In this document: in pieces, positions 1-29,427 of the stretch
Position numbering within the stretch: position 1 is the stretch's first letter
Layout: each line of letters starts with the position of its first letter
Assembly: GCA_903850725.1 (NCBI GenBank)
Contig: CAINMG010000121.1
Location: 1-29,427, forward strand
DNA: 29,427 nt
Reading direction: 5' to 3'
Source of the DNA: Candidatus Staskawiczbacteria bacterium
Lineage (GTDB): Bacteria > Patescibacteriota > Minisyncoccia > Minisyncoccales > Staskawiczbacteraceae
The notes under the pieces: generated by a model
Told to the model about the DNA's origin: nothing
What the model saw: the letters and a program-made list of their open reading frames with translations, nothing else
Databases searched by the model: none
Program-made: the position numbers and the translations under genes

Positions 1-34
1 AAATTATACCACTTTTATATTAGTATGTCAATAG

Positions 35-613
35 CTATGCTCTCATCCTTTGCTCAATGTCCCACTTAAAATTATTTTCATGTTGCAAAACGAACCTTTC
101 AAAATCTTCTTTAGATTTTAGAACTAATGCTTCCTGACTACACAGCACAGGTATAGAAACGCTATTTTTTCTTATAGAAATCTTTTCTGCTTTATAGCCC
201 GCATTCATTAATTCATAATAAGCATCACGCGACACAAAATCTGCTTTTTTTTGTAAACTATAAAACTTTTTTTCTAAATCTTTGGCAAATTTTTCTCCGC
301 AAAAAACAATTTTAGAATCAGAAGTTTTGGCTTTTTTGCTTATATATTTTGATTTTTCTGCATTAGACAAATTGCTCCATCTATGATTTATTCTTCTGGC
401 ATATTCATCAATTTTGATTGCATTTTTTAAATATCCTGAATTTTGGATATCTGCAAGTCTTACTATTTGCGGTGGGGGAGTTTTTATATCTTCGTTTTTT
501 AAAGTTAATGACGAAAAAATAGATTTTAAACTAAAAAAAGTTCCGTGATCTTTTTTATCAAGAGCTTTTGCCATTTTGCCAACCAAATTTTCCAGAAAAT
601 TATCTTCGTTCAT
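35..613 (-). CDS. hypothetical protein (192 aa)
   Basis: Long ORF that fills the space before the rpsT promoter; no motif recognised. Confidence 0.6.
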   Translation of the reverse strand: MNEDNFLENLVGKMAKALDKKDHGTFFSLKSIFSSLTLKNEDIKTPPPQIVRLADIQNSGYLKNAIKIDEYARRINHRWSNLSNAEKSKYISKKAKTSDSKIVFCGEKFAKDLEKKFYSLQKKADFVSRDAYYELMNAGYKAEKISIRKNSVSIPVLCSQEALVLKSKEDFERFVLQHENNFKWDIEQRMRA

Positions 614-629
614 TATTTAATTTTATCAC

Positions 630-658
630 TTGCAAAATAAAATGCAATATGGTATATT
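630..658 (+). promoter_or_regulatory. sigma70-type promoter for rpsT
   Basis: TTGCAA (630-635), 17-nt spacer, TATATT (653-658) preceded by TGn. Confidence 0.55.
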
Positions 659-676
659 TATCGTATTCTAAAATAA

Positions 677-736
677 CAAATTACAAGCACCAAATTACAA
701 ACAAATTTTTGTGATTTGGAATTTGTGATTTGGAAT
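677..736. repeat. inverted 14-bp-period repeat arrays (CAAATTACAA x2 / TTGTGATTTGGAAT x2)
   Basis: CAAATTACAA at 677 and 691; TTGTGATTTGGAAT at 709 and 723; the arms are reverse-complementary except one G:T per unit. Confidence 0.8.
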
Positions 737-747
737 TTCCAATCACT

Positions 748-1014
748 ATGGCTATAACAAAATCAGCTAAAAAAGCAATCAGACAAAATAAAAGAAGGAA
801 GGCTCACAATGTAATTTATAAAAATAAATTAAAAGAAACCTTAAAACAAACAAGGGCTTTAGTTGCAAATAAGAAAATTGATGAAGCAAAAGCTATGCTT
901 TCCAAAGTCTATCAGGCTTTAGACAAAACAGCTAAAGTTGGGATTATCAAGAAAGGGGAGGCATCAAGAAAAAAATCCAGATTTGCCAAGTTAATAGAAA
1001 GAAACTCAAAATAA
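748..1014 (+). CDS. rpsT: 30S ribosomal protein S20
   Basis: MAITKSAKKAIRQNKRRKAHN...LDKTAKVGIIKKGEASRKKSR is typical S20. Start set at ATG 748 because the TTG at 730 lies inside the repeat. Confidence 0.96.
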   Translation: MAITKSAKKAIRQNKRRKAHNVIYKNKLKETLKQTRALVANKKIDEAKAMLSKVYQALDKTAKVGIIKKGEASRKKSRFAKLIERNSK

Positions 1015-1015
1015 C

Positions 1016-1045
1016 TTTAAAAAGCCCCACTCGGGGCTTTTTAAA
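1016..1045. terminator. bidirectional intrinsic terminator
   Basis: tttaaaaagcccc-actc-ggggctttttaaa between convergent rpsT and holA. Confidence 0.85.
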
Positions 1046-1047
1046 AA

Positions 1048-1980
1048 CTAAATTTGCGCCACTAGCATATCTATTGCTAATTCAGCATCAATTTTGCCTG
1101 TCTTGATATCTATATCAATCTCAAAAATCTTTTGATAAATATTTTTTAGTTCTGCAAAAGTAAACTTATTGCACAAAGGCAAAGTTTTTTGCACAACAAA
1201 TGGATGAAGCCCAGTTTTTTTACCCCCAGATTCTTTTAATATCAAAAGTGTTCTAAATTGATAAGCAATCATCGAGAGCAAATATAAGGGGTGGTCTCCA
1301 TTTTCAATGTGCTTATATATTAAAGACAAAGCCAGCTTTTTATTTTTTTGAGCCAAAGCCTCAATAGTTCTAAAAATATCACTATCAATTTTTGGTTTTA
1401 CCAAAAGTTTTACATCTTCTGCGGTAACGACTTTGCCGGCTTTAAAACTTGATAACTTTATCACTTCGTTACGCAACTGCCACAAATCATTACCAACAAA
1501 ATTTAAAAGCAAGTTTTCAGCCATAGGTTCTATTTTAGCATTACTCTTTGCAAGTTCCACAGACAGCCATTTTTTTAGATTTAACCCATCTAAAAATTCA
1601 AACTCTTGGCATTTTACAGACCTGTCCTGAGCTGAGTCGAAGGACTTCTTTAAATCTTTAAAAATTTTAAGTCTTTCATCAACCTTATCCTCTTCATAAA
1701 TAATTATAATATCTTTTGTGCTTTCCAAATCTTTTAGATCTTTTGCAAATTCTTCTTGAAATTTTTTATTGGCAAAAAGATTTTTTAAAATAACTAATTT
1801 CTTTTCTGCAAACATCCCGGCTACTTTGAAAATATTTTGTAAATCTTCAAACTTTTTTTCTTTTGCATCAAAATATACAAAATTGAGCCCAGACTTATGA
1901 ACCTTTTTATAACCTAAAACAATTTCATTTAATTTTTCCTTGGAGCGGAAACTATCCGGCCCATATAAAAATATTATCAT
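1048..1980 (-). CDS. holA: DNA polymerase III delta subunit
   Basis: MIIFLYGPDSF N-terminus, VGNDLWQLRNEVIKL, ID(x)KTG C-terminus. ATG at 1980 overlaps the mutM stop (ATGA). Confidence 0.92.
   Translation of the reverse strand: MIIFLYGPDSFRSKEKLNEIVLGYKKVHKSGLNFVYFDAKEKKFEDLQNIFKVAGMFAEKKLVILKNLFANKKFQEEFAKDLKDLESTKDIIIIYEEDKVDERLKIFKDLKKSFDSAQDRSVKCQEFEFLDGLNLKKWLSVELAKSNAKIEPMAENLLLNFVGNDLWQLRNEVIKLSSFKAGKVVTAEDVKLLVKPKIDSDIFRTIEALAQKNKKLALSLIYKHIENGDHPLYLLSMIAYQFRTLLILKESGGKKTGLHPFVVQKTLPLCNKFTFAELKNIYQKIFEIDIDIKTGKIDAELAIDMLVAQI
1621..1644 (+). repeat. short REP-like repeat inside holA (CCTGTCCTGAGCTGAGTCGAAGGA)
   Basis: 18/24 identical to the reverse complement of 4059-4082; read as SFDSAQDR in HolA. 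Confidence 0.6.
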
Positions 1981-2852
1981 GGTTTTTGGCAGGTTGGGCA
2001 ATAAAAAGCACTGCGACCTGCAATTTTTATTCTTTTAATTTTTGATTTTTTGCAACGACTGCAAAATTCATTTTCTCGTTTATAAACCTTTCTTTGTTCA
2101 TTAAAACTACCCTTTTCTCCATTAACATTCCTATAATCTGAAAAGCTATCTCCTCCTAAGTCTATTCCTAACCTTAAAACTTTTTGCGTGGCTTTATAAA
2201 TATTTTTTAATTCGCTTTCTTTTAAATTTTGCACCAATTTCTCAGGATGCACCTTTGCGTGCCACAAAATTTCCGAAGAATAAATGTTTCCAATTCCTGC
2301 TATAATTTCTGGGATCATCAAAACTTGTTTAATCTTACCACGTTTTTTGGTGAAACAACCTTTAAATCTTTTAAAAGTAAAATCATCTTCAAGTGGTTCT
2401 GGCCCAAGTTTTTGTAACTCCTTTTCCAGCTCTTTTGTCTGCCATAATTCAATTTTAGCAAACTTCCTAACATCTGACAAAGCCAACATATGATTATTGT
2501 TTAAATAAAATATTATATGCAGAAACCTGTTATAAGGATCATTTAAAGGGCTTTTTTTATCAACTGGCTTCCATATATTATCTACAAGCTTCCACTTTCC
2601 AAGTAATAAATGACCTGTCATTTTAAGATGAATTAACAAAGAATAATCTTCAGACAAATTAAAAATAATATTTTTAGCTCTGCGATATATTCTTATTATC
2701 TTTTTATTTTTAATTTGTCTTTTAAATAAATTTGAATCAGTTGGCTTTTTAACAAGCTTTTCCCAATCTGACCAGACATCAACAAAGGCCCTTTTTAGGA
2801 CCTTTGATTTTAAACCATTTACCGTTGTTTGCACCTCAGGAAGTTCTGGCAT
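1977..2852 (-). CDS. mutM: formamidopyrimidine-DNA glycosylase (Fpg)
   Basis: MPELPEV catalytic N-terminus, HLKMTG, GIGNIYSSE H2TH motif, C-terminal CxxC...CxxC zinc finger. Confidence 0.97.
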   Translation of the reverse strand: MPELPEVQTTVNGLKSKVLKRAFVDVWSDWEKLVKKPTDSNLFKRQIKNKKIIRIYRRAKNIIFNLSEDYSLLIHLKMTGHLLLGKWKLVDNIWKPVDKKSPLNDPYNRFLHIIFYLNNNHMLALSDVRKFAKIELWQTKELEKELQKLGPEPLEDDFTFKRFKGCFTKKRGKIKQVLMIPEIIAGIGNIYSSEILWHAKVHPEKLVQNLKESELKNIYKATQKVLRLGIDLGGDSFSDYRNVNGEKGSFNEQRKVYKRENEFCSRCKKSKIKRIKIAGRSAFYCPTCQKP

Positions 2853-2857
2853 ATTTT

Positions 2858-3520
2858 TTAAGTTTGATCTGGGGTTTTTACATCAACTTCTGGCTCTATG
2901 GCCACCTTGGCCTCTATTTGATCTTTTGAGGGTTTTGATCTTCTTGAGATTTTTTTAGATTTTTCAACATCTATGATTTCTTCGCTTTTACTATTTTCTG
3001 CCATTTCATTTTTTAACTTTATAAATTCTTGCTCCTTACTTTTGTTTTTTTCTCTCTCTAATTCGAGCTCTTTTATAATCTTATCTAATTCAATTGTTCT
3101 ATTACTAATTTTTTGCTCCAAAGCAGAAATAACTTCTTGTAAAGCTTGTGTCTTGGCCTTTACTTTGATATCTATTGACTCTTCTGCTCTGCTCCCCGCA
3201 GATTTGCTCTCCTCTAAATCTTGAGCTATTTTGTTAAAGATTTTTGAAAGCTCGCCAAACTCATCTTTAGTCTCTAAATATACTCTGGTTTTTAGATCTC
3301 CCTGACTCAGTTCTGTAGCTCTTTTTAAAAGCTTTTGCATTGGCGTAGCAAAATTTTGTCCTATGGCAAAGCCAAACAAAAAAATATAAATAGACAGAAA
3401 TACAAAAACAATATAAACCTCTCTTGATAACGCGCCATAATTTAAAGCAATAAAAATAACTATAATAAAAAGTCCGGCTAATATTATTGGGGTTGCTACT
3501 TTAAAAATAATTTTATTCAT
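2858..3520 (-). CDS. membrane protein with HAMP domain and coiled-coil tail
   Basis: Two hydrophobic segments, then PMQKLLKRATELSQGDLKTRV...DEFGELSKIFN (HAMP pattern); no kinase motifs. Confidence 0.8.
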   Translation of the reverse strand: MNKIIFKVATPIILAGLFIIVIFIALNYGALSREVYIVFVFLSIYIFLFGFAIGQNFATPMQKLLKRATELSQGDLKTRVYLETKDEFGELSKIFNKIAQDLEESKSAGSRAEESIDIKVKAKTQALQEVISALEQKISNRTIELDKIIKELELEREKNKSKEQEFIKLKNEMAENSKSEEIIDVEKSKKISRRSKPSKDQIEAKVAIEPEVDVKTPDQT

Positions 3521-3524
3521 ATTT

Positions 3525-4445
3525 TTATATTTGCCTCAAAAAAGGCAAACGGTTAATTAATGTATTAAATTCAAATTCTCTTAAAATATCTGAAACTTCT
3601 TTTGTATCAAAATTACCAAATTTACAATCATTTATTTTAAAATCAATATCAACATCTTTTTTCATTTCAGCTAAGGCAAATGACAAAAATGCATTTTCTT
3701 TGCTACCCTTTAAAAGCTCTTTTACTTTTGGCTTTAAAACTGCTGTGTCTGTGGCCAATTCATTATATAAGTTGGCAATACTGCTATACCTTTGCAATAA
3801 ATCTGCTGCAGTTGTTTTGCCAATGCCTTTAACTCCCGGAATATTATCTGACACATCTCCTGTCAAGGCCTTAAAGTCAATTATTTGATCTGGCCTTACA
3901 CCAAATCTGCTCATAACTCTTTCCTCATCATAAACTACAGTATCTTTTATTCCCTTACCTAAAGTATAAACCTTAACAAATTCATTTACAAGTTGCAGGT
4001 TATCTAAATCACCAGATAAAATAAAAATTTCCAAATTCTCGGTTTGTTTTGGGGCAATCCCTTCGACTTGACTCAGGGCAAGTTGACAAATTGTAGCGAT
4101 CAAATCATCAGCCTCTACGCCTTCTTTTGCAAAAATAGGAATTTTAAATTTATCTAAAATTAATTTTGTTTTTGGTAATTGCAAAATAACTTGATCTGGA
4201 GTTTGAGATCTTGTGCCTTTATAATCTTTAAACATTTTATGCCGAAAAGTTTTAGCCTTGGTATCGAAACAAGCTACAACATAATTGGCTTGTAAATCTG
4301 CGATTGCTTTAAACAAAATTAAAAGATATCCGTAAATAGCCCCAGTCTCTTCACCATTTTTGGTAGCCAAAGGTGGCAGGGCATGAAAAGCTCGGTGAAG
4401 CAAAGCATTAGAATCAATAATAATTAATCTTTTTTTATCTGTCAT
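3525..4445 (-). CDS. stand-alone 5'-3' exonuclease/flap endonuclease (PolA N-terminal domain family)
   Basis: IIIDSNALLHRAFHA, FDTKAKTFRH, EADD, SGDLD, LTGDVSDNIPGVKGIG motifs; 306 aa with no polymerase domain. Confidence 0.92.
   Translation of the reverse strand: MTDKKRLIIIDSNALLHRAFHALPPLATKNGEETGAIYGYLLILFKAIADLQANYVVACFDTKAKTFRHKMFKDYKGTRSQTPDQVILQLPKTKLILDKFKIPIFAKEGVEADDLIATICQLALSQVEGIAPKQTENLEIFILSGDLDNLQLVNEFVKVYTLGKGIKDTVVYDEERVMSRFGVRPDQIIDFKALTGDVSDNIPGVKGIGKTTAADLLQRYSSIANLYNELATDTAVLKPKVKELLKGSKENAFLSFALAEMKKDVDIDFKINDCKFGNFDTKEVSDILREFEFNTLINRLPFLRQI
4059..4082 (-). repeat. short REP-like repeat inside the exonuclease gene
   Basis: Minus strand reads CTTGCCCTGAGTCAAGTCGAAGGG, matching 1621-1644; translated as LALSQVEG. 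Confidence 0.6.
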
Positions 4446-4861
4446 TTTATTATTATAGCACGTTTATTATTAGAAATAAATTTAAAGTTTATTTTTATTG
4501 CATTTTTAGGCAATATTTTTTTTATTCTTTCTGGCCATTCAATGGCAATAATATTTTCTGGCTTTTTCATAATTTCTGGCAAGCCCAAATCTTTTGCATC
4601 TTTATAATCTTTCATTCTATAAGCATCTATATGATAAAAATTTTCAAATCTTTTCATTATTACAAAAGTTGGGCTTAAAACTTTTTGCTTGATACCCAAG
4701 CCCTTGGCAAATCCTTGCAAAAAAGTAGTTTTGCCCCCACCCAAATCTCCATACAAACACAAAACCACCGCCCTGCTTGGGGCAGGCAATTGCAAAATGG
4801 CCTTTGCCAGTTGTTCTCCGAGTTTTTGAGTTTGTCTATAACTTTTTGTAATATGTTTCAT
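4442..4861 (-). CDS. tsaE: tRNA threonylcarbamoyladenosine biosynthesis ATPase
   Basis: LYGDLGGGKTT, SPTF, YHIDAYR, IEWPE motifs. Confidence 0.96.
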   Translation of the reverse strand: MKHITKSYRQTQKLGEQLAKAILQLPAPSRAVVLCLYGDLGGGKTTFLQGFAKGLGIKQKVLSPTFVIMKRFENFYHIDAYRMKDYKDAKDLGLPEIMKKPENIIAIEWPERIKKILPKNAIKINFKFISNNKRAIIIK

Positions 4862-4868
4862 AAAATAA

Positions 4869-4896
4869 TTGACAAATAATTATTAAGGAATAGTAT
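4869..4896 (+). promoter_or_regulatory. sigma70-type promoter for orphan gene 4942-5337
   Basis: TTGACA (4869-4874), 16-nt spacer, TAGTAT (4891-4896). Confidence 0.5.
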
Positions 4897-4941
4897 AAAA
4901 TTAGTTCTTTTTTCATCTGCAACCAACATAAGGATTATGTC

Positions 4942-5337
4942 ATGAGAAAGATTCCAAATTCCCAAGAACTCAAGCAAATGGCACAAACAATCATCAATCA
5001 CTACGATAGATACGGAGAAGATTATCTAATCATATATTGTCGCAATATTCCACAACGCAATGGGCAAGAACATCAATTACTGTCAAGCATCCTTCATTGT
5101 GGTTGTGATATGGTCTGGAATTTTCTTCAGGTCATGAACTGGTGCTTACGTTATGCCTGTGGCGAAAAAGTCCCAGAAAAACTAGACATGTTACTGGAGC
5201 TTGCCTCCTCTGACAAAGAAAATGAAATAGATGCGAAATTCGATCTGCTCGATAATATGACAGAAATGATCGAATGGCTCAAGACAGTTAATGCACGTTA
5301 CGATGCCAGGTTAGCAAACCTTCATAACTGGGAGTAA
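4942..5337 (+). CDS. hypothetical protein (131 aa), stand-alone transcription unit
   Basis: ORF with AAGGA upstream, its own promoter and its own terminator; no family recognised. Confidence 0.7.
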   Translation: MRKIPNSQELKQMAQTIINHYDRYGEDYLIIYCRNIPQRNGQEHQLLSSILHCGCDMVWNFLQVMNWCLRYACGEKVPEKLDMLLELASSDKENEIDAKFDLLDNMTEMIEWLKTVNARYDARLANLHNWE

Positions 5338-5368
5338 AGGACATGCACGCTGTGCGAGCATGTACAAC

Positions 5369-5397
5369 CCGCGAGGAATTACACTCGCGGTTTTTTT
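5369..5397 (+). terminator. intrinsic terminator
   Basis: ccgcgag-8nt-ctcgcgg followed by 7 T. Confidence 0.85.
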
Positions 5398-5401
5398 ATT
5401 G

Positions 5402-5430
5402 TTGACTTATTGCTTTAAATAAACTAATCT
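5402..5430 (+). promoter_or_regulatory. sigma70-type promoter
   Basis: TTGACT, 17-nt spacer, TAATCT upstream of the ATG at 5455. Confidence 0.45.
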
Positions 5431-5454
5431 AAACTATAAATTTAAACAATCACA

Positions 5455-6285
5455 ATGGACACAGAAGAAGTAAAAAAATTAATATCAGAAGCTAAAAATA
5501 TCTATCTTATTCCGGCTGAAAACTCTAAAGAAGCAATTCCTTGCGCTTTGGCTCTTTTCTATACTTTAAAGGAAATGGGCAAAAATGTAAACCTTTTGCA
5601 AGAAAATTTCCCAGAAAAATTCTTATTCTTAGTGCCAAGTTTAGATTATATTTCCTACCCAAGAAATTTTGTGCTTTCAGTTCCTAGTGATGTGGCTAAT
5701 GTCTCACAAATTTATTATGAAAAATCAGAGGAAGCTTTAAAAATTCACTTAACTTTAGACAAAGGCATAATTAAAAAAGACAATATTTCTTTTTATTATT
5801 CTGATGTAAAGCCAGATTTGATAATTACTTTGGGCGTAAAAGACTATACCGAGCAATTACAAAAATTAGATTCTTTTGGGTTTTTGTTAGATACTCCAAT
5901 TATAAATATTGACAATGACGTGCAATTTAATAGAAATTTTGGTAAAATAAACTTAGTAGAAGATAATTCTATTTCTGAGATTGTTTTAGGGCTAACAAAA
6001 TCCCTTAGCGAGAACCAAATAAAAAAAGAAACTGCTAACTGTTTGCTTTCGGGCTTGATAATTCATTCCGATAATTTTACCAATTCAAAAACAAATTCCA
6101 ATATATTGGAAACAGCCAGTAGCTTAATGAAACAGGGGGCAGAGCGCGAAAAAATAATTGCCGAACTTTACCCCGCCAAACCAGAAGCAAAACATAAAGA
6201 AATTGTAACTTCAGTTCTAGCAGAATTAGCCAAACAAAATTTGGAAGTAAATCGTGAAAACATTTTAAAATATTTAGAATCTTAA
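5455..6285 (+). CDS. DHH/NrnA-like phosphoesterase fold protein with degenerate catalytic motifs
   Basis: Layout KNIYLIP...ALAL...PDLIITLG...PIINID...SEIV...ANCLLSGLI follows the DHH family, but the HxxPDxD and DHH motifs are replaced. Confidence 0.7.
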   Translation: MDTEEVKKLISEAKNIYLIPAENSKEAIPCALALFYTLKEMGKNVNLLQENFPEKFLFLVPSLDYISYPRNFVLSVPSDVANVSQIYYEKSEEALKIHLTLDKGIIKKDNISFYYSDVKPDLIITLGVKDYTEQLQKLDSFGFLLDTPIINIDNDVQFNRNFGKINLVEDNSISEIVLGLTKSLSENQIKKETANCLLSGLIIHSDNFTNSKTNSNILETASSLMKQGAEREKIIAELYPAKPEAKHKEIVTSVLAELAKQNLEVNRENILKYLES

Positions 6286-6316
6286 AAAAAGACGACCTTT
6301 AGTGTCGTAAGGTCGT
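6284..6316 (-). terminator. intrinsic terminator on minus strand
   Basis: Stem acgacctt (6292-6299) / aaggtcgt (6309-6316); the A7 run at 6284-6290 gives a U-tract on the minus strand. Confidence 0.8.
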
Positions 6317-6391
6317 TTGACGGTTTAAGGGTCCCGTTCCCTATAGATTTTGTCCTCCTTAAGCGCCCTTTATATGACACGGCACTTATAT
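6284..6391 (-). ncRNA. candidate small RNA (~105 nt)
   Basis: Bounded by a near-consensus promoter and a U-tailed terminator; no convincing ORF inside; not matched to a known family. Confidence 0.45.
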
Positions 6392-6397
6392 ACACGC

Positions 6398-6426
6398 ATA
6401 ATATCATATTATTAAAACCTTGTCAA
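6398..6426 (-). promoter_or_regulatory. near-consensus sigma70 promoter facing away from pilB
   Basis: Minus strand TTGACA (6426-6421), 17-nt spacer, TGn-TATTAT (6403-6398). Confidence 0.7.
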
Positions 6427-6430
6427 TACT

Positions 6431-7741
6431 ATGCAAGATTCAAAAAAAATCTTAGGGGCTGTAACAATAAACCCTACTATAATACAAGAAGTAAATAATG
6501 AAGTAAAAAATATTGCTGATTTTAAGAAGAAAGTAGAGCAATATATCGCGCAAGAAACAACTTCTCTTTTAGATATAATTTTATTTTCTGCAATTTCCTT
6601 GGGGTCTTCTGATATTCACATTGAACCAGAAGAAAAAAATTCTAGATTGAGAGTTAGGTTAGATGGCGTCTTGCAAGATGTTATTTTTTTTGAACAGAAT
6701 ATTTATCACAATATAGTTTCTAGATTAAAACTTTTATCAAAATTAAAATTAAATATAAAAGACAAGCCTCAGGATGGAAGGTTTACAATTGCAATTGATG
6801 ATTTATTAATAGAAATGAGGGTTTCCTCACTGCCAGCTGAATATGGAGAGTCTATTGTTATGAGAATTTTAGACCCAAGAAATTTAATTGGGCTTGATGC
6901 TTTGGGACTTAGAAAAGATTTGTCCGACATTTTCCAAAAAGAAATTAACAAACCCAATGGGATGATAATTGTAACAGGTCCTACTGGCTCTGGAAAAACA
7001 ACAACACTTTATGCTTTTTTAATGAAAATTCAAAACCCAGAAATTAAAACTATTACTATTGAAGACCCAATTGAATATCACTTGAAAGGAGTTTCACAAA
7101 CACAAGTTGCTCCAGAAAAAGGTTATGATTTCTCAGATGGCCTAAGATCTATTGTAAGACAAGATCCTGATGTTATTTTGGTTGGAGAAATTAGAGATTT
7201 GGAAACAGCTAAAATTAGTTTACAAGCATCTTTAACTGGCCACTTGGTTTTGTCCACCCTTCACACCAATGATGCAGCTGGAACAATCCCAAGGCTAGTG
7301 GATTTGGGGGCAGACCCTGCCTCTATTGCATCGGGTTTAAAAATGGCAATTGCTCAAAGATTGGTTAGAAAAGTTTGCAAACAATGTTCTACTACAAAAA
7401 AACCATCCTCAGAAGAGATGGCAGGATTAGAAAAAGGCTTGGCAAACTTGCCTAAAACTATCGAACTCCCAAATTTAAAAACAATTCAAATTCCAGAAAT
7501 AAAAGATGGGGGGTGTGAGGCTTGTAACTTTACAGGATATAAAGGAAGAAGAGGCTTATACGAAGCATTTTTAGTGGATACTGAAATGGAAAGATTTATT
7601 TTAACCAAAGCTCCAGTTTCTGATATAAAACAATTAGCTATCAAAAAAGGCATGGTAACCATGTGGCAATCAGGATTGATTGATATAGTGTTGGGCAACA
7701 CAACCTTAGAAGAGGTTCGTAGGGTTGTCGAAGAAGAATAA
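6431..7741 (+). CDS. pilB: GspE/PulE/PilB-family assembly ATPase (short, no N-terminal MshEN-type extension)
   Basis: SDIHIEP, GPTGSGKTTT (Walker A), TIEDPIE (Asp box), VILVGEIRD (Walker B), STLHTNDA (His box), CxxC...CxxC. Confidence 0.9.
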   Translation: MQDSKKILGAVTINPTIIQEVNNEVKNIADFKKKVEQYIAQETTSLLDIILFSAISLGSSDIHIEPEEKNSRLRVRLDGVLQDVIFFEQNIYHNIVSRLKLLSKLKLNIKDKPQDGRFTIAIDDLLIEMRVSSLPAEYGESIVMRILDPRNLIGLDALGLRKDLSDIFQKEINKPNGMIIVTGPTGSGKTTTLYAFLMKIQNPEIKTITIEDPIEYHLKGVSQTQVAPEKGYDFSDGLRSIVRQDPDVILVGEIRDLETAKISLQASLTGHLVLSTLHTNDAAGTIPRLVDLGADPASIASGLKMAIAQRLVRKVCKQCSTTKKPSSEEMAGLEKGLANLPKTIELPNLKTIQIPEIKDGGCEACNFTGYKGRRGLYEAFLVDTEMERFILTKAPVSDIKQLAIKKGMVTMWQSGLIDIVLGNTTLEEVRRVVEEE

Positions 7742-7752
7742 AATTTTATACA

Positions 7753-7895
7753 TTAAAAAACAGCTTAGGAGTTGGAGGAGCTTTGTATCTGGGATACAAG
7801 CAAAGGTTTATTTGAGGAATAGTCGAGCCGAAGCAAGATTACCCATAAACTGAAATAAACCCAAATAGGACCTCCAACTCCAAAACTGTTTTTAA
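7753..7895. other. structured intergenic element (nested inverted repeats)
   Basis: ggagttggagg (7768-7778) / cctccaactcc (7871-7881); ggtttattt (7805-7813) / aaataaacc (7853-7861); hairpin ttgtatc-tgg-gatacaa (7783-7799); aaaaacag/ctgttttt outer arms. Confidence 0.65.
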
Positions 7896-7939
7896 CTGAA
7901 TTTTACTCAATATATTCATTATAGCATAATACAAAGCCT

Positions 7940-8947
7940 ATGTCAAGTATTTTAGACAAAAAAGAGAAAAAAGAGGATGAAGTGCTAGATTCTGCACTTC
8001 GCCCTCAAAAGTGGAGTGATTATGTAGGTCAAGACAAAGTTAAAGAAAATATCCGCATAATTATCCAAGCAGCTAAAAAAAGAAGCCAGTCACCTGACCA
8101 TTTATTGCTTTACGGAAGCTCTGGACTTGGCAAAACAACACTTGCAAATTTAGTTGCTTTGGAAATGGGTACAAATATCCGCATTACTTCGGGGCCTGCT
8201 ATTGAAAGAGCGGGAGATTTAGCTGCAATTTTAACTAATATGTCTGAAGGAGATGTTTTATTTATTGATGAGATTCATAGAATTCACAAAACAATTGAAG
8301 AATATTTATATCCTGCAATGGAAGATTACAAATTAAATTTAATTTTAGGTAAAGGACCTATGGCCCGCACAATGGAATTAAAATTACCAAAATTTACAAT
8401 AATTGGAGCTACTACAAGGCCTGGAATGCTTTCAGCTCCTTTAAGGGGCAGATTTGGAGCAACTTTTCAGCTTAATTTTTATGAACAAAAAGATATAGAA
8501 AAAATAATTAATAGATCTTCTGATTTACTAAAGATAAAAGCTGAGCCACAAGCAATTGAAATTATTGCCAAAAGATCTCGCTTTACTCCAAGAATTGCAA
8601 ACCGTCTTTTAAAAAGAGTTCGCGACTTTGCAGAAGTAAATGGCACAGGTTTAATTACCCGCGAAATTGCCGAAAGCAGTTTAAATTTTTTAGATGTGGA
8701 TCATATGGGACTAGAATTAGGGGATAAAAGAATTTTACAATCAATTATAGAAAAATTTGATGGGGGACCAGTAGGGCTTCAAGCTTTGTCAGCCGCCAGT
8801 TCTGAAGAAGAAGATACAATTTTAGATATTTATGAACCATACTTAATGCAATGTGGTTTTATTGAGCGCACTCCCAAGGGCAGAATGGCAACATCTTTAG
8901 CATATGAACATTTGGGTATTAAGAAATCTCAACACAAATTAATTTAA
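7940..8947 (+). CDS. ruvB: Holliday junction branch-migration helicase RuvB
   Basis: [51 protein letters not shown] motifs. Confidence 0.98.
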
Positions 8948-8958
8948 AAAGCTAAGCT

Positions 8959-9072
8959 GTCATTGCGAGGGCATCGCAATGCCCGTGGCAATCTAAAAGG
9001 TTGAGATTGCTTCGTCCCGCCTTGGCGGGACTCGCAATGACGAACTGGATCCCCAATCAAGTTGGGGATGAC
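8959..9072. repeat. REP/RPE-like multi-hairpin palindrome (GTCATTGCGAG...CTCGCAATGAC) plus adjacent half element
   Basis: Perfect 11-bp terminal inverted repeat (8959-8969 / 9031-9041) enclosing three hairpins; then atccccaa-tcaag-ttggggat-gac (9049-9072). Confidence 0.85.
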
Positions 9073-9130
9073 ACGACTAAAAATAAAAATTACACGACAA
9101 AAAAATATTTTGAGCATTTGCTCATTTTTT

Positions 9131-9159
9131 TTGTAAAAAAAATTTAAAAATGCTATAAT
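9131..9159 (+). promoter_or_regulatory. sigma70-type promoter for the GNAT gene
   Basis: TTGTAA, 17-nt spacer, TGc-TATAAT. Confidence 0.6.
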
Positions 9160-9168
9160 CATATTATC

Positions 9169-9600
9169 ATGGAAATTATAAAAGCAAATTTAAATGACAA
9201 AGAAAATATCAAAAAAATTGCTGACCTACTATATATAGAGGTTGCTGATTTTGTTTGGAACAAAGATGACTTTATAGAAAAACAAATAAATAATAAAGAA
9301 TATTTTGTTGCAAAAGAAGAAAACAAAGTAGTTGGCATTATGAGTTTTCGCCAAAGACAAAATATAATGTATATAGAAACAATAGCTGTAATAAAAGAAT
9401 TCCAGGGGAAGGGTATAGGCGCACAATTTATTGATTTTGCCAAAAATTATACCCGAGCCAGTGGCTTTGAGGTATTAAGAGCTTATGCTTTTTTCCAATA
9501 CAATACTCAAAAATTTTATTTAAAAAATGGATTTACATTACTTAATAAGCTAGGAAAATATAACGGCGCAAAATATTATAGATTTGAAATGGAAATATAA
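9169..9600 (+). CDS. GNAT-family N-acetyltransferase
   Basis: YIETIAVIKEFQGKGIGAQFI (acetyl-CoA motif A), FYLKNGF. Confidence 0.9.
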   Translation: MEIIKANLNDKENIKKIADLLYIEVADFVWNKDDFIEKQINNKEYFVAKEENKVVGIMSFRQRQNIMYIETIAVIKEFQGKGIGAQFIDFAKNYTRASGFEVLRAYAFFQYNTQKFYLKNGFTLLNKLGKYNGAKYYRFEMEI

Positions 9601-9604
9601 ACAA

Positions 9605-9701
9605 GCGAGGCAAATGAACTTTTTTGGAAGTTGTCCGCCTAGGGTGGGCAAATTAAGCACACCGCAGTGGCTTAATCGGAAAAAAAGTTTATTTGCCGAG
9701 C
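9605..9701. repeat. three-way palindromic element
   Basis: ggcaaatgaactttttt / aaaaaagtttatttgcc outer stem; inner hairpins ttgtccgcc-tag-ggtgggcaa and attaagc...gcttaat. Confidence 0.7.
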
Positions 9702-9715
9702 TGAATTATTCAACT

Positions 9716-9743
9716 AAAAACTGCGAGATATCTCGCAGTTTTT
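9716..9743. terminator. bidirectional intrinsic terminator
   Basis: Perfect 28-bp palindrome aaaaactgcgagat|atctcgcagttttt between convergent genes. Confidence 0.8.
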
Positions 9744-9755
9744 GTTTATAATTTA

Positions 9756-10868
9756 TTATTTGAATTTTAATTTTGTTCCATATACATAACCTGCCAATGG
9801 ATTCTTGCCACCTCTAATATCAAAATGTAAATGGCACCCAGTTGATTTGCCAGCTCCGGCCATGCCTTTACCCCCACCAACAAGTCCAATTCTATCCCCA
9901 GTCTTTACAACATCTCCTGGTTTTACAAAAGCTGTCATAAAATGTCCATAATATGAAACTACTCCATTTGGATGTAATATCGTGATATAATTTCCACCGC
10001 CCAAATTCCAGCCATAAGCCACCCTTTGAACTGTACCAGAAGCTGCAGCATAAAACGGAGTTCCACATTTATTTGCCACATCCACTGCATTATAGAAATG
10101 CAACCTTTGGCTTATTGTCCCCTCAACAGGAATTATAAAGAAGTTGTTGGCAATAGGAGCCTGAGCATTTGAAGGTACTGGTTTTGGTGGCATAACTCCA
10201 CCTGGAACAATTAAAATATCTCCAATGAATATATCATTTTCATTATTAAAATTATTATAAGAAACTATATCATCTACTTTTGCCTTGTAAGTCTTAGCAA
10301 TATCTGAAATAGTATCTCCAGACTTTACTATATGTAAAAGCCCTGAAACTGGCAATATTATTAAAGTTTGACCAACTTTCAGTGTAGAATTTTTAGTTAA
10401 ATTATTTGACCATAATATAGTATTTAAAGATATGTTAAAGTTTTGAGCAATTGATTCAAAAGTATCTCCAGGGAGAACTGAATATTCTACAATTTCTTTT
10501 GAATTTTGTGATTCTTCTCCAAAAATTGCTCCCAAAACTTGAGTACTCAAAACTCTATAAGATGAATTACCACATACGCAATTATCATCAATTATTTTTA
10601 GATCTGGGACCTCTAAAGCTAAAATATCTTTAGAGTTTAGAAACAAGCTATCTTTTGTTGAATTGTCCGTACCTTCAAGATAAGAATTTAAAAAAACACT
10701 CTTATTTTTTAAAGTATCATTAAAATTAGAAAAATCTTCAAATCCGAAACAAACGAATGCAAATAAAAAGGTTGAAAACAACCCAAAATAAAACAAAGGA
10801 TTCTTTAAAACCCCCTTAAGTCCAGTTTTTTTTCGCTTATTTTTTGTAGAGAAATTGAAGATTCCCAT
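9756..10868 (-). CDS. membrane-anchored LysM x2 + M23 peptidase (MepM/NlpD-like)
   Basis: N-terminal TM; YSVLPGDTFESIA and HIVKSGDTISDIA LysM repeats; canonical M23 order H(FYNAV)D...YYGH...HLHF. Confidence 0.92.
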   Translation of the reverse strand: MGIFNFSTKNKRKKTGLKGVLKNPLFYFGLFSTFLFAFVCFGFEDFSNFNDTLKNKSVFLNSYLEGTDNSTKDSLFLNSKDILALEVPDLKIIDDNCVCGNSSYRVLSTQVLGAIFGEESQNSKEIVEYSVLPGDTFESIAQNFNISLNTILWSNNLTKNSTLKVGQTLIILPVSGLLHIVKSGDTISDIAKTYKAKVDDIVSYNNFNNENDIFIGDILIVPGGVMPPKPVPSNAQAPIANNFFIIPVEGTISQRLHFYNAVDVANKCGTPFYAAASGTVQRVAYGWNLGGGNYITILHPNGVVSYYGHFMTAFVKPGDVVKTGDRIGLVGGGKGMAGAGKSTGCHLHFDIRGGKNPLAGYVYGTKLKFK

Positions 10869-10875
10869 TGACTTT

Positions 10876-10905
10876 AGTATACCACCTGCCGTATGATTAA
10901 GTCAA
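10876..10905 (-). promoter_or_regulatory. sigma70-type promoter, probably leaderless
   Basis: Minus strand TTGACT (10905-10900), 18-nt spacer, TGg-TATACT (10881-10876), 7 nt, then ATG. Confidence 0.6.
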
Positions 10906-10920
10906 GCATTTTTATTCACT

Positions 10921-12225
10921 ATGGATTTAACCTCACCTACAGCAATAAAAGAGATTTTAGAAAAATATGAAGTCAAACCATCCAAAAGCTTGGGTCAAAA
11001 TTTTTTGATTGATAAAAATATTTTAAACAAAATTATTTTAGCTGGAAATTTAACAAAAGAAGATGTTGTTTTGGAAGTGGGGCCAGGTGTTGGCACTCTT
11101 ACTTGTGAGTTGGCAAAATCTGCAGGCAAAGTAATTGCCATAGAAAAAGATCATGATATGATAAACATTTTAGCAGAAACTTTAAAAGATTTTAACAATG
11201 TACATATAATAGAAGGCGATGCCTTATCCCTAAACCCTATACCATATACCCTAGACCATAAATATAAGCTAATCGCCAATATTCCCTATTATCTTACCTC
11301 TCACTTAATCCGAACTTTTCTAGAAGCAGAAAACCCTCCCCAAGAAATTGTTTTGCTTATTCAAAAAGAAGTAGCTCAAAGAATATGTGCCAAGCCCCCA
11401 GAAATGAGCTTGCTTGCAGTATCTGTGCAATTTTACGCACAAGCAAAAATTATTTCTTATGTTTCTAAAAACTGTTTTCTACCAGCTCCCAAAGTTGACT
11501 CAGCCATAATTCGCATCACCCCTCATAAAAATGATCGACTCCCGATGTCGATCGGTTTTACGCCAAAAGAATTTTTTAAAATAGTGAAAGCTGGATTTTC
11601 ACATCCTAGAAAGCAGTTGGCAAATAATTTTTGCCAAGCTTTAAAGGTGGAGAGAGAAGTAGTAGAAAGTTGGCTTTCAAAATGCGGTCTCAAACCCAAT
11701 CAGCGCGCAGAAACTCTATCAGTAGATGATTGGAAAAATCTTGCCTCTTACGACCTATCCCTAGCCCTTCCCGAAGGGAAGGGGGTGACGACAAGTCCTT
11801 CCTGTTGGGAAGGATCTAGGATGGGTAGCGAGGGATGGGTGAACGAAACGAAGGGATCCGACATACCTGGTTATTTTACAACTGATGCAAAAACATGGAA
11901 ATTACTTCAAGAAGAAGCTGTTAAAATGAGAAAAAATCCAACAAAAGCAGAAGAAATTCTTTGGAAATATTTGAAAGCAAATAAAAATTACCATTTTAGG
12001 AGACAACAGATTATTGATAAATTTATAGTTGATTTTGTGTGCCTATCTAAAAAAATAATTATTGAGGTTGATGGCAATATTCATAATTTACAAAAACAGA
12101 GAGATGAGGGGCGAACAAAAATTTTAGAAAATCTTGGTTTTAGAGTTTTAAGATTTAAAAATGAAGAAGTCATAGACAATGTAGATATTGTTGTCAGAAA
12201 AATTATAAATACGACCCAACCCTAA
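10921..12225 (+). CDS. rsmA: 16S rRNA dimethyltransferase RsmA/KsgA fused in-frame to a C-terminal DUF559 (Vsr-like) endonuclease
   Basis: KSLGQNFL, VLEVGPGVG, AIEKD, GDAL, ANIPY, PAPKVDS; then MRKNPTKAEEILW, FRRQ, FIVDF, IEVDGNIH, DEGRT, LRFKN (DUF559 pattern). Confidence 0.93.
   Translation: MDLTSPTAIKEILEKYEVKPSKSLGQNFLIDKNILNKIILAGNLTKEDVVLEVGPGVGTLTCELAKSAGKVIAIEKDHDMINILAETLKDFNNVHIIEGDALSLNPIPYTLDHKYKLIANIPYYLTSHLIRTFLEAENPPQEIVLLIQKEVAQRICAKPPEMSLLAVSVQFYAQAKIISYVSKNCFLPAPKVDSAIIRITPHKNDRLPMSIGFTPKEFFKIVKAGFSHPRKQLANNFCQALKVEREVVESWLSKCGLKPNQRAETLSVDDWKNLASYDLSLALPEGKGVTTSPSCWEGSRMGSEGWVNETKGSDIPGYFTTDAKTWKLLQEEAVKMRKNPTKAEEILWKYLKANKNYHFRRQQIIDKFIVDFVCLSKKIIIEVDGNIHNLQKQRDEGRTKILENLGFRVLRFKNEEVIDNVDIVVRKIINTTQP
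11228..11257. repeat. four heptad repeats (CCCTAAA/CCCTATA/CCATATA/CCCTAGA) inside rsmA
   Basis: Direct reading; TATACCCTAGAC (11245-11256) is the exact reverse complement of part of the 20871-20898 unit. Confidence 0.6.
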
Positions 12226-12318
12226 ACACCTATCCCCAGCCCTTCCCGAAGGGAAGGGAAACAAAAGTGCAAGTCCTTCCTTTCAAGTCCTTCCTTTTGG
12301 GAAGGATTTAGGATGGGT
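11753..12318 (+). mobile_element. putative DUF559 endonuclease cassette bounded by hairpin-rich direct repeats
   Basis: Repeat copies at 11753-11826 and 12228-12318; first 31 nt are 30/31 identical and last 35 nt are 33/35 identical. Mobility is inferred. Confidence 0.65.
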
Positions 12319-12326
12319 TTAAAAAG

Positions 12327-12335
12327 TTATCCACA
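12327..12335 (+). promoter_or_regulatory. perfect DnaA box (TTATCCACA)
   Basis: Exact consensus 9-mer, intergenic. Confidence 0.5.
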
Positions 12336-12354
12336 GGTATGCTTTATTAAATAT

Positions 12355-12383
12355 TTGCTTGATTTTTTAATAAGATGTATAAT
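12355..12383 (+). promoter_or_regulatory. sigma70-type promoter for the MNT-HEPN pair
   Basis: TTGCTT, 17-nt spacer, TATAAT. Confidence 0.6.
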
Positions 12384-12404
12384 AAAATAATTTAAGTTTA
12401 TCTA

Positions 12405-12722
12405 ATGAGATTAGAACATTATTCAGAGGAAAAATTAAAAAAAGAAATTTTGGAAATTGTTGGCAAAAAACTTGATTTAAAAAAATACAAGGTGTTTTTC
12501 TTTGGGTCAAGAGTTCGTGGCGATAATTTCGAAAGAGCAGATATTGATTTGGGCATAGAAGGACCTAAAGAAATTGATTCTATGGTGTGGACAGAAATCG
12601 AAGAAGAAATAGAAAAAATCCCGACACTTTATAAAATAGATTTTGTTGATTTTAAAGAGGTAGGAGAAAATTTCTATAACATTGCAAAACAAAATATTGA
12701 AATTTTAGAACCTGCAATATAA
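12405..12722 (+). CDS. minimal nucleotidyltransferase (MNT; MntA-like antitoxin)
   Basis: FFGSRVRGDNFERADIDLGI = GS...DxD motif; KIDFVD C-terminal motif; 105 aa. Confidence 0.88.
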   Translation: MRLEHYSEEKLKKEILEIVGKKLDLKKYKVFFFGSRVRGDNFERADIDLGIEGPKEIDSMVWTEIEEEIEKIPTLYKIDFVDFKEVGENFYNIAKQNIEILEPAI

Positions 12723-12740
12723 TTTATAATATATAAAAAT

Positions 12741-13112
12741 ATGACAGAAAATTATCTTTTACAAGATTTTAAAAAAACTATAGACAACCTTGACGAAGTA
12801 TTAAACATGAAAGAAGAAAATATAGTTCGCGATGCGGCCATGAAACGCTTTGATTTGTGTTTTGATACAGCATGGAAATTAGTAAAAAATCTAGCTAAAA
12901 AAGAGGGCATAGAATGTTACTCTCCACGCCAATGTTTCAAAGTTGGTTTTCAGTTAAAATTGCTTGGCCATGATAGCGAATGGGTAGATATGTTAGAAGA
13001 TAGAAATTTGTCTGCACATTTATATAAAGAAGAAGAGGCAATAAAAATTTATACCAGATTACCAGAATATTTAAAATCATTCAAAAAACTATTAATTGAG
13101 GCAGAAAAATAA
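12741..13112 (+). CDS. HEPN / nucleotidyltransferase substrate-binding protein (HepT-like toxin)
   Basis: RDAAMKRFDLCFDTAWK, SPRQCFK, RNLSAHLY (Rx4H); directly downstream of the MNT gene. Confidence 0.85.
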   Translation: MTENYLLQDFKKTIDNLDEVLNMKEENIVRDAAMKRFDLCFDTAWKLVKNLAKKEGIECYSPRQCFKVGFQLKLLGHDSEWVDMLEDRNLSAHLYKEEEAIKIYTRLPEYLKSFKKLLIEAEK

Positions 13113-13131
13113 TTTTAGCGAACAAAACTTT

Positions 13132-15573
13132 ATGGAAATTTTCGCAAAAATAAAAAACGTTTTTAAAGGCAAGAGATTTTTTGTAATAATTCTTTTATTT
13201 TTTATTGCCAGCGGAATAATTCTACCACAGACTACAAATGCAGGCTTTTGGGATGTTATTGGTTCTGCAGGATCTATCACAGCCAATGCATTCACCGCAG
13301 CAGCAATGGTATTACCGCTAGCAGCAACAGCAATATTATCAGGGATAGTTGTAACTTTGTTAAATTGGACAATATTGTTAGCAACTACTGGAGTTAGTTA
13401 TACCGCGAGCCCAGCAGTAAATATTGGCTGGCCAGTTGTAAGAGATTTTGCCAATATGTTTGTTGTGCTTGGTTTTGTAGTCATCGGGCTTGCTACAATT
13501 TTAAGATTTAAAAATTATGAAGCTCAAAAACTTTTGCTTCCACTAATAGTGGCGACTATTCTAATAAACTTTTCTTTGGTAATTTGTGGGGTTTTTATTG
13601 ATGTATCCAATATAGTAATGGCTTATTTTTTTATGGGAGCAGGGCAAGGTATTGGCGACAAGGCTGGAGCTATTATAAAAACTAGTTTAGATATGGCAGC
13701 TATGATGAAAGATGAAAACCCCATTGCTTTTGCCATGAGGATATCGTCCTATATATTTTTTAACCTAACAACTGTTTTAATTTTAACCCTCTATATCTTT
13801 ATGTTGATATTTAGGATTATGGCCTTATGGATATTAGTTATTTTATCACCACTAGCATTTATATCGTATGTTTTTCCTGCATCAAAAAAGTTTTATGAAA
13901 TGTGGAAAAATAATTTTATCCAATGGTGTATTATAGGCGCTCCAGCTGGATTATTTTATTTCATTGCTGCGAAAATGATAGAAAAAGGATCTGGTATCCC
14001 GAACCCACCAGCATTTAATAGATCAGCAATTTTTGCAGGTCAATTTGGAACAGCCTCGCAAAGCTTTTTCCAGAGCTTAACAGGAATGTTTTCACTTTTT
14101 ATCCCGGGAATATTTTTAATAATAGGATTTTTGTTTGCCTTAAAAACTTCTGCAATGGGGGCAGATATAATTACTTCAAGAGCAGGTAAAGCATGGAGTG
14201 GATTAAAAAATTACGCAAGTCAAGCTACCAAAACCGGCGCTAAATATGCTGGAGGGAAAATTGCAGGTGCTACTGGCGTAGCTGGGCTTTATAATAGAAC
14301 AAGGGATAAAATAACGCAAGGCATGGAGGGAAGTGTGCTTCCTACTGGGTATACAAGTAAAAGAAAACAAAAAACTGTTTCCGCATACGATCATGGGGAT
14401 GCTACAGATGAGCAACTGTTGCAGTCTTATAAACAAAGCCAGAGCAGATTTGCTTCAGAAGCAGATAAAGATAAAGGAGCTGCAGCTGTTATTGAAATGC
14501 AGAAAAGAAAGAAGCTTAATTTGTTGCCTCAAGAAGAAAGAGAGAAAGCTGTTGCTCATGCAATTGCAAGAGGTGGTCATGCCACAGAAAAAGCTTTTAC
14601 CGAAAGCCACCCATATTTGGTTACTGGAGTCACAGATCAAGATGCTGTTAATAGCTTGAAAGAAAAAGAGGTTAAAAGACAAAAAGATGAATGGTTGGCA
14701 AGTCACGGTGGAATGATGTCAAGCGCTGAAGCAAAAAATATTGAAAATTGGGTAGATAAAAATTATACACCTGATGGTTCTGTAGTTCAAAGCATTAAAG
14801 CTAATATGATTAAAGATAAAACAGCTCAAAAGAAAATTGGATATAAAGAAACTACTGAAAACGAAGCAAGAACTGCTATGTTAACTGAGAAAGAAAAGGA
14901 AATTAGAGAAAATGATAAAACTAAAACAGATGTACAAGTCAAAGCAGACCTTGCTACATATGAAAGCACTATTACTGATGCAGATATAAATACAAGAGTC
15001 GCAGATATGACAAAAATAAGAACACAAGAAAAATCGCTTGAATATGAATCAGCAAGTTATGAAGATGCCAGACAAGAACTAATTAATGAAAAAATCAAAA
15101 AACTTCAAGCTGCAGGCAAATCTGGCCCAGAATTAGATAGATTAACTAAATTGTTTAGTGATAATATTACATTTGATCGTGTTCAAACACAGCAAACCAG
15201 CTCAACCAAAGATAGAAAAATCAAAGCAATTAAAAAATTGGGTTATAGTAAAATACAAGAGTTTTCAAAAGAAGGTATTGATGAAGATGTTTTATCATAT
15301 GCAGATGCAGGTGCTTTTAAATCTGCTTATTCTAGACTTAATGCCGAACAAACAGATGCGTACAAAGATATGCGCTCTAAGTCAAAAGCAGAAATGTTGA
15401 GAATAATAAATAGCTCTCCAGATGCAGCTTCAATTGGGCTAAGTGCTGATCCTGGAGTAACTGAGGTGGAAAATGCCATTGATTACTTAAAGAGAAGTAC
15501 AAACTCAATAAACAAGGATTTAGCGAAAAAAGCAGAAAATATACTTAAAAATTTGGTTACAACTTATTCATAA
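13132..15573 (+). CDS. VirB6/TrbL-like polytopic membrane protein with long charged C-terminal tail
   Basis: GWPVVRDFAN, LINFSLVICGVFID, RIMALWILVILSPLAF, FIQWCIIGAP; lies in a PrgI/VirB4 locus. Start moved from TTG 13096 to ATG 13132. Confidence 0.75.
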   Translation: MEIFAKIKNVFKGKRFFVIILLFFIASGIILPQTTNAGFWDVIGSAGSITANAFTAAAMVLPLAATAILSGIVVTLLNWTILLATTGVSYTASPAVNIGWPVVRDFANMFVVLGFVVIGLATILRFKNYEAQKLLLPLIVATILINFSLVICGVFIDVSNIVMAYFFMGAGQGIGDKAGAIIKTSLDMAAMMKDENPIAFAMRISSYIFFNLTTVLILTLYIFMLIFRIMALWILVILSPLAFISYVFPASKKFYEMWKNNFIQWCIIGAPAGLFYFIAAKMIEKGSGIPNPPAFNRSAIFAGQFGTASQSFFQSLTGMFSLFIPGIFLIIGFLFALKTSAMGADIITSRAGKAWSGLKNYASQATKTGAKYAGGKIAGATGVAGLYNRTRDKITQGMEGSVLPTGYTSKRKQKTVSAYDHGDATDEQLLQSYKQSQSRFASEADKDKGAAAVIEMQKRKKLNLLPQEEREKAVAHAIARGGHATEKAFTESHPYLVTGVTDQDAVNSLKEKEVKRQKDEWLASHGGMMSSAEAKNIENWVDKNYTPDGSVVQSIKANMIKDKTAQKKIGYKETTENEARTAMLTEKEKEIRENDKTKTDVQVKADLATYESTITDADINTRVADMTKIRTQEKSLEYESASYEDARQELINEKIKKLQAAGKSGPELDRLTKLFSDNITFDRVQTQQTSSTKDRKIKAIKKLGYSKIQEFSKEGIDEDVLSYADAGAFKSAYSRLNAEQTDAYKDMRSKSKAEMLRIINSSPDAASIGLSADPGVTEVENAIDYLKRSTNSINKDLAKKAENILKNLVTTYS

Positions 15574-15585
15574 AAATATAAAAAT

Positions 15586-15984
15586 ATGGAAAATAAAAAT
15601 ATTCCAACTAAAAATTCTTTTTCTATAATATCTCAAATCCTTGAGGAAAAAAAAGTTGGAGAGAAAGATGATGATAATATAATTAAGTATTTTTCATCAA
15701 CTGCAATTATTTTTGGGTTAGCAGAAAAATTGTTCAGCAAAAATATTTCAGAAGATGATTTTTTGTTATCACTTAAATTTTTGGATACAACAGATCAAAA
15801 TTATAAAGATATATTAGATAAAGTTAAAGAAAAAGTTTTTCCTTTATTAGAATTAGAAAAACCAGACGACTCTAAAAAAACAAAAGTAGAAGAAAATGAG
15901 GAAAATATTATAACACCCAAAATCATTAAGAGCAGAAAAAAAATCACGAATATTAATGATACTTATAGGGAACCAATTGAATAA
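15586..15984 (+). CDS. hypothetical protein, T4SS-like-locus associated (ends DTYREPIE)
   Basis: 132-aa ORF tightly following the VirB6-like gene. Confidence 0.7.
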   Translation: MENKNIPTKNSFSIISQILEEKKVGEKDDDNIIKYFSSTAIIFGLAEKLFSKNISEDDFLLSLKFLDTTDQNYKDILDKVKEKVFPLLELEKPDDSKKTKVEENEENIITPKIIKSRKKITNINDTYREPIE

Positions 15985-15989
15985 ATTAT

Positions 15990-16020
15990 AAAAAAAGAAG
16001 ACCGACATCCTTGTCGGTCT
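15990..16020 (-). terminator. intrinsic terminator of the SPFH-like gene
   Basis: agaccgaca-4nt-tgtcggtct with the A run at 15990-15996 giving a U-tract on the minus strand. Confidence 0.85.
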
Positions 16021-16039
16021 TTGTCTGAGCCACAAGGGT

Positions 16040-17182
16040 TCAGATGCTTTTGAAGTCGGCATCGGACATATTTCCTCTTTTGTCGTCCTTAGCTTTTTTC
16101 GACTTCTTGCCGCCGCCTCCACCACCGCCGACGAGAAGACCAGCTCCATCGCCACCAATGACCACAGTTGTGGCTCTCTCAAGCCCCTTAACATGAGTCT
16201 GGCGGTAACCTGGCGTTTTGGCCAAAGCCCTCTGACGAAGTTCTTCTTGCTTCTCCTTGATCCGCTGGGGCGTTGCTTTTGGATTATCAGCCAACCATGC
16301 CTTCAAGGCTTGATTGGTGTCGTCAAACAAAGCAGCGCTTGCTTGAGCTTCCTTGCCAGCAAGGGCAATCCGCTCTTCGGCAGCCATTGTCAGATATTCC
16401 ACCTCAACCTTTTCTTGCATTGCTGAGTCAATTTTCTCTGGCACAGCAATGTCTTCAATCCGAATTTTGACTTCGCCCCTACCAGGCTTGAAGTTTGTCT
16501 TGTCATTCCCAAGAATACCTGAAGTGGCGAACAACCCATCCTCAAGTAGAAAAAACTCTTTTGCTTCCTTGTTTACATCAGTGAGATTTGACCGCTCTAT
16601 CGCTTCTTTGTGCGTATATGCAGCCATAATATCACGCAAACCAGTGACCATCTCACTTGTTACCCACTTGTCAAAGGCTGCCATATTAAAGGGCACTTTC
16701 GACTTGATCATCAGAGCAAGAGACTCTGGCTCGAGATACGGGAATACCACAAAGCCAGAGAAATTAACAAGCAAAGGTACCTTGTCGCTTGATCTGATTT
16801 TGTGACCAACATCTCCGCCAAGAGTGAATTTCATCGGTTCTCTTGGAACTCGAACAAGCTCACAATACGGTCTTCCGTAGATCCACTTGTAAAGCGGAAT
16901 CCACAGCACGGTAACTGGGCCAGGCTGATAAATCTCGCTTTCGTCCAATTTACCAGTATAACTCTTGAGAGCTACTTCCTCTGGACCGATGTTGTCTTTT
17001 GATTTGATGAGAATCCTGATCCCAACAGAGACCACAACAATCAAATCAAAGACGAGGATTCCGATGCCGATGCCAAGCGCCCACTTCGAGTCGTTCCAAA
17101 AGGAACCAACCACGAGGGCGATAGGCAGGATGACCAGTAAAACAAACAAAATCGCGACCAGAACTTGCAGAAAAGCCTTCAT
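16040..17182 (-). CDS. membrane-anchored SPFH/Band-7-like protein with Gly/Lys-rich tail
   Basis: Two N-terminal TMs, IGPEEVAL...GKL...PG...IP, IRSSDKVPLLVN, then a helical region; AAGGAG RBS before ATG 17182; visibly higher GC than neighbours. Confidence 0.7.
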   Translation of the reverse strand: MKAFLQVLVAILFVLLVILPIALVVGSFWNDSKWALGIGIGILVFDLIVVVSVGIRILIKSKDNIGPEEVALKSYTGKLDESEIYQPGPVTVLWIPLYKWIYGRPYCELVRVPREPMKFTLGGDVGHKIRSSDKVPLLVNFSGFVVFPYLEPESLALMIKSKVPFNMAAFDKWVTSEMVTGLRDIMAAYTHKEAIERSNLTDVNKEAKEFFLLEDGLFATSGILGNDKTNFKPGRGEVKIRIEDIAVPEKIDSAMQEKVEVEYLTMAAEERIALAGKEAQASAALFDDTNQALKAWLADNPKATPQRIKEKQEELRQRALAKTPGYRQTHVKGLERATTVVIGGDGAGLLVGGGGGGGKKSKKAKDDKRGNMSDADFKSI

Positions 17183-17288
17183 CAAAAATCTCCTTCGCTT
17201 TAGCGGAAAACAGTGACTGAACTGATATTCAATTGTCAAGGAACGACCCTGACTTTCTTGCCTGAAAACAATTTCAAGCTACAAATTA

Positions 17289-17317
17289 ATTATAGCATAT
17301 TTTTAGTTCTGTGTCAA
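17289..17317 (-). promoter_or_regulatory. consensus sigma70 promoter for the SPFH-like gene
   Basis: TTGACA (17317-17312), 17-nt spacer, TGc-TATAAT (17294-17289). Confidence 0.8.
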
Positions 17318-17343
17318 GGGATTGTGCTTGTTTTTGGTTGGGG

Positions 17344-17352
17344 TGTGGATAA
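17344..17352 (-). promoter_or_regulatory. perfect DnaA box
   Basis: TGTGGATAA, the reverse complement of TTATCCACA; intergenic. Confidence 0.5.
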
Positions 17353-17358
17353 GATTTG

Positions 17359-17387
17359 TTGTTGCTTTTTTTTAAAAGTGTTATAAT
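17359..17387 (+). promoter_or_regulatory. extended -10 promoter for the GxxExxY-prgI-virB4 unit
   Basis: TTGTTG, 17-nt spacer, TGt-TATAAT (17382-17387). Confidence 0.55.
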
Positions 17388-17397
17388 AAATCAATTA

Positions 17398-17928
17398 ACA
17401 GATTTACACAGATGCCAAACAGATTAACACAGATCACAGATAAAAATATGACTGATGAAAATTTCTTAGAAAAAGATTTGTCTTACAAGGTTATTGGCGC
17501 AATTTATTCAGTTGCTAATAAATATGGATGCGGTTTAAAAGAGATTGTTTATCAAAAAGCTTTAGCAGAAGAGTTTGAAAAATTGCAAATAAATTGCGAA
17601 CAACAAAAAAGAATTAATATTTATTCTTTAGATAGTGGAAAAGTTTTAGGAGTCTATATCCCAGATTTTCTTATAGAGAACAAAATTATTTTAGAAATAA
17701 AAGCCACGCCATTTACTACTAGACAAAATATTGAGCAACAAAGATCTTATTTAAGAGCTAGTCAATATGAAATTGGGTATTTAGCAAACTTTAATACAAT
17801 AAAATTAGAAATTAAAAGATCAATTTTTACAAATAATAGAAAATCATTTATAACATTAATTTCAAAAACACAAAGTTAGCCAGCATCTGTGATCTGTGAA
17901 AATCTGTCATTTATCTGTGCTAATCTGT
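17398..17928 (+). mobile_element. GxxExxY cassette bounded by 44-bp mirrored (C)ACAGAT / ATCTGT(G) arrays
   Basis: Five units per side with mirror-identical spacers, at 17398-17441 and 17885-17928. Mobility is inferred. Confidence 0.6.
17448..17879 (+). CDS. GxxExxY protein (PD-(D/E)XK nuclease-like family)
   Basis: GCGLKEIVYQKAL = GxxExxY; YIPDFLIENKIILEIKA; GYLANF. Start set at ATG 17448, after the repeats. Confidence 0.9.
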   Translation: MTDENFLEKDLSYKVIGAIYSVANKYGCGLKEIVYQKALAEEFEKLQINCEQQKRINIYSLDSGKVLGVYIPDFLIENKIILEIKATPFTTRQNIEQQRSYLRASQYEIGYLANFNTIKLEIKRSIFTNNRKSFITLISKTQS

Positions 17929-17936
17929 GGCAGTGC

Positions 17937-18344
17937 ATGGAACAATATCCTATTCCACAATTTATTGAGCAAGAAGGGAAAATAGCATTTTTCATTTCTT
18001 TTAGACAATTCTTTTACCTTTGCGGGGGAGGAGTGATTTGTTTTGTTTTATACTATACAGTACCATTTGCAATATTTGCTATTTTGTCCCTAATTGTTAT
18101 GGTAGCAACTGGAGCCTTGGCTTTCTTGGTAATTAATGGCATGCCTTTGGCAAATATACTTTTAAGCTCTGTAGGATTTTTAGCTGGCAGTAAAAATTAT
18201 ACTTGGAAGAAAAAAGAATCTGCTTATCCATTTAAAGCTGTAAAAAGAATCCAAATTAGGAAAATAGATGAAGGCCCAAAACTACAAGCTCAAACAAGTA
18301 GACTTAAAAAAATTCACACACAAGTAGAATTAAGAAGTAAGTAA
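17937..18344 (+). CDS. prgI: PrgI-family membrane protein
   Basis: MEQYPIPQFIEQEGKI...SFRQFFYL, two TMs; start is the ATG just past the right repeat array. Confidence 0.85.
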   Translation: MEQYPIPQFIEQEGKIAFFISFRQFFYLCGGGVICFVLYYTVPFAIFAILSLIVMVATGALAFLVINGMPLANILLSSVGFLAGSKNYTWKKKESAYPFKAVKRIQIRKIDEGPKLQAQTSRLKKIHTQVELRSK

Positions 18345-18355
18345 ATTTAAAGCAA

Positions 18356-19021
18356 ATGGTAAACAATGCAACACAAGATTTTTTGGAAATAAAAGATATT
18401 AGGGAAGGAGTTATTATTTTAAAAAATAACTCCATTAGGGGAATACTTATGGTTTCCTCGCTTAATTTTGCTTTAAAATCTGAAGAGGAACAAACTGCTA
18501 TTATTTATGCATATCAAAGTTTTTTAAACTCTTTGGATTTTTCATGCCAAATTATAATTCAATCGCGCAAAATTAACATCACCCCATATTTAGATAGCTT
18601 GCAGGAATTAGAACAAAAGCAAACTACAGATTTAATGCGTCAACAAACAGCTAGCTACAGAGAGTTTATCAAAGAAATGGTTAGAGGGGACATGGTTATG
18701 ACTAAGAATTTTTATGTGGTTATACCTTATGAATTGATGGAAATTTTTGGAGCTTCGGGTGTTACCAAGCAATTTGATTTTTTAAAAAATATTGGGGGCA
18801 AAAAAAAAGAAACACAAGAAGTAAAAGATCAAGATTTTGAAAGATGCAAAACTCAACTTTGGCAAAGAATGGAATTTTTAGCTATGGGGCTTCGCAGGTG
18901 CGGTTTGGAAGCAATCCCTCTTACAACCCCAGAATTAATTGAACTTTTTTGGTCAATTCACCACCCAGAGCAAGCAGAAATTGGATATTACCCAGAAATA
19001 TTACCTGAGTTACTTAAATAA
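18356..19021 (+). CDS. VirB4/TraC-associated protein (TraC-like N-terminal family)
   Basis: SSLNFALKSEEEQ, FLNSLDFSCQIIIQSR, KNFYVVIPY; sits between prgI and the VirB4-like gene. Confidence 0.7.
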   Translation: MVNNATQDFLEIKDIREGVIILKNNSIRGILMVSSLNFALKSEEEQTAIIYAYQSFLNSLDFSCQIIIQSRKINITPYLDSLQELEQKQTTDLMRQQTASYREFIKEMVRGDMVMTKNFYVVIPYELMEIFGASGVTKQFDFLKNIGGKKKETQEVKDQDFERCKTQLWQRMEFLAMGLRRCGLEAIPLTTPELIELFWSIHHPEQAEIGYYPEILPELLK

Positions 19022-19039
19022 ATTTACATAAAAAAAAAT

Positions 19040-20857
19040 ATGGCATTTGATTTTATAAATAATTTAATGGAAAAAAAGAAAAAAGATGATTTATTAGACA
19101 AGATCTTTGAAGAAGAAGTTTTTGATGTACGCGATATTATTGCCCCACCTTATGTTGGTGTTGGCCAAGACCACATAAAACTTGGGGAGAGACTTTCCAA
19201 ATCATTTTTTATATTTTCTTATCCAAGATATTTAAACACTGGGTGGTTTTCACCTGTAATTGATTTAAATGTACCAATGGATATTTCCTTTTTTATACAT
19301 CCTGTTTCTAGTGAATTAATTTTAAAAAAATTAAGAAAGAAAATTACTGAAGTTTCTTCAGAAATAATTGAAAGAGAAGAAAAGGGCTTAATTCGCGATC
19401 CATCACTGCAAACTGCTTATCAAGATATTGAAAATTTGCGAGATAAATTAATGACAGCTCAAGAAAGAATGTTCAGGTTTGGTTTGTATATTACTATTTA
19501 TGACAATTCAGAAAAAGAACTAAGAGAAACAGAACTTACATTGCGATCAATCTTTGAATCAAGATTAATATATATTAAACCTGCATTATTCCGCCAAAAA
19601 GAAGGATTTATTTCTTGCAATCCTTATGGAATGGATTTACTTGATGTACATGTGCCCATGGATACAGAGACTTTGTCCACTGCTTTTCCATTTATTTCTT
19701 TTGACTTAAGTTCTAATGAAGGAATATTATATGGCATAAATAGGCACAACAATTCTTTAGTGCTATTTGATAGGTTTAGCTTGGAAAATGCCAACATGGT
19801 AGTGTTTGCAAAATCTGGTTCAGGAAAATCTTATGCTATAAAGCTTGAGATTTTAAGATATTTAATGCAAGGAGTAGATTGTATTATTATTGATCCTGAA
19901 AATGAATATGAAGCTTTAGCTGATTCAATTGGTGGAGCGTTTTTTAAGATTTCTCTGACTTCAGAAAATCATGTAAACCCTTTTGATTTACCTGTGCCAG
20001 GTCCTGGAGAAAATCCTGAAGATGTTTTAAGAGGAAACATTATCAACTTAGTTGGGCTACTTCGTATTATGCTTGGGGGCTTATCAGCAGAAGAAGATAG
20101 TATTATTGATGAGGCATTGACTCAAACTTATGCAATAAGAGATATTACTGCAACTTCTGACCCTGCAAAATGGAAAGAAAACACTCCTTTGATGTCGGAC
20201 TTTGAAGAGATTTTAAATAGCATGCAAGGAGCAGAATCTTTAGCCAGAAGACTTGGCAAATATACCAAAGGAACTTTTTCTGATTTCTTTAACCAAAAAT
20301 CAAATTTAGAAATGGATAAAAACTTAGTTGTATTTGGTATAAGAGATATGGAAGAGTCTTTAAGGCCAATGGCTTTGTACATTATAATGCGCTATGTGTG
20401 GAACATTGTAAGATCTCAAATTAAAAAAAGAATTTTAGTAATTGAAGAAGCTTGGCTTTTAATGCAATCTGAAGACGGGGCATCTTTCTTATTTGGATTA
20501 GCAAAAAGAGGTAGAAAATATTATTTGGGGGTTACCACAATTACTCAAGATGTAGCTGATTTTATGGGTTCTGAATATGGAAAAGCAATTATATCTAACT
20601 CTTCATTGCAACTTTTACTTAAACAATCACCAGCCACAGTAGAGGTTGTAAAACAAACATTTAATTTAACTGATCAGGAAAAATATTTATTACTTGAAGC
20701 AGGTGTTGGGGAAGGATTATTTTTTGCTGGTAAAAAACATGTGGCTATTTCTATTGTTGCTAGCCAAACTGAAGATAGAATTATTACAACCAATCCAAAA
20801 ATAGTTATGGAAAGAGGAGAAGCAAAAAGAAAAATAAACGAAGCAAAAAACCAATAA
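19040..20857 (+). CDS. virB4: VirB4-like ATPase
   Basis: NMVVFAKSGSGKS (Walker A), IIIDPENEY, VNPFD, ILVIEEAW (Walker B region), KRGRKY...TQD. Confidence 0.88.
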   Translation: MAFDFINNLMEKKKKDDLLDKIFEEEVFDVRDIIAPPYVGVGQDHIKLGERLSKSFFIFSYPRYLNTGWFSPVIDLNVPMDISFFIHPVSSELILKKLRKKITEVSSEIIEREEKGLIRDPSLQTAYQDIENLRDKLMTAQERMFRFGLYITIYDNSEKELRETELTLRSIFESRLIYIKPALFRQKEGFISCNPYGMDLLDVHVPMDTETLSTAFPFISFDLSSNEGILYGINRHNNSLVLFDRFSLENANMVVFAKSGSGKSYAIKLEILRYLMQGVDCIIIDPENEYEALADSIGGAFFKISLTSENHVNPFDLPVPGPGENPEDVLRGNIINLVGLLRIMLGGLSAEEDSIIDEALTQTYAIRDITATSDPAKWKENTPLMSDFEEILNSMQGAESLARRLGKYTKGTFSDFFNQKSNLEMDKNLVVFGIRDMEESLRPMALYIIMRYVWNIVRSQIKKRILVIEEAWLLMQSEDGASFLFGLAKRGRKYYLGVTTITQDVADFMGSEYGKAIISNSSLQLLLKQSPATVEVVKQTFNLTDQEKYLLLEAGVGEGLFFAGKKHVAISIVASQTEDRIITTNPKIVMERGEAKRKINEAKNQ

Positions 20858-20870
20858 TTTAAAAACTAAA

Positions 20871-20937
20871 GCGTCTAGGGTATAGCGTCTAGGGTATAGT
20901 AATTGCTAAACCCTAAACCCTAAACCCTAAACCCTAG
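20871..20937. repeat. inverted heptad arrays (GCGTCTAGGGTATA x2 / TAAACCC x4)
   Basis: 14-mer at 20871 and 20885; TAAACCC at 20907, 20914, 20921 and 20928, then TAG. Confidence 0.85.
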
Positions 20938-20941
20938 CTAA

Positions 20942-21406
20942 GTGGCAAATGATGATGGAGGTATCACAGGCCCAGAAGGTGTCTTAATGCTAATGGTAGC
21001 CACGCTTTTAGATGGAATTGGATTAATAATTCTCTTTTTTGCTTTGGATGATTTTTGGATTTTAGATATTACGGGACTTTTACTAATTGGCACCTGGATT
21101 TTTTTTCGTACAGGACATGTATCTGCTACTGCCACAGCTAAAAAAACTGGCAAAAAATTATTGTCTCGTCTTGGACTTGGTCTTTTAATAGAAATTATTC
21201 CATGGTTTGGTGGACTTTGCCCTTCTTGGGTCATTATAGTCTGGCGAGAAATGAATGGAAAAAATGTTAAAGATACTAAAATACAATCTCAAAAGATACA
21301 AATGTCGTCTAACAGAGAACTAAGAGATGCTGGAATAAATGAGTTGAGACCAAATTGGAAAAATAAACAAACAAATGAAATTGAAGAGCCAGAAGAAGAA
21401 GTTTAA
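20942..21406 (+). CDS. hypothetical membrane protein of the T4SS-like locus
   Basis: GTG start; hydrophobic helices and an LIEIIPW motif; overlaps the next gene. Confidence 0.7.
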   Translation: MANDDGGITGPEGVLMLMVATLLDGIGLIILFFALDDFWILDITGLLLIGTWIFFRTGHVSATATAKKTGKKLLSRLGLGLLIEIIPWFGGLCPSWVIIVWREMNGKNVKDTKIQSQKIQMSSNRELRDAGINELRPNWKNKQTNEIEEPEEEV

Positions 21407-24400
21407 AAAAATATTATTACTTATAATCTTATCCACATTACTTTTGCCTGTGGCAGTTTTGGCTTTGGAAAATCAATACCCTGATATTTTAGGCAATGTA
21501 TTGCCTCCAAATCCAGATGTTGCAGATTATGTAGGTTATTTTGCAAATATTGGCATATCAATATCTTTAATTTTAGCTACGCTGGTTATTATTTTTGGAG
21601 GGCTTCAATATATTGTTTATGGTGCTTTGGGCAAATCTGGCGGGGAAGGTAAAGAATGGATAAAATCTGGAGTTTTAGGGTTGTTTTTATTGGTTTCTGC
21701 TTATACTATTTTAGCCACAATAAATCCTACATTAGTTAACCCAACTTTTGGAAAACTCTTAAACAACATTCCTTTTATTGATATACCTATTTCCGATTTG
21801 GTTAAGGGGCCTCCAATTACATATTACAAAGAAATCCCCATGGGCACTTTAACAGAAACTGTATTGTCTCGTAAAATTAGTTGCTATAAATATGATGACT
21901 TGGGAGATCCAATACAAGTACAAGTAAAAATTGACAGTGGTGGGAGTGCTTTTGGACCATCATATTTAGACCATGATAGAGTTGATTGTATGTTTGAACT
22001 TAACCAGGCAATTGAGAAAAAAACTAAAATAGTTAAAGACTTATCTATAAAAATAGCTCAATTAATGAATAGCTGTAACTGCCAAAAAAGCTCATCTGAA
22101 TCAACATCAACAACCCCACAAACTACATCCACAAATTGTACATCTACTGGTGATTGTCCAAGTCCAACTGGAGTAATAGAAGTTTGCGAAGAAGACGCTT
22201 ATTGCGGAAGACCGTTACCTTGCGATTGTTCTGGCTCTTGCGAGACAAATCCTGAAGAATTCGAAATGTGCGAAAAAGGAGTTAAAAAATTAGTAACTGA
22301 AGGCCCAATAGAAATTGGCGGGCTATTGGATTGGCCAGATTTTGTTGCCACTATTTTAGTGGGGCAAAATAATTTATCTGGCGGATTAATGACTTATACA
22401 GATTCCTTGTATAAATGTATGACATTATCTGATAAAATGCCAAAACTTAAAAAATATAAAGGCTTGCAAGAATTTGGCACAACACTAAATACACAAGGAG
22501 TTATCAAATTAATTGATACCAAAGTAAAATCTGAAGGAAGAGATGTTACATTAATGAATAAAACAAATTGGGATAATTTAAAGCTGGTAGAACAATTAAT
22601 GTATTTAAAAGAAAAATTAAGCGAGCTTACAACAACTCTAAGCCAAGACAATCAAAGATTGAGTCTAGCAAAAGAAGAATTACGTAAATGTTATTTGGCT
22701 ACACCTTATGTAGATTATTTAAAAGAATTAGAAAAAACCAAAAAAGAAGACCGCCTCTTAATGGTTCAAAAAAATTATAGTACTTTTGAAAATAAGCTTA
22801 CAGATATTTCTAAATATTGTAATGGTTTTGGTTATGCTAATTCAAGTTGTTTTTATAACTGCCAAAATGCTTGTCCATCTACAGATCCTGCATTTTTATC
22901 ATATATTCAAGATTGCAAAACACAAGATTGTGATTCTATTTGTGCGGAAAATACAATTGCTTGTCGTGCAAAGAAAAGCGCTTGCTTTATCAAAGAAAAC
23001 AATTGTTTGGCAGAACGATTACTTAGAAAAGAAACTTGTCCCAATGATAGTTCTGGGAATTTTGGAAACTTTGAAGAATGTATAGACTCTTGCCAAACAG
23101 AATGCAGTAGTGATTGCGAAACTAAATTTAAATCTTGTTCTGAAATTGATAAAGCTTGCAATGACTGTAGCAGTAAGTTAGATAAAGATTCAAATTTTCC
23201 TGGGGTTTGTAGTTCCATATCAAAAAAATATTGTTCTGATGAATTTGAAAAATGCCAAAATATTTGCAAAAATAACTCTCAGTGTATAATAAACAACAAA
23301 GAAAGCTGTATATATAGCCCACAAAATTTACTGGCTTGCGCAACTGAAAATACTGATAATGAAAACAAAAAATATTGTGTAGAAAATTCTGGTTTTACTT
23401 GTAAATATGGATCTTCACAGCAAGCGGGTTATGCTGATTGCCTAAAAAATCCTTATTCTTTGGGAAATAAATTTACTTCTTCTGAAATCTATAAAAACCA
23501 ATTTCAACAAAAATGTCCCGCACCATATTTAACAGATCCATCAAGTTCTTGTTATTCGTCATCCAGCCCAAATTCTTCTTGTATAGATGTTTGTCCTGAA
23601 GTTTCAAAGTGCCCATCTGCTTCTAACTGTCCAAAATGTCCATGCAATACAACAAGTATAGATACCAATCCATCAAATTTTAATTCAAAAGGAAAAGCTT
23701 TTTATAGTGTTTATGTGCATATGAAAAATATTAGTGTAACAATTGGGCAAGTTGTTAACCAAGGGGATATAATTGGACAAATAAGTAATATCGGAACAGA
23801 CACTGGGTCTCACTTACATTTTGCAGTTGGCTTTGAAAATGGCAAAACAGGGCTTGATGTGGCTACAAGTTTTGATATAAGTTCAAAGGTAACAGCTAGT
23901 GGAATGAGTGGTATTGGTAGTGGCTATACGGCGCCTTTGCCAACCTATGTAAATGAAAATTATAAAAATTATGTTTTAAATTCTTTGACACCTCCAGTAA
24001 ATACCAATCAATGCGACTGGAAACAAAATCCAGGCTCATATTTACACAACAATACCGCATCTTACGCCCAAGATTGGATTTGCAATAATGGATCCCAAGA
24101 AGGTAGCAATGTTCAAGTAATGGCTGGTGGGGATAATATAAAATCAACAGTCTCTGGAATAGTACCCGCAAGCGGAGCTGTAATAATAAAGCATGAAGTT
24201 AACGAAAATATATTGTCTTCATTAATAAATAGTATTATTTCTGATTATCAAATTGTTGGGGGAGAATGCCAAGAATATAAATATAATGATGATCCTTTGA
24301 CTTTTTATTGCAAACAAGATTGGTGGAATGAACCAGCGCTTCAAGCACAAGAGCCACTTGCTAATAGCTATATTTGCCCTAAAGAAAAAGAGATTCCTGT

Positions 24401-25100
24401 AGGTCAAGCAGTAGATGATACCCAATTTTGGGCTAAAAAACTCTCAGCTTATCAAAGTGATTTTGCCTTGAAAACAGATGAGCTAATTAATCATTTGATA
24501 AAAATATCAAAAGAAAAAGAATATTGTAAATGTGGCTCTACTTGCGGAAGTAGGAGCAGTGAAAAAACCTGCAATGCTCCTTGTGTGCCAGAGCTATTAA
24601 CAGACCCAGTTACTGGAGCAGAATCTTGTGTTTGTGCAAACCAAGGATGCCAAGGCAATCCTTGCCAATACATAATTAACTTATTAATGGGTAGTACTGG
24701 TGCATCATGTCCTAAAGGAGAAATAATAAAAGGCCCTTTGCAATTTTATAATGAACTAAAATCAAAATTAAAAACTATTTATGATTTTATGCAAATAAGC
24801 AGAACTGATATTATAAAAGAACTAATATATTCAAGGAAAACTATGAACACCTGTAGTGTAGAGAGTAAAGCCAATACTGTAGCAGAACAAACAAGGCTAG
24901 AGAGTTGTAGAAGAGTAAGAAATAATTTTGTATCCCCAATTGCAGATGACAAAACAACTATAAATAATCAAGAGATAAAATATCCATGTTATGGTGTTGA
25001 TTTAGGAGAAATTTATGGAGATACTTTTAGCTCATCAACAACAAAAGAACCTATAATACCAGAGACAGATAATTGGTTTTGCTGCGTGCCAAGAGATTAA
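21375..25100 (+). CDS. VirB2/TrbC-pilin-like anchored, Cys-rich giant protein with an internal permuted M23 peptidase
   Basis: Signal-like N-terminus (AVLA|LENQYP), two-TM pilin-like unit ending ATINPTL, ~70 Cys by manual count, M23 motifs at residues 777-940. Confidence 0.8.
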   Translation: MKLKSQKKKFKKILLLIILSTLLLPVAVLALENQYPDILGNVLPPNPDVADYVGYFANIGISISLILATLVIIFGGLQYIVYGALGKSGGEGKEWIKSGVLGLFLLVSAYTILATINPTLVNPTFGKLLNNIPFIDIPISDLVKGPPITYYKEIPMGTLTETVLSRKISCYKYDDLGDPIQVQVKIDSGGSAFGPSYLDHDRVDCMFELNQAIEKKTKIVKDLSIKIAQLMNSCNCQKSSSESTSTTPQTTSTNCTSTGDCPSPTGVIEVCEEDAYCGRPLPCDCSGSCETNPEEFEMCEKGVKKLVTEGPIEIGGLLDWPDFVATILVGQNNLSGGLMTYTDSLYKCMTLSDKMPKLKKYKGLQEFGTTLNTQGVIKLIDTKVKSEGRDVTLMNKTNWDNLKLVEQLMYLKEKLSELTTTLSQDNQRLSLAKEELRKCYLATPYVDYLKELEKTKKEDRLLMVQKNYSTFENKLTDISKYCNGFGYANSSCFYNCQNACPSTDPAFLSYIQDCKTQDCDSICAENTIACRAKKSACFIKENNCLAERLLRKETCPNDSSGNFGNFEECIDSCQTECSSDCETKFKSCSEIDKACNDCSSKLDKDSNFPGVCSSISKKYCSDEFEKCQNICKNNSQCIINNKESCIYSPQNLLACATENTDNENKKYCVENSGFTCKYGSSQQAGYADCLKNPYSLGNKFTSSEIYKNQFQQKCPAPYLTDPSSSCYSSSSPNSSCIDVCPEVSKCPSASNCPKCPCNTTSIDTNPSNFNSKGKAFYSVYVHMKNISVTIGQVVNQGDIIGQISNIGTDTGSHLHFAVGFENGKTGLDVATSFDISSKVTASGMSGIGSGYTAPLPTYVNENYKNYVLNSLTPPVNTNQCDWKQNPGSYLHNNTASYAQDWICNNGSQEGSNVQVMAGGDNIKSTVSGIVPASGAVIIKHEVNENILSSLINSIISDYQIVGGECQEYKYNDDPLTFYCKQDWWNEPALQAQEPLANSYICPKEKEIPVGQAVDDTQFWAKKLSAYQSDFALKTDELINHLIKISKEKEYCKCGSTCGSRSSEKTCNAPCVPELLTDPVTGAESCVCANQGCQGNPCQYIINLLMGSTGASCPKGEIIKGPLQFYNELKSKLKTIYDFMQISRTDIIKELIYSRKTMNTCSVESKANTVAEQTRLESCRRVRNNFVSPIADDKTTINNQEIKYPCYGVDLGEIYGDTFSSSTTKEPIIPETDNWFCCVPRD

Positions 25101-25135
25101 ATTTTTTAATTTAAAAAATAATTAAATACAAAACT

Positions 25136-26515
25136 ATGAATAAAAAACAATTTATACTTTTTGCTGTAATATTATTTACTTTGCCTTTTTCTAATTTTGC
25201 TTTGGCTTTGGAAGCAAATTATCCAGCTATTCCAGGATTACCAATTATTGTGGCAAATAGCACAATACCTGAATTAATCCAATACTTTTTTGGAATAGGA
25301 ATATTGTTTTCTGGAGCTATTGCTTTAATTTCTTTAGCTTTTGCTGGAATACAACTAATAATAAAAGCTAATCCAGAAGGAGTGTCTAGTGCCAAAGATC
25401 GAATTAAAGGATCAATACTAGGCATAGTTTTAATAATGGTTTCTTTTCTAATAATGAAATCTATAAACCCTGTTTTAGTAGAACCGACTATTACACCATT
25501 AACATCTGGCCCAGGGATATTTCTTGTTAAAGGCGATAAAGAAACGGTCGCTACTATGGCATCTAATGTTAGCGGTATACCACAAGAATTTCAAGGTGGA
25601 GATATTGAATATAGATGCCCCAACCCTACAACAGATCCTGATTTATTAATTTGGCTTTATGATAATAAAAATCTTGATTCTTCTGGTTTTGTAGATACTA
25701 TAGAAGTAAAATGTCAGAATTCACATTCACTCCTTTCTATACCACCAGATGGATCTTATAAAATGGCTTATGAAACTCCTGGTATTTATATTTATAAAAA
25801 TACTAGCTGTACAGGTTACCGCTCCGATGTTATAACAACAAGTGGAGAAATCCCAGAAGAATTTAAAAAAAGACCGGCAACAGATCCATCTGCATCACCA
25901 GAATCTAGATGTGTTGAGTTTATAAATGATCTCGCAAATAAAATTTATTACGGCGCAATTTTACACTCAGTAATTGATGAATCAAAAGGAGGCACATGCC
26001 AAGCACCTCTTATATATACTCCATTAAAACCAAAAGGCATTGTACAAGTTTCTATTGATACATTTTCCTCAATTACTGTTGTCAATATAAATGATAATCC
26101 TAAAACCTCTGGCGATGGTATAATGTTTTATAGTAGTTCTTATGGCTGGGATACAGGAGCTAAAACTGGAGTTGCGGGGGTTATATTTAAAGAAGATAAA
26201 TATTTTGTCGGCGCAAGACCAGAAAATATCAAATTTCAAGATTTTCAAGAAAGCATGACCCCAGAAGAAATAGCAGTTTCTCAGAATTTTAGTATGCCAA
26301 GAGGTCAAGGATCAATGAGATTAAATGGCAACTTTTTAGTTGCTATTTATAGTACTGGCCCCGCCCCATCAACAACCTCACCAGCAACAAATATTCCTCA
26401 AAATGGTTATTGCCAAGTTTTTAAAAATAATGTTGTTGAATTTAAAGGGACAGAATTTAAATCAAAAGATGGGGGCCATAAAATTGAATATGTTTATATG
26501 ATTGCGACTAAATAA
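25136..26515 (+). CDS. pilin-like anchored ectodomain protein 2
   Basis: FALA|LEANYP, AKDRIKGSILG, KSINPVL; paralog of the next gene. Confidence 0.78.
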   Translation: MNKKQFILFAVILFTLPFSNFALALEANYPAIPGLPIIVANSTIPELIQYFFGIGILFSGAIALISLAFAGIQLIIKANPEGVSSAKDRIKGSILGIVLIMVSFLIMKSINPVLVEPTITPLTSGPGIFLVKGDKETVATMASNVSGIPQEFQGGDIEYRCPNPTTDPDLLIWLYDNKNLDSSGFVDTIEVKCQNSHSLLSIPPDGSYKMAYETPGIYIYKNTSCTGYRSDVITTSGEIPEEFKKRPATDPSASPESRCVEFINDLANKIYYGAILHSVIDESKGGTCQAPLIYTPLKPKGIVQVSIDTFSSITVVNINDNPKTSGDGIMFYSSSYGWDTGAKTGVAGVIFKEDKYFVGARPENIKFQDFQESMTPEEIAVSQNFSMPRGQGSMRLNGNFLVAIYSTGPAPSTTSPATNIPQNGYCQVFKNNVVEFKGTEFKSKDGGHKIEYVYMIATK

Positions 26516-26528
26516 TATTTTATAAAGA

Positions 26529-27665
26529 ATGAAAAAAGTAAATATAAAATTATTGATAATTTTATTGTGCGGACTGTTTCTTTTGTCTGGTGATTTTGCT
26601 TTGGCGGGGAAACTTGAAGTAAATTATCCAACTTCGCAATCAGGTATTAGTCTTATTGATACCAACACCCCTATACCTATATTTTTAAAATATATTTTTG
26701 ATATGGGTATGTTTTTAGGCCTTGCAGCTGCTGTATATAGCCTAGGATATGCTGGGTACTTATATTTAAGATCTGGCATGCAAGCGGAATATAGATCGCA
26801 AGCTAAGGATCGAGTTGTAGGAGCTATTACAGGGATTTTAATTTTGATGATGACTTATTTGATTATTACCACACTAAACCCACAGTTAAAGTTTTTTGAT
26901 ATGCCTACGCTTAAGGAAATGCCGCCTATTGCTCAAGAAAAAGCTAATGGTATATATTTTTTTAAAGAAGATGTGAGTAATGGTTGTACTGGAGAAGCTC
27001 AATCTTACACTTCAAATATAAATGATTTTGGAGAGCTAAATAATAAAATAAATTCTGTTTTAATTGTAAATAATGCAGGGGATTCTTATGTTTCAACAAT
27101 GTATTCAAGCCCTGGGCTTTTTGGTAAGTGCCAAGATATTGACCCAAACAATTATAATTGCCAAGCAGTAGATAAATTTGCAAGCTCAGCTTCAATACAT
27201 ATATATGATTTTAAGCCACAAAACAATCCTTATAATGATGGCGTATATTTTTATCGCAAACCATTTTACAACCCAGAAGGGGGCTTTATTAAAATAGATA
27301 ATAATCAAATAATAAATACTGATGGATTTTTTTCAGCAGAGCTTAAAGATTTAACTTTTCAAAATGTTCCCATAGAAGATAAAGTTTGTAATAAATGGGA
27401 TGAAAAAGGAGTTTGTATAGAAAAAAAAGACCCAACGCTTGCAGGTAAAGAAATATCTTCAATTAAAATTATGGGAAACTATATTATTTATTTTGTTTAT
27501 TTTGATCCAGAGGATAAGCCAAAAGGTCCATGGTCTTATTGCCAAGAATTTCCAACTCCAGATGATACAAATAGAGAAGGGCCAAAACAATTTAAGTGGG
27601 AAAAAACTCCAAACCAAAGGAATCTTGCAAATTGGGTTTATATTTACCCAGTAAAACAAAAATAA
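26529..27665 (+). CDS. pilin-like anchored ectodomain protein 3
   Basis: FALA|GKLEVNYP, AKDRVVGAITG, TTLNPQL; shares CTG, GxCQ, GVxFY, GNY/F and YCQxF motifs with the previous gene. Confidence 0.78.
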   Translation: MKKVNIKLLIILLCGLFLLSGDFALAGKLEVNYPTSQSGISLIDTNTPIPIFLKYIFDMGMFLGLAAAVYSLGYAGYLYLRSGMQAEYRSQAKDRVVGAITGILILMMTYLIITTLNPQLKFFDMPTLKEMPPIAQEKANGIYFFKEDVSNGCTGEAQSYTSNINDFGELNNKINSVLIVNNAGDSYVSTMYSSPGLFGKCQDIDPNNYNCQAVDKFASSASIHIYDFKPQNNPYNDGVYFYRKPFYNPEGGFIKIDNNQIINTDGFFSAELKDLTFQNVPIEDKVCNKWDEKGVCIEKKDPTLAGKEISSIKIMGNYIIYFVYFDPEDKPKGPWSYCQEFPTPDDTNREGPKQFKWEKTPNQRNLANWVYIYPVKQK

Positions 27666-27667
27666 CA

Positions 27668-27699
27668 AAATAAAAAGCACTTGTAAGTGCTTTTTATTT
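27668..27699. terminator. bidirectional intrinsic terminator
   Basis: aaataaaaagcactt-gt-aagtgctttttattt between convergent operons. Confidence 0.85.
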
Positions 27700-27712
27700 G
27701 TTTTGAATTATC

Positions 27713-28216
27713 TTATTTAGGCATTATTACTACATATCTACTTAAGCCTTCTCCTTTGCTTTCTGTTTTGACATCTTGCCTTTGGGAAAGCTCTGCATGG
27801 ATAATCCTCCTTTCATAAGAAGACATTGGAGGCATTGCTTTTTCAACTTTTGAAGACGCAACCTCATCAGCCAACTCTTTTGCAACTTTTTGCAATGAGT
27901 CTATTTTTTTCTTTTTATAATCATTTATATCTAAATTCAAATGGAAAATATTTGGGAACTTTTTGTTTATTATCATTCTTAAAAGTTTTTGTATTTCGAA
28001 AAGTGTTTGTCCATTTTCTCCTATTAAAATTTGTGGTTCTTTTAGCTTAACAACTAAAGTAATTAATTCTTTATCATCTTTCTTATTATCTTCTGCCAAA
28101 ATATCTTCAATATCCAAGCTTGTAGGATTTATCTCTATACTATAAAAAGCAAAGGTTGTTTTAGAAAAAAAATCTTCTGCTATATTTTTTATTTTTTCTT
28201 GATCTTCATTATTCAT
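27713..28216 (-). CDS. jag: Jag/KhpB (EloR)-like KH + R3H RNA-binding protein
   Basis: LIGENGQTL (KH-like), MSSYERRIIH (R3H), SKGEGLSRYVVI; downstream of yidC. Confidence 0.88.
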   Translation of the reverse strand: MNNEDQEKIKNIAEDFFSKTTFAFYSIEINPTSLDIEDILAEDNKKDDKELITLVVKLKEPQILIGENGQTLFEIQKLLRMIINKKFPNIFHLNLDINDYKKKKIDSLQKVAKELADEVASSKVEKAMPPMSSYERRIIHAELSQRQDVKTESKGEGLSRYVVIMPK

Positions 28217-28934
28217 GTTTTTGTTTCTTTAAAATATAATATTGTTGAATAATTGAGAAAATACTGCTTATTATCCAATATAGCCCAAGAGCAGAAGGTA
28301 AACTTAAAAGTATTATTATTGTTATAACTGGAAAAACATATAGCATTTGAGTTTGCATCGCTTGAGCCATGTCTGGTGCCTTGCTGGCATTTTTATCTTT
28401 TTTCTGGTTAGAGGCCACCATTTTAGTTTGGAAAAATTGAAGTACTCCAGCTATTATAGCAAAATATATATTTGGTTTAGACAAATCTACCATTCCTAAA
28501 AACATCGGGTTTATTTGGCTGGGGTTGGATATAAAACTATATAAATTGTTTAATTGCTCTGGCTTAAGTCCTTGCCAAAAAACATTATACAAAGCTATTA
28601 AAATTGGTAACTGAACAAAAGCTAAGAAAAAACCAGAAAAAGGATTAATTTTTTCATTTTTATAAAGATCTAAAGTTGCTTTAGCTAACTTTTCTTTATC
28701 ATCTTTATATTTGTTTTGTATTTCTTTAACTTTGGGTTGCAGGTCTTGCAATACTTTTTGAGACTTAAATGCTTTTACTGATAAAGGATATAATATAAAT
28801 TTTATGGCTAAAGTTAAAGCTATAATTGCAATACCAAAATCATGTCCTGGCAATATATTATAAAATAAAACCAAAGAATTAAACAATGGCTTATACAAAA
28901 AAATGTTAAAAAAGATTCCTATAAATTCAAACAT
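28209..28934 (-). CDS. yidC: membrane protein insertase YidC/Oxa1
   Basis: FGIAIIALTLAIKFILYPL, LQPKVKEIQ, INPFSG...VQLPIL, ALGLYW. Confidence 0.95.
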   Translation of the reverse strand: MFEFIGIFFNIFLYKPLFNSLVLFYNILPGHDFGIAIIALTLAIKFILYPLSVKAFKSQKVLQDLQPKVKEIQNKYKDDKEKLAKATLDLYKNEKINPFSGFFLAFVQLPILIALYNVFWQGLKPEQLNNLYSFISNPSQINPMFLGMVDLSKPNIYFAIIAGVLQFFQTKMVASNQKKDKNASKAPDMAQAMQTQMLYVFPVITIIILLSLPSALGLYWIISSIFSIIQQYYILKKQKHE

Positions 28935-28939
28935 TATTT

Positions 28940-29275
28940 TTAATTAATTAATATTTTAGTAATATTTTCTGTTGCTTCTTTTATTTGAGCAAAACTTTTA
29001 TTTTTTGCCTGTGGCAAAACTATAAAAATAACATCCAATCCCTCTTTAAAATTATGTAAATTTGCTTCTAAAAAACTCACTATCCTTCTTCTGATTTTGT
29101 TTCTCTCCACAGCTTTTTTAGAAACTTTTTTACTAATTACAAAAGCAAAACGGTTTATTTTAAGATCATTAGATAAAACCTTTAAAATAAAAAAGCTATT
29201 TTTGAAAGTCCTACCTTTATTAAAAATCAACTCGAAATCATTCTTCTTTTTTATTCTATTATCTTTTGGTAACAT
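28940..29275 (-). CDS. rnpA: ribonuclease P protein component
   Basis: MLPKDNRIKKKNDF, RFAFVISKKVSKKAVERNKIRR (RNR motif). Confidence 0.96.
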   Translation of the reverse strand: MLPKDNRIKKKNDFELIFNKGRTFKNSFFILKVLSNDLKINRFAFVISKKVSKKAVERNKIRRRIVSFLEANLHNFKEGLDVIFIVLPQAKNKSFAQIKEATENITKILIN

Positions 29276-29280
29276 AAAAA

Positions 29281-29358
29281 TTACACTGAAAGTTTTTTCC
29301 TTCCTTTTGCTCTTCTTCTTGCAATAACCTGCTTGCCACCCTTAGTTTCTTTTCTTTT
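29281..29358 (-). pseudogene. rpmH: 50S ribosomal protein L34, C-terminal part only (5' end missing or replaced)
   Basis: Minus strand reads KRKETKGGKQVIARRRAKGRKKLSV*; upstream in-frame sequence is not L34-like and hits TAG at 29400-29398. May be an assembly artefact rather than a true pseudogene. Confidence 0.8.
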
Positions 29359-29427
29359 CCAAAACCAAATTGCCAAAACGTTGGCTGCATTATTAGGCTA
29401 TAATTTTGAAAACGGTAAGGATATAGG

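Follow-up and report, generated by a model that had tools for sequence, protein, structure and literature searches.

Several described systems share features with the locus reported here. BoxC, PIT and TMECO, known as intrastrand triplex-motif repeats, consist of a C-arm, a loop of 3-6 nt, a G-arm and, after about 3 nt, a second G block, or of the reverse complement; they occur in many dispersed copies, form "palindromic" double units and mark variable loci (PMC4666352). TMECO was reported to be always intergenic, without a mobile-element link in E. coli (Holder et al. 2015, PMC4666352). On the enzyme side, VSR, DUF559 and DUF2726 have been grouped with the structures 1cw0, 3hrl and 3r3p (PMC3424549), and the EDxHD homing endonucleases (I-Bth0305I, PDB 3R3P) fall in the same superfamily clade as DUF559. 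These endonucleases, which include those of "fractured genes", measure about 260 aa and bind DNA through an N-terminal NUMOD/HTH region. They are selfish genes at conserved sites of housekeeping genes, located within group I introns or between the two halves of split inteins, and hairpins have been seen upstream of their ORFs (PMC3239194, PMC2677866). RAYTs are HUH/Y1 transposases, and the associated REP repeats are extragenic. Inteins sit in frame at conserved sites of essential genes, have their nuclease made by host translation, and carry a Hint domain and splice-junction residues. The Rickettsia palindromic elements (RPE; Ogata et al. 2000) are not known outside Rickettsia-like genomes and have no known associated enzyme gene.

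We analysed a stretch of 29,427 nt from a Candidatus Staskawiczbacteria genome (the window). Its positions 11753-12318, about 570 bp, were probably inserted and represent one member of a widespread, selfish-looking family of DUF559 cassettes with GC-rich ends. The cassette resembles the EDxHD endonucleases in clade and in its residence at conserved housekeeping-gene sites; however, its nuclease comprises the domain alone, about 110-130 aa, and Pfam revealed no NUMOD/HTH region ahead of DUF559 in the window. It also lies outside any intron, intein or fractured gene: an Rfam scan of 11500-12600 at E≤1 gave no match, so that the known families of introns, riboswitches and repeat RNAs are absent, no intein domain was found, and the frame was continuous. 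Unlike those endonucleases, it has three-block hairpin repeats at its ends and would be translated within the host protein. Its ends share the three-block layout of BoxC/PIT/TMECO, but TMECO blocks are 9 nt long and nearly pure G/C, whereas those of the window measure 7-8 nt and include A/T; moreover, TMECO is intergenic, whereas units of the window type flank a nuclease gene and sit in frame inside genes. The likeness to REP/RAYT lies in a small nuclease-type gene between dispersed structured repeats, many of which lack the gene. The gene between the repeats is here DUF559, of the PD-(D/E)XK fold, and not an HUH/Y1 transposase, and in contrast to REPs the cassette units enter reading frames. 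The analogy with REP/RAYT and homing systems drawn in the initial annotation is reasonable in the sense of "works like". The cassette shares with inteins the in-frame position and the predicted production of the nuclease by host translation, but the Pfam scan contained no Hint/intein family, splice-junction residues were lacking, and the junction peptides were repeat-encoded (LALPEGKG, SPSCWEG); the insert apparently stays in the host protein. The RPE and cassette sequence families are unrelated.

A DUF559 nuclease domain is fused in frame to RsmA

A Pfam scan identified RrnaAD (residues 21-276, E=3e-56) and DUF559 (PF04480; residues 330-431, E=7e-33, 113.2 bits vs a cut-off of 20.6) in a single ORF of 434 aa at 10921-12225 (+). 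The initial annotation had read the left repeat copy in frame, giving an RsmA-DUF559 ORF, and this frame with both domains bore it out. As judged from Pfam RrnaAD and from comparison of the tail with relatives, rsmA proper (16S rRNA adenine dimethyltransferase) occupied 10921-11751 (+), without a stop codon and without the native last few C-terminal codons. In relatives, wherever the tail was read, RsmA ended 3-17 residues past the conserved tail motif (DWKNL here).

A left-type end, L1 (11753-11783, +), consisted of the C-rich prefix ACCTATCCCTAG and the hairpin CCCTTCCC-GAA-GGGAAGGG, and a right-type end, R1 (11792-11826, +), of the hairpin TCCTTCC-TGTTG-GGAAGGA and the G-rich suffix TCTAGGATGGGT. 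Read in frame, L1 encodes DLSLALPEGKG and R1 encodes TSPSCWEGSRMG. R1 contains a candidate DUF559 start, an SD-like GGAAGGA with an in-frame ATG at 11821; DUF559 alone could be made from this separate start inside the left repeat. In the following linker (11827-11859, +) the G-rich suffix appears a second time as GGGATGGGT, mirrored by a C-rich block just 5' of L2; the linker is similar to the right end of a leuS cassette in the nearest species, G003 (GGGCGAGGGATGGGC). The DUF559 domain and its short tail (11908-12225, +; Pfam, PDB 3HRL) have their own TAA stop at 12223-12225. Located 3' of this stop codon were a second left-type end, L2 (12228-12258, +), 30/31 identical to L1, and a second right-type end, R2 (12284-12318, +), 33/35 identical to R1. 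Repeat comparison also recovered the 14-nt tandem duplication described earlier (12270-12297, +; unit CAAGTCCTTCCTTT) at the 5' arm of the R2 hairpin. L1, R1 and the nuclease share a single frame, the one that cassette relatives use inside leuS or metH; therefore, translation from rsmA can yield RsmA-DUF559. The cassette would have landed on the last rsmA codons and taken away the stop codon.

The native intergenic DNA after the cassette (12327-12383, +) was common to G003 and a further relative (G002) downstream of rsmA. It contained a DnaA-box-like TTATCCACA at 12327-12335 and, by eye, a promoter-like TTGCTT-17-TGTATAAT at 12355-12383, upstream of a nucleotidyltransferase gene; a promoter scan listed an overlapping weaker site there and no promoter inside the cassette.

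The DUF559 core (VDF.C ... E.DG..H ... RF.N) was present in the window copy, and D61, E72, D74, H78, R101, F102 and N104 were invariant in 14 sequences that included this copy and E. coli YcjD. A match to PDB 3HRL (E=4.8e-19) agreed with the earlier description of DUF559 as Vsr-like. With a dN/dS of 0.15-0.25 vs relatives, DUF559 here is an intact predicted PD-(D/E)XK nuclease under purifying selection. The DUF559 part comprised about 134 aa at most; Pfam showed no other domain between it and RsmA, and DUF559/MTES_1575 were the sole Pfam families of the insert. No report on cleavage activity or the cut site of DUF559 proteins of this type was found in the literature searched.

The nuclease gene lies between two complete L+R units

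The two L copies were 97% identical over 31 nt and the two R copies 94% over 35 nt, so the proposed pair of direct repeats with hairpins stood. Each flank was a complete, palindrome-like L+R unit of a type that also occurs alone elsewhere. This gives the arrangement [L R]-DUF559-[L R], in which the flanks appear as two direct repeats. Both ends showed the three-block layout, CCTATCC-CTAG-CCCTTCCC-GAA-GGGAAGGG in L and TCCTTCC-TGTTG-GGAAGGA-TCTA-GGATGGG in R. The TMECO consensus (9-nt CCCTCNCCC / GGGNGAGGG) was not matched by the window blocks of 7-8 nt (CCCTTCCC / GGGAAGGG), indicating the same design in a different sequence family. Within the window both hairpin cores occurred in just these two places, with 0 expected from 100 shuffles. 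The L-R spacers of the two units were unlike (GGTGACGA vs AAACAAAAGTG), which ruled out a simple duplication of one 75-nt unit or target; no target-site duplication was visible at the outer cassette borders. The GC content of the repeats was 51-57%, compared with 33% for the genome, and that of the DUF559 body was genome-like at 25-29%.

Folding was modelled with Watson-Crick and wobble pairs only. The single strands folded more stably than shuffled sequences, with z = -3.65 for the left copy and -2.72 for the right copy on the + strand. The Y shape ascribed to the repeats was found as the minimum-energy fold, a three-way junction, on the - strand of the left copy; on its + strand, the prediction was a long cross-paired hairpin with a similar energy, and the Y therefore competes with a second fold.

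Sister nucleases occupy different host genes within the genus

The rsmA open frame of 37 relatives encoded 272-398 aa, and none contained DUF559. Synteny with G003 picked up directly after R2, and G003 carried a different small cassette at the rsmA spot. The closest DUF559 relative was located in G003 inside leuS, with about 71% aa identity and an SH-aLRT of 95 in a quick tree in which many forks were unresolved. The leuS site was empty in the genome under study; it was empty in G000, G001 and G002, and its flanks were about 90% identical in DNA between G000 and G003. To judge by these sequences, cassettes turn over within the genus, with sister nucleases in different host genes. As the sister copies share only about 71% identity, they do not document a recent move in the genus. 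A metagenome scan found no near-identical copy of the rsmA locus, with or without the cassette.

DUF559 cassettes recur with hairpin ends in housekeeping genes

DUF559 was found, typically inserted in frame, in 628 long proteins of 477-1521 aa (LeuRS, MetH, IleRS, Acs, RecG and others). One leuS loop held 19 of the 50 closest loci; the remaining hosts among these included Acs, RecG, IleRS, urocanase, MnmA and RecQ, and three of the 50 were C-terminal fusions like RsmA-DUF559. Inserts without their own start or stop were present at this same leuS loop in two phyla. In one leuS insert (L044), the L sequence was read in the frame of L1 (PSPALPEGKG), and the right end (PSLWEG) in the frame of R1; a metH insert (L140) had the same L sequence directly 5' of DUF559 (frame by hand).

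Mutually matching flanks were detected at 43/71 DUF559 loci vs 3/141 shifted controls, and C-arm/G-arm hairpins on both sides at 55/72 loci vs 3/137 shifted controls. The end sequences varied widely between genomes. The [LR]-DUF-[LR] layout also occurred in L055, in L121 (121 nt, 100% identical) and on contig C150 of the same assembly. C150 had been considered as a second copy in the organism, but a T9SS sorting domain on it marked it as a probable Bacteroidota contaminant, and it was kept as an independent example of the layout only. Two findings had been named beforehand as arguing against a selfish element: vertical conservation of the fusion, and the lack of a repeat-DUF559 link elsewhere. 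The first was contradicted by 0/37 rsmA-bearing relatives and the second by the matching flanks and flanking hairpins. Thus, a cassette family is widespread in housekeeping genes of many bacteria; it is seemingly undescribed, as no description was found in the literature on DUF559, on Vsr-like/EDxHD nucleases or on palindromic elements in tRNA synthetases.

Stand-alone L+R units were found at at least five other sites of the genome under study, one of them in frame within a ComEC-like gene. Among 32 metagenome loci with the same L core, 29 had no DUF559 in the fetched stretch, and L2+R2 was nearly identical to a stand-alone unit on an unrelated metagenome contig (L156).

The initial annotation had stated that no transposase is involved. 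This is true of the cassette itself, while an IS200-type Y1 transposase is encoded elsewhere in the assembly. The only strong Y1_Tnp match, on contig C136, had unrelated hairpins, and its role as mobiliser gained no support. A defence island was also considered and rejected: PADLOC had no model matching DUF559, and the neighbouring nucleotidyltransferase gave weak PDC-S09 hits only.

Proposed mobilisation by the nuclease and alternative explanations

We infer that the nuclease itself moves the cassette. The predicted nuclease would cut or nick the structured L|R unit, or an empty target, and recombinational repair from a cassette-bearing copy would then copy the cassette in; L+R units without the gene would be non-autonomous derivatives. 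The loci showed two opposite polarities, L-DUF-R and R-DUF-L, which no single simple mechanism accounts for. Stand-alone ends far outnumber nuclease-bearing ends, so the gene could be a passenger. The L/R repeats would then spread otherwise, for instance through a trans-acting enzyme or replication slippage, and DUF559 would be cargo caught between two repeats, as a composite, or a host-useful nuclease, possibly one that processes unstable structures and hence tends to adjoin them. The excess of stand-alone ends agrees with this, as do the position of the window gene between two complete units, with differing spacers, rather than inside one, the finding that TMECO in E. coli has no connection with mobile elements (Holder et al. 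2015, PMC4666352), and the purifying selection on DUF559, which suits host-useful and selfish genes alike. However, chance trapping hardly accounts for flanking on both sides at 55/72 loci despite divergent end sequences, nor does the explanation fit in-frame inserts without their own start or stop at the same leuS loop in two phyla, and a guardian gene has no reason to reside in leuS, metH or recG. We therefore regard this explanation as rather unlikely.

The other explanations concern the locus itself. It is very unlikely that an ordinary immobile gene is merely flanked by terminators, by stem-loops that stabilise RNA or by processing sites: stable hairpins do bracket the gene, with the right-hand pair 3' of the stop codon, but a terminator scan did not call the repeats, neither is followed by a T-tract, and no Rfam family matched. 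Furthermore, the left pair is part of the reading frame, coding genes contain the same units in frame, and the presence of the units differs between sister species. It is highly improbable that RsmA-DUF559 is a selected bifunctional enzyme whose nuclease domain serves the methyltransferase or the ribosome. One frame with both domains intact would suit it, as would the reading of L1 and R1 in the frames of other in-frame inserts, but the fusion is absent from all 37 relatives, dozens of unrelated enzymes contain this nuclease domain as a fusion or an insert, and the linker is a repeat-encoded low-complexity peptide. A repeat-induced chimeric join that placed a DUF559 cassette beside rsmA seems hardly credible, even in a fragmented metagenome bin of 159 contigs with 3.4% contamination, whose other DUF559 contig, C150, is Bacteroidota-like. 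The longest exact match between the two repeat copies was about 21 nt and the spacers were unique, making misassembly unlikely, and the DUF559 body had the GC content of the genome and its closest relative in a sister species of the same genus.

DUF559 and BoxC/PIT/TMECO-type repeats

A more tentative proposal, which may well be wrong, is that DUF559 nucleases are the long-missing enzymes behind BoxC/PIT/TMECO-type repeats, and that the nuclease with its L/R ends forms a new class of mobile element. Such an element would need no transposase, intron or intein. It would enter the reading frames of essential genes and remain in the finished proteins, occupying the niche of inteins and intron-borne homing endonucleases while being simply translated through. 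Stand-alone L+R units would be leftover non-autonomous copies, and [L R]-DUF559-[L R] would record either insertion into the middle of an L|R unit already in place or recombination of the cassette's unit with a chromosomal one. The reading and annotation of insertions in LeuRS, MetH and IleRS would be affected, and BoxC/PIT/TMECO, tied to genome instability since the 1990s without a known mechanism, would gain a candidate enzyme. The window adds a 3'-end case with a C-terminal fusion, a cassette flanked by two entire end units and, within one genus, sister copies of the nuclease that reside in different host genes.

At least 20 triplex-type motifs were present in 23/59 DUF559-positive genomes (match at E≤1e-10) vs 11/342 DUF559-negative genomes, counts that are uncorrected for relatedness; 11 motif-rich genomes thus had no DUF559 match at this threshold. 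Of the 13 motif-richest genomes, 12 were DUF559-positive. In E. coli, a hairpin coincides with the stop codon of the DUF559 gene ycjD and a TMECO repeat follows 170 nt downstream, which makes the enzyme-repeat idea testable in a model organism.

Predicted RsmA-DUF559 fusion and direct repeats

The window corresponds to contig C121 of genome bin G000 (1.01 Mb, 33% GC, 159 contigs). A single 434-aa ORF on the forward strand (10921-12225) matched Pfam RrnaAD at residues 21-276 and DUF559 at residues 330-431, as expected from the in-frame fusion proposed in the initial annotation. Direct repeats were located between the two domains and again after DUF559. L1 and L2 (11753-11783 and 12228-12258; 31 nt) were 97% identical, and R1 and R2 (11792-11826 and 12284-12318; 35 nt) were 94% identical, in agreement with the two repeats described earlier; the 14-nt tandem duplication reported for the right copy was present at 12270-12297. 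The repeat units had a GC content of 51-57% in AT-rich surroundings. Their hairpin cores had no further copies within the window and were never generated by shuffled sequence, and the units folded more stably than shuffled sequence (z = -3.65 and -2.72). The Y-shaped hairpin claimed previously was predicted, but only as one of two near-equal folds, because the arms of both hairpins can cross-pair.

L1 was read as ..LALPEGKG and R1 as ..SPSCWEG, the same frames as those of these ends inside leuS of another locus (L044). The metH insert of L140 contained the same L sequence immediately before its DUF559, and the frame was preserved across the 75 nt from L1 to the nuclease body. By our estimate, three independent frame agreements would arise by chance about once in 27 cases; therefore, the read-through frame was taken as inherited from a translated ancestor, with RsmA-DUF559 as a predicted protein.

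Insertion at the 3' end of rsmA

The DUF559 cassette is an insertion. The rsmA gene was found in 37 of 40 relatives (open frames of 272-398 aa), and a check for vertical conservation of the fusion found no DUF559 at the RsmA end in any of these (0/37). Wherever the tail was read, RsmA of the relatives ended 3-17 residues past a conserved motif (DWKNL in G000). RsmA of the nearest species, G003, was 81% identical; the alignment of the two genomes broke off at 11744 and resumed past R2, at a DnaA-box-like TTATCCACA (12327-12335, directly after the cassette) and a promoter-like site common to both. In G000, the last codons and stop of rsmA are replaced by the cassette. Similar DnaA-like boxes (TTATCCACA, TTATTCACA, TTATCCACT) followed rsmA in several further relatives besides G002 and G003.

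In G003, the position of the cassette downstream of rsmA was occupied by a 122-aa 23S-rRNA-intervening-sequence-protein gene (PF05635, E=2e-36; L010:1076-1441) between inverted repeats, the left block being G-rich and the right block its C-rich complement (GGGTCTAGGGTGCAG type). This gene and its repeats make up another type of small cassette that uses the same hot spot. G002 had a mere remnant of the G003-type right block, and in G008 and G010 the rsmA stop lay 10 nt ahead of a nucleotidyltransferase gene, which starts at 12405 in the window. These varied arrangements indicated that the rsmA 3' end is a variable spot. The nucleotidyltransferase (Polbeta/NTP_transf_2) and an NTase_sub_bind (HEPN-like) gene form a pair at 12405-13112 with the usual MNT-HEPN toxin-antitoxin layout; such a pair directly followed rsmA in G008 and G010 and was missing from G003. 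In G001, which belongs to the same genus, rsmA contained a distinct palindromic insert at residues 104-113, in frame and about 37 aa long (L094, contig C20; SSSLRGSSQADEAIQNE...RLPRSSPAEQ...).

Host genes, turnover and selection

The cassette is one member of a large family. In species genomes, most of the 50 closest DUF559 loci were in-frame inserts within large genes. Nineteen of them shared one LeuRS loop, between ..WIGRSEG.E..F and ..VFTTRP.T, and inserts in this loop occurred in Patescibacteria and Bacteroidota; further hosts were acetyl-CoA synthetase, RecG, IleRS, urocanase, MnmA, RecQ and an AddB-like nuclease. C-terminal fusions like that of G000 numbered three among the 50, with a type I specificity subunit and UvrD-like helicases as partners, and one belonged to the isolate Bacteroides salyersiae DSM 18765. 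A database search limited to long proteins found DUF559 in 628 proteins of 477-1521 aa, including many methionine synthases as well as Tgt, RecJ and phosphoglycerate mutase. Within the class of G000, DUF559 was present in 59 of 401 genomes, in most cases as a stand-alone gene encoding 115-190 aa, with at most five copies per genome. Patescibacteria leuS loci (L049:742-3348 and others) had a NUDIX domain (PF00293) at the expected editing region besides the DUF559 insert, and some LeuRS proteins with the insert also had a hydrolase domain (PF06821 or PF12695).

The host gene varies, also within the genus. In a quick tree, the window DUF559 was sister to the leuS copy of G003 (SH-aLRT 95, about 71% aa identity) and fell in a 41-row clade of mostly in-frame inserts; 35 free-standing genes formed a separate clade. 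The leuS loop was empty in G000, G001 and G002, and G000 and G003 shared about 90% DNA identity on both sides of the leuS site, right up to the ~430-nt insert. DUF559 was not found in G001 or G002 (93% and 99% complete). In Flavobacteriaceae, one DUF559 lineage (SH-aLRT 98) was spread over RecG, urocanase and IleRS. The nuclease is intact and under purifying selection: the core residues of the window copy were retained, and a rough Nei-Gojobori estimate, with dS near saturation, gave a dN/dS of 0.15-0.25. LeuRS of G001 had a small GC-rich insert (GQAFAEASADKQ) at the exact loop holding DUF559 in G003, and LeuRS of G000 contained HSTRSARSGQS near its N-terminus.

Structured ends of DUF559 loci

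We compared the 300 nt upstream with the 300 nt downstream of each DUF559 by blastn-short, using windows shifted by 800 nt as controls. The flanks matched each other at E<=1e-3 in 43 of 71 testable loci versus 3 of 141 controls, and at E<=1e-5 in 33 loci versus no controls. Hairpins whose 5' arm is C-rich and whose 3' arm is G-rich occurred within 150 nt on both sides in 55/72 loci versus 3/137 controls. By both measures, the proposed tie between this repeat type and DUF559 held at other loci. Every end had a third block, L being a C-prefix plus hairpin and R a hairpin plus G-suffix; in-frame inserts were mostly L-DUF-R, and free-standing genes mostly R-DUF-L. This three-block design is shared with the TMECO/BoxC/PIT triplex motif, CCCTCNCCC-N3-6-GGGNGAGGG-N3-GGGNGAGGG (PMC4666352), but the sequence differs from that of TMECO. 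The stop codon of E. coli K-12 ycjD, a DUF559 gene, lay within a C/G hairpin. About 60 nt past this stop, the last ~45 nt of ycjD were partly duplicated (L124:3040-3420), and a canonical TMECO followed ~170 nt downstream of the gene. The duplicate and TMECO look like the scar of a rearrangement at a cassette end.

A loose triplex-type motif (CCCC-N3-14-GGGG-N1-6-GGGG) was counted over 401 class genomes. At least 20 copies were present in 23 of 59 DUF559-positive versus 11 of 342 DUF559-negative genomes (Fisher p = 9e-14, which ignores kinship and overstates the case because relatives are not independent). Fifty or more copies occurred in 13 genomes, and 12 of these were DUF559-positive. Median copies were 14 for the motif versus 2 for a mirror-order control pattern, and several DUF559-negative genomes came from genera with positive members.

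Unit layout and possible routes of spread

The window cassette carries a whole L+R unit on each flank, giving [L R]-DUF559-[L R]. This arrangement recurred in an MnmA insert (L055; 86 nt, 95% identical), a free-standing gene (L121; 121 nt, 100% identical), contig C150 of the G000 bin (160 nt, 86-87% identical) and several further loci. C150 (L007; 1.7 kb) is probably a Bacteroidota contaminant, given its T9SS C-terminal sorting domain; it also contained a 21-nt sequence repeated in tandem seven or eight times (173-407).

Units also occurred alone. In G000, contig C2 carried a full L+R unit with closing stem, and contigs C61, C76 and C110 carried single ends. A single R unit at C59:1598-1628 lay in the reading frame of a ComEC-like gene, as SLPFGKGWGW; by eye, the 506-aa host protein looked ComEC-type, with the unit apparently between its first two hydrophobic segments. 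The exact L core was found in 32 metagenome loci, most with the same C-prefix and many with an R partner 10-110 nt away, and one (L156) was nearly identical to L2R2. Within the fetched stretches, three of the 32 contained DUF559, two of these being metH inserts.

DUF559, earlier called Vsr-like, was indeed placed in the Vsr clade of PD-(D/E)XK enzymes. We infer that the nuclease may have the L|R unit or empty targets as its substrate and that the cassette would be copied by break repair in a homing-like manner; units lacking the gene would then be non-autonomous copies. The main rival explanation casts DUF559 as a passenger, or as a guardian, of repeats whose spread has another cause. Two routes are compatible with the [L R]-DUF559-[L R] layout and the differing spacers of the two units: an R-DUF-L segment could have entered a pre-existing L|R unit at its centre, or the unit of a cassette could have recombined with a chromosomal unit belonging to the same family. 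The perfect 121-nt repeats found at L121 would suit a recent event of this type. No target duplication was found at the cassette.

An identity with EDxHD homing endonucleases was rejected on architecture: these have a DNA-binding N-terminal region and reside in introns or inteins, whereas the window DUF559 has neither feature. The resemblance to REP/RAYT systems, Rickettsia palindromic elements and inteins is only a functional analogy. Literature searches found no account of this cassette. G000 also encodes an IS200-type Y1 transposase (C136:1665-2030; PF01797, E=7e-30), with hairpins of its own on either side (CTACGGGCTTACGCCCGTAG and CCCTCGCGCTAACGCGCGGG) that bear no relation to the L/R units.

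What the first reader, a model, noticed from the sequence alone, without database searches (positions are those of the whole stretch)
17398..17928. GxxExxY nuclease-like gene bracketed by exactly mirrored, helically phased 44-bp repeat arrays
Seen: left arm ACAGAT-3-CACAGAT-5-ACAGAT-3-CACAGAT-CACAGAT; right arm ATCTGTG-ATCTGTG-3-ATCTGT-5-ATCTGTG-3-ATCTGT. All 33 unit positions are complementary, while only 2 of 11 spacer positions match. The ACAGAT starts are 10, 11, 10 and 7 bp apart, mostly on one helical face. Conserved units with free spacers point to protein-binding sites, not simple hairpin pairing. The cassette sits between the promoter and prgI without breaking the operon. Inference: a transposase-less mobile or regulatory unit whose only protein is a PD-(D/E)XK-fold GxxExxY.
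Basis: partly seen in the sequence, partly recalled or inferred. Interest (0 to 1): 0.75.

Follow-up and report, generated by a model that had tools for sequence, protein, structure and literature searches.

The report
Nuclease gene boxed by mirrored repeats
A small nuclease gene of unknown function sits between two mirror-image arrays of a 7-base word; the same arrays are scattered without the gene through this tiny genome, so it looks like an undescribed nuclease-plus-own-repeat element, comparable to REP/RAYT or Ssn/NTS systems.

Summary
The arms lie 6 nt before the ATG and 5 nt after the stop of a 143-aa GxxExxY (PF13366/TIGR04256) gene, between a conserved extended -10 box and prgI.

It is not a local oddity.
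- The same five-unit arm occurs at 12 other sites in this 1.0-Mb lake-water Patescibacteria genome. These are mostly ~100-bp gene-less palindromes that share a loop sequence and abut gene ends.
- The second GxxExxY paralogue has mirrored arrays of another word (ACGCTGA).
- Mirrored arms flank 22/27 homologues in relatives and 54/77 across phyla (controls 0/27 and 3/77).
- The unit word follows the protein clade and the cargo family: an NCRRA theme in 53/70 GxxExxY cassettes against 1/19 four-helix-bundle cassettes.
- Dispersed arrays are abundant only in genomes that carry the cognate gene.
- Filled and empty sites exist in recG, the ribosomal-protein operon and the prgI leader.

Best reading: a promoter-less nuclease cassette with its own cognate repeats and MITE-like derivatives. 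Binding, cleavage and the mobility mechanism are inferred, not shown. Helical phasing is not a family trait. I found no paper describing this. Unchecked notes of this scan report the same layout on other DNA many times.

The parts
17359..17387 (+). Host promoter of the prgI operon: weak -35 (TTGTTG, 17359-17364) and extended -10 (TGtTATAAT, 17379-17387). The cassette starts 10 nt downstream.
   Evidence: Read from the sequence. In cassette-free prgI loci from metagenomes the same TGnTATAAT box lies only 6-8 nt before the prgI ATG. The consensus scan did not list it because the -35 matches 3/6.
17398..17441 (+). Left arm: five units, ACAGAT-3-CACAGAT-5-ACAGAT-3-CACAGAT-CACAGAT.
   Evidence: Zero mismatches to the genome-wide family pattern.
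17448..17879 (+). GxxExxY gene, 143 aa, PD-(D/E)XK fold, catalytic E32/D73/E83/K85 present.
   Evidence: PF13366 E 6.6e-29 and TIGR04256 E 1.3e-29. E32, D73 and K85 are invariant and E83 is kept in at least 90% of 74 sequences. AlphaFold2 model with alignment has pLDDT 91.8; best structural matches are restriction-endonuclease-like folds, Z up to 7.5.
17885..17928 (-). Right arm, mirror image of the left arm (five units).
   Evidence: 33/33 unit positions complementary to the left arm, 2/11 spacer positions.
17937..18344 (+). prgI-family gene (host operon, context): first gene of a type-IV-secretion-like operon, followed by a 221-aa gene and a VirB4/TraG-like ATPase.
   Evidence: PF12666 E 1.7e-7; PF19044 for 19040-20857.
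18345..18355 (.). Empty junction between prgI and the next gene. The same junction holds a gene-less ACAGAT palindrome in congener G003 and a full cassette with a 75%-identical GxxExxY gene in G262.

Best explanation
The region is one copy of a widespread, promoter-less gene cassette with the layout [array of yACrrAT-type units] - GxxExxY nuclease gene - [mirror array]. The cassette rides on host transcription. Here it sits in what is otherwise a leaderless 5' end of the prgI operon.

The most likely working model has three steps.
1. Inferred, about 0.7: the GxxExxY protein is a metal-dependent PD-(D/E)XK enzyme that recognises its own 6-7-nt unit. Several subunits probably bind the 4-5 units of each arm.
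2. Shown comparatively: the arms act as the element's ends, so cassette and arms are gained as one block at gene junctions without a target-site duplication. The arms also exist as gene-less, hairpin-forming ~100-bp palindromes that multiply as their own MITE/REPIN-like lineage.
3. Inferred, about 0.4-0.5: the nuclease acts in trans on these arrays, probably on folded single-stranded DNA, to move or maintain them.

As in REP/RAYT and Ssn/NTS systems, the dispersed repeats and the flanked gene form one co-evolving pair. Whether that pair is now selfish or partly useful to the host is open.
For: (1) Dispersed family in the same genome. The five-unit arm pattern (up to 7 mismatches in 33) is found 15 times. 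CACAGATCACAGAT with up to 1 mismatch is found 19 times against 0 for the reversed control. Nine elements, the window's arms among them, align at 61-88% identity; the two C76 copies are 96% identical, and several gene-less copies share a related loop, so they are copies of one another. Every element lies outside the called ORFs (one end overlaps an ORF call by 8 nt); most stand within 0-14 nt of a gene end on at least one side.
(2) The second paralogue (G000:C118) has mirrored arrays of a different word, ACGCTGA.
(3) Generality. Inverted-repeat score of at least 45 in 22/27 loci in relatives and 54/77 loci across phyla; reversed controls give 0/27 and 3/77.
(4) The unit follows the protein. The window's clade (48-75% identity; G262, G013, G095, plus L168 at 56%) keeps CAC(A/G)GAT at different genomic sites. 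A clade of 10 proteins mostly carries TACGAA-type units (7 of 10; one ACAAAT, two with no unit called).
(5) The unit theme is cargo-specific: NCRRA in 53/70 GxxExxY cassettes against 1/19 PF05635 cassettes from the same kind of genomes.
(6) Units are under sequence constraint: 1.80 against 0.75 bits, and 95% against 56% complementarity. There is no G.U against A.C asymmetry on the sense strand (63:63 and 61:62), so RNA pairing alone does not explain the pattern.
(7) Gene and repeats co-occur. TACGAA doublets number 2-30 per genome in the 8 genomes with a TACGAA-type gene and 0-3 in the other 33. Six of the eight have copies away from the cassette. The ACAGAT doublet gives 19 hits in G000, 4-5 degenerate hits in congeners without the cognate gene, and 0 in three other genomes.
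(8) Gain as a block. The whole cassette sits in frame in recG of G016 but not in the recG of its congener G024 or of four other genomes. ACAGAT palindromes in the G000 ribosomal-protein operon are absent at the same junctions in G002 and G003.
(9) Catalytic residues are invariant, and the cargo runs in the same direction as both neighbours in 41 cases against 2.
Against: No biochemical or population-level evidence exists. Contigs from four lake metagenomes show no excised or joined form. Nothing shows that the protein binds or cuts the units. Unrelated four-helix-bundle (PF05635) genes use the same architecture, so a nuclease is not needed for the layout. Gene-less ACAGAT palindromes persist in G001 and G003 without the cognate gene. 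No target-site duplication or conserved target was found. The genomes compared are related to one another and are not independent samples. A unit shared by a clade is also expected from simple co-inheritance, although neutral DNA would be randomised at these protein distances. An earlier unchecked note of this scan says no movement was seen among near-identical strains.
Confidence: 0.6

Rival explanations
1. RNA-level intervening-sequence model. The arms matter only as a long stem in the operon transcript. RNase III cuts the stem and releases the small cargo mRNA, as in 23S rRNA intervening sequences. The repeated units are a historical by-product.
For: The arms pair in the predicted fold of the 539-nt transcript, in both the minimum-energy and centroid structures (z -4.6, 0 of 100 shuffles). 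Cassettes are almost always co-directional with their host genes (41 against 2). PF05635, the family named for rRNA intervening sequences, occupies the same architecture and the very same site in G001. Excision of such an element by RNase III is documented for Coxiella (PMC4990558).
Against: Pairing alone does not require identical units within an arm, a cargo-specific unit theme (53/70 against 1/19), or units kept across 48-75% protein identity. There is no excess of G.U over A.C mismatches on the sense strand (63:63). The C20 palindrome folds better on the non-transcribed strand (-19.8 against -14.6 kcal/mol). An in-frame copy inside an intact 880-aa recG could not be excised without ligation. 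Gene-less copies spread to new loci.
Confidence: 0.15
2. Domesticated host system of the Ssn/NTS kind. The nuclease cuts single-stranded DNA at its dispersed arrays to modulate DNA uptake, recombination or conjugation. The arrays are kept for the host's benefit, not through the element's own mobility.
For: The layout matches the published Ssn case: a small nuclease gene flanked on both sides by its cognate dispersed hairpin repeat, with many repeats only in genomes that hold the gene (PMC11893778). The window copy and its 75% relative both sit in a conjugation-like operon. Units in gene-less copies remain well kept.
Against: Copy numbers are tens, not hundreds. The gene is patchy: PF13366 is found in 16 of 41 related genomes. 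It is replaced by other cassettes at the same site. It occurs in frame inside recG, and decaying copies with stop codons exist (L024, L027). This pattern fits a selfish gain-and-loss element better.
Confidence: 0.15
3. Local regulator. The arrays are operators through which GxxExxY, or another factor, controls the prgI / type-IV-secretion operon.
For: The position between the promoter and the first gene. The prgI leader recurrently holds palindromic arrays in other genomes.
Against: The same arms lie at 12 other, unrelated sites in this genome, including the ribosomal-protein operon and both sides of pth. Most prgI loci have no insert. The inserts that occur have unrelated units and cargos.
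Confidence: 0.04

Closest known systems
REP / RAYT (REPIN) systems
   Same: A single-copy gene flanked by its cognate repeats in inverted orientation. The same repeats are dispersed in the genome as hairpin-forming inverted doublets at gene ends. Each gene lineage has its own repeat word. No target-site duplication.
   Different: RAYT is an HUH/Y1 transposase of the IS200/IS605 kind, whereas this gene is a ~140-aa PD-(D/E)XK protein. Each arm is an array of 4-5 short units with loosely constrained spacers, not one ~20-nt imperfect palindrome. Copy numbers are tens. The gene is patchy and often lost.
Ssn / NTS (site-specific ssDNA nucleases, GIY-YIG; Chenal et al. 2025, PMC11893778)
   Same: A small stand-alone nuclease gene flanked on both sides by its own dispersed hairpin repeat. 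The repeat variant co-varies with the nuclease lineage. The family is widespread across phyla.
   Different: A different nuclease superfamily (GIY-YIG against PD-(D/E)XK) and a different repeat design. For Ssn, ssDNA cleavage and an effect on transformation are shown; here nothing is shown biochemically.
ORF-bearing 23S rRNA intervening sequences (Coxiella, Leptospira; S23p / PF05635; PMC4990558)
   Same: A ~430-530-nt insert made of a small ORF between terminal inverted repeats that can form a stem, sitting inside a transcribed host unit and sporadically distributed. PF05635 cassettes with mirrored arrays occupy the same prgI site in congener G001.
   Different: It is not in rRNA. The cargo is a nuclease, not a four-helix bundle. 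The arms are unit arrays with mismatched spacers, not a near-perfect 28-bp stem. RNase III processing is untested.
MITEs that land in frame in genes (Rickettsia palindromic elements)
   Same: Short palindromic elements at gene junctions, sometimes translated in frame (recG of G016; single arms inside other genes of this genome).
   Different: Here an autonomous-looking partner gene with matching ends is identifiable, and no DDE transposase or target-site duplication is seen.

Membership tests
GxxExxY protein (TIGR04256; Pfam PF13366 PDDEXK_3) | HMM score above the curated cut-offs | tested here: met
   PF13366 101.1 bits (cut-off 22); TIGR04256 102.9 bits (cut-off 35).
GxxExxY protein (TIGR04256; Pfam PF13366 PDDEXK_3) | PD-(D/E)XK catalytic residues (E in helix 1, D, E-x-K) and the restriction-endonuclease-like fold | tested here: met
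   E32, D73 and K85 invariant, E83 kept in at least 90% of 74 sequences. Model pLDDT 91.8. Best matches are restriction-endonuclease-like folds (Z 7.5, 3ijm) and Cas4 / lambda exonuclease.
REP/RAYT (REPIN) system | The gene is a RAYT (HUH/Y1 transposase, IS200/IS605-like) | tested here: not met
   Only PF13366 is found in the cargo.
REP/RAYT (REPIN) system | Gene flanked by cognate repeats in inverted orientation, and the same repeats dispersed as inverted doublets | tested here: met
Ssn/NTS system | GIY-YIG nuclease of the Ssn family | tested here: not met
   No GIY-YIG match; the fold is PD-(D/E)XK.
Ssn/NTS system | Sequence-specific cleavage of single-stranded DNA at the repeat | not testable with these tools
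   Needs purified protein.
23S rRNA intervening sequence | Inserted in a helix of the 23S (or 16S) rRNA gene | tested here: not met
   No Rfam match in the window. The insert lies between a promoter and prgI.
23S rRNA intervening sequence | Terminal inverted repeats that form a stem enclosing a small ORF | tested here: met
   The arms pair in the minimum-energy and centroid folds, z -4.6.
23S rRNA intervening sequence | Excision by RNase III | not testable with these tools
   No RNA run holds the region.
Classical DDE transposon / MITE | Target-site duplication flanking terminal inverted repeats | tested here: not met
   No duplication at three filled/empty comparisons: recG, the rplN junction and the prgI-downstream junction.

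The most novel reading that the evidence does not exclude
GxxExxY proteins are a large family of unit-specific nucleases. Each is matched to a 6-7-nt word and mobilises its own array-bounded cassette and gene-less palindromes without any transposase or recombinase. This would be a new class of mobile element. Four-helix-bundle cassettes, including the classical rRNA intervening sequences, would be its sister branch. The natural protein/word pairs (CACAGAT, ACGCTGA, TACGAAT and others) would form a ready-made specificity code.
Probability: 0.3. Interest if true: 0.8.

Novelty: new variant of a known kind. Interest (0 to 1): 0.62.

Why it matters
PF13366/TIGR04256 is a large family; the 2012 survey of the PD-(D/E)XK superfamily lists it as 'Unknown' (PMC3424549). 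Full-text searches found no paper that links it to repeat arrays.

If the reading holds, several things follow.
- A function and a natural substrate are assigned to the family.
- A third nuclease superfamily is added to the nuclease-with-own-dispersed-repeat theme (RAYT/REP, Ssn/NTS).
- A class of palindromic repeats in streamlined Patescibacteria genomes is explained.
- The origin of rRNA intervening sequences becomes testable, because four-helix-bundle cassettes share the design and even the insertion site.
- This genome offers an orthogonal pair for a clean experiment: two paralogues with two different words.

Tried and rejected
- Chance or assembly artefact: rejected. The arms are covered by contigs of independent runs of one study.
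- Cargo swap within shared arms in G001: rejected. The G001 cassette at the same site has ATTACAA units, not ACAGAT, so it is an independent insertion.
- Spacer bias as local compositional drift: dropped. The gene-less copies share spacers and loops by descent.
- RNA-wobble test: no asymmetry.
- Sequencing runs: four lake-water DNA runs hold the region as short low-depth contigs. They show no joints and no excised form, and one divergent allele upstream of the arm (record 3). No RNA holder is listed.
- Single-sequence AlphaFold2 failed (pLDDT 32.6).
- Sequence search of the PDB: no hit at E up to 1.
- Rfam: nothing in the window.
- PADLOC: only a 14-bit chance-level hit. PHROGs: nothing.
- Consensus promoter scan: finds only the divergent SPFH-gene promoter. 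The prgI promoter was assigned from comparative data instead.
- Conserved target sequence or target-site duplication: none found.

Full report
**1. What is in the window**

The two arms are exactly as described. The left arm is 17398-17441 and the right arm is 17885-17928. All 33 of 33 unit positions are complementary and 2 of 11 spacer positions match. ACAGAT starts are 10, 11, 10 and 7 nt apart. ACAGAT occurs 27 times in the window against 12.1 +/- 3.8 in shuffles, and ten of those copies lie in the arms.

The enclosed ORF matches PF13366 (E 6.6e-29) and TIGR04256 'GxxExxY' (E 1.3e-29). The likely start is the ATG at 17448, giving 143 aa. The arms then stand 6 nt before the start and 5 nt after the stop, and the right arm ends 8 nt before the prgI ATG.

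Upstream lies an extended -10 box (TGtTATAAT, 17379-17387). In cassette-free prgI loci from metagenomes the same box sits only 6-8 nt before the prgI ATG. The operon is therefore normally leaderless, and here the cassette fills the space between the transcription start and the ATG. Downstream follow prgI, a 221-aa gene and a VirB4/TraG-like ATPase.

The genome is a 1.01-Mb, 33% G+C assembly of 159 contigs. Runs that hold the region are lake-water metagenomes. Close protein relatives are labelled Patescibacteria, for example Staskawiczbacteria.

**2. The arms are a dispersed family in this genome**

CACAGATCACAGAT with up to one mismatch occurs 19 times in the genome, against 0 for the reversed control. 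The whole five-unit pattern is found 15 times.

Most copies are compact ~100-bp palindromes with the layout arm, ~12-nt loop, arm. They lie at C20:5561-5660, C20:6958-7057, C76:2000-2101, C76:2682-2783, C94, C136 and C155. There are also single arms on C23, C78, C84, C104 and C123.

- Unit positions carry 1.80 bits and spacers 0.75 bits.
- The aligned elements, the window's arms among them, are 61-88% identical; the two C76 copies are 96% identical. Several gene-less copies share a related loop, so they are copies of each other and not independent deletions.
- Every element lies outside the called ORFs (one end overlaps an ORF call by 8 nt). Most stand within 0-14 nt of a gene end on at least one side. 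Sites include two junctions of the ribosomal-protein operon and both sides of pth.
- The arms around the gene are the only copies with no mismatch.
- As single strands the palindromes fold with z -4.2 to -7.0. In the 539-nt cassette transcript the arms pair, with z -4.6.

**3. The layout is a property of the gene family**

The second paralogue (G000:C118, 134 aa) is bracketed by mirrored arrays of a different word, ACGCTGA, spaced 11-12 nt.

PF13366 is found in 16 of 41 related genomes. Aligning the left flank to the reverse complement of the right flank scores at least 45 in 22/27 loci, against 0/27 for a reversed (not complemented) control. A scan of one genome per species returned 80 loci from many phyla: many Patescibacteria classes, Saccharibacteria, Bacteroidota and others. 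There 54/77 loci score at least 45, against 3/77 for controls. A word repeated at least twice in both arms is found in 49/77, against 5/77 for the direct-orientation control.

Arm geometry varies. The modal form has four units spaced about 7-8, 10-11 and 8 nt. The window's form, five units at 10/11/10/7, recurs in L168 (56% identity; ACGGAT five times at 10/14/10/7). Helical phasing is therefore not conserved.

Family-wide, unit positions are 95% complementary and spacers 56%, against 32% expected. The spacer figure is inflated because unit edges are counted as spacer.

**4. The unit word goes with the protein**

In a tree of 26 proteins the window's protein is sister to L030, which has CACAGA units. 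Support is 99/96, although the two are about 1.3 substitutions per site apart. The two CGCTGA proteins pair with each other. A clade of ten is mostly of TACGAA type: seven of ten, with one ACAAAT and two with no unit called.

Closer relatives found later agree.
- G262 (75% identity) has ACGGAT/ACAGAT arms.
- G095 (48% identity) has CACAGAT four times, at an unrelated locus.

Across all cassettes with a callable unit, 53/70 GxxExxY cassettes share an NCRRA core (TACGAAT, TACAAAT, TACAGAT, CACAGAT, ACGGAT and so on). Only 1/19 four-helix-bundle cassettes from the same genomes do.

A stem alone would allow compensatory change, and neutral DNA would be randomised at these protein distances. Mismatches show no G.U excess on the sense strand (63:63 and 61:62). 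This points to sequence-specific recognition, and the cargo protein is the most economical candidate. That step is inference.

**5. Gene and dispersed arrays co-occur**

TACGAA doublets number 2-30 per genome in the eight genomes with a TACGAA-type GxxExxY gene. Those eight come from eight genera. The other 33 genomes have 0-3, and the reversed control gives 0-2 throughout. In six of the eight genomes many doublets lie away from the cassette as compact palindromes.

For the window's word the counts are:
- G000, 19 hits, five of them exact;
- congeners G001 and G003, which lack the cognate gene, 4-5 hits, all degenerate;
- G002, G013 and G005, none.

These genomes are related to one another, so the counts are suggestive and not a formal test.

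**6. Gain and loss as a block**

- **recG.** In G016 a whole cassette (GCAGAT arms plus gene) lies in frame in recG between helicase motifs II and III, giving an intact 880-aa frame. The congener G024 and four other genomes have an uninterrupted recG of 714-763 aa. The insert runs exactly from the outermost unit to the outermost unit, with no target-site duplication.
- **Ribosomal-protein operon.** The two palindromes of G000 are absent at the same junctions in G002 and G003. G001 has other palindromic elements there.
- **The prgI operon.** G001 has, at the very same place as the window's cassette, a PF05635 four-helix-bundle gene between ATTACAA arrays, plus hicAB. G003 has a gene-less ACAGAT palindrome between prgI and the next gene. 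G262 has a full cassette with the 75% orthologue at that junction. The window is empty there, at 18345-18355.
- **prgI loci from metagenomes.** Among the 80 loci fetched, most have no cargo gene upstream. Fourteen have a cargo gene at -400 to -75 (eight GxxExxY of a TACTAA type and six four-helix-bundle genes of several lineages). Others have gene-less palindromes of various words. L112 carries the AATTTG units of the L084/L086 cassettes without the gene.

The gene is therefore not stably syntenic with prgI, and this leader is a recurrent landing or survival site.

**7. Expression logic and the protein**

With the cargo oriented forward, both neighbours are co-directional in 41 loci and both opposite in 2. 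The upstream neighbour is co-directional in 51 of 56. The cassette has no promoter of its own in the window.

E32, D73 and K85 are invariant and E83 nearly so. The model built with an alignment (pLDDT 91.8) has a minimal PD-(D/E)XK fold. Its matches are only distant: Z up to 7.5 to restriction-endonuclease-like proteins, and weak Foldseek hits to Cas4 and lambda exonuclease.

**8. Reading**

The best-supported picture is a promoter-less cassette whose nuclease recognises its own repeat word. Its arms serve as element ends and also live on as a MITE/REPIN-like population.

What is shown:
- the architecture;
- its generality;
- the specificity of the unit to protein clade and cargo family;
- dispersal of gene-less copies;
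- co-occurrence with the gene;
- block insertions.

What is inferred:
- binding and cleavage;
- the strandedness of the substrate;
- whether the nuclease drives the spread.

The rivals are not exclusive of this picture. They are an RNA stem processed like an rRNA intervening sequence, a domesticated Ssn-like role, and a local operator. The four-helix-bundle cassettes show that the layout does not need a nuclease, which keeps the mechanism open.

**9. Comparison and novelty**

The nearest systems in print are three:
- REP/RAYT;
- Ssn/NTS (PMC11893778);
- ORF-bearing 23S rRNA intervening sequences (PMC4990558), with PF05635 ORFs also reported in rRNA insertions of candidate-phyla-radiation bacteria (PMC11270868).

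Full-text searches for GxxExxY, PDDEXK_3 and PF13366 found no description of the array association.

Earlier unchecked notes of this scan report the same layout on other DNA many times and pointed me to the Ssn paper.

Noticed in passing
window 20868-20937: Gene-less mirrored array between the VirB4-like gene and the next ORF: TAGGGT twice, then AACCCTA four times (telomere-like heptamer). The TTTAGGG word is the unit of a four-helix-bundle cassette in relative G005 (L051).
   Followed up: partly
window 10921-12225 (repeats at about 11793-11826 and 12295-12330): rRNA adenine dimethylase (KsgA/RsmA) fused in frame to a DUF559 (Vsr-like PD-(D/E)XK) domain. The domain is bracketed by two direct copies of a GC-rich hairpin repeat found nowhere else in the genome.
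   Followed up: partly
G000:C118 4982-5010 (L002 2993-3021): A single ACGCTGA-type arm lies in frame inside a 443-aa membrane-protein gene (translated about SAEINADNTLIIR), 1.1 kb from the ACGCTGA cassette.
   Followed up: partly
G000:C84 5130-5157 and 5582-5609; G000:C76 about 2410-2450: TTGTAG/CTACAA arrays, the unit of a four-helix-bundle cassette in G003 (L047), lie inside coding sequence: a membrane ORF, the GIY-YIG region of a uvrC-like gene, and pth. They read as SYKLQP-type peptides.
   Followed up: no
L038 399-917 (G001:C20): A hicB-like / hicA toxin-antitoxin pair is inserted upstream of the prgI promoter in congener G001 but is absent from the window.
   Followed up: no
L165 / L164 (G001:C38), ribosomal-protein operon junctions: G001 carries two other palindromic element families at the very junctions where G000 has ACAGAT palindromes. 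One is a ~90-nt hairpin starting GAACTTTTTTGGAAGTTGCGACC. The other is of the GTCATTGCGAG... type, which is also seen at G000:C84 10610.
   Followed up: no
relatives G005, G010, G013, G015, G016: GxxExxY and PF05635 cassettes often lie within 1-4 kb of each other, for example G005:C1 10342 and 11920, and G013:C3 173779 and 175525. This suggests shared hot spots.
   Followed up: no
window 12741-13112: A nucleotidyltransferase-substrate-binding (HEPN-like) small gene, preceded by an apparent nucleotidyltransferase ORF, lies next to the DUF559 cassette. It is probably a toxin-antitoxin pair.
   Followed up: no

What the first reader, a model, noticed from the sequence alone, without database searches (positions are those of the whole stretch)
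23697..24197. Circularly permuted M23 zinc peptidase inserted in a pilin-anchored Cys-rich protein
Seen: the C-terminal half of an M23 domain (YSVYVH782MKNISVTIGQVVNQGDIIGQISNIGTDTGSH813LH815F) comes BEFORE the N-terminal half (PPV...PGSYLH891NNTASYAQD900...GSNVQVMAGG...GAVIIKH940). The canonical M23 at 9756-10868 in this window shows the usual order (H..D, G-P-A-G-V, ITILH, YYGH, HLHF). The break falls in the hairpin between IIKH and YxxYxH, so the new termini would be adjacent, as needed for insertion into a loop. All three Zn ligands and the catalytic His appear retained. The segment is nearly Cys-free (2) inside a Cys-dense host. Inference: an active peptidoglycan hydrolase displayed on a T4SS-like pilus, possibly for breaching host cell walls. 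I know of no described permuted M23, but have not checked the literature.
Basis: partly seen in the sequence, partly recalled or inferred. Interest (0 to 1): 0.85.

Follow-up and report, generated by a model that had tools for sequence, protein, structure and literature searches.

The report
Circularly permuted M23 peptidase module
A large cysteine-rich surface protein of a tiny Patescibacteria cell carries a zinc cell-wall peptidase (M23/LytM type) whose two halves are in swapped order, a rearrangement I could not find described for this enzyme family and which probably let it be spliced into surface loops.

Summary
ORF 21375-25100 (+; 1241 aa) holds a ~170-aa module (aa 773-942) in which the C-terminal half of an M23 domain precedes the N-terminal half.

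- **Database hits:** Pfam, NCBIfam and PDB sequence searches see only aa 773-819, which match M23 profile positions 42-88.
- **Second segment:** aa 871-942 is too divergent for single-sequence detection. Its family profile lands directly upstream of the C-half in canonical M23 proteins.
- **Re-ordering:** the re-ordered family profile aligns continuously with a canonical M23 profile over 93 columns (score 159, against 138 +/- 1.4 for column-shuffled controls).
- **Conservation:** 27 modules from independent assemblies share the order, so it is not an assembly artefact. H782, H813, H815, H891, D900 and a Cys880/Cys903 pair are kept in 26-27 of 27.
- **Model:** AlphaFold gives one compact domain (pLDDT 90.5, pTM 0.89).
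- **Host protein:** the module is a facultative insert in a conserved, VirB2-like-anchored protein next to VirB4 in an origin-proximal T4SS-like locus. It occupies two different loops in different orthologues, and many orthologues lack it.

Catalysis, convergence of the zinc ligands in 3-D, and display on a pilus are untested. I rate it a new variant of a known kind.

The parts
21375..25100 (+). Host gene, 1241 aa: signal peptide, a VirB2-like two-helix membrane hairpin, then an ~1100-aa Cys-rich (70 Cys) extracytoplasmic region
   Evidence: ORF list and translation. The only hydrophobic segments are aa 9-34, 52-86 and 95-121. PF18895 T4SS_pilin matches aa 62-113 at 17.8 bits, below the gathering score; homologues P0004, P0044 and P0048 reach it.
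23691..24200 (+). Circularly permuted M23 module, aa 773-942
   Evidence: 27-member family alignment A4. AF2 model pLDDT 90.5, pTM 0.89. Re-ordered profile against canonical M23 scores 159.0 over 93 columns.
23691..23837 (+). Segment 1 = C-terminal half of M23 (aa 773-821), with catalytic H782 (nt 23718-23720), catalytic H813 (23811-23813) and zinc ligand H815 (23817-23819)
   Evidence: Pfam PF01551 profile 42-88. PDB M23 chains such as 5j1l and 2hsi match the same stretch. hhalign probability 99.5%. Conservation 26/27, 26/27 and 27/27.
23838..23984 (+). Family-specific linker (aa 822-870) joining the old C-terminus to the old N-terminus. It contains a conserved 'D.SF.I.S' strand and a helix at aa 861-869
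   Evidence: Alignments A3 and A4. AF2 secondary structure and a lower pLDDT of 75-84 in its middle.
23985..24200 (+). Segment 2 = N-terminal half of M23 (aa 871-942), with inferred zinc ligands H891 (nt 24045-24047) and D900 (24072-24074), the paired C880 (24012-24014) and C903 (24081-24083), and the closing 'VIIKH' strand ending at H940 (24192-24194)
   Evidence: The seg2 HMM's best non-family hits lie 7-11 aa upstream of the C-half in canonical M23 proteins. Repeated on 87 independent M23s: 40 adjacent against about 14 expected, p about 5e-11. hhalign P 0.0011-0.0013 in the correct register. Conservation and co-loss patterns.
22083..22448 (+). 'Site A' variable loop of the scaffold (aa 237-358), empty here. 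It holds the same permuted M23 module in orthologues P0007-P0012 and P0042, and a matrixin-like HELGH domain in P0035
17889..20857 (+). Upstream T4SS-like genes: PrgI/VirB3-like (17889-18344), TrsD/TraC-like (18356-19021) and VirB4-like ATPase (19040-20857)
   Evidence: Pfam and NCBIfam. Same gene order in locus L001 of orthologue P0007.
25136..27665 (+). Two further downstream genes (25136-26515, 26529-27665). The first has a T4SS_pilin-like N-terminus
   Evidence: PF18895 23.4 bits, and NCBIfam Mbov_0395 pilin-like 24.5 bits, both below their cut-offs.
9756..10868 (-). Canonical-order LysM-LysM-M23 protein of the same genome, used as an internal reference
   Evidence: PF01551 aa 259-357 matches profile 3-93; two LysM domains. 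Its two halves each hit Pfam on their own.

Best explanation
Residues 773-942 are a genuine circular permutant of an M23 (LytM/lysostaphin-type) zinc metallopeptidase domain. The chain starts at the 'Y-x-H' strand, runs through the HxH motif and crosses a ~50-aa family-specific linker. It then supplies the H...D motif and ends with the '..V-I-x-H' strand that normally precedes the 'Y-x-H' strand. The new ends therefore lie in what is a tight beta-hairpin in ordinary M23 domains, which makes the module insertable into a loop of another protein.

Here it sits in a hypervariable loop of a conserved, Cys-rich extracytoplasmic protein. That protein is anchored by a VirB2-like membrane hairpin and is encoded directly after VirB4 in the origin-proximal T4SS-like locus of a Patescibacteria genome.

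Shown: the permuted order, homology of both halves to M23, conservation of all five catalytic or ligand residues, the insert status, and the locus.

Inferred: the module binds zinc through H891, D900 and H815, with the extended H-x8-D loop stapled by a C880-C903 disulfide. It hydrolyses peptide cross-links of peptidoglycan at the cell surface. The more likely target is the envelope of the partner or host cell at the contact site. The less likely target is the cell's own wall, as a VirB1/PrgK-like assembly aid.
For: - Only the C-half is seen by Pfam, NCBIfam and PDB sequence searches.
- A profile of segment 2 finds, as its four best non-family hits, the stretch 7-11 aa upstream of the C-half in canonical-order M23 proteins. 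These are P0110, P0144, P0107 and P0109 (E 1e-4 to 5e-3 among 148 sequences).
- In 87 further independent M23 proteins, the best segment-2 hit is upstream-adjacent in 40, against about 14 expected (p about 5e-11).
- hhalign of the re-ordered family profile against a canonical M23 profile that excludes those four relatives scores 159.0 over 93 continuous columns. Segment 1 alone scores 133.3, reversed segment 2 scores 138.3, and 60 column shuffles give mean 138.1, sd 1.4, max 143.2.
- H782, H813, H891 and D900 are kept in 26/27 modules and H815 in 27/27.
- P0048 lost H891 and D900 together, and P0066 lost H782 and H813 together. C880 and C903 are both present in 26/27 and are lost together in P0049.
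- The AF2 model of the native module is one confident compact domain (pLDDT 90.5, pTM 0.89).
- Solved M23 structures (2b0p, 9gy1, 4bh5) superpose only on model residues about 8-105, as expected when order is swapped.
- Orthologues in the same syntenic locus carry the module at another loop or not at all.
- Context from papers: Patescibacteria T4SS loci lie near the origin and carry VirB2-like arrays. [quoted passage not shown] In one cultured species, cell-wall hydrolase homologues beside virB4 were found essential (PMC12102498; PMC12857230).
Against: - The motif-1 histidine is not at the canonical position (9 rather than 4 residues before the Asp), so its ligand role rests on conservation only.
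- No coordinates were available, so convergence of H891 and D900 on H815 could not be measured.
- Segment 2 alone gives no Pfam or PDB sequence hit. Profile-profile probabilities for it alone are low (5-20%).
- Re-ordering single sequences adds only 3-9 bits, within the range of shuffles.
- Many LytM domains are non-catalytic.
- Orthologues without the module exist, so it is dispensable for the scaffold.
- Nothing tested here bears on substrate or target cell.
- A 1241-aa protein is unlikely to be a polymerising major pilin.
Confidence: 0.7

Rival explanations
1. The module is a true permuted M23 fold but is not an enzyme. It would act as a peptidoglycan- or protein-binding (LytM-type regulatory or adhesive) domain on the surface protein.
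For: Many LytM domains (EnvC, NlpD, SpoIIQ) are non-catalytic; SpoIIQ and EnvC appear among the sequence and fold matches. The H...D spacing is unusual. Degenerate members exist in the family: P0048 and P0066.
Against: Known non-catalytic LytM domains have lost zinc ligands. Here all five residues are kept in 26-27 of 27 modules at 25-66% identity, and the losses come in functional pairs.
Confidence: 0.17
2. The enzyme is active but serves the cell's own wall. It would be a VirB1/PrgK-like lytic factor that opens the producer's peptidoglycan so the T4SS-like machine or its pilin-like proteins can cross it. This rivals only the target named in the best explanation; it agrees that the module is an active permuted M23.
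For: The gene directly follows VirB4. No VirB1-type gene is in the locus. PMC12102498 reports that most Patescibacteria with VirB2 homologues lack VirB1, and that some VirB1 homologues carry M23 or LysM domains.
Against: Syntenic orthologues lack the module. A separate canonical LysM-M23 gene is conserved nearby. One orthologue carries a matrixin-like protease in the same scaffold loop instead, which is not a peptidoglycan enzyme. This points to outward-directed cargo.
Confidence: 0.25
3. There is no permutation. A truncated M23 C-half would be followed by an unrelated beta-rich segment that merely completes a sandwich.
For: Segment 2 has no Pfam or PDB sequence hit on its own. Foldseek finds no full-length M23 match in PDB or BFVD.
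Against: Positional and profile evidence for homology to the N-half, in the right register. P0110, a canonical-order relative, has the same H-x8-D spacing.
Confidence: 0.05
4. The order is an assembly or frameshift artefact.
For: None found.
Against: It is one uninterrupted ORF. The same order is seen in 27 modules from independent assemblies and sources, at two insertion sites and in other architectures.
Confidence: 0.01

Closest known systems
Peptidase family M23 (Pfam PF01551; LytM, lysostaphin, ShyA, MepM, LasA)
   Same: The Y-x-H strand, the HxH motif, the Asp of motif 1, the 'V.A..G.V' and 'V.I.H' strands, and the barrel-sandwich ('hybrid motif') type of fold. It also sits in a secreted or surface cell-wall context.
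   Different: The halves are in reverse order, joined by a ~50-aa conserved linker. The motif-1 His is 9 residues before the Asp instead of 4. From memory, not checked here, LasA-type M23A enzymes also have long H...D spacing. A conserved Cys pair brackets the H...D loop. The module is inserted inside another protein rather than terminal.
Circularly permuted NlpC/P60 families (YaeF/poxvirus G6R and LRAT-like)
   Same: They are a precedent for a peptidoglycan-hydrolase superfamily in which catalytic residues are swapped in order by circular permutation (Anantharaman and Aravind 2003, as summarised in PMC6403190).
   Different: Unrelated fold and chemistry (Cys-His papain-like). They are not described as loop inserts.
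PrgK / VirB1-type cell-wall hydrolases of T4SSs
   Same: They are peptidoglycan hydrolases encoded in T4SS loci. From memory, PrgK of pCF10 has a LytM domain. PMC12102498 notes M23 and LysM domains on Patescibacteria VirB1 homologues.
   Different: Those are separate, canonical-order proteins with SLT or CHAP domains. Here the hydrolase is embedded in a VirB2-like-anchored giant surface protein, and no SLT or CHAP domain is present.
VirB2-like pilin arrays of Patescibacteria T4SS (PMC12102498; PMC12857230)
   Same: Origin-proximal, relaxase-less locus with PrgI/VirB3, VirB4 and several consecutive genes that have VirB2-like N-termini.
   Different: The described pilins are small proteins. This one has an ~1100-aa Cys-rich ectodomain with enzyme inserts. 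The papers I could read do not mention such fusions.

Membership tests
Peptidase M23 (PF01551 / MEROPS M23) | HxH motif (catalytic His and third zinc ligand) | tested here: met
   H813-L-H815 aligns to the profile's HLHF. Conserved 26/27 and 27/27.
Peptidase M23 (PF01551 / MEROPS M23) | Catalytic His on the Y-x-H strand | tested here: met
   H782 in 'Y-V-H-M' aligns to the profile's 'YAHL'. Conserved 26/27.
Peptidase M23 (PF01551 / MEROPS M23) | Motif 1, H-x3-D, giving the first two zinc ligands | tested here: inconclusive
   D900 aligns with the canonical Asp. The conserved His (H891) is at -9, not -4. Both are kept in 26/27 and lost together in P0048. Canonical-order P0110 has the same H-x8-D.
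Peptidase M23 (PF01551 / MEROPS M23) | Score above Pfam's gathering threshold | tested here: met
   39.7 bits against 28.7, but covering profile positions 42-88 only.
Peptidase M23 (PF01551 / MEROPS M23) | Canonical order: N-half (H..D) before C-half (HxH) | tested here: not met
   The order is reversed. This is the finding itself: it is a permuted variant, not a standard member.
Peptidase M23 (PF01551 / MEROPS M23) | Both halves form one M23 fold, with the three ligands around one zinc site | not testable with these tools
   The model is confident (pLDDT 90.5, pTM 0.89) but coordinates are not given. Sequential aligners match solved M23 chains only on the C-half. The zinc co-folding job was not run by the tool.
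Peptidase M23 (PF01551 / MEROPS M23) | Zinc-dependent endopeptidase activity on peptidoglycan cross-links | not testable with these tools
   Needs biochemistry.
VirB2-like T4SS pilin (PF18895 / PF04956) | Signal peptide followed by two hydrophobic helices | tested here: met
   Hydrophobic segments at aa 9-34, 52-86 and 95-121, and none afterwards.
VirB2-like T4SS pilin (PF18895 / PF04956) | Profile score above the gathering threshold | tested here: inconclusive
   P0001 scores 17.8 bits against 26.6. Homologues P0004 (26.7), P0044 (26.6) and P0048 (30.9) reach it.
VirB2-like T4SS pilin (PF18895 / PF04956) | Linkage to VirB4 and VirB3 genes | tested here: met
   PrgI, TrsD/TraC-like and VirB4-like genes lie directly upstream. 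The same order is found in L001.
VirB2-like T4SS pilin (PF18895 / PF04956) | Small subunit that polymerises into a pilus | tested here: not met
   The protein is 1241 aa with an ~1100-aa ectodomain. Polymerisation itself cannot be tested here.

The most novel reading that the evidence does not exclude
Patescibacteria T4SS loci encode a modular 'display scaffold': a VirB2-like-anchored, disulfide-rich ectodomain with two hypervariable loops. Alternative hydrolase cargos are spliced into these loops: the permuted M23 at either loop, or a matrixin-like protease at loop A. Circular permutation would be the enabling step that brought the M23 termini together so the enzyme could become a mobile insert. 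The cargo would be presented to, and would open, the envelope of the host cell during epibiotic attachment.
Probability: 0.25. Interest if true: 0.8.

Novelty: new variant of a known kind. Interest (0 to 1): 0.62.

Why it matters
M23 peptidases are among the best studied cell-wall hydrolases (lysostaphin, LytM, ShyA). Full-text searches of the held library found no paper describing a circularly permuted form. Current domain models annotate only half of this one, so such proteins are under-described in databases.

The case gives a clean natural example of permutation creating an insertable enzyme module. The same module sits in two different loops of orthologous proteins.

It also ties a probable wall-cutting activity to the T4SS-like apparatus. 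That apparatus is essential for epibiotic growth in the one Patescibacteria species tested genetically (PMC12857230, PMC12102498). This suggests a testable route by which these ultrasmall cells deal with their partner's, or their own, peptidoglycan.

Tried and rejected
- **Segment 2 alone.** Pfam on aa 865-945 and 820-960 gave no M23 hit. A 10-sequence profile of segment 2 against PDB sequences gave no hit at E<=10.
- **Single-sequence re-ordering.** Against a home-built canonical M23 HMM it gained only 3-9 bits, within the range of shuffles for single proteins. It became decisive only at profile level.
- **Fold searches.** Foldseek of the model against PDB and BFVD found nothing with E<0.1. 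VIA-align over 48,161 chains gave a best Z of 4.0, to barrel-sandwich or 'hybrid motif' proteins (NusG domain 2, NqrA, HlyD, EIIA-Glc). M23 chains matched only through the C-half.
- **Zinc co-folding.** The tool did not run the job, so it is no evidence either way.
- **'Natural de-permutation' test.** P0076 has tandem permuted modules, so its aa 195-400 read N-half, linker, C-half. I folded that stretch with alignment A7. The result was pLDDT 52 and pTM 0.40, which is unusable. MAFFT could not build a better alignment, because it stacks segment 2 on segment 1.
- **Short stand-alone permuted proteins.** Searches with the single module and with the A4 profile returned none, or only canonical M23 hits through the C-half.
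- **Phage records.** Only C-half matches were found.
- **Module tree.** The deep branches are unresolved. Site A and site B modules interleave (2-3 changes) without starred support, so no claim is made on the number of relocations.
- **Species-representative genomes.** The segment-2 profile was not found in 400 genomes of the phylum or 300 of the order, apart from the window's own genome.
- **Other.** Rfam found nothing in the window.
Full report
**1. What is there**

The finding lies inside one uninterrupted ORF, window 21375-25100 (+), 1241 aa.
- H782 in 'Y-V-H-M'
- H813 and H815 in 'H-L-H-F'
- H891 and D900 in 'L-H ... A-Q-D-W'
- H940 at the end of 'V-I-I-K-H'

Pfam's M23 model matches only aa 773-819, to profile positions 42-88 of 96 (39.7 bits; gathering score 28.7). 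NCBIfam models (Pgp3, MepM, ShyA/C, SpoIIQ) and PDB sequences (TagE, LytM, lysostaphin, ShyA and others) also match only that stretch, always to their C-terminal halves.

The genome's ordinary LysM-LysM-M23 protein (9756-10868, minus strand) matches profile positions 3-93 in the usual order. Each of its halves hits Pfam on its own.

The segment 766-946 has 2 of the protein's 70 cysteines.

**2. Is the downstream segment the missing N-half?**

Taken alone it is too divergent. There is no Pfam hit and no PDB hit with a 10-sequence profile. Four independent lines nevertheless say yes.

(a) *A conserved family.* Homologue searches gave 27 modules at 24-66% identity, with the same order: C-half, a ~50-aa linker, then the second segment (alignment A4).

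(b) *Position of segment-2 hits.* A profile of the second segment was searched against the canonical M23 proteins that had been picked up only through their C-halves.
- Its four best non-family hits are P0110, P0144, P0107 and P0109.
- All four lie 7-11 residues upstream of the C-half, which is where the N-half sits in the normal order.
- P0110 even has the same H-x8-D spacing.
- On 87 further canonical M23 proteins the best hit, individually insignificant, was upstream-adjacent in 40, against about 14 expected (binomial p about 5e-11).

(c) *Profile-profile comparison of segment 2 alone.* Against canonical M23 it gives P = 0.0011-0.0013 in the right register. Asp pairs with Asp, 'V..M.GG' with 'V.A.a.G', and 'V.IKH' with 'V.I.H'. 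The official tool with the smaller alignment gives P = 0.008 over the last 31 columns.

Alignment A5 (46 sequences) excludes the four close relatives.

| Query profile | hhalign score | Aligned columns |
|---|---|---|
| Re-ordered (segment 2 + segment 1) | 159.0 | 93, continuous through the junction |
| Segment 1 alone | 133.3 | 49 |
| Reversed segment 2 + segment 1 | 138.3 | 50 |
| 60 column shuffles of segment 2 + segment 1 | mean 138.1, sd 1.4, max 143.2 | mean 54 |

The native-order profile aligns with canonical M23 only over 54 columns of the C-half.

In ordinary M23 domains those strands are joined by a turn of a few residues. The new termini must then be neighbours, provided the fold is kept.

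**3. Catalytic equipment**

Across the 27 modules:
- H782 is kept in 26, H813 in 26, H815 in 27, H891 in 26, D900 in 26 and H940 in 27.
- The exceptions come in functional pairs. P0066 lost H782 and H813 together, and P0048 lost H891 and D900 together.
- The two cysteines of the module, C880 and C903, bracket the H...D loop. They are both present in 26 and both absent in P0049, and also in P0076. This fits a disulfide stapling that loop.

Its role as a zinc ligand is an inference from conservation and co-loss.

**4. Structure**

AlphaFold2 with alignment A4 gives a single confident domain that includes both segments (mean pLDDT 90.5, pTM 0.89; only the middle of the linker is lower).

Order-dependent structure searches behave as expected for a permutant:
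- Foldseek finds no M23 in PDB or BFVD.
- VIA-align finds LytM (2b0p), StM23 (9gy1) and EnvC (4bh5) only through model residues about 8-105.
- The top VIA-align rows (Z up to 4.0) are barrel-sandwich or 'hybrid motif' proteins, including EIIA-Glc aligned over 110-118 residues.
- One AFDB cluster (A0A523Z1Q5, 'Peptidase M23', 157 aa; TM 0.53/0.60) and one ESM-Atlas cluster (152 aa, PF01551 in 98% of members, mostly viral; TM 0.56/0.65) align over the whole model.

I could not retrieve the sequences of those two clusters. Whether they share the permuted order or match through the fold's internal pseudo-symmetry is open.

That pseudo-symmetry is visible in sequence. MAFFT stacked segment 2 on segment 1, pairing 'W..S.LH' with 'WYT.Y.H' and 'V.IKH' with 'HLHF'.

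The zinc co-folding job was not run by the tool. A 'natural de-permutation' fold of P0076 aa 195-400 was too poor to use (pLDDT 52).

**5. Host protein and locus**

The protein has a signal-peptide-like segment and two hydrophobic helices (aa 9-34, 52-86, 95-121), and nothing hydrophobic afterwards. The helices match T4SS_pilin weakly here (17.8 bits) and at or above threshold in homologues. The remaining ~1100 residues, with 70 Cys, should be outside the membrane.

Upstream lie PrgI/VirB3-like, TrsD/TraC-like and VirB4-like genes. Downstream lie two more genes, the first with a pilin-like N-terminus, and then jag-yidC-rnpA.

The orthologue P0007, on a 694-kb contig, has the same order followed by dnaA and dnaN. 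This is the origin-proximal, relaxase-less T4SS-like locus with VirB2-like arrays described for Patescibacteria (PMC12102498; PMC12857230). An earlier scan note (e1-5295342) says the same.

**6. The module is a movable insert**

The scaffold has invariant landmarks: 'LM..C.C', 'Y-K-G-L-D-E-F', 'C-P-x-C-P-C' and 'N-D-D-P-L-T-F-Y-C'.
- In P0001, P0004-6, P0037 and P0041 the module fills the loop after 'CPxCPC' (site B).
- In P0007-12 and P0042 it fills the loop after 'LM..C.C' (site A).
- P0013-P0034 have short or low-complexity loops at both sites.
- P0035 carries a matrixin-like domain (HELGH; PF00413 at E 1.3e-7) at site A.

The same module also occurs in other architectures of 400-3300 aa, some with T4SS_pilin N-termini or Ig-like domains, and in tandem in P0076. 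A tree of the modules does not resolve how often it moved.

It is rare. The segment-2 profile was not found in 400 species genomes of the phylum or 300 of the order, including 12 of the same family, other than the window's own genome.

**7. Mechanism**

I take the module to be an active zinc endopeptidase that cleaves peptidoglycan peptide bridges at the cell surface. Permutation would be what allowed it to become a loop insert.

A plausible origin is a tandem M23 array trimmed at both ends. Tandem arrays are abundant among the hits. This origin is inference.

For the target I lean towards the partner cell's envelope, for three reasons:
- The scaffold also hosts a non-peptidoglycan protease.
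- The genome keeps a separate canonical LysM-M23.
- Orthologues can do without the module.

A VirB1/PrgK-like role on the producer's own wall is a serious rival. Display on an actual pilus is doubtful for a 1241-aa subunit.

**8. Novelty**

Full-text searches for permuted M23 or LytM found nothing. The only related precedent found is the permuted NlpC/P60 families. The library lacks most subscription journals, so this is not proof of absence. I rate the finding a new variant of a known kind.

Noticed in passing
P0035 (homologue, aa ~340-520; scaffold site A): An orthologous scaffold protein carries a matrixin-like zinc protease segment (HELGHSLG; PF00413 E 1.3e-7, profile 102-159) in the same loop that holds the permuted M23 in other orthologues. 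The loops seem to accept different hydrolase cargos. P0016 and P0025-P0027 also have site A loops of 204-377 aa with unknown content.
   Followed up: partly
P0076 (462 aa, metagenomic): Two permuted M23 modules lie in tandem, separated by Ser/Glu-rich repeats. The second is cut off and followed by what looks like out-of-frame sequence. It lacks both module cysteines.
   Followed up: partly
window 23691-24200 (alignments A6 and A8): MAFFT aligns the N-half on the C-half of the module ('W..S.LH' with 'WYT.Y.H', 'V.IKH' with 'HLHF'). This is a sequence trace of the internal duplication of the M23 fold.
   Followed up: no
window 10921-12225 (+): The rRNA adenine dimethylase (RsmA/KsgA) is fused to a C-terminal DUF559 nuclease-like domain (434 aa). 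The syntenic gene in L001 is 272 aa without it. An earlier scan note (e1-5295341) describes repeats around this cassette.
   Followed up: no
window 16040-17239 (-): This 399-aa ORF has only a weak Band_7/SPFH match. It lies in a stretch of 48% G+C within a ~32% G+C window. A weak-Band_7 gene sits at the same syntenic place in L001.
   Followed up: no
AFDB A0A523Z1Q5; ESM-Atlas M23 cluster (152 aa, 51 members, 82% viral): These are the only structures that align over the whole permuted model (TM 0.53-0.65). They could be stand-alone permuted M23 proteins or pseudo-symmetric matches. The sequences were not retrievable.
   Followed up: partly
window 12405-13112 (+) and 17412-17879 (+): A nucleotidyltransferase / substrate-binding pair (a toxin-antitoxin-like MNT/HEPN-type pair) and a PD-(D/E)XK nuclease gene are interspersed in or next to the T4SS-like locus.
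   Followed up: no
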